The translations under genes were made by a program, and so were the position numbers. Source: a virus (taxonomy: Duplodnaviria > Heunggongvirae > Uroviricota > Caudoviricetes). From it: a stretch of 11,722 nucleotides of DNA. The stretch lies in IMG/VR virus record IMGVR_UViG_2713896897_000002, one strand, 5' to 3'. Below the pieces are notes generated by a model that ran no database searches, had not been told where the DNA came from, and saw nothing but the letters and a program-made list of their open reading frames with translations. How positions within the stretch are numbered: the stretch's first letter is position 1; each line of letters begins with the position of its first letter. Shown in pieces: positions 1 through 11,722 of this stretch.

Positions 1-1
1 G

Positions 2-268
2 ATGCACCACAGGAAGTCAGGAAACACGAAGCTGGGGGAATTCGGGAACTACAGTAACGACTGGCAGACGCTGGAGCTGGTGTTTACAGCCGGCAGTGAC
101 ACGGTTACCCCGAAACTGAATGGTGTGGCAGGTTCGTCATTCCAGGTCATAAAAGACAGTCTGACGCTGGGACTGAATGCGTTGACGCTGACGGATGTTA
201 CAAAAAGTGCCACGTATGGCGTTGAGATAGAAAGCCTGGTGCTGAAGATAAGTGCACTGGCACCATAA
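2..268 (+). CDS. Hypothetical protein, 3' portion (frame open to window edge; true start may lie upstream)
   Basis: Open frame from position 2 to TAA at 266-268. The translation is Cys/His-free and rich in alternating T/S/V/L (beta-strand-like). It does not resemble the zinc-binding lambda Q antiterminator, which would be expected here by synteny. Minus-strand ORFs overlap it, so coding status is uncertain. Confidence 0.35.
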   Translation: MHHRKSGNTKLGEFGNYSNDWQTLELVFTAGSDTVTPKLNGVAGSSFQVIKDSLTLGLNALTLTDVTKSATYGVEIESLVLKISALAP

Positions 269-465
269 TAAAAAAGGGCCAGCACTGGCATTCGCCGGGA
301 AGATGCTGGCTCAAAAGGATGCCGTATTTCACATGATACTTATACCTGGCAGTGAATTTTCTGGCAGGCATTGACGGATATTGTGGCATTTACAGATTGA
401 AGCGGGGGGATGTTATCTGGCGTTTTTAGCAGAGACTGAATGACATAACCACGGCCCCGGTGATG

Positions 466-501
466 GCCGTCAGTTGGTGACACTGGCGGCTTTTTTTGTT
501 T
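466..501 (+). terminator. Rho-independent terminator (tR'-like) 40 bp upstream of the holin gene
   Basis: GCCGTCAGT (466-474), 7-nt loop, ACTGGCGGC (482-490) gives a 9-bp stem with one G-U wobble, followed by TTTTTTTGTTTT (491-502). Its position matches the lambdoid late terminator that Q antitermination must read through. Confidence 0.55.
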
Positions 502-541
502 TCGGCCACTTTCATTTTCTGCCGGCAGAGACATATATCAG

Positions 542-748
542 ATGGAAAAAATCACAGCGGGCGTTGCTTACGGCACATCTGCCGGCAGCGCTGGCTACTG
601 GTTTTTACAGTGGCTTGATCAGGTCAGTCCGTCACAGTGGGCTGCGATTGGTGTGCTGGGAAGTCTGGTTCTGGGCTTTCTGACTTACCTGACAAATCTG
701 TACTTCAAAATCAGAGAAGACAAGCGTAAGGCTGCGAGAGGTGAATAA
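542..748 (+). CDS. S: Class II holin (pinholin), phage-21 S-type
   Basis: The 68-aa product [68 protein letters not shown] closely matches recalled S21 pinholin. It has a Gly/Ala-rich first transmembrane domain, a second hydrophobic domain and a charged C-terminus. Its stop overlaps the endolysin start (TAATG). Confidence 0.85.
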
Positions 749-1245
749 TGCCTCCATCATTACGAAAAGCCGTTGCTGCTGTTATTGGTGGCGGAGCAAT
801 TGCTATAGCATCAGTGTTAATCACTGGCCCAAGTGGTAACGATGGTCTGGAAGGTGTCAGCTACATACCATACAAAGATATTGTTGGTGTATGGACTGTA
901 TGTCACGGGCATACAGGAAAAGACATCATGCTCGGTAAAACGTATACCGAAGCAGAATGCAAAGCCCTCCTGAATAAAGACCTTGCCACTGTTGCCAGAC
1001 AAATTAACCCGTACATCAAAGTCGATATACCGGAAACAACGCGCGGCGCTCTTTATTCGTTCGTCTATAACGTGGGTGCCGGCAATTTCAGAACATCGAC
1101 GCTTCTTCGCAAAATAAACCAGGGCGATATTAAAGGTGCATGTGATCAGTTACGTCGTTGGACATACGCTGGCGGTAAGCAATGGAAAGGCCTGATGACT
1201 CGTCGTGAGATTGAGCGTGAAGTCTGTTTGTGGGGGCAGCAATGA
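748..1245 (+). CDS. R: SAR endolysin (signal-arrest-release lysozyme, T4-lysozyme/GH24-like; R21-type)
   Basis: N-terminal SAR domain [18 protein letters not shown] after a basic stretch. Catalytic triad spacing is E35, D44, T50 (GLEG...KDIVGVWT), as in P1 Lyz / R21. It is coupled to the holin upstream and to Rz downstream (ATGA overlap at 1242-1245). Confidence 0.9.
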
Positions 1246-1679
1246 GCAGGGTAACCGCAATCATCTCCGCTCTGGTTATCTGCATCATCGTCTGTCTGTC
1301 ATGGACTGTTAATCATTACCGTGATAACGCCATCGCTTACAAAGAACAGCGCGATAAAGCCACATCCATCATCGCTGATATGCAGAAGCGTCAACGTGAT
1401 GTAGCAGAACTCGACGCCAGATATACAAAGGAGCTTGCTGATGCTAACGCGACTATTGAAAGTCTCCGTGCTGATGTTTCTGCTGGTCGTAAGCGCCTGC
1501 AAGTCGCCGCCACCTGTGCAAAGTCAACGACCGGAGCCAGCGGCATGGGCGATGGAGAAAGCCCAGGACTTACAGCAGATGCTGAACTCAATTATTACCG
1601 TCTCCGAAGTGGAATCGACAGGATAACCGCGCAGGTTAACTACTTGCAGGAATACATCAGGACGCAATGCCTGAAATAA
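1242..1679 (+). CDS. Rz: Rz i-spanin (inner-membrane spanin subunit)
   Basis: ATG at 1242 preceded by GGGGG. The N-terminal membrane anchor [16 protein letters not shown], coiled-coil-like periplasmic domain and C-terminal region are near-identical to recalled lambda Rz ([30 protein letters not shown]...). The ORF track's GTG at 1230 is less likely. Confidence 0.85.
1441..1626 (+). CDS. Rz1: Rz1 o-spanin (outer-membrane lipoprotein), embedded in the +1 frame of Rz
   Basis: AAGGAG (1427-1432) lies 8 nt before ATG 1441. The product [27 protein letters not shown]... has a signal peptide, a lipobox-like VSAC with the Cys, and a proline-rich mature region. It lies wholly inside Rz, the canonical embedded spanin architecture. 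Confidence 0.8.
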
Positions 1680-1710
1680 TTTTTTTGCAAATCACAAAGT
1701 CAATTTAATG

Positions 1711-1737
1711 AGCCTCGCGATGCGGGGCTTTTTTTTA
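1711..1737 (+). terminator. Rho-independent terminator after the lysis cassette
   Basis: AGCCTCGC (1711-1718), GAT loop, GCGGGGCT (1722-1729), then an 8-T run (1729-1737), about 30 nt after the Rz stop. Confidence 0.55.
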
Positions 1738-1881
1738 CATCTGAATTTCACAGCGTATCGCAGCGCGTAACAATCCCGAGTCTTTCAGAAAGCTGAGCCT
1801 GAGAACTGCCGTATAGGTGAGGACCTCTCGGGGACGGCTTTTCTGTGCGAACAGGCTCAACTTTCTAAAGGAAATACCGAC

Positions 1882-2478
1882 ATGAACAAATCATTAACCG
1901 TTCTTCCTTCTGGCGAATACCCGACCATGAGCAGTCTTGAGATGGTGGATTACATTAATGCTGATCGGAAATCCAAAGCGGAGGCGGAGGGGCTTGCGTT
2001 CCCCTGTAAGAAATATCGCAAACTCGAACACCGCAGTTTCATGAAGAAAGTACCCAAGGTCCTCGGGGATGCAGCTGCAAAATTTTTTGCAACTGATACC
2101 TATATCAACGGAACAGGTGGTGTTGTGGAGAGGGATATTTGCAATTTTCCCAAGCGTGAAGCTTGCCTCATGGCAATGAGCTACAGCTATGAGCTTCAGG
2201 CGCAGGTGTATGACCACATGACTGAGCTTGAGGGTGGGAAGGAGATTAACCTTCTCGATTTCTCTGGCCTGACCGATATGGCAATCAGCGAAATGCAAAA
2301 CCGTGTCGCGGCTGCTGAGAAGTTCTCATTTGAAATGCACGGTCAAGCAGGTAGCGCTCTCATGACTCGTCGGAAGAAAGAGAAGAAGGCCATTAAAAAG
2401 GCTGAGCAGCTTGTGAAGGATCTTATTCAGTTCAAGCTATGTGACATGGGGGACTTCCCTGATGGTAAACCAGCATGA
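1882..2478 (+). CDS. rha: Rha-family phage regulatory protein (putative); accessory gene between lysis cassette and cos
   Basis: 198-aa ORF with AAAGGA upstream of ATG 1882. The N-terminal half (MSSLEMVDYIN...HRSFMKKVPKVL...YINGTGGVVERDICNFPKREACLMAMSY) fits the Rha pattern as I recall it. Position (after Rz, before the terminase small subunit) and size match the rha/orf201 genes of phi80 and P22. The C-terminal half is unrecognised. Assignment is from memory only. Confidence 0.55.
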   Translation: MNKSLTVLPSGEYPTMSSLEMVDYINADRKSKAEAEGLAFPCKKYRKLEHRSFMKKVPKVLGDAAAKFFATDTYINGTGGVVERDICNFPKREACLMAMSYSYELQAQVYDHMTELEGGKEINLLDFSGLTDMAISEMQNRVAAAEKFSFEMHGQAGSALMTRRKKEKKAIKKAEQLVKDLIQFKLCDMGDFPDGKPA

Positions 2479-2678
2479 CTCCGATTGATTTCATACATAA
2501 AAATGTAACAACCGAGTTAATAAAGCTTGGATACGACCAAAACGCGGCTATGACTGGCGCTGACATGGCGGTGGAACATTACCGCCGTTGTTCACAAGCC
2601 AGCAGAAAAGGCCGAATTTTCGATGACTGCCTGTACATTGCAAAACAGTGGGCAGGTAAACAGAAAGGGAAAAAATGA
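2475..2678 (+). CDS. Hypothetical small protein (67 aa), translationally coupled to the upstream gene
   Basis: ATGA start/stop overlap at 2475-2478. Basic C-terminus (GKQKGKK), no recognisable motif, AT-rich like its neighbour. Followed by hairpins at about 2695-2750. Confidence 0.45.
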   Translation: MTPIDFIHKNVTTELIKLGYDQNAAMTGADMAVEHYRRCSQASRKGRIFDDCLYIAKQWAGKQKGKK

Positions 2679-2912
2679 CAGTCTGAGAGCCACTTTCACA
2701 ACGGCTCTCCATTACAAAGCCCATCTACTGGTGGGCTTGATAATGGCTTATACCCTACACGGGATAACTTAACTGATATCCCTTTTAACGGATAAAGGTA
2801 TTCAGGCCTGACACATCATGCGCTGTATCGTCGCTGTATTTCCGCATTAACCATGACCGTAGCCCGACGGGGAACTCCTCTGCGCGAGCATGCAGGATGT
2901 TGATTCATTGCT

Positions 2913-2930
2913 GTGCGACCGTGGTCGCAC
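2913..2930. repeat. Perfect 8-bp inverted repeat with 2-bp spacer (GTGCGACC gt GGTCGCAC)
   Basis: Read directly from the sequence; lies about 85 bp upstream of cosN in the non-coding cos-proximal region. Confidence 0.6.
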
Positions 2931-2987
2931 GACGCTGGTCTGTAAGATATTGAATTTATTGAGAATGAACCAGAGCGCCTGCGGGTC

Positions 2988-3011
2988 CTTTCCGGCGATC
3001 CGGCAGGCTAC
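2988..3011. other. cosQ-like element (packaging termination signal) just upstream of cosN
   Basis: GGGTCCTTTCCGGCGATCCGGCAGGCTACG closely matches the recalled lambda right-end sequence GGGTCCTTTCCGGTGATCCGACAGGTTACG that immediately precedes the cohesive end. Confidence 0.7.
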
Positions 3012-3012
3012 G

Positions 3013-3024
3013 GGGCGGCGACCT
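3013..3024. other. cos: cosN: 12-nt cohesive-end sequence GGGCGGCGACCT (terminase nicking site; virion DNA ends)
   Basis: Exact lambda cohesive-end 12-mer, embedded in GGGGCGGCGACCTCGCGGTTTTTCACTATTTATGAAAATTTT, which closely matches the recalled lambda left-end sequence. Confidence 0.85.
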
Positions 3025-3199
3025 CGCGGTTTTTCACTATTTATGAAAATTTTTCAGGGAAAATCGTGTCGGTACTTCTCGAATATAACTTTTTGTTTTT
3101 TTTAATATTGCTTTCATAAAGGTCCGACATGAAAGTGTCCGAAAATGCCTTTTTCTGGCGTTTTCATGTCGGGCCTTGTATTTGATAATGGGGTGTTTT
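3025..3199. promoter_or_regulatory. cosB-like terminase small-subunit binding region with dyad repeats (diverged from lambda R sites)
   Basis: Lies between cosN and the Nu1 start. Contains GGTCCGACATGAAA (3121-3134) and its near-perfect inverted copy TTTCATGTCGGGCC (3163-3176), a third GTCCGA copy at 3137-3142, an overlapping small dyad CTTTCAT/ATGAAAG (3112-3135) and A/T tracts. It does not match lambda R-site sequence as I recall it. Confidence 0.5.
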
Positions 3200-3748
3200 A
3201 TGAAGGTTAATAAAAAGAGGCTTGCCGAAATTTTTAACGTGGACCCGCGGACGATTGAACGCTGGCAGTCTCAGGGGCTCCCTTGCGTCTCCAAAGGCAG
3301 TAAGGGCATTGAATCTGTATTTGATACTGCCATGGCAATTCAGTGGTATGCGCAGAGGGAAACTGATATCGAAAACGAAAAGCTCCGCAAAGAACTGGAC
3401 GATTTGCGTGCGGCAGCGGAGTCAGATTTACAACCCGGCACCATTGACTATGAACGCTACCGGCTCACAAAAGCGCAGGCAGATGCGCAGGAACTGAAAA
3501 ATGCCCGTGAAGACGGAGTGGTGCTGGAAACTGAACTGTTTACCTTCATTCTGCAACGTGTGGCACAGGAGATTTCGGGGATACTTGTGCGTGTGCCGTT
3601 GACATTACAGCGTAAATATCCGGACATTTCACCATCACACCTTGATGTGGTGAAAACTGAAATCGCGAAAGCCTCCAATGTTGCAGCTAAGGCCGGTGAA
3701 AACGTGGGCGGGTGGATCGATGATTTCAGACGCACAGAAGGCAGCTAA
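3200..3748 (+). CDS. nu1: Terminase small subunit (gpNu1-like)
   Basis: [28 protein letters not shown]... aligns along its whole length with recalled lambda Nu1 (MEVNKKQLADIFGASIRTIQNWQEQGMP...). Winged-HTH N-terminus. ATG at 3200 is preferred over the upstream TTG at 3176. Confidence 0.9.
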
Positions 3749-5648
3749 TGCAGCCGGTGCGATAGCTACAGGGCTTTTATCTCTCATTATTCCTGTTCCA
3801 CTGACGACAGTTCAGTGGGCCAATAAACATTATTACCTTCCTAAAGAGTCGTCTTATACCCCGGGGCGGTGGGAAACACTGCCGTTTCAGGTTGGCATCA
3901 TGAACTGTATGGGCAACGATCTGATTCGCACTGTTAACCTGATTAAATCTGCCCGTGTTGGTTATACAAAGATGTTGCTGGGAGTGGAGGCTTATTTTAT
4001 TGAGCATAAATCACGCAACAGCCTTCTTTTTCAGCCCACGGACTCAGCCGCTGAAGATTTTATGAAATCTCATGTTGAGCCAACGATAAGGGATGTTCCT
4101 GCATTGCTGGAGCTGGCTCCATGGTTCGGAAGAAAACACCGCGATAATACGCTCACCCTGAAGCGTTTTTCCTCCGGTGTGGGGTTCTGGTGTCTGGGTG
4201 GTGCGGCAGCAAAAAACTACCGTGAAAAATCCGTGGATGTGGTCTGTTATGACGAGCTTTCCTCGTTCGAACCGGATGTTGAAAAAGAGGGGTCGCCAAC
4301 CCTGCTGGGGGATAAACGTATTGAGGGCTCTGTATGGCCAAAATCCATTCGCGGCTCGACGCCTAAAATCAAAGGCTCCTGCCAGATCGAAAAAGCCGCT
4401 AACGAGTCGGCACATTTCATGCGTTTTTATGTGCCCTGTCCGCACTGTGGGGAGGAGCAGTATCTGAAATTTGGCGATGATGCCTCGCCTTTCGGTCTTA
4501 AGTGGGAGAAGAATAAGCCAGAAAGTGTTTTCTACCTTTGTGAGCATCATGGCTGTGTGATCCATCAGTCTGAGCTTGACCAGAGTAACGGGCGGTGGAT
4601 CTGTGAAAACACGGGCATGTGGACCCGTGACGGCCTGATGTTTTTCAGCGCCCGGGGTGATGAAATTCCGCCGCCGCGCTCCATCACTTTCCATATCTGG
4701 ACGGCGTACAGTCCGTTCACCACTTGGGTACAGATTGTCTATGACTGGCTGGATGCACTGAAAGATCCCAACGGCCTGAAAACCTTTGTGAACACCACGC
4801 TGGGCGAGACCTACGAAGAGGCCGTGGGCGAAAAACTCGATCACCAGGTACTGATGGATAAGGTTGTGCGTTACACGGCGGCGGTGCCTGCCCGGGTGGT
4901 TTATCTGACGGCGGGCATTGACTCGCAGCGAAACCGTTTTGAGATGTATGTCTGGGGATGGGCTCCGGGAGAGGAAGCCTTTCTGGTGGATAAAATCGTC
5001 ATTATGGGGCGTCCCGATGAGGAAGAGACGCTGTTACGTGTGGACGCGGCGATCAACAAAAAATACCGCCATGCAGACGGAACCGAAATGACTATTTCCC
5101 GTGTCTGCTGGGACATCGGGGGGATCGATGGCGAAATCGTTTATCAGAGGTCAAAAAAACACGGTGTTTTCCGGGTGCTGCCGATAAAAGGCGCATCTGT
5201 CTATGGCAAGCCGGTGATCACCATGCCAAAAACCCGCAATCAGCGGGGCGTGTATCTGTGTGAAGTGGGGACGGACACCGCAAAAGAAATTCTCTATGCC
5301 CGTATGAAAGCCGATCCCACGCCTGTGGATGAAGCCACGTCGTATGCCATCCGTTTTCCTGATGATCCGGAGATTTTTTCGCAGACAGAGGCGCAGCAAC
5401 TGGTCGCGGAAGAGCTTGTGGAGAAGTGGGAAAAAGGAAACAAGATGCGTCTGCTGTGGGATAAAAAGCGGCGTAACGAAGCGCTGGACTGCCTGGTGTA
5501 TGCCTACGCGGCATTACGTGTGTCCGTGCAACGCTGGCAGCTTGATCTGGTTGTACTGGCAAAATCCCGGGAAGAAGAGACGACCCGGCCAACCCTTAAA
5601 GAACTGGCAGCGAAGCTGTCCGGAGGAGTGAATGGTTACAGTCGCTGA
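3720..5648 (+). CDS. A: Terminase large subunit (gpA-like; ATPase/endonuclease)
   Basis: Strong collinear match to recalled lambda gpA ([25 protein letters not shown]...[22 protein letters not shown]...). About 642 aa. ATG at 3720 (MISDAQ...) overlaps the Nu1 3' end by 29 nt, as in lambda. The extension to 3678 is unlikely. Confidence 0.9.
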
Positions 5649-5838
5649 ACTGCAGGCGCTGCGTCAGGCGCGCCTTGATTTATTAACCGGTAAACGGGTG
5701 GTGTCGGTCCAGAAAGATGGTCGCAGAATTGAATATACGGCGGCTTCTCTGGATGAGCTTAACCGGGCGATCAATGATGCGGAGTCGGTACTGGGGACAA
5801 CCCGGCGTCGCCGTCGTCCGCTGGGAGTGAGGTTATGA
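5632..5838 (+). CDS. W: Head-tail joining / head completion protein (gpW-like)
   Basis: The 68-aa product [40 protein letters not shown]... matches recalled lambda gpW (…[22 protein letters not shown]…). It overlaps the A 3' end and is coupled to the portal gene by an ATGA overlap. Confidence 0.85.
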   Translation: MVTVAELQALRQARLDLLTGKRVVSVQKDGRRIEYTAASLDELNRAINDAESVLGTTRRRRRPLGVRL

Positions 5839-7427
5839 AACGAACGCCTGTCCTGATTGATGTGAACGGCGTTCCGCTTCGTGAGAGTCTCAGCTACAAC
5901 GGGGGCGGTGCAGGATTTGGCGGGCAAATGGCGGAGTGGTTGCCACCGGCGCAGAGTGCCGATGCGGCCCTGCTTCCCGCGTTGCGTCTGGGGAATGCCC
6001 GGGCGGATGATCTGGTGCGCAATAACGGGATAGCGGCCAATGCGGTGGCACTGCATAAGGATCACATTGTCGGGCATATGTTTCTGATTAGCTACCGTCC
6101 GAACTGGCGCTGGCTGGGGATGCGGGAGACCGCAGCAAAAAGCTTTGTCGATGAGGTGGAGGCGGCCTGGTCGGAATACGCCGAAGGGATGTTTGGCGAG
6201 ATCGACGTGGAAGGAAAACGCACCTTCACGGAATTTATCCGTGAAGGTGTGGGCGTTCATGCGTTTAACGGCGAAATCTTTGTGCAGCCGGTCTGGGATA
6301 CGGAAACCACGCAGTTATTCCGTACGCATTTTAAAGCCGTGAGTCCGAAACGGGTGGACACGCCTGGACACGGTATGGGGAACCGTTTTCTGCGGGCCGG
6401 TGTGGAGGTCGATCGATATGGCCGTGCCGTCGCGTACCATATCTGTGAGGATGATTTTCCGTTCTCTGGTAGTGGACGATGGGAACGGATCCCGCGTGAA
6501 CTTCCCACCGGGCGTCCGGCCATGCTGCATATTTTCGAGCCGGTGGAGGACGGGCAGACCCGTGGGGCTAATCAGTTTTACAGCGTCATGGAACGGCTGA
6601 AGATGCTCGATTCCCTGCAGGCAACACAGCTTCAGTCGGCCATAGTGAAGGCGATGTATGCAGCGACGATTGAAAGTGAACTTGATACCGAAAAGGCCTT
6701 TGAATATATCGCCGGCGCGCCACAGGAGCAGAAGGATAATCCGCTTATTAATATTCTGGAGAAGTTCTCCAGCTGGTATGACACGAATAACGTGACACTG
6801 GGCGGTGTCAAAATTCCGCACCTTTTCCCTGGTGATGATCTGAAACTACAGACAGCGCAGGATTCAGACAATGGATTTTCTGCGCTTGAACAGGCGCTGC
6901 TGCGGTATATCGCCGCCGGTCTTGGCGTTTCCTACGAACAGTTGTCCCGTGATTACTCGAAGGTCAGTTACTCAAGTGCCCGCGCCTCCGCCAATGAGTC
7001 GTGGCGCTATTTTATGGGGCGGCGAAAATTTATTGCGGCCCGGCTGGCCACGCAGATGTTTTCCTGCTGGCTGGAAGAGGCACTTCTTCGGGGGATTATT
7101 CGTCCGCCACGGGCACGTTTTGATTTTTATCAGGCGCGATCAGCCTGGTCACGGGCAGAGTGGATTGGTGCCGGAAGAATGGCCATTGACGGGCTCAAGG
7201 AAGTCCAGGAATCAGTGATGCGCATTGAGGCCGGACTGAGCACGTATGAGAAAGAGCTGGCGCTAATGGGCGAGGATTATCAGGACATTTTCCGCCAGCA
7301 GGTCAGGGAATCTGCAGAGCGGCAAAAAGCCGGACTCTCACGTCCGGTGTGGATAGCGCAGGCGTATCAGCAGCAGATAGCGGAGAGTCGCAGGCCGGAA
7401 GAGGAGACAACACCACGTGAGACGTAA
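5835..7427 (+). CDS. B: Portal protein (gpB-like)
   Basis: 530 aa; position and length match lambda gpB (533 aa); ATGA overlap with W. Confidence 0.85.
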   Translation: MKRTPVLIDVNGVPLRESLSYNGGGAGFGGQMAEWLPPAQSADAALLPALRLGNARADDLVRNNGIAANAVALHKDHIVGHMFLISYRPNWRWLGMRETAAKSFVDEVEAAWSEYAEGMFGEIDVEGKRTFTEFIREGVGVHAFNGEIFVQPVWDTETTQLFRTHFKAVSPKRVDTPGHGMGNRFLRAGVEVDRYGRAVAYHICEDDFPFSGSGRWERIPRELPTGRPAMLHIFEPVEDGQTRGANQFYSVMERLKMLDSLQATQLQSAIVKAMYAATIESELDTEKAFEYIAGAPQEQKDNPLINILEKFSSWYDTNNVTLGGVKIPHLFPGDDLKLQTAQDSDNGFSALEQALLRYIAAGLGVSYEQLSRDYSKVSYSSARASANESWRYFMGRRKFIAARLATQMFSCWLEEALLRGIIRPPRARFDFYQARSAWSRAEWIGAGRMAIDGLKEVQESVMRIEAGLSTYEKELALMGEDYQDIFRQQVRESAERQKAGLSRPVWIAQAYQQQIAESRRPEEETTPRET

Positions 7428-8922
7428 TCTTTCACACATTATTGCCGCAGCATTCAATGAACCGCTGCTTCTGGAGCCCGCCTATGCGCGGGTTTTCTTT
7501 TGCGCGCTCGGGCGCGAGATGGGGGCAGCAAGTCTTTCGGTACCACAACAGCAGGTACAGTTTGATGCTCCCGGAATGCTGGCTGAAACGGACGAGTACA
7601 TGGCCGGAGGTAAACGACCGGCCCGTGTTTACAGGGTGGTGAACGGTATTGCTGTACTGCCGGTGACCGGCACGCTGGTGCACCGGCTGGGTGGTATGCG
7701 GCCATTTTCCGGAATGACAGGCTATGACGGTATTGTCGCCTGTCTTCAGCAGGCAATGGCGGATAGCCAGGTGCGGGGCGTACTGCTGGACATTGACAGT
7801 CCGGGCGGGCAGGCCGCCGGCGCGTTTGACTGCGCTGACATGATTTACCGCCTCCGTCAGCAGAAGCCGGTCTGGGCACTGTGCAATGACACGGCCTGTT
7901 CTGCAGCCATGCTGCTGGCGTCGGCTTGCTCCCGACGACTGGTTACCCAGACATCCCGTATCGGCTCCATTGGCGTGATGATGAGCCATGTCAGCTATGC
8001 CGGTCATCTGGCGCAGGTCGGTGTGGATATCACGCTGATTTACTCAGGGGCGCACAAGGTGGATGGCAATCAGTTTGAAGCGTTGCCGGCAGAGGTTCGC
8101 CAGGACATGCAGCAGCGGATTGATGCGGCGCGCCGGATGTTTGCCGAAAAAGTGGCGATGTTTACCGGTCTGTCTGTTGATGCAGTCACGGGAACAGAGG
8201 CCGCCGTTTTTGAAGGTCAGTCTGGCATTGAGGCCGGGCTGGCGGATGAATTAATCAATGCGTCGGATGCCATCAGTGTGATGGCCACGGCGCTGAACAG
8301 TAATGTCAGAGGAGGCACTATGCCGCAATTAACTGCAACGGAAGCCGCCGCGCAGGAGAACCAGCGAGTGATGGGGATCCTGACATGCCAGGAAGCGAAA
8401 GGACGTGAACAGCTTGCCACGATGCTGGCAGGACAACAGGGCATGAGCGTTGAACAGGCCCGGGCGATTCTGGCCGCGGCGGCACCGCAGCAGCCGGTGG
8501 CATCCACGCAGAGTGAAGCCGATCGCATTATGGCGTGTGAAGAAGCGAACGGTCGTAAACAACTGGCGGCAACGCTGGCGGCGATGCCGGAGATGACGGT
8601 GGAAAAAGCCCGCCCGATCCTGGCTGCTTTACCGCAGGCGGATGCCGGACCATCACTCCGTGATCAGATCATGGCACTGGATGAGGCAAAAGGGGCTGAG
8701 GCGCAGGCTGAACAGCTGGCTGCCTGCCCGGGAATGACTGTGGAGAGCGCCCGGGCTGTGCTGGCTGCGGGATCAGGTAAGGCAGAACCGGTCTCTGCAT
8801 CCACAACCGCCATGTTTGAACATTTCATGGCGAACCATTCACCGGCAGCGGTACAGGGTGGCGTGCCACAGACGTCAGCAGACGGTGATGCGGACGTAAA
8901 AATGCTCATGGCCATGCCATGA
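7417..8922 (+). CDS. C: Head maturation protease / scaffold fusion (gpC-like, S49/SppA-type serine protease)
   Basis: The N-terminus RNLSHIIAAAFNEPLLLEPAYARVFFCAL matches recalled lambda gpC (RNLPHIASMAFNEPLMLEPAYARVFFCAL). GSIGVMMSH is the candidate catalytic-serine region. GTG start at 7417 follows GAGGAG (7401-7406) and overlaps the portal 3' end. Confidence 0.85.
   Translation: MRRNLSHIIAAAFNEPLLLEPAYARVFFCALGREMGAASLSVPQQQVQFDAPGMLAETDEYMAGGKRPARVYRVVNGIAVLPVTGTLVHRLGGMRPFSGMTGYDGIVACLQQAMADSQVRGVLLDIDSPGGQAAGAFDCADMIYRLRQQKPVWALCNDTACSAAMLLASACSRRLVTQTSRIGSIGVMMSHVSYAGHLAQVGVDITLIYSGAHKVDGNQFEALPAEVRQDMQQRIDAARRMFAEKVAMFTGLSVDAVTGTEAAVFEGQSGIEAGLADELINASDAISVMATALNSNVRGGTMPQLTATEAAAQENQRVMGILTCQEAKGREQLATMLAGQQGMSVEQARAILAAAAPQQPVASTQSEADRIMACEEANGRKQLAATLAAMPEMTVEKARPILAALPQADAGPSLRDQIMALDEAKGAEAQAEQLAACPGMTVESARAVLAAGSGKAEPVSASTTAMFEHFMANHSPAAVQGGVPQTSADGDADVKMLMAMP
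8320..8922 (+). CDS. nu3: Nu3-like scaffolding protein from an in-frame internal start within gpC
   Basis: Strong Shine-Dalgarno AGAGGAGG (8308-8315) lies 4 nt before in-frame ATG 8320 (…GGTMPQLTA…). The product is about 200 aa and corresponds in position to the lambda Nu3 start as I recall it (…GGRMTKE…). Confidence 0.5.
   Translation: MPQLTATEAAAQENQRVMGILTCQEAKGREQLATMLAGQQGMSVEQARAILAAAAPQQPVASTQSEADRIMACEEANGRKQLAATLAAMPEMTVEKARPILAALPQADAGPSLRDQIMALDEAKGAEAQAEQLAACPGMTVESARAVLAAGSGKAEPVSASTTAMFEHFMANHSPAAVQGGVPQTSADGDADVKMLMAMP
8359..8775 (+). repeat. Three tandem degenerate coding repeats (about 47-52 aa each) in the C/Nu3 scaffold domain
   Basis: Repeat units begin RVMGILTCQEAKGREQLATMLAGQQGMSVEQARAILAAA, RIMACEEANGRKQLAATLAAMPEMTVEKARPILAAL and QIMALDEAKGAEAQAEQLAACPGMTVESARAVLAAG, with their ATG codons at 8371, 8530 and 8671. 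Confidence 0.7.
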
Positions 8923-8958
8923 AGTCAGTGCTGACCATCAACAGGAGGTTTTTACAAT

Positions 8959-9306
8959 ATGGTGACGAAAACCATCACTGAACAGCGTGCGGAAGTACGT
9001 ATTTTTGCCGGTAATGATCCGGCTCATACCGCCACAGGCAGCAGCGGGATTTCCTCGCCAACACCGGCACTGACGCCCCTGATGCTGGATGAAGCCACCG
9101 GGAAACTGGTGGTCTGGGACGGACAGAAAGCCGGTAGTGCGGTTGGCATACTGGTACTGCCGCTTGAAGGCACAGAGACGGCGCTGACGTATTACAAGTC
9201 GGGAACCTTTGCGACGGAGGCAATCCACTGGCCTGAAAGTGTGGATGAACACAAAAAGGCCAACGCCTTTGCCGGCAGTGCCCTGAGTCACGCGGCGCTG
9301 CCGTAA
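8959..9306 (+). CDS. D: Head decoration protein (gpD-like)
   Basis: The 115-aa product contains NDPAHTATG…LTPLMLDEATGKLVVWDG…AVGILV…YYKSGTF…FAGSA, matching recalled lambda gpD (SDPAHTATAPGG…MTPLMLDTSSRKLVAWDG…). AGGAGG (8942-8947) precedes ATG 8959. Confidence 0.85.
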   Translation: MVTKTITEQRAEVRIFAGNDPAHTATGSSGISSPTPALTPLMLDEATGKLVVWDGQKAGSAVGILVLPLEGTETALTYYKSGTFATEAIHWPESVDEHKKANAFAGSALSHAALP

Positions 9307-9314
9307 CACGTTAT

Positions 9315-9334
9315 CAGGCCACCGCGGTGGCCTG
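9315..9334. repeat. Perfect 20-bp palindrome CAGGCCACCGCGGTGGCCTG (stable RNA hairpin) in the D-E intergenic spacer
   Basis: The sequence equals its own reverse complement; it sits 9 nt after the D stop and 30 nt before the E start; no following T-tract. Confidence 0.65.
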
Positions 9335-9363
9335 ACTGATTTCTGAATGAAAGGAACTGATTT

Positions 9364-10392
9364 ATGGGATTGTTTACGACCCGCCAGTTACTCGGTTATA
9401 CCGAACAAAAAGTTAAATTTCGTGCGCTGTTTCTGGAGCTGTTTTTCCGCCGTACAGTGAATTTCCATACCGAAGAGGTGATGCTGGACAAAATTACCGG
9501 AAAAACGCCGGTGGCGGCCTATGTCTCCCCGGTTGTTGAAGGAAAAGTGCTGCGTCATCGTGGTGGTGAAACCCGCGTGTTGCGTCCGGGCTACGTCAAG
9601 CCGAAACACGAATTTAATTACCAGCAGGCGGTTGAGCGCCTTCCTGGTGAAGATCCATCTCAACTGAATGATCCGGCTTACCGCCGTCTGCGTATCATTA
9701 CCGATAACCTCAAACAGGAAGAGCACGCGATTGTCCAGGTGGAAGAAATGCAGGCGGTAAATGCTGTGTTGTATGGCAAATACACCATGGAAGGAGACCA
9801 GTTCGAGAAAATTGAGGTCGATTTTGGCAGGTCGACGAAGAATAACATCACTCAGGGTAGTGGTAAGGAGTGGTCAAAACAGGATCGTGACACGTTCGAT
9901 CCTACACATGATATTGACCTCTACTGCGACCAGGCCAGCGGTCTTGTGAATATTGCCATTATGGACGGTACCGTCTGGCGTCTTCTGAATGGTTTTAAGC
10001 TGTTCCGCGAAAAACTGGATACCCGTCGCGGTTCAAATTCTCAACTCGAAACGGCAGTGAAAGATCTGGGCGCAGTGGTGTCCTTCAAGGGGTATTACGG
10101 CGATCTGGCTATTGTTGTGGCGAAAACGTCTTATATAGCAGAAGACGGTATCGAAAAACGTTATCTTCCAGATGGCATGCTGGTTCTGGGGAATACTGCT
10201 GCAGATGGGATCCGTTGTTACGGTGCCATTCAGGATGCTCAGGCGTTGTCCGAAGGTGTGGTGGCCTCTTCCCGTTATCCGAAACACTGGCTGACGGTAG
10301 GGGATCCCGCCCGTGAATTTACCATGACGCAGTCCGCGCCGCTGATGGTGTTGCCGGACCCGGATGAGTTTGTGGTGGTACAGGTGAAATAA
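9364..10392 (+). CDS. E: Major capsid protein (gpE-like)
   Basis: The 342-aa product is collinear with recalled lambda gpE (…PGYVKPKHE…AIVQVEEMQAV…KYTM…NNITQ…EWSK…KEKLDTRRGSNS…LETAVKDLG…YPK…TGDPAREFTM…QSAPLM…DPDEFV…). Confidence 0.9.
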   Translation: MGLFTTRQLLGYTEQKVKFRALFLELFFRRTVNFHTEEVMLDKITGKTPVAAYVSPVVEGKVLRHRGGETRVLRPGYVKPKHEFNYQQAVERLPGEDPSQLNDPAYRRLRIITDNLKQEEHAIVQVEEMQAVNAVLYGKYTMEGDQFEKIEVDFGRSTKNNITQGSGKEWSKQDRDTFDPTHDIDLYCDQASGLVNIAIMDGTVWRLLNGFKLFREKLDTRRGSNSQLETAVKDLGAVVSFKGYYGDLAIVVAKTSYIAEDGIEKRYLPDGMLVLGNTAADGIRCYGAIQDAQALSEGVVASSRYPKHWLTVGDPAREFTMTQSAPLMVLPDPDEFVVVQVK

Positions 10393-10400
10393 TCCGTGAG

Positions 10401-10430
10401 CGGGGGCGAAATGCCTCCGTGTCTTTTTTC
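10401..10430 (+). terminator. Terminator-like hairpin with T-tract after the major capsid gene (candidate attenuator)
   Basis: CGGGGGC (10401-10407), GAAAT loop, GCCTCCG (10413-10419, one G-U wobble), then GTGTCTTTTTTC. It lies between the E stop and the FI start. Confidence 0.4.
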
Positions 10431-10443
10431 ACAGGGGGCTGGT

Positions 10444-10818
10444 ATGGCAACGAAAGAGCAAAATCTGAAACGGCTTGATGAACTGGCCCTGATTCTGGGG
10501 CGTGAGCCGGATATATCCGGGAGTGCCGCAGAGATAGCGCAGCGGGTGGCAGAATGGGAAGAGGAAATGCAGTCATCCGGTGATGATGTACAGGTTATGA
10601 ATATGGATATCCGGGAGCGGGAAACCGCGGCTCATGATGTTCGTGAGGAAACATCCGGCGCGTTAACGCGCATCAGAGTTCTGACCTGCCTCCATCTCTG
10701 TGGCGTTGATGGTGAAACGGGGGAATCCGTTGAGCTTGCGGATGTTGGTCGGGTGATTCTGATTATGTCCTCAGATGCAAAAACACACGTTGATGGCGGA
10801 ATGGCTGTTTATGCGTGA
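10444..10818 (+). CDS. FI: DNA-packaging accessory protein (gpFI-like)
   Basis: The acidic product MATKEQNLKRLDELALILGREPDISGSAAEIAQRVAEWEEEMQ resembles the recalled lambda FI N-terminus in character and position. ATG at 10444 follows AGGGGG; the ORF-track start at 10396 is probably an over-extension. The stop overlaps the FII start. Confidence 0.7.
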   Translation: MATKEQNLKRLDELALILGREPDISGSAAEIAQRVAEWEEEMQSSGDDVQVMNMDIRERETAAHDVREETSGALTRIRVLTCLHLCGVDGETGESVELADVGRVILIMSSDAKTHVDGGMAVYA

Positions 10819-11164
10819 TTTTCAGAATGCCTTTGATGCCGCCCTTGCCGGGGTGGACAGTACGATTGTTGAAGTGATGGGCATCAGTGCGCAGTTCACC
10901 TCCGGTGCACAGCGTGGCGGCGAGGTTCATGGCGTTTTTGACGATCCGGAGTCGCTGGGTTTTGCCAGTAGTGGGATCCGTATTGAAGGAAGTAATCCGT
11001 CATTATTTGTGCTTACGGATACGGTTTGTGCTGTACGGCGTGGTGACACGCTGACCATTAACGGCGAGATGTTCTGGGTGGACCGTGTTTCTCCGGATGA
11101 CGGAGGGAGTTGTTATCTCTGGCTCAACCGGGGGCAACCACCTGCCGCCAGCCGTCGTCGCTGA
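10811..11164 (+). CDS. FII: Head-tail connector protein (gpFII-like)
   Basis: From ATG 10811 the 117-aa product MRDFQNAFDAALAGVDSTIVEVMG…GVFDDPES…GDTLTINGEMFWVDRVSPDDGGSCYLWLNRGQPPAASRRR matches recalled lambda FII (MADFDNLFDAAIARADETIRG…WVDRVSPDDGGSCHLWLGRGVPPAVNRRR) and its length. Confidence 0.85.
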   Translation: MRDFQNAFDAALAGVDSTIVEVMGISAQFTSGAQRGGEVHGVFDDPESLGFASSGIRIEGSNPSLFVLTDTVCAVRRGDTLTINGEMFWVDRVSPDDGGSCYLWLNRGQPPAASRRR

Positions 11165-11175
11165 CAGGGGGATGT

Positions 11176-11709
11176 ATGACCATCAGAGGTCTTGAGCAGG
11201 CCGTTGAAAACCTCAGCCGTATCAGCAGAACGGCGGTGCCCGGTGCCTCCGCAATGGCCATTAACCGCGTGGCCACAACGGCAATGAATCAGTCGGCGTC
11301 ACAGGTTGCCCGTGAGACAAAGGTGCGGCGAAAACTGGTAAAGGAAAGGGCCAGACTGAAAAAGGCCACGGTCAAAAATCCGCACGTAAAAATCATTGTT
11401 AACCGCGGTGATTTACCTGTCATCAAACTGGGGATACGGATCACCGGAAGTCCTCCCAACAGTACGCTACGGGCCGGTCAGCATCGTTATCAGCGGGCAT
11501 TTATCCAGCGATTAAAAAATGGTCGCTGGCATGTCATGCAGCGAGTGGCCGGGAAAAACCGTTACCCCATTGATGTGGTGAAAATCCCGCTGGCGGCGCC
11601 GCTGACCACGGCGTTTAAACAGAATATTGAACAGATACGGCGTGAACGTTTGCCGAAAGAGCTGGGCTATGCGCTGCAGCATCAACTGAGAATGGTAATA
11701 AAGCGATGA
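11176..11709 (+). CDS. Z: Tail assembly / tail completion protein (gpZ-like)
   Basis: From ATG 11176 (GGGGGA upstream) the product MTIRGLEQAVENLSRISRTAVPGASAMAINRVA… and its C-terminus WHVMQRVAGKNRYPIDVVKIPLAAPLTTAFKQNIEQIRRERLPKELGYALQHQLRMVIKR are near-identical to recalled lambda gpZ. Confidence 0.85.
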   Translation: MTIRGLEQAVENLSRISRTAVPGASAMAINRVATTAMNQSASQVARETKVRRKLVKERARLKKATVKNPHVKIIVNRGDLPVIKLGIRITGSPPNSTLRAGQHRYQRAFIQRLKNGRWHVMQRVAGKNRYPIDVVKIPLAAPLTTAFKQNIEQIRRERLPKELGYALQHQLRMVIKR

Positions 11710-11722
11710 AACATACTGAACT
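11706..11722 (+). CDS. U: Tail protein gpU-like, first codons only (truncated by window end)
   Basis: ATGAAACATACTGAACT encodes MKHTE, the same opening as recalled lambda gpU (MKHTELRAAV…). The ATG overlaps the Z stop (ATGA). Confidence 0.5.

Follow-up and report, generated by a model that had tools for sequence, protein, structure and literature searches.

A predicted structured leader RNA and a coupled gene pair in an exchangeable slot between Rz and cos of an E. coli prophage

Which genes occupy the site between Rz/Rz1 and the phage-21-type cos/Nu1 region of an E. coli prophage, and how might they be controlled? The question reaches beyond a single locus. Rha, Bro-N and KilA-N genes are among the commonest genes of temperate phages that lack an assigned role, and their usual annotation as "antirepressor" or "transcriptional regulator" has no evidence behind it. 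An earlier note on this DNA (the window, i.e., the whole analyzed stretch of 11,722 nucleotides) described the site as an AT-richer accessory locus encoding a Rha-family protein and a coupled 67-residue basic ORF. The features of the locus are collected in Table 1. Taken together, they probably represent a single late-region cassette that is exchangeable and has three functional parts, namely a leader RNA, ORF198 and ORF67.

Table 1. Features of the locus and its flanks (positions refer to the window)
Feature	Position	Strand	Details
Rz/Rz1	1230-1679		PF03245, 7e-35
Intrinsic terminator after Rz	1710-1737	+	stem GAGCCTCGC/GCGGGGCTT, then T-run
P0 inverted repeat	1752-1768	+	GCGYA-N5-7-TGCGC type; 87% paired, few compensatory changes
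Structured leader RNA, core (predicted)	1767-1886	+	leader model, 104.3 bits, E 1.2e-22
Pseudoknot a/a'	1775-1780 with 1827-1832	+	5' tail with apical loop
Helix b	1781-1792 with 1861-1872	+	includes Shine-Dalgarno AAGGA, 1868-1872
Helix c	1795-1801 with 1852-1858	+	
Helix d	1802-1805 with 1841-1844	+	
Helix e	1808-1811 with 1835-1838	+	
Hairpin f	1816-1825	+	
ORF198 AUG	1882	+	
ORF198	1882-2478	+	198 aa, Bro-network protein
ORF67	2475-2678	+	67 aa, predicted three-helix bundle, basic tail GKQKGKK; phrog_4439, 1.5e-34
Hairpin 1	2685-2709	+	7-bp stem; last element of exchangeable cargo
Conserved right flank of slot	2710-2897	+	approximately 95% identity among phages with different cargo
Hairpin 2	2710-2745	+	inside conserved right flank
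Terminator-like hairpin	2761-2786	+	followed by UUUU; inside right flank
Phage-21-type cos	2982-3180		similarity
Nu1			PF07471, 3.6e-82

The slot and its borders

The earlier note had the locus bracketed by a terminator and downstream hairpins, and both are real. The upstream stem (1710-1730) comprises nine pairs, its T-run reaches 1736, and a terminator hairpin is located 5' of essentially every copy of the leader described below. Downstream, hairpins 1 and 2 are followed by a terminator-like hairpin in the right flank that was absent from the earlier list, and the region folds with z = -6.1.

The slot also proved to be accessory and exchangeable, as had been proposed. Cargo of this type occurs in only approximately 10-17 of 5,426 E. 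coli genomes, e.g., in the lysogen E. coli EC12 (NZ_CP070229.1, around 1311565-1312943), and the flanks in thousands; in other phages, the same flanks enclose classical Rha, KilA-N or different genes. The exchanged cargo is bordered exactly by the leader on its left side and by the segment 2710-2897 on its right. Leader to the left and conserved flank to the right give the slot a defined cassette architecture, which explains the exchange of cargo.

Composition contributes nothing to this picture. The locus is AT-richer than the head genes (GC 0.477 for 1740-2760 vs. 0.552), and to this extent the earlier description stands. It is not a local compositional anomaly, since GC is just as low in the lysis region (0.489) and around cos/Nu1 (0.483). 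With windowed GC placing both flanks on this level, GC content as a sign of foreign origin, and hence as evidence for separate acquisition, was rejected.

The gene pair

The two genes predicted after Rz were recovered with their 4-bp overlap ATGA (2475-2478), in which the start of ORF67 lies over the stop of ORF198. To judge from their conservation, both are real genes, far beyond chance ORFs. ORF198 has more than 2,100 homologues with conservation over the full length. For ORF67, the median dN/dS is 0.11 vs. 1.45-1.76 in shifted frames, which confirms that the 67-residue frame is coding. Models of predicted structure for the two proteins reach pLDDT values of 85 and 72; PDB sequence profiles gave nothing under E = 0.2.

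ORF198 consists of an N-terminal alpha/beta domain (approximately residues 12-117) that is remotely Rha-like, and of a C-module (approximately residues 119-198) with two long helices (128-153 and 159-186) and a conserved disordered tail, D-x-G-D-F-P-x-G-x-P-A. The assignment to the Rha family survives only in part. ORF198 itself has no Pfam or NCBIfam match at E ≤ 1; 42 of 78 relatives match PF09669 (Phage_pRha) weakly in their N-terminal half (best E 3.9e-6; scores of, e.g., 25.8 and 20.4 bits), below the curated cutoff of 29.9 bits. BLASTP against Sf101 Rha, a classical Rha that occupies this site in its own phage (PF09669 1.6e-21), gave no similarity (E 1.3), and tblastn with ORF198 retrieved no P22-like, phi80 or HK639 rha. 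Neither the curated cutoff nor similarity to the archetypes places ORF198 in PF09669, and the label is only remotely true; that any recognisable resemblance is confined to the N-terminal half was seen correctly. The sub-threshold PF09669 matches, together with non-significant fold matches, are the basis on which the protein may be assigned a winged helix.

Membership in the Bro network is better founded. The C-module is common to Rha-like and Bro-N (PF02498, 6.5e-8) partners, between which it is 35-38% identical (E 3e-18 to 6e-22), while the N-termini of these proteins are unrelated. Conversely, Ant/KilAC-annotated proteins of Acinetobacter, Pseudomonas and Vibrio phages combine the N-domain of ORF198 with different C-termini. 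Homologous modules with alternative, unrelated partner domains are what defines the network, and by its domain organization ORF198 is a member of it. The C-module, which had escaped the earlier note both as a module common to Bro-N proteins and as one co-occurring with ORF67, has no Pfam model, and word-indexed searches with it returned mostly fragments.

ORF67 is predicted to fold into helices 3-18, 22-38 and 48-63, has an invariant core, GAD..H.RRCSQAS..G.IFDDC, and belongs to no known family in Pfam or NCBIfam. Its first 27 residues vary with the type of partner, Rha-type or Bro-N-type. Two candidate identities were discarded. Ribosome modulation factor (RMF) gave a single match with E 0.054, was seen for 3 of 65 relatives, and reached an hhalign probability of 0.45%; TPR-protein matches of the ORF67 profile reflect a generic helical-hairpin resemblance only.

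Comparison of neighborhoods bore out the suggestion of a coupled, conserved pair. ORF67 is located at the stop codon of ORF198 in 63 of 77 ORF198-family loci, and nearly all short-class ORF67 loci keep the ATGA junction, down to 46% identity. The 14 loci without ORF67 include eight with a divergent C-terminus, two truncated ones, and three with a canonical C-module. Across these loci, ORF67 co-occurs with the C-module and not with the N-domain. By this pattern, the undescribed C-module and ORF67 behave as one evolutionary unit, from which a complex of the two is predicted. Distant relatives of ORF67 follow cII or rusA and lack a C-module partner, and therefore ORF67 may act on its own.

PADLOC gave no match for ORF198 or ORF67, and searches of Pfam, NCBIfam and PADLOC revealed no toxin, antitoxin or defence domain in either protein. 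An anti-defence module, in which the pair would inhibit a host immune system late in infection, would suit accessory genes of patchy distribution that encode small proteins without assigned function. However, the pair resembles no known family, the domain family is a DNA-binding or regulatory one, and late expression behind the lysis genes would be badly timed against early-acting defences, such that we regard this as highly improbable.

The leader RNA and its distribution

The 144 nt 5' of ORF198, passed over in the earlier note, unexpectedly turned out to be a conserved, strand-specific structured RNA with a core of approximately 120 nt. Leader indels are not multiples of three, hence the region is non-coding. 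RNAalifold on a raw MAFFT alignment recovered the terminator stem only, because indels misregister the helices; an explicit structure was tested instead. In two unfitted alignments, 75.5% and 78.7% of cells are paired vs. 66.9% and 69.2% in shuffles, and covariation amounts to 0.301 and 0.342 vs. 0.185 and 0.194, with 0 of 500 shuffles reaching the observed values and slide controls ≤ 0.169, although these shuffle statistics are inflated by the relatedness of the leader sequences. In the model-fitted alignment, 87.5% is paired and 25 of 29 pairs show compensatory change. The covarying pseudoknot, which is not part of the model, forms at least 6 bp in 57 of 58 leaders vs. 19% of non-cognate pairings. 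Single-sequence folding (MFE -38.3 kcal/mol, z -2.5) recovers helices b-e, which make up a rod of 26 paired positions.

In this long hairpin, the ORF198 Shine-Dalgarno AAAGG pairs with CCUUU, and across the leaders helix b is 88-92% paired at its base. The predicted structure thus covers the ribosome-binding site of the gene that follows. Compensatory substitutions support a conserved fold, as expected of a cis-regulatory structured mRNA leader. Pseudoknot and full rod may exclude each other instead of forming together.

Two further readings bear on this region. A feature acting at the DNA level, either a homologous-recombination linker for cassette exchange or a region bound by a protein such as IHF, would account for the exact coincidence of the leader and 2710-2897 with the cargo borders, and IHF is reported as a regulator of rha (PMC4936722). 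Nevertheless, such a feature predicts neither compensatory changes that keep the pairing in six helices and the pseudoknot, nor the many G-U pairs that are possible only on the sense strand, nor the lack of minus-strand matches (see below); we consider it very unlikely. The P0 repeat, for its part, could act as a hairpin in RNA or as a site in DNA.

The second reading is a classic moron with its own promoter, expressed in the prophage to the benefit of the lysogen, e.g., by superinfection exclusion or host regulation, like lambda bor in the same slot. Position, patchy distribution, the upstream terminator and a terminator-like hairpin downstream all fit, and a sigma70-like site (1747-1774, overlapping P0) scores 9/12. 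Among 64 unique leaders, however, this site is not conserved (mean score 6.88 vs. a background of 6.44; only 6% reach 9/12), and an autonomous sigma70 promoter is unlikely. With the Shine-Dalgarno of ORF198 sequestered and PADLOC silent, a moron is unlikely.

The leader model yields 137 matches in 1.04 Mb, all on the plus strand with none on the minus strand, and all ending at an ATG. The genes 3' of them mostly belong to the Bro network (Rha-like, Bro-N, classical Rha, KilA-N, T5orf172); they are regulatory, not metabolic, and no ligand can be inferred from them. The rha gene of phi80 is preceded by the same leader (114.3 bits vs. 104.3 bits in the window), and its annotated start falls within the RNA helices, an example of gene starts which the leader corrects. 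In 145 cultured-phage records, among them phi80 and 73 Stx2a phages, the element carries no annotation. The Rfam 15 models, including C4 and isrK, give 0 matches at E ≤ 1 in the window, and none overlaps the leader in eight diverse loci. All this characterizes the leader as a predicted folded RNA which is undescribed and new to Rfam 15, and it appears that a widespread RNA element controls translation of Bro-network genes.

Leader and gene pair are separable. Approximately 16 of 80 ORF198-family loci, the most divergent ones, are devoid of the leader, and the model found nothing in 15 divergent loci even with filters off; the pair is thus independent of the leader. The same leader also fronts single-gene cassettes (classical Rha, KilA-N) that have no partner gene.

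Proposed mechanism and comparison with known systems

Our best reading of the sequence is an accessory pair of regulators that is transcribed late and insulated twice, by the terminator and by the leader. Since no promoter is conserved, the cassette would be transcribed only by Q-modified, terminator-resistant RNA polymerase in late lytic growth, while the upstream terminator would stop stray transcription in the lysogen. The leader would keep translation of ORF198 low or gate it, and termination-reinitiation at the overlap would yield ORF67 in a fixed proportion to ORF198. ORF67 would then bind the helical C-module, and the complex may serve as a DNA-binding regulator or antirepressor-type factor, with resident or competing elements, or replication, as its target. 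Double insulation would in turn imply a product that is harmful if mistimed or present at the wrong level. We hold this mechanism as a whole, from terminator and leader to the late-expressed, coupled ORF198-ORF67 regulator complex, with moderate confidence.

A harmful product could also belong to a toxin-neutraliser pair, an abortive or addiction-like device in which ORF198 is damaging like over-expressed Rha and is neutralised by ORF67 as a coupled antidote or chaperone. Two overlapping genes, of which the downstream one is small, and the tight silencing by terminator and leader would be expected of it, and deregulated classical Rha inhibits phage DNA synthesis (PMC4936722; phi80 record note). 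Yet neither protein has a toxin or antitoxin domain, the leader occurs in front of partnerless genes as well, and relatives of ORF67 are found alone; we judge this device quite unlikely.

The regulator pair can be extended to a bolder proposal, which we regard as doubtful but worth stating. Here, the leader would be a new class of regulatory RNA switch. Its rod, which occludes the Shine-Dalgarno, and its pseudoknot would represent states that either alternate or cooperate in answer to a host or phage signal, e.g., RNase III, an IHF-dependent factor, a small RNA or a ligand. The switch would gate Bro-network genes (Rha, Bro-N, KilA-N, T5orf172) in temperate phages of Enterobacterales and some Pasteurellaceae, with C-module and ORF67 as a new two-protein effector under it. 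If true, this would provide the mechanism still lacking for an observation of forty years' standing, namely that rha of phi80 becomes lethal to phage in IHF-deficient hosts.

Among known systems, Rha of phi80 and P22 orf201 (PF09669) occupy the same slot after Rz/Rz1 in the late operon, and phi80 rha has the same upstream terminator and structured leader. Classical Rha proteins (174-184 aa, PF09669 1.6e-21 to 2.2e-28, some with ORF11CD3) differ from ORF198 in that they have neither C-module nor ORF67 partner. Rha inhibits phage growth or DNA synthesis in IHF-deficient hosts, where its control fails (PMC4936722; phi80 record note), and IHF is reported as a regulator of rha (PMC4936722); the proposed mechanism would match such a block.

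The Bro network comprises domain-swapping phage proteins with Bro-N, KilA-N, Rha, ANT, ORF11CD3 and T5orf172 domains (PMC10111431). ORF198 shows its defining behavior, with one C-module behind two unrelated N-domains. In the literature consulted, we found no description of the obligate-looking coupling of the C-module to a small downstream gene or of a shared RNA leader.

RNA-gated antirepressor operons are represented by C4-icd-ant of P1/P7, P4 CI, and IsrK-orf45-anrP of Gifsy-1 (cf. PMC10111431). In C4/IsrK-type operons, too, a structured RNA 5' of a Bro-network or antirepressor-type gene governs access to the ribosome-binding site, and a small and a large ORF are translationally coupled. 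In contrast to the present locus, the small ORF is located upstream of the large gene and not downstream like ORF67, and the leader, as noted above, has no match to the Rfam C4 and isrK models.

Morons found between Rz and cos, such as lambda bor, share the accessory position, the patchy distribution and the flanking terminator-like hairpins. Their proteins are unrelated, and the cassette of the window differs in having no conserved promoter and a Shine-Dalgarno that is predicted to be occluded. In the N leader of lambda, a long imperfect hairpin cleaved by RNase III sequesters the Shine-Dalgarno of the next gene. The ORF198 leader is predicted to sequester its Shine-Dalgarno in the same manner; the N leader has no sequence relationship to it and no pseudoknot. 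On this analogy, the ORF198 leader rod is a plausible RNase III substrate.

Borders and cargo of the accessory site

The locus holds more interest than the earlier note had judged, since it brings to light a structured leader RNA, both undescribed and widespread, as well as a conserved two-protein unit inside the Bro network. The window corresponds to the late region of a lambdoid, phage-21-like E. coli prophage; after Nu1 come the genes for the large subunit of terminase, the portal and the head. In E. coli EC12 the locus is 99.5% identical, and the counterparts of both ORF198 (198 residues) and ORF67 (67 residues) are annotated as "hypothetical protein". The coordinates noted earlier are right; the two genes occupy 1882-2478 and 2475-2678 and overlap in ATGA. 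The upstream terminator previously described consists of a 9-pair stem (1710-1730) followed by a T-run; the downstream hairpins are present at 2685-2709 and 2710-2745, and a third, terminator-like hairpin (2761-2786) lies in the same folded region (z = -6.1).

The proposal of an accessory slot between Rz and cos is borne out: the cargo occurs in about 10-17 of 5426 complete E. coli genomes, whereas 4093 records match parts of the flanks, and in other phages the same flanks enclose different genes. Comparison with loci of other cargo delimits the exchanged segment to about 1870-2709. At its left border, the terminator and the leader (the RNA preceding ORF198, core 1767-1886) are conserved. The right flank, 2710-2897, is about 95% identical among phages of different cargo, e.g., 2230-2417 of comparison locus L183 and 6555-6743 of L009, a Stx-type E. 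coli prophage. It is strongly structured, with the hairpin at 2710-2745 and the terminator-like one, and may be a further conserved RNA or simply an anchor for recombination. The presumed AT-richness holds against the head genes (GC 0.477 versus 0.552), but GC is just as low in the lysis cassette (0.489) and the cos/Nu1 region (0.483); composition is therefore uninformative on separate acquisition, and we rejected it as a sign of such an event.

Features of the late region and of the leader RNA, in window coordinates
Feature	Position	Strand	Remark
P21-type holin	542-748		PF04971, 3.9e-35
Lysozyme RrrD	748-1245
Rz, Rz1 embedded	1230-1679		PF03245, 7e-35
cos region, phage 21-like	2982-3180
Nu1	downstream of cos region		PF07471, 3.6e-82
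Pseudoknot a:a'	1775-1780 CCCGAG / 1827-1832 CUCGGG	+	a' within apical internal loop
Helix b	1781-1792 / 1861-1872	+	3' arm holds Shine-Dalgarno sequence AAGGA, 1868-1872
Helix c	1795-1801 / 1852-1858	+
Helix d	1802-1805 / 1841-1844	+
Helix e	1808-1811 / 1835-1838	+
Hairpin f	1816-1825	+
Start codon of ORF198	1882	+

The leader RNA

Aligned with loci of different cargo (classical Rha, the Bro-N type, and phages of Erwinia and Lonsdalea carrying the pair), some 150 nt upstream of ORF198 are conserved and show apparent compensatory changes. In two unfitted MAFFT alignments, A9 (42 sequences) and A10 (36 sequences), 75.5% and 78.7% of the cells are paired, versus 66.9% and 69.2% after shuffling. 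The covariation scores amount to 0.301 and 0.342, versus 0.185 and 0.194 in the shuffled alignments, with slide controls of at most 0.165 and 0.169, respectively; 0 of 500 shuffles attain the observed values in either alignment. A model-fitted alignment, which leans toward structure, gives 87.5% paired cells and compensatory change in 25 of 29 pairs. Single-sequence MFE folding recovers helices b to e independently (-38.3 kcal/mol, z = -2.5). On the strength of these sequence comparisons, we regard the predicted fold, in which the Shine-Dalgarno sequence is occluded, as established.

The pseudoknot, which was never included in the leader model, reaches at least 6 contiguous base pairs in 57 of 58 unique leaders (mean 6.9), compared to 19% of non-cognate pairings (mean 4.5), over 33 different loop sequences. 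Pseudoknot and full rod may either coexist, for which the RNA would have to bend sharply at the conserved asymmetric loop, or alternate as a switch. Between terminator and leader core lies an inverted repeat, P0 (1752-1768, GCGYA-N5-7-TGCGC type), whose pairing reaches 87% among relatives, compensatory changes being few; it could represent either an additional hairpin in the RNA or a palindrome for protein binding.

Searching about 1.04 Mb of fetched sequence with a covariance model of the core gives 137 matches, every one on the sense strand and ending at a start codon; a DNA-level linker was weighed individually as a rival reading. Among the genes that follow, 65 unique proteins (Rha-like, Bro-N-type and classical Rha) form one cluster; the others are KilA-N+ORF11CD3, T5orf172/MUG113, a weak TerB-like protein, and a remnant of 11 codons. 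L009 carries three tandem leader cassettes (3999-4118, 4317-4436 and 5688-5807), each with its own terminator hairpin, preceding the remnant, a Bro-N+ORF67 pair, and a KilA-N+ORF11CD3 gene, in this order. Ahead of the remnant, the leader has stayed intact although its gene is gone.

BLAST alone locates the leader in 145 records of cultured phages, nearly all of which leave it unannotated; among them are phi80, HK639, epsilon34, Sf101, and 73 Stx2a phages, as well as phages of Klebsiella, Enterobacter, Pantoea, Hafnia, Providencia, and Actinobacillus. It is not universal, as the model search detects none at the most divergent ORF198 loci. In phi80 (NC_021190.1) it scores 114.3 bits directly upstream of rha and places the ATG at 1904 rather than at the annotated 1868, 36 nt or 12 codons downstream and in frame. 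The annotated start falls inside the leader RNA helices and is probably wrong. Rfam 15 returned no family match in the window or at the leader positions of eight diverse loci; neither C4 nor isrK, two families tied to Bro-network genes, matches the leader, and the literature consulted yielded no account of the element.

ORF198, ORF67, and their pairing

ORF198 is a real gene, with more than 2100 homologues across Enterobacterales conserved along the whole 195-207 residues. Its assignment to the Rha family stands only as a remote relationship: PF09669 is matched weakly by 42 of 78 relatives (best 3.9e-6, below the 29.9-bit cutoff), but ORF198 itself has no Pfam or NCBIfam match even at E <= 1, and BLASTP against the classical Rha of phage Sf101, which occupies the same slot, gives nothing (E 1.3), while Sf101 Rha matches PF09669 at 1.6e-21. 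Residues 5-134 share 37-52% identity with Ant-, KilAC- or Roi-annotated proteins of Acinetobacter, Pseudomonas and Vibrio phages with different C-termini, and PHROGs groups ORF198 with "anti-repressor Ant" and "transcriptional regulator" families (about 5e-11). The Bro network unites domain-swapping phage proteins with Phage_pRha, Bro-N, KilA-N, ANT, ORF11CD3, and other domains (PMC10111431). Judged by these similarities, ORF198 behaves as a Bro network protein and as Rha only remotely. Structure prediction (mean pLDDT 72) suggests a confident alpha/beta N-terminal domain (residues 12-117), long helices at 128-153 and 159-186, and a disordered yet conserved tail DxGDFPxGxPA. The family linker, residues 114-142 (EGSKDINLLDFSGLTE..), bears a weak, non-significant resemblance (E 0.22) to PDB 8bny, 'Immunity repressor protein'.

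ORF67, too, is a real gene, given a median dN/dS of 0.11 (212 pairs) versus 1.45-1.76 in two shifted frames. It belongs to phrog_4439, whose function is not annotated (1.5e-34), and has an invariant core GAD..H.RRCSQAS..G.IFDDC; an exhaustive profile search collected 109 representative relatives, nearly all of 60-100 residues. The predicted three-helix bundle (pLDDT 85) finds no significant counterpart among PDB structures (best E = 1.0). A relationship to RMF, suggested by a weak match, was tested and rejected.

The conserved pairing of both ORFs is confirmed, as 63 of 77 evaluable loci fetched via ORF198 carry an ORF67-like gene at the stop codon. The 14 exceptions are eight with a divergent C-terminus (..SDEDSSDAGRRLR..), two truncated, one with ORF67 displaced by about 690 bp, and three with a canonical C-module (the C-terminal ~80 residues of ORF198) without ORF67. 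Conversely, divergent ORF67 homologues each overlap an upstream gene at its stop codon; the partner has about 190 residues, and its N-terminus is Rha-like in Lonsdalea and the window and Bro-N (PF02498, 6.5e-8) in E. coli Stx-type prophages and Klebsiella. Both partner types have only the C-terminal ~110 residues in common (35-38% identity, E 3e-18 to 6e-22). Among 97 loci fetched via ORF67, 66 of 91 upstream ORFs contain the C-module; these correspond to essentially the whole short ORF67 class (66-74 residues, down to 46% identity), whose junction is almost always ATGA. On this evidence, C-module plus ORF67 form the conserved unit, with an interchangeable N-terminal domain.

Distant ORF67 relatives form a long class (77-90 residues), which follows cII (PF05269, 4.4e-30) or rusA and has no C-module partner (L057-L099, e.g., L067 2992-3258 and L072 3001-3252), so that ORF67-like domains would be able to act elsewhere, too. 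Their basic tail ends in ..LF or ..MF, reminiscent of a candidate clamp-binding tail.

Several individual loci deserve mention. ORF198 relatives with a divergent C-terminus (..SDEDSSDAGRRLRKRQDDL..) and without ORF67 occur at L154, L155, L157-L159, L170, L178, and L181, and in L143 the place of ORF67 at the stop codon is taken by an unrelated overlapping ORF of 51 aa. In L003 (E. coli FDAARGOS_943, 3801-4109; locus identity 94.7%) the ORF67 DNA is present and the gene unannotated, being either inactivated or missed by annotation. DNA similarity between the window (2449-2744) and the Bro-N-type cassette of L009 (4975-5269) restarts in the C-terminal tail of ORF198 and spans ORF67. The two ORF67 proteins are identical from residue 28 onward and differ in the first 27 residues alone, due to either a mosaic joint within ORF67 or a partner-specific helix 1.

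Expression and presumed role

In the simplest reading, a Q-modified late RNA polymerase would transcribe through the terminator, which would block non-antiterminated transcription in the lysogen, and expression would be late-only. A lysogen-expressed moron was weighed as a rival; the sigma70-like site at 1747-1774 is not conserved among 64 unique leaders. The leader would damp or gate translation of ORF198, ORF67 would be made by termination-reinitiation and bind the helical C-module, and the complex may be a DNA-binding or antirepressor-type regulator. A toxin-neutraliser pair and an anti-defence module were likewise considered, each on its own. The observation of the earlier note stands, and its interpretation is right in part. 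Classical Rha belongs to the late genes and stops phage DNA synthesis once its IHF-dependent control fails (PMC4936722; phi80 record note), and the double insulation of the window cassette fits this known behaviour.

Follow-up and report, generated by a model that had tools for sequence, protein, structure and literature searches.

The window analyzed here, a stretch of 11,722 nt of viral DNA, contains the 12-nt cohesive-end sequence of lambda, and this raised the question of whether the genome ends of the element lie at this place and which terminase would make them. A sequence-only reading of the same DNA had proposed a complete cos site at 2988-3199, composed of lambda-type cosQ and cosN and of a cosB unlike that of lambda, and had taken this combination for a chimeric packaging specificity.

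The joined cos site and its sub-sites

The 12-mer, GGGCGGCGACCT, had a single exact match in the window, at 3013-3024 on the plus strand, as had been claimed. The chance expectation was 0.06 matches per shuffled window with one mismatch allowed. The GC content was 74% from cosQ through the 12-mer (2982-3024) and 35% in the 175 bp that followed (3025-3199), an A+T-rich segment ending at the small-terminase ATG at 3200.

When 2850-3760 was searched by megablast against phage sequences, it matched coliphage 21 at 98% in three independent records (M81255, X02501 and OL657228), and it also matched several isolated relatives. The identity with the phage 21 records was 98% over 2982-3760 (E = 0), and the window was 98-99% identical to coliphage 21 over 2982-11170. 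The virion-genome records of phage 21, OL657228 and X02501, both started at window base 3013, and the last base of OL657228 aligned with 3012. This agreed with the earlier proposal, which had placed the virion ends within the window.

The assembly therefore contains cos in its joined form, the state expected in a prophage and in a circularized or concatemeric phage. The earlier reading had named the first two of these forms and was supported, the third fitting as well. The 11.7-kb window contained no att site or host gene. Exact-pattern scans of the GTDB species-representative genomes with a 33-mer (2992-3024) and a 44-mer (3002-3045) gave no hit, and in no complete E. coli genome was 80% or more of 2300-3760 covered, so that both a prophage and a circularized phage fit.

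The complete cos site, from cosQ up to the ATG at 3200, starts at 2982/2983 and ends at 3199. The right border proposed earlier was thus correct, and the left one, at 2988, clips cosQ by five bases. The sub-sites were placed by transferring the curated features of M81255 and OL657228 onto the window. They are given here with the terminase genes beside them.

2983-2989, plus strand: cosQ heptamer GGGTCCT, packaging-termination signal (OL657228 cosQ, 42902-42908)
3011-3026, no strand assigned: cosN nicking site, the unique exact match to GGGCGGCGACCT (3013-3024) with 2-bp CG flanks
3012/3013 (top strand) and 3024/3025 (bottom strand): cosN nicks by position, giving 5' overhangs of 12 nt
3042-3056, plus strand: I2, annotated IHF-like site between cosN and cosB (M81255 196-210)
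3062-3077, plus strand: R3 of cosB, AATCGTGTCGGTACTT, critical gp1 site (OL657228 50-65; M81255 216-231)
3086-3098, minus strand: I1 of cosB, IHF binding site (OL657228 74-86)
3119-3134, minus strand: R2 of cosB, AAGGTCCGACATGAAA, opposite in orientation to R3 and R1 (OL657228 107-122)
3162-3178, plus strand: R1 of cosB, TTTCATGTCGGGCCTTG (OL657228 150-166; M81255 316-331)
3184-3198, plus strand: putative I0, IHF-like site overlapping the gene 1 ribosome-binding site at 3190-3193 (M81255 338-352 and 344-347)
3200-3748, plus strand: gene 1, terminase small subunit (TerS), 182 aa (Pfam Phage_Nu1, E = 3.6e-82)
3720-5648, plus strand: gene 2, terminase large subunit (TerL), 642 aa, ATPase motor and cosN endonuclease (Pfam GpA_ATPase and GpA_nuclease)

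The cosQ heptamer had the same letters in the window, phage 21 and lambda. It lay inside the 'R4' box of M81255 (136-147), which maps to 2982-2993, with the top-strand nick about 24-30 bp downstream of it. The 16-bp cosN, CGGGGCGGCGACCTCG, was two-fold symmetric at 10/16 bp. A 12-mer flanked by CG and with partial two-fold symmetry agrees with the description of lambda cosN (PMC9026076).

In cosB, R3 occupied bp 50-65 counted from the left end; lambda has its R3 at the same position, with the letters AGGCGTTTCCGTTCTT. I1, which reads AAACAAAAAGTTA on the minus strand, had one mismatch to WATCAANNNNTTR, and no second site within 2980-3200 matched the IHF consensus with one mismatch or none. An unbiased repeat search returned a 27-nt inverted repeat (3119-3145 and 3151-3177) with R2 in its left arm, so that the R2/R1 inverted repeat was recovered independently of the annotation transfer. 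The cosB was tripartite, in the order R3-I1-R2 (inverted)-R1, with the 21-type core C(G/A)TGTCGG in its R boxes.

Packaging specificity

The circularized cos junctions of phage 21 and lambda were built and aligned to the window, with the following identities.

2982-3012 (cosQ to nick): 87% with phage 21; 90% with lambda (28/31)
3013-3024 (12-mer): 100% with phage 21; 100% with lambda
3025-3061: 100% with phage 21; 81% with lambda (30/37)
3062-3178 (cosB): 97.4% with phage 21; 59% with lambda

The context of the 12-mer was homologous to lambda on both sides, and cosB was not lambda-like, its R cores being C(G/A)TGTCGG against CGTTTCC in lambda. The sequence-only reading was right on both points. 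The site itself was that of phage 21.

There were zero base changes in I2, R3, I1, R2 and R1 relative to the annotated phage 21 sub-sites; I2 differed from lambda at two positions. Over 2982-3199 the window differed from phage 21 by eight substitutions (2995, 3002, 3003, 3008, 3112, 3114, 3116 and 3193) and one 1-nt deletion (the C before the ATG), all in spacers outside these five sub-sites. The base at 3193, within the annotated gene 1 ribosome-binding site, was G in the window and T in phage 21, phage 4A7 and Escherichia coli DA33135. Relative to the same three, the absence of the C directly before the gene 1 ATG shortened the spacing between ribosome-binding site and start by one base.

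The terminase small subunit was identical to gp1 of phage 21 at 180/182 residues, the changes being conservative (A30V and A179T). The recognition helix (residues 17-24) was RTIERWQS in the window and in phage 21, and RTIQNWQE in lambda; A30V adjoins wing residues. Neither A30V nor any of the differences in the cos DNA fell in an annotated contact site. This small subunit with the 21 helix was followed by a large subunit of the gpA family, identical to gp2 of phage 21 at 637/642 residues.

We interpreted 2982-3199 to be a phage 21-type cos in joined form, belonging to a lambdoid phage or prophage with its cognate terminase, with a probability of about 0.93. No feature of the sequence spoke against this reading. 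From the sequences, cosB and the small subunit appear to be a matched pair, and the predicted packaging specificity is that of phage 21, neither that of lambda nor a new chimera. Lambda specificity was rejected on the R boxes, which lack CGTTTCC, on the helix, which is not RTIQNWQE, and on the identities of 52% for TerS and 59% for cosB. The identity with phage 21 would place the virion ends at cosN and assign packaging to a 21-specific, not a lambda-specific, terminase.

Function of the site in the present element is expected from its likeness to the characterized lambda and 21 systems, from which the mechanism is taken (Feiss et al. 2015, PMC4669245; Murialdo and Feiss 2022, PMC9026076). A bend made by IHF at I1 would turn R3 and R2 to face each other, and a winged-helix dimer of gp1 would dock on both. 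The docked gp1 would anchor gp2 over cosN, where gp2 would make nicks staggered by 12 bp and leave a left end starting 5'-GGGCGGCGACCT at 3013. The terminase-DNA complex would then dock on the portal and package toward the right, and the terminating cut would be directed by cosQ, cosN and I2 of the next cos, independent of the specificity of cosB. Specificity of initiation would thus reside in how the recognition helix of gp1 fits the R boxes, with cosQ and cosN common to the lambda-like group.

The R3-I1-R2-R1 architecture and the IHF-bend model have been described (Murialdo and Feiss 2022, PMC9026076), and I2 has been reported to be necessary for efficient termination (PMC4669245). Lambda and 21 each package their own DNA more than 1000-fold better than that of the other (Feiss et al. 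2015, PMC4669245), an exclusion attributed to the differences in recognition helix and R sites, while the cosQ, cosN and I2 of lambda, 21 and N15 can functionally replace one another (PMC4669245).

As predicted, then, this cos would fix the genome ends and the packaging strategy of the element (cos type, 5' overhangs of 12 nt, left end at 3013), and the element would be expected to suit a 21-type and not a lambda-type terminase.

The best surviving alternative, which we considered unlikely, is that the site is a dead remnant carried by a defective (cryptic) prophage and that no virion ends are made here. The 218-bp cos (2982-3199), used as query against 5426 complete E. coli genomes, was matched in 1053 of them, about a fifth. 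The best match had 95-99% identity for 938 records (about 940/5426), and in 592 of the 5426 genomes one place covered at least 80% of the query. A site so common in E. coli chromosomes would fit a remnant. Many resident lambdoid prophages are defective, which also counts for this reading, and 21-like cos remnants adjoin the noh genes in E. coli K-12. The state of the replication, immunity and tail modules, moreover, is beyond what the 11.7-kb window shows.

On the other hand, all cos sub-sites were intact, and the window's ten packaging and head genes were each intact and full length, at 98.5-100% identity to phage 21, a viable phage. TerL and the W-like, portal, protease/scaffold, decoration, major capsid, FI-like and FII-like proteins were each full length within this range. 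The lysis cassette upstream was also intact. Isolated phages such as 4A7 and ev017 also had this cos, at 95% identity or above. The closest full-length cos matches were in a prophage of E. coli DA33135 and in the isolated phage 4A7; both share the left flank of the window, and their cos differed from it by only six substitutions and a 1-nt deletion. A near-identical cos and left flank in an isolated phage argued against a dead remnant.

The proposal of a new, chimeric specificity, in which a lambda nicking site is joined to a cosB read by a small subunit of uncharacterized specificity, fared considerably worse and was judged very improbable. It had in its favor the 59% identity of cosB with lambda and the different cores of the R boxes. 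In addition, 3003G and 3008C in the cosQ-cosN spacer are present in neither phage 21 nor lambda, but 41 IMG/VR contigs that bear other cosB types have them too. With phage 21 as the reference, the left and right halves of the cos are therefore closest to different relatives. However, R3, I1, R2, R1 and the gp1 recognition helix are the same as in phage 21, which is a known specificity. Since cosQ, cosN and I2 are interchangeable (PMC4669245), a different left half makes no new specificity. The proposal was rejected on this identity of the annotated sub-sites. What stood of it was the lambda-type nicking site with a non-lambda recognition site; the novelty did not, given the four phage 21 elements and the gp1.

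The weakest alternative, a cos of a phage-inducible island (PICI) that redirects the terminase of a lambda-like helper through the Rpp adaptor, has a superficial fit to a lambda cosN with a non-lambda cosB, in that PICI cos sites are described as having cosQ and cosN as in lambda-like phages and a wholly different sequence at the position of cosB (PMC9026076), but we gave it almost no weight and rejected it, as the cosB is phage 21's own, a lysis cassette precedes the site, and the window encodes TerS, TerL, portal, protease/scaffold, decoration, capsid and head-completion proteins.

Flanking DNA and the cos core in relatives

Upstream of the phage 21-type cos were genes for a holin, an endolysin and an Rz-like spanin and two small accessory ORFs. 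This gene order is that expected of a lambdoid late operon, reading across the joined cos.

A sharp mosaic boundary was observed at cosQ, where the homology to phage 21 and lambda begins at 2982. The DNA immediately to its left (2863-2981) had no detectable homology to phage 21 or lambda; its 42% identity with phage 21 is at the level of noise. By this comparison, the late-region right arm, left of 2982, with the lysis cassette and the accessory ORFs, belongs to a different lambdoid lineage. The same left-flank lineage was seen in phage 4A7, in E. coli DA33135 and in IMG/VR contigs with other cosB types.

At the other end, near-identity to phage 21 stopped at about 11170 and decayed within the gene for a Z-like tail completion protein (11176-11709, plus strand). 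This gene was a mosaic variant, coding for 177 aa where phage 21 has 192 aa, with 74% identity. Its ORF was intact, with a divergent central segment around 11433-11500 that was 45 nt shorter.

The two accessory ORFs lay at 1882-2678 on the plus strand, between the spanin gene and cos, a position at which lambda and phage 21 carry bor-type morons. The ORF of 198 aa weakly matched Ant or transcriptional-regulator families, as well as PHROG 26415, and that of 67 aa matched PHROG 4439, a family of unknown function. No Pfam domain was found in either. A near-perfect G+C-rich palindrome, GTGCGACCGTGGTCGCAC, was present at 2913-2930, about 55 bp upstream of cosQ. No T run followed it, and it is therefore not an obvious terminator.

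An ORF of 71 aa (2890-3105, plus strand) spans cosQ, cosN and R3. In RefSeq, related E. coli genomes have a comparable, non-identical ORF at the equivalent position, annotated as 'hypothetical protein'. The ORF had no PHROG family match and would be split in virion DNA, and for these reasons it is probably an annotation artefact in non-coding cos DNA. The practical value of the cos assignment lies in annotation, including the flagging of this ORF as probably spurious.

The left half of the cos was followed into other genomes. The exact 33-mer at 2992-3024, which covers the cosQ-cosN spacer and the 12-mer, was present in 41 IMG/VR contigs (loci L006-L046). To the right of it there were at least six types of cosB among the 41.

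Lambda type (CGTTTCC): 17 contigs
R core GGTGGTGGTGG: 9 contigs
R core GGTTGTTGT: 6 contigs
R core CATGTCCGG: 5 contigs
R core CAGATCC: 3 contigs
Variant of the 21 type: 1 contig

In the representatives examined, the N-termini of TerS differed between cosB types. The recognition helices co-varied with the R cores; RTIQNWQE was among them, one pairing was with CGTGTCGG, and the helix RTITAWQS was paired with the core CAGATCC. Loci L014, L015 and L023 are also among the examples of this diversity.

Two kinds of junction were seen. Loci L019 and L030 matched the window at 99.2% identity as far as 3058, and from there through 3829 they were unrelated to it. By alignment, these two have the left arm of the window joined to a different cosB and TerS. 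Loci L009, L016, L028 and L032 matched the window at 2983-3053 and again from 3794 on (about 95%), with no match between. They encoded a TerS of 169 aa with a different N-terminus, and the N-terminus of their TerL was different too. This looks like a cassette swap of cosB, the whole of TerS and about 25 first codons of TerL. The replaced part of TerL looks like its TerS-binding end, and the rest appears to be a 21-like head module.

The conserved cosQ-cosN-I2 core thus appears to behave as a mosaic joint. This agrees with the modular evolution of lambdoid phages, which has long been known. Tentatively, and with somewhat more doubt than belief, we suggest that the core (about 2982-3056) is a preferred crossover joint for cassettes of cosB, TerS and about 25 TerL codons among lambdoid prophages, and that some of the attached types are uncharacterized specificities in 21-like head modules. 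The candidates for the latter may be the core CATGTCCGG with the 169-aa TerS, and CAGATCC with RTITAWQS. The window itself may then be one product of cassette exchange.

A breakpoint in cosN (3009-3029) was considered as proof of joining by heterologous cohesive ends and was rejected. This interval is the longest run of perfect identity in the core, so that homologous recombination explains the breakpoint equally well. Furthermore, in the close relatives 4A7 and DA33135 the left flank of the window occurs together with the bases that phage 21 and lambda have at 3003 and 3008. The diversity of cassettes concerns the relatives; the window's own cos is of the plain phage 21 type.

Comparison with known systems

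Phage N15 resembles the window in having cosQ and cosN like those of lambda and an R3-like site about as far from cosN (PMC4669245). Its cosB consists of a single critical R site and an accessory rR2 inside the TerS gene, without an IHF site, whereas the cosB of the window is tripartite with I1. A simple cosB of the N15 type was rejected, as three R boxes and an IHF-consensus site are present upstream of the TerS gene.

Phage lambda shares the architecture of the window (cosQ, 5' cohesive end of 12 nt, I2 and R3-I1-R2 (inverted)-R1), with the same cosQ heptamer and 12-mer and with homologous terminase families (Phage_Nu1 and GpA). In contrast, the R-box cores are CGTTTCC in lambda and C(G/A)TGTCGG in the window, and lambda Nu1 is 52% identical to the TerS of the window, with the helix RTIQNWQE in place of RTIERWQS. 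With the same cosQ and cosN and divergent cosB and TerS, lambda and 21 are the classic pair of packaging specificities, genetically dissected for decades.

The cos of phage 21 (X02501, M81255 and OL657228) is the same as that of the window in the sequence, order, orientation and spacing of its sub-sites and in its 12-nt cohesive end, and gp1 and gp2 are 98.9% and 99.2% identical. The cos of coliphage 21, with its gp1/gp2 terminase, is the system characterized by the Feiss laboratory. It is thus already known, and the cos of the window is biologically nothing new.

Follow-up and report, generated by a model that had tools for sequence, protein, structure and literature searches.

The cosB site of phage 21, with its R3-I1-R2-R1 layout, has been sequenced, annotated and genetically dissected since the 1980s-1990s, and both this reading of the site and the specificity difference between lambda and 21 are textbook knowledge. 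The role of R1 is less well defined than those of R3 and R2, even in lambda. Lambda and 21 each package their own DNA >1000-fold better than their counterpart's, and their specificity is set by bp 56 and bp 59 of R3 together with residues 20 and 24 of the terminase small subunit, TerS (PMC9026076, PMC4669245). Helper-packaging genetics of the two phages assign cosB specificity to TerS (PMC4669245). The I2 segment, which precedes cosB, is essential and statically bent in lambda (PMC4856287). Another cos phage whose TerS belongs to this family, N15, has a simple cosB that consists of a single R3 box, equally far from cosN and without I1, R2 and R1 (PMC4669245).

Here we describe the corresponding locus in a stretch of phage DNA of 11,722 nucleotides, referred to below as the window. 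When positions 2950-3760 were compared with phage records by megablast, phage 21 (M81255, X02501, OL657228) was matched at 98.1-98.5% identity. All of the window from 3013 onward aligns collinearly with the initial 8756 bp of phage 21 at ~98.5% identity (98-99% over 2982-11722), and in this alignment a window position equals 3012 + bp. The genes for the S21 holin, the SAR endolysin and Rz lie 5' of cos, while gene 1, gene 2, W, the portal gene and the head genes follow on the 3' side. Such a placement of late genes on both sides of cos is the prophage (or circular/concatemer) order of a 21-like phage.

A preliminary description of this DNA had pointed to an inverted repeat just upstream of the small-subunit gene as a set of candidate TerS recognition elements. 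The repeat is present. The 14-mer GGTCCGACATGAAA at 3121-3134 (+) is accompanied by the inverted copy TTTCATGTCGGGCC, identical at 13 of 14 positions, at 3162-3175, one base to the left of the interval 3163-3176 given before. Its surroundings also agree with the description, since the repeat interval is located 24-89 bp 5' of the small-subunit ATG (3200) and 87-163 bp 3' of the cohesive-end sequence GGGCGGCGACCT (3013-3024) and therefore falls inside cosB. In the comparison with the phage 21 R sites that had been proposed as a check, the two arms coincide with the annotated R2 and R1 boxes. Records OL657228 and M81255 list each R box as a site where gpNu1/gp1 binds to initiate packaging and describe R2 as 'in opposite orientation to R3 and R1'; M81255 itself calls the boxes 'putative'. 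Judging from this correspondence, the inverted repeat is with high confidence the R2/R1 pair of a tripartite cosB (R3-I1-R2-R1) in a phage-21-type lambdoid prophage, and evidence contradicting this assignment was not found. The interval delimited in the preliminary description thus captured R2 and R1 and missed R3 and I1, which lie upstream of it. The features of the locus are collected in the following table.

Table 1. Features of the cos region and terminase genes of the window, with their counterparts in phage 21 records and the columns invariant among 41 distinct 21-class cos sequences.
Feature	Position	Strand	Counterpart or basis	Invariant columns
cosQ, GGGTCCT, packaging-termination subsite	2983-2989	+	maps to OL657228 cosQ 42902-42908, 30 bp before left end	
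cosN, 12-nt cohesive-end sequence GGGCGGCGACCT	3013-3024	+	aligns to OL657228 bp 1-12; same sequence as lambda bp 1-12	
I2 segment (about bp 18-50), with A/T tracts, separating cosN from cosB	3030-3061			
R3 box of cosB, core CGTGTCGG at 3065-3072	3062-3077	+	'cosB R3' of OL657228 (bp 50-65), M81255	12/16
I1, IHF site of cosB (predicted)	3086-3098	-	'cosB I1' of OL657228 (bp 74-86)	9/13
I1-R2 spacer				8/20
R2 box, orientation opposite to that of R3 and R1; minus-strand core CATGTCGG at 3124-3131; left arm of the repeat	3119-3134	-	'cosB R2' of OL657228 (bp 107-122), M81255	14/16
R2-R1 spacer, variable, partial centred dyad symmetry (GAAAA...TTTTC), holds the 'third' GTCCGA	3135-3161			10/27
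R1 box, core CATGTCGG at 3165-3172; right arm of the repeat	3162-3178	+	'cosB R1' of OL657228 (bp 150-166), M81255	12/17
R1-ATG spacer				6/21
Gene 1, terminase small subunit (TerS, Nu1 homologue), 182 aa	3200-3748	+	Pfam Phage_Nu1 3.6e-82	
Gene 2, terminase large subunit (TerL, gpA homologue)	3720-5648	+	start by homology to OL657228 CDS 709-2637	

In R3, I1, R2 and R1 the window is base-for-base the same as phage 21; the cos segments as a whole are ~98% identical, cosQ and cosN are identical, and the head-gene operons are collinear. The differences are few. Substitutions at 3112, 3114 and 3116 in the I1-R2 spacer give CTTTCAT where phage 21 has CATCCGT, and one G/T substitution and a 1-nt deletion are found in 3193-3199, between the ribosome binding site and the gene 1 ATG. 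The gene 1 product, gp1, differs from its phage 21 counterpart by A30V and A179T, V30 being the common allele among relatives. None of the three spacer substitutions, the 1-nt deletion or A30V touches a box core. The open frame of gene 2 reaches back to 3678, and its product is matched by both Pfam GpA_ATPase and Pfam GpA_nuclease.

The region between Rz and cos is where the window and phage 21 carry different moron genes. Phage 21 has bor and a TonB-like gene there, whereas the window has two other ORFs (1882-2678), an accessory-gene (moron) replacement. One of them (1882-2478, 198 aa) matches phrog_26415 and weakly the Ant anti-repressor families and is thus Ant-like, and the other (2475-2678, 67 aa) hits phrog_4439, a family of unknown function; Pfam gave no match for either. 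A further ORF of 71 aa at 2890-3105 (+) spans cosQ, cosN and R3, and its equivalents in related records are annotated as 'hypothetical protein'. With no Pfam or PHROGs match and a reading frame that is severed in mature phage DNA, it is probably not a real gene.

Three copies of the 8-bp core CRTGTCGG, at 3065 (+), 3124 (-) and 3165 (+), lie within 108 bp and in > < > orientation in the stretch from cosN to gene 1. Over the whole window there are four copies against 0.82 expected. The fourth, an exact CATGTCGG at 1877-1884 (-), lies ~1.1 kb 5' of cosN and overlaps the ATG of the ORF 1882-2478; with ~0.8 copies per window expected by chance, it is probably fortuitous. Between R3 and R2, the I1 sequence AAACAAAAAGTTA at 3086-3098 (-) fits the consensus WATCAANNNNTTR with one mismatch and is the only such match (<=1 mismatch) in 3013-3200; it is a predicted IHF site.

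Because the elements are small, the inverted repeat could in principle have arisen by chance and be functionless, and their size is the sole point in favour of this reading. With at most one mismatch, the 14-mer GGTCCGACATGAAA occurs exactly twice in the 11.7-kb window, whereas shuffles yield an expectation of 0.01 and none of 200 dinucleotide-shuffled sequences gave two copies. The arms also fall on annotated phage 21 sites, and across 41 diverged sequences the boxes are nearly invariant while the spacers vary. We scored this conservation over 41 distinct 21-class cos sequences by counting invariant columns (see the table). All boxes together have 38 invariant columns of 49 compared with 24 of 68 in the three spacers (Fisher p = 6e-6), so that the repeats are conserved among relatives sharing this Nu1 type, the point on which the preliminary description had allowed itself to be refuted. 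The cosN-R3 spacer (3025-3061) has 23 of 37 columns invariant. Chance is left with a practically negligible probability and is ruled out by this conservation together with the co-segregation of boxes and TerS domains reported below.

Two further elements had been proposed within the same interval. A second GTCCGA, counted in the preliminary description as a third copy of the motif, is found at 3137-3142, exactly as given there. Among the 41 variants, however, the hexamer reads GTCCGA in only 21, with GCCTAA in 11, GCCCGA in five, GCCTGA in two and ACCCGA in two, and given this variability in 21-class relatives we reject it as an extra TerS half-site. The short dyad CTTTCAT/ATGAAAG likewise exists, with arms at 3111-3117 and 3129-3135 (its start had been placed one base too far right, at 3112). 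Its left arm is specific to the window, as CTTTCAT occurs in one of the 41 variants, namely the window itself, and phage 21 has CATCCGT; the dyad is therefore rejected as a functional element.

With respect to lambda, the layout is nearly the same and the box sequence is not. The R cores start at bp 53, 112 and 153 in the window and at bp 53, 114 and 155 in lambda, with the same orientation (R3>, <R2, R1>), and the TerS ATG is at bp 188 and bp 191, respectively. Both have identical cosQ and cosN and an IHF-like site between R3 and R2. The earlier view that the geometry differs from lambda does not hold, therefore, as the spacings agree within 1-2 bp. In contrast, the box core is C(A/G)TGTCGG in the window and CGTTTCC in lambda. 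The R3 cores, CGTGTCGG in the window and CGTTTCCG in lambda, differ at two positions only: the window has the 21-specific G at both bp 56 and bp 59, where lambda has T and C.

These two bases have their counterpart in the protein. The gp1 of the window shares 99% identity with phage 21 gp1 and 52% with lambda Nu1. In its recognition helix, residues 17-24 are RTIERWQS, with E20 and S24 in the 21 states, while the lambda helix reads RTIQNWQE. Over residues 1-54 it is identical at 53 of 54 positions to the deposited structure of the 21 DNA-binding domain (PDB 7LWR; the lambda domain is PDB 1J9I). It is because of these differences in box core, R3 and recognition helix that lambda and 21 show their published >1000-fold mutual packaging exclusion (PMC4669245). 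The proposal of a specificity distinct from lambda is borne out by the different box core and the matching change in the winged helix-turn-helix, although it is one that has been characterised already (PMC4669245). Because the boxes are base-for-base identical to those of phage 21, where helper-packaging genetics established both properties (PMC4669245), the site in the window would be expected to bind gp1 and to support 21-specific packaging.

The relationship between box type and DNA-binding domain was surveyed in about 120 loci encoding relatives of gp1, taken from genome and viral collections and E. coli genomes. Cores were counted within 200 bp upstream, and loci were classified by the N-terminal 55 residues of TerS. 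All loci with a 21-type N-terminal domain have two or three 21-type cores upstream and no lambda core CGTTTCC. Conversely, none of the loci with a lambda-type domain has a 21-type core, and nearly all have one to three lambda cores; the most divergent lambda-type loci, L026 and L027, have zero for both cores. No locus mixes the 21-type and lambda box types. The same rule applies to natural chimeras that combine a 21-type DNA-binding domain with a lambda-type C-terminus, which include the O157:H7 EDL933 prophage, IdasGreatGrand and loci L112-L125. As these chimeras keep 21 boxes, the boxes track the DNA-binding domain and not the rest of the terminase. Further TerS classes that differ in recognition helix come with distinct box sequences, the R3> <R2 R1> arrangement being kept; relative to the start codon these boxes sit at about -130, -75 and -33. 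For instance, the box is TCAGATCC(G/T)TTCT in the RTITAWQS class and CGTGTCG in the L106 group.

This co-segregation bears on whether the boxes are instead bound by another protein, for example a factor of the host or one that regulates transcription of the late or head operon. In favour of such a protein is one weak sigma-70-like match over R1 (3161-3189, 9/12), which is not above the chance number. Against it, the box type switches with the N-terminal DNA-binding domain of TerS independently of both the TerS C-terminus and the cosN variant, and the helper packaging of lambda and 21 cited above puts cosB specificity on TerS (PMC4669245). We consider binding by another protein extremely unlikely, and TerS is retained as the protein that would recognise the boxes.

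The survey also brought up several observations on individual loci. Chimeric TerS beside 21-type R boxes (L005, L006, L008, L112-L125) is common in EHEC prophages; in these loci the DNA-binding domain (residues 1-55) has 89-93% identity to the 21 type, while the C-terminal region (residues 101-175) is lambda-type with 99% identity. They mirror the laboratory lambda-21 hybrids of Feiss (PMC9026076, PMC4669245). Both the hybrids whose TerS is chimeric (hy51 type) and the natural equivalents in O157:H7 EDL933 prophages and phage IdasGreatGrand resemble the window in their 21-type R boxes and DNA-binding domain, but TerS in its C-terminal half and TerL are lambda-type in them, whereas TerS and TerL of the window are wholly 21-type. 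Variant cohesive ends (GGGCGGCAGCGG, GGGCGGAAGGCG, GGGTCATAGCAC in place of GGGCGGCGACCT) accompany a 21-type cosB in L077-L080, L083, L084, L120, L007 and L082. The last of these sequences, GGGTCATAGCAC, is so divergent that the cosN may be nonfunctional or of a different type.

A single-box derivative of cosB was found only in L101 (IMGVR_UViG_2529293040_000025), which belongs to a class unrelated to the window. Here, ~80 bp before TerS begins at 1201, cosB has only one R box left, at which the R3 left flank passes into the right part of R1 (…AAATCAGATCC/TTTCTGGTTCCC…, the slash marking the junction). The segment is ~100 bp shorter than in sister loci (compare L092), and the adjoining TerS frame is full-length (182 aa). 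The arrangement looks like the product of the R3 x R1 unequal crossover that was proposed for the simple cosB of N15 (PMC4669245); the window has the full tripartite cosB. In addition, lambda Nu1 and cos (99-100% identical) were found in assemblies of unrelated organisms, namely Kitasatospora, Paenibacillus, Pseudomonas (contigs of about 48.4 kb), Shewanella, Oceanobacillus and Bradyrhizobium (L015-L019, L023-L025, L034, L040, L041, L043), almost certainly owing to contamination with lambda DNA.

The symmetry of the repeat is not confined to the two boxes. In a repeat search the dyad extended to 27-nt arms (3119-3145 and 3151-3177) that are 81% complementary. This 59-nt dyad (3119-3177) could be modelled as an RNA stem-loop 5' of gene 1 or a DNA cruciform, instead of the boxes or besides them; as RNA it would be an element of the late transcript that affects translation, stability or termination. 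Indeed, RNA from 3112-3185 is predicted to fold into one hairpin of 26 pairs (-35.5 kcal/mol, z = -7.9), and strong folds (z = -5.2 to -8.5) are likewise predicted for the corresponding segments of lambda, the RTITAWQS class and the EDL933 type. Centred symmetry of the spacer beyond the boxes, seen in several lineages (p = 0.002-0.06), points the same way. However, among 19 distinct 21-class variants none of the 26 pairs is altered in both partners, the covariation score of 0.062 falls short of the mean for shuffles (0.087), and the covariation term of RNAalifold is 0.03. Eight of the 19 variants disrupt the spacer pairs 25:51 and 26:50, and spacer symmetry is absent in the lambda-like loci of Citrobacter, Kluyvera and Klebsiella and in L106 (p = 0.47-0.95). 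The hairpin model also leaves R3, a third and unpaired copy of the box, unexplained. A terminator scan gave only a weak 8-pair alternative with the tail CCTTGTATTT, and no good intrinsic terminator. Most of the predicted fold arises because two protein sites lie in inverted orientation. In the absence of covariation in the 19 variants and of a proper terminator, a hairpin or structured RNA was rejected as the primary explanation; we rate such a structure as very improbable and keep it as an unlikely addition to the protein sites, the arms being assigned to R2 and R1.

As for the spacer itself, its centred symmetry in the window amounts to seven Watson-Crick pairs versus 4.5 expected (p = 0.022). 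Symmetry above that of shuffles was observed for all four 21-class subtypes (p = 0.002-0.04), for lambda proper (p = 0.01-0.09) and for part of the third class. The symmetry, often of the form GAAAA…TTTTC, is kept across several TerS specificity classes, in the spacers of L004, L006 and L092 as in the window, although their sequences are unrelated. It reaches significance in some lineages and is lacking in others, and may or may not be under universal selection. It may represent neutral extension of the palindrome, or a bend or structure element, and in neither case is the R-box assignment challenged. That the 26-pair dyad at 3119-3177, which recurs with spacers of unrelated sequence in the 21, lambda and RTITAWQS classes, is selected in its own right seems improbable. 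If it were, it might act as an RNA stem-loop before gene 1, as a terminator-like element that insulates the head operon in the prophage, or as a symmetric A4/T4 bend element for assembly of TerS on R2 and R1. Otherwise it would be a neutral by-product, with the palindrome extended between inverted protein sites.

With the arms read as R2 and R1, published work on phage 21 and lambda (PMC9026076, PMC4669245, PMC4856287) suggests how the site would be used, and gp1 binding, IHF bending and packaging in the window are inferred from it. The winged helix-turn-helix of gp1, encoded directly downstream, would read the box core C(A/G)TGTCGG. IHF would bend the DNA at I1, and the bend would bring R3 and the inverted R2 face to face with their major grooves toward the dimer of gp1 DNA-binding domains docking across them, while R1 may provide a third gp1 site. 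Bound to cosB, gp1 would anchor gp2 at an exact, fixed distance on cosN. Accurate nicking of cosN by gp2 would then follow, with the complex staying on the cosB end and packaging starting from there.

The comparative survey adds confirmation in the form of box and DNA-binding domain co-segregation, natural 21/lambda chimeric TerS and a natural single-box cosB. These results support existing models and do not change them. For the window, the value of the finding is one of annotation, as it marks the window as a prophage of the phage 21 type in which cosQ-cosN-cosB and terminase appear intact. The terminase expected to package its DNA is therefore the 21-specific and not the lambda-specific one.

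Follow-up and report, generated by a model that had tools for sequence, protein, structure and literature searches.

A three-fold repeat of a predicted helical unit in the nested scaffold gene of a phage-21-type Escherichia coli prophage

The window, a stretch of 11,722 nt of viral DNA (Caudoviricetes; IMG/VR record IMGVR_UViG_2713896897_000002), contains a homologue of phage 21 gene 5, an ORF encoding a gpC-type prohead protease and scaffold of 501 aa (7417–8922; plus strand, as are the domain, repeat units and nested gene within it). The gene begins at a GTG (7417) and overlaps the 3′ end of the portal gene. The gene order, portal (5835–7427), protease/scaffold (7417–8922), shp, which encodes the decoration protein (8959–9306), and capsid protein (9364–10392), is that of the lambdoid head operon, in which the protease/scaffold gene sits between the portal gene and the decoration and major capsid genes. 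At the nucleotide level the window gene and gene 5 of phage 21 (M81255.1, 4572–6077; window positions are obtained by adding 2845) were 99.0 % identical across all 1,506 bases, and identities to phage 21 and its relatives were 99.0–99.1 %. Six substitutions separate the window protein from phage 21 gp5 (V201A, F249Y, A373V, K381E, L405S and P484A), three of which fall in the second of the repeat units described below. The GTG start, the nested ATG, its ribosome-binding site and the positions of the three repeats are identical in the two sequences. However, the window is a prophage-type contig running through cos and differs from phage 21 in the genes between Rz and cos. In OL657228.1 the two products are labelled ‘capsid protease/scaffolding protein’ and ‘scaffolding protein’. 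The window gene thus represents genes 5 and 6 of an E. coli prophage of the phage 21 type, the counterpart of lambda C/Nu3.

A peptidase S49 domain occupies aa 146–293 (7852–8295). It was matched in gp5 by Pfam family PF01343 (E 1.3e-34; bit score 119.9, cutoff 24.9) and, in a PDB sequence search, by the SppA structures 3rst and 4kwb (E 2e-16); the scaffold region had no match in the same search. Ser162 aligns with Ser166 of lambda gpC, which is reportedly the catalytic serine (Medina et al. 2010). The original prediction of a Nu3-like scaffold region within a gpC-type gene was supported. At the other end of the protein is a C-terminal tail (aa 456–501; 8782–8919), in which a comparison of 56 full-length homologues showed an F-x-x-F-M...SP motif to be conserved, together with LMxxP at the very end. 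The tail was 28–31 % identical to those of lambda and Gifsy-1, evolves fast and was modelled at low confidence (pLDDT 44–60).

The last 200 codons of the gene contain three tandem copies of a unit of ~40–45 aa. Unit 1 spans gp5 aa 314–358 (8356–8490) and includes the ‘Tri1 box’ (8387–8490) of the phage 21 record; unit 2 spans aa 367–407 (8515–8637) and includes the ‘Tri box’ (8527–8637); unit 3 spans aa 414–455 (8656–8781) and includes the ‘Tri3 box’ (8668–8781). All three were detected as domains by an HMM built from the units (E about 1e-27 each). The repeat cores lie at aa 321–354, 371–404 and 418–451 (8377–8478, 8527–8628 and 8668–8769), with 50 and 47 aa from start to start. Unit pairs gave local BLOSUM62 scores of 83–95, against 24 ± 5 for shuffled sequences (n=2000, best shuffle 55; z 11–15), with 53–59 % identity across 34–36 aa, and the conserved Nu3 unit pattern …I(M/L)xxxEAxGRExxAxxLAxxPGMTVExAxxxLAAAP… was present. 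The unit was found in 413 cluster representatives, and exactly one domain was detected in lambda gpC (aa 357–400). Three divergent tandem copies of a unit that is single in lambda Nu3 had been proposed for this region; both statements held, and the coordinates and the lambda sequence given with them were accurate.

At the DNA level the copies were 59–66 % identical, with 12–14 of 34 third codon positions identical, and conservation fell on the first and second codon positions rather than the third. A nucleotide-level repeat search of the region returned only fragments of 12–22 nt, and a DNA repeat was accordingly rejected. By these sequence comparisons the repeat is old and lies at the protein level. 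Unit 1, which has a longer first helix (NQRVMGIL), was 60–62 % identical to the lambda unit and 71–84 % identical to unit 1 of other three-unit proteins, and corresponds to lambda's only unit as its orthologue. In unit 3 a near-invariant Arg (R23 of a 92-sequence alignment) is gone, GRE having become GAE. Estimates of dN/dS, which are approximate because dS is saturated, were 0.06 for unit 1, 0.07 for unit 2 (against Gifsy-1), 0.26 for unit 3 and 0.13 for the protease. By these values all three units are under purifying selection, with unit 3 less constrained, and in the favoured reading units 2 and 3 are old tandem duplicates that selection has retained.

Across the family the unit occurs in one, three or four copies. 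One unit was present in 55 of 58 full-length representatives, three units were also found in Gifsy-1, P0093, P0092, P0030, P0066 and P0076, and a separate lineage has expanded to four. One variant (P0014) lacks unit 2, and a strict need for three units may therefore not exist. The hits of a gp6 homologue search were for the most part pieces of E. coli proteins that are nearly identical to one another, and the search was informative only for copy-number variants (P0014, P0027 and others). Among 5,426 complete E. coli genomes, lambda-type one-unit genes were present in 59 %, three-unit genes in 34 % and four-unit genes in 1.9 %. The three-unit gene, at full length in 1,863 of these genomes, is among the commonest E. 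coli prophage genes, and of the 1,875 E. coli records with a match, 1,868 retained at least 80 % of the region as a single block.

Units 2 and 3 could be redundant passengers, with only unit 1 working, the triplication tolerated and nearly neutral and assembly unaffected: lambda and most of the full-length representatives manage with one unit, unit 3 combines the loss of its Arg with the highest dN/dS, and P0014 dispenses with unit 2. However, unit 2 is constrained to the same degree as unit 1 and beyond the protease, the three units predate the split between phage 21 and Gifsy-1 (synonymous sites are saturated), nearly all matching E. coli records keep most of the region unbroken and a separate lineage reached four units. 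We therefore regard redundancy as improbable.

Structure prediction was applied to the unit and to the whole scaffold. The AF2 model of a single unit (unit 1) contained three helices (pLDDT 94.2, pTM 0.77). In the model of full gp6 three separate helical modules were recovered (pLDDT 76–84), joined by low-confidence linkers rich in Pro, Gln and Ala (pTM 0.28). In these models the unit looks like a small three-helix bundle, and the three copies resemble beads strung on flexible linkers. A paper title (Medina et al. 2011) calls lambda gpNu3 ‘intrinsically disordered’, so the confidently predicted bundle may exist only on binding. When the PDB was searched by Foldseek with the whole gp6 model, all E values were 1.9 or higher, which is unsurprising for a beads-on-a-string model of this pTM. 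No Pfam family covered the unit in gp5 or gp6; a helix-hairpin-helix match (PF00633) was confined to unit 3, scored 15.2 bits (E 0.019) where the gathering threshold is 24, and was rejected.

The scaffold region can also be read as a gene of its own. Gene 6, the Nu3 equivalent (8320–8922), lies in frame within gene 5, is annotated as a CDS in M81255.1 (5475–6077) and OL657228.1, and has a predicted acidic product of 200 aa (20.6 kDa) with the same C-terminus as gp5. A Shine–Dalgarno sequence, AGAGGAGG (8308–8315; core AGGAGG at 8310–8315), recorded as a ribosome-binding site in both entries, is separated from the ATG at 8320 by a 4-nt spacer, CACT. Its predicted anti-Shine–Dalgarno duplex (−12.0 kcal/mol) was the strongest among 16 gene starts scored in the window and among the 46 in-frame start codons of the gene, and AGGAGG-N4-ATG occurred once in the window against 0.07 expected by chance. 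Lambda (M309; −10.8 kcal/mol), phi80 (M311; −9.3 kcal/mol), Gifsy-1 (M302; −10.3 kcal/mol) and the four-unit allele all have a Shine–Dalgarno–ATG pair at the homologous codon, and most of 58 full-length homologues have a Met shortly after the protease domain. Taking the sequence, its conservation and the annotation together, we infer translation from 8320, in agreement with the original prediction of a scaffold start at this ATG, which is the annotated start of phage 21 gene 6. For lambda, the RefSeq Nu3 start is an upstream ATG (M239), for which the corresponding window residue is Ile; the comparison favours Met309 over Met239 as the lambda Nu3 start.

It could instead be argued that no separate scaffold is initiated at 8320. 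The Shine–Dalgarno sequence consists of coding triplets (AGA GGA GGC, Arg-Gly-Gly), and gpC-type proteases process themselves, as is established for lambda, so that a scaffold fragment might arise only by self-cleavage of gp5. This is very unlikely. The codon position of the Shine–Dalgarno–ATG pair is maintained in lambda, phi80, Gifsy-1 and the four-unit allele although the residues encoded around it differ (SGGRM, TGGTM, RGGTM, KENAM), the signal is the strongest in the window, and scaffold is needed in far greater number than protease, which a single polypeptide cannot supply. In lambda, moreover, the C/Nu3 overlap was established genetically (Shaw and Murialdo 1980, as cited in a passage of PMC8508860). 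A nested gene 6 thus remains the preferred reading.

The original prediction had also suggested that repeat number might tune scaffold stoichiometry or capsid size. Scaffold proteins do set size in some systems, as in the action of P4 Sid on P2 capsids (PMC7552001). However, the genomes of three-unit phages (42.9–54.4 kb) and one-unit phages (41.6–51 kb) overlap in size, the major capsid proteins are homologous (342 and 341 aa; 62 % identical) and so are the decoration proteins. The suggestion did not survive this comparison, and we consider it extremely unlikely that repeat number sets the triangulation number or DNA capacity. The reading of the feature as a nucleic-acid element, either a DNA repeat or the two minus-strand ‘CII binding sites’ (TTGYN6TTGY) annotated in OL657228.1 at window 8325–8338 and 8559–8572, can be dismissed as having a negligible probability. 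The pattern occurs twice in the window, where chance alone predicts 2.47 occurrences, and the annotation was rejected on this ground; the repeat, for its part, is barely detectable in DNA, and its conservation falls on the first two codon positions.

Taken as a whole, the locus is probably a gene 5/gene 6 pair with a nested gp6 scaffold, whose three modules would act as interaction units on an unchanged capsid geometry. One reading frame would yield two proteins with a common C-terminus: gp5, comprising the protease and the scaffold region, from the GTG at 7417, and gp6, the scaffold region alone, from the ATG at 8320 by way of its own strong Shine–Dalgarno sequence. In lambda C/Nu3, recruitment of the protease together with the scaffold and removal of the scaffold before packaging are known. 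By homology, the shared scaffold region would draw a few protease molecules into the procapsid alongside many scaffold molecules, and the protease would then remove the scaffold ahead of DNA packaging. The scaffold would consist of a short linker, three ~40-aa three-helix modules on flexible linkers and a poorly ordered tail. Each module is most likely a small protein–protein interaction unit, possibly folding only on binding, through which the scaffold would associate with itself, bind the capsid protein or portal, or do both. The 21-type scaffold would accordingly be trivalent and that of lambda monovalent, with the geometry of the T=7-sized head unchanged. A further and more speculative proposal, which we hold only tentatively, is that the unit folds on contact and that its copy number (one in lambda, three in phage 21 and Gifsy-1, four in the rarer E. 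coli lineage) sets scaffold valency, as an evolvable dial for nucleation rate, fidelity or the ratio of scaffold to capsid protein at constant capsid size. If so, the three alleles coexisting in E. coli prophages would represent different assembly strategies.

The nested scaffold gene and the three-fold repeat are already known and were annotated in the 1990s. The M81255.1 entry records gene 5, nested gene 6, the ribosome-binding site and the Tri1, Tri and Tri3 boxes at exactly the positions described here, the Tri boxes with the note ‘function unknown; putative’. The novelty entertained in the original prediction therefore falls away, both on this annotation and on the abundance of the gene in E. 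coli genomes, and the value of the locus as a discovery is small, since the deposited sequence of the phage 21 head operon already included the nested gene and the triplication. No open-access paper was found to mention the Tri boxes, so the evidence of prior description is the feature table of the GenBank entry; the sequence was reportedly first published by Smith and Feiss in 1993. The interest lies in the natural one-, three- and four-unit alleles on homologous T=7-sized capsids, which form a ready series for studying scaffold valency in procapsid assembly, and the lambda-family scaffold is among the less well understood of the classical scaffolds.

Among known systems besides phage 21, the Salmonella prophage gpC homologue Gifsy-1 STM2605 has the same architecture, with three units and with its nested AGGAGG-N4-ATG on the corresponding codon. 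Protein identity to the window gene product was 66 % overall and 31 % in the tail, and unit 3 of Gifsy-1 retains the GRE that is absent from unit 3 of the window. Lambda C/Nu3 shares the gene position, an S49 domain about 60 % identical and an h-x-x-h-M motif in the tail. In contrast, lambda has one unit rather than three, a linker of 48 aa rather than 12 aa ahead of the unit, and a nested product of 131 aa (13.4 kDa) rather than 200 aa (20.6 kDa). In herpesvirus UL26/UL26.5 and P2 gpO-type systems, protease and scaffold likewise share a C-terminal region, by which the protease becomes part of the assembling procapsid. The likeness is one of logic and not of family, as these proteases have folds unrelated to the S49 fold of the window protein and show no relationship to it in sequence. 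For P2 and lambda, a passage of PMC8508860 describes protease and scaffold as ‘encoded by a single gene’. For the repeat itself, the systems for comparison are tandem three-helix-bundle binding modules, namely the staphylococcal protein A domains, GA modules, Ebh repeats and UBA/CUE domains.

The gene content of the window is that of a standard lambdoid late region. An S21-type holin (542-748), lysozyme (748-1245) and Rz (1230-1679) are followed by two small unknown ORFs, the cos region near 3013 and a Nu1-like small terminase, and then by the large terminase (3678-5648), a W-like protein (5632-5838), the portal (5835-7427), the protease/scaffold gene (gene 5; 7417-8922, plus strand, 501 codons), a D/shp-type decoration protein (8959-9306), the major capsid protein (9364-10392) and, downstream, FI, FII and Z. 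Gene 5 starts at a GTG (7417) inside the 3' end of the portal gene, and the N-terminal 300 residues of its product, gp5, are recognised as a peptidase S49 domain by Pfam (PF01343, E 1.3e-34), with SppA structures matching as well (E 2e-16). Position 1 of the phage 21 genome, the cos end, maps to about 3013 and the window therefore crosses cos from the lysis into the head genes, an arrangement that would fit a prophage or a circular or concatemeric form. Between Rz and cos, 1882-2678 and 2890-3105 hold ORFs unlike those of the closest phage records, where the place is taken by Bor and others. Of these ORFs, one of 198 aa weakly matches anti-repressor/Ant-like PHROG families (phrog_63, 5e-11), one of 67 aa belongs to phrog_4439 and one of 71 aa gave no match.

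Three tandem copies of a scaffold unit were identified within the last 200 residues of gp5. Their ungapped cores span residues 321-354 (window 8377-8478), 371-404 (8527-8628) and 418-451 (8668-8769), with 53-59 % protein identity between units. Pairs of units scored 83-95 by local alignment against 24 +/- 5 in 2000 shuffles (z 11-15; best shuffle 55), and an HMM of the unit hit the window protein three times and lambda gpC once (aa 357-400). The triplicated repeat proposed for the gpC scaffold domain was thus recovered, and the single unit ascribed to lambda proved right. In DNA the units are only 59-66 % identical and agree at 12-14 of 34 third codon positions, and a nucleotide repeat finder returned fragments only. 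The triplication is therefore old and has been kept at the protein level. Segment-wise dN/dS against Gifsy-1, approximate because synonymous sites are near saturation, was 0.13 for the protease, 0.06, 0.07 and 0.26 for units 1, 2 and 3, 0.30-0.45 for the linkers and 0.23 for the tail, indicating that all three units are under purifying selection, with unit 3 the least constrained of them. In unit 3 of the window and phage 21, Ala replaces a near-invariant Arg (EAKGRE to EAKGAE), whereas Gifsy-1 and other three-unit homologues retain the Arg.

The unit profile matched 413 proteins among 1.84 billion cluster representatives. Among the 58 full-length proteins (at least 350 aa) in the best 150 of these, 55 had one unit and two had three, namely the window protein and homologue P0093. 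Closer relatives ranged from one to four units, with one in lambda, phi80 and Aeromonas phage phiARM81ld, two in P0014 and the distant P0133, three in phage 21, Gifsy-1, P0093, P0092, P0030, P0066 and P0076, and four in P0027. Lambda therefore lacks the same three units, having one, while phage 21 and Gifsy-1 share them. Across 5426 complete Escherichia coli genomes, the one-unit lambda-type gene was found in 3201 (59 %), the three-unit phage-21-type gene (at least 80 % of the length and at least 90 % identity) in 1863 (34 %) and the four-unit form in 104 (1.9 %). Unit 1 is orthologous across lineages (71-84 % identity) and is the unit closest to that of lambda (60 %), with which it has in common a longer first helix (NQRVMGIL); the additions are units 2 and 3. 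In the four-unit allele (L009 1-1043, from a contig of E. coli GCA_032727965.1, encoding P0027), units share 75-92 % of their residues and 71-79 % of their nucleotides, and this expansion is not recent either, because third codon positions are only about 50 % identical. The phage-21-type gene also occurs with natural in-frame deletions: in P0094 (382 aa) the protease domain runs straight into the middle of unit 2, and P0014 (329 aa) has lost unit 2, its remaining units matching units 1 and 3 of the window at 100 and 95 %. In P0044 (270 aa, predicted), a three-unit scaffold region follows an unrelated N-terminus that carries a DPPY motif and resembles a DNA methyltransferase; the protein probably reflects prophage rearrangement or an artefact of assembly or gene calling.

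Upstream of the units, AGAGGAGG at 8308-8315 is followed by a 4-nt spacer and an in-frame ATG at 8320. With a predicted 16S rRNA 3'-end pairing of -12.0 kcal/mol, this Shine-Dalgarno sequence ranked first among 16 scored gene starts in the window and 46 in-frame start codons of gene 5, and the window has one AGGAGG-N4-ATG where 0.07 are expected, in agreement with the strong internal start originally predicted. The sequence presents two nested reading frames with a common C-terminus and a strong, conserved putative internal ribosome-binding site. In each relative checked, the best Shine-Dalgarno and start between the protease domain and the first unit was at the homologous codon. In lambda (L003 1031-1046; NC_001416 nt about 5330-5345), AGGAGG-N4-ATG lies at gpC Met309 (-10.8 kcal/mol), homologous to window 8320; the start is Met302 in Gifsy-1 (-10.3 kcal/mol) and Met311 in phi80 (-9.3 kcal/mol). 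This conservation, together with the annotation of gene 6 at 8320, favours the proposed Nu3-like nested scaffold. The four-unit allele has its own nested AAGGAG-N5-ATG, and in most of the 58 full-length proteins a Met and then small residues come just past the protease domain. RefSeq and GenBank place the lambda Nu3 start at Met239 (nt 5132), where the Shine-Dalgarno is weak (-6.9) and the window has Ile. The product from Met309 to the end is 131 aa and 13.4 kDa, in line with the reported size of purified gpNu3, and the note on the corresponding CDS in the phage 434 record opens 'real Nu3 start ...'. Lambda C and Nu3 are known to overlap (Shaw and Murialdo 1980, cited in PMC8508860). Some distant single-unit homologues (P0145, P0155, P0175 and P0212) have long, highly acidic and sometimes repetitive (for example DAESNEDED) pre-unit linkers in place of the Met-containing one, which suggests a different architecture without a nested start.

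The nested product, gp6, has 200 aa (20.6 kDa, pI 4.7, 23 % Ala). AlphaFold2 modelling of the whole protein (26 homologues) gave three separate helical modules (pLDDT 76-84) with low-confidence linkers and tail (pTM 0.28), a predicted beads-on-a-string picture. The model of a single unit (92 sequences; pLDDT 94.2, pTM 0.77) opens with a long helix and, past a short EAKG turn, has two more helices around a PGMT turn. Since the title of Medina et al. 2011 describes lambda gpNu3 as 'intrinsically disordered', the bundle may form only on binding. The models point to three conserved helical modules in gp6. Post-unit tails in 56 homologues are 40-60 aa long, with a conserved h-x-x-h-M...NP/SP motif and otherwise divergent.

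In lambda C/Nu3 and analogous systems the scaffold is abundant, the protease is rare and the scaffold region is common to both, so that the protease is co-assembled inside the procapsid and later degrades the scaffold. By analogy, gp5 would be co-assembled with gp6 and the scaffold then degraded. The unit is a putative protein-protein interaction module for self-association and/or binding of the capsid protein or portal, in which case the 21-type scaffold would be trivalent. Tuning of capsid size by repeat number, also put forward originally, was unsupported: genomes with the three-unit gene (42.9-54.4 kb) overlap in size with those with the one-unit gene (41.6-51 kb), and the capsid proteins are 342 and 341 aa (62 % identical). 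Copy number may possibly affect scaffold stoichiometry or valency, and the natural one-, three- and four-unit alleles provide an experimental handle on the biochemical role of the unit.

Over its 1506 bases, gene 5 shows 99.0-99.1 % identity to phage 21 and to a group of phage-21-like coliphages, and phage 21 gp5 differs from the window protein at six residues. The original phage 21 head-operon paper is Smith and Feiss 1993, Gene 126:1-7. The GenBank record of the operon, M81255.1 (record coordinate plus 2845 gives that of the window), annotates gene 5 (window 7417-8922), nested gene 6 (8320-8922), a 'putative' ribosome-binding site (8309-8313) and three repeat regions, Tri1 (8387-8490), Tri (8527-8637) and Tri3 (8668-8781), each noted as 'function unknown; putative'. 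A 2022 complete genome, OL657228.1, has a 'capsid protease/scaffolding protein' and a nested 'scaffolding protein' with a ribosome-binding site at the same place. Its CII-binding sites (TTGYN6TTGY; window 8325-8338 and 8559-8572, minus strand) are probably noise, as the window has two occurrences of the pattern where chance alone predicts 2.47. In the Gifsy-1 record, the Swiss-Prot entry for phage 21 gp5 is cited, 'Contains: Scaffold protein GP6'. The prior description of the nested gene and repeats rests on the GenBank feature table. The observation was confirmed in full and its structural interpretation was correct, but the possible novelty of the triplication falls to the three Tri boxes: the feature has stood annotated in a classical phage for decades and occurs in a third of E. 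coli genomes.
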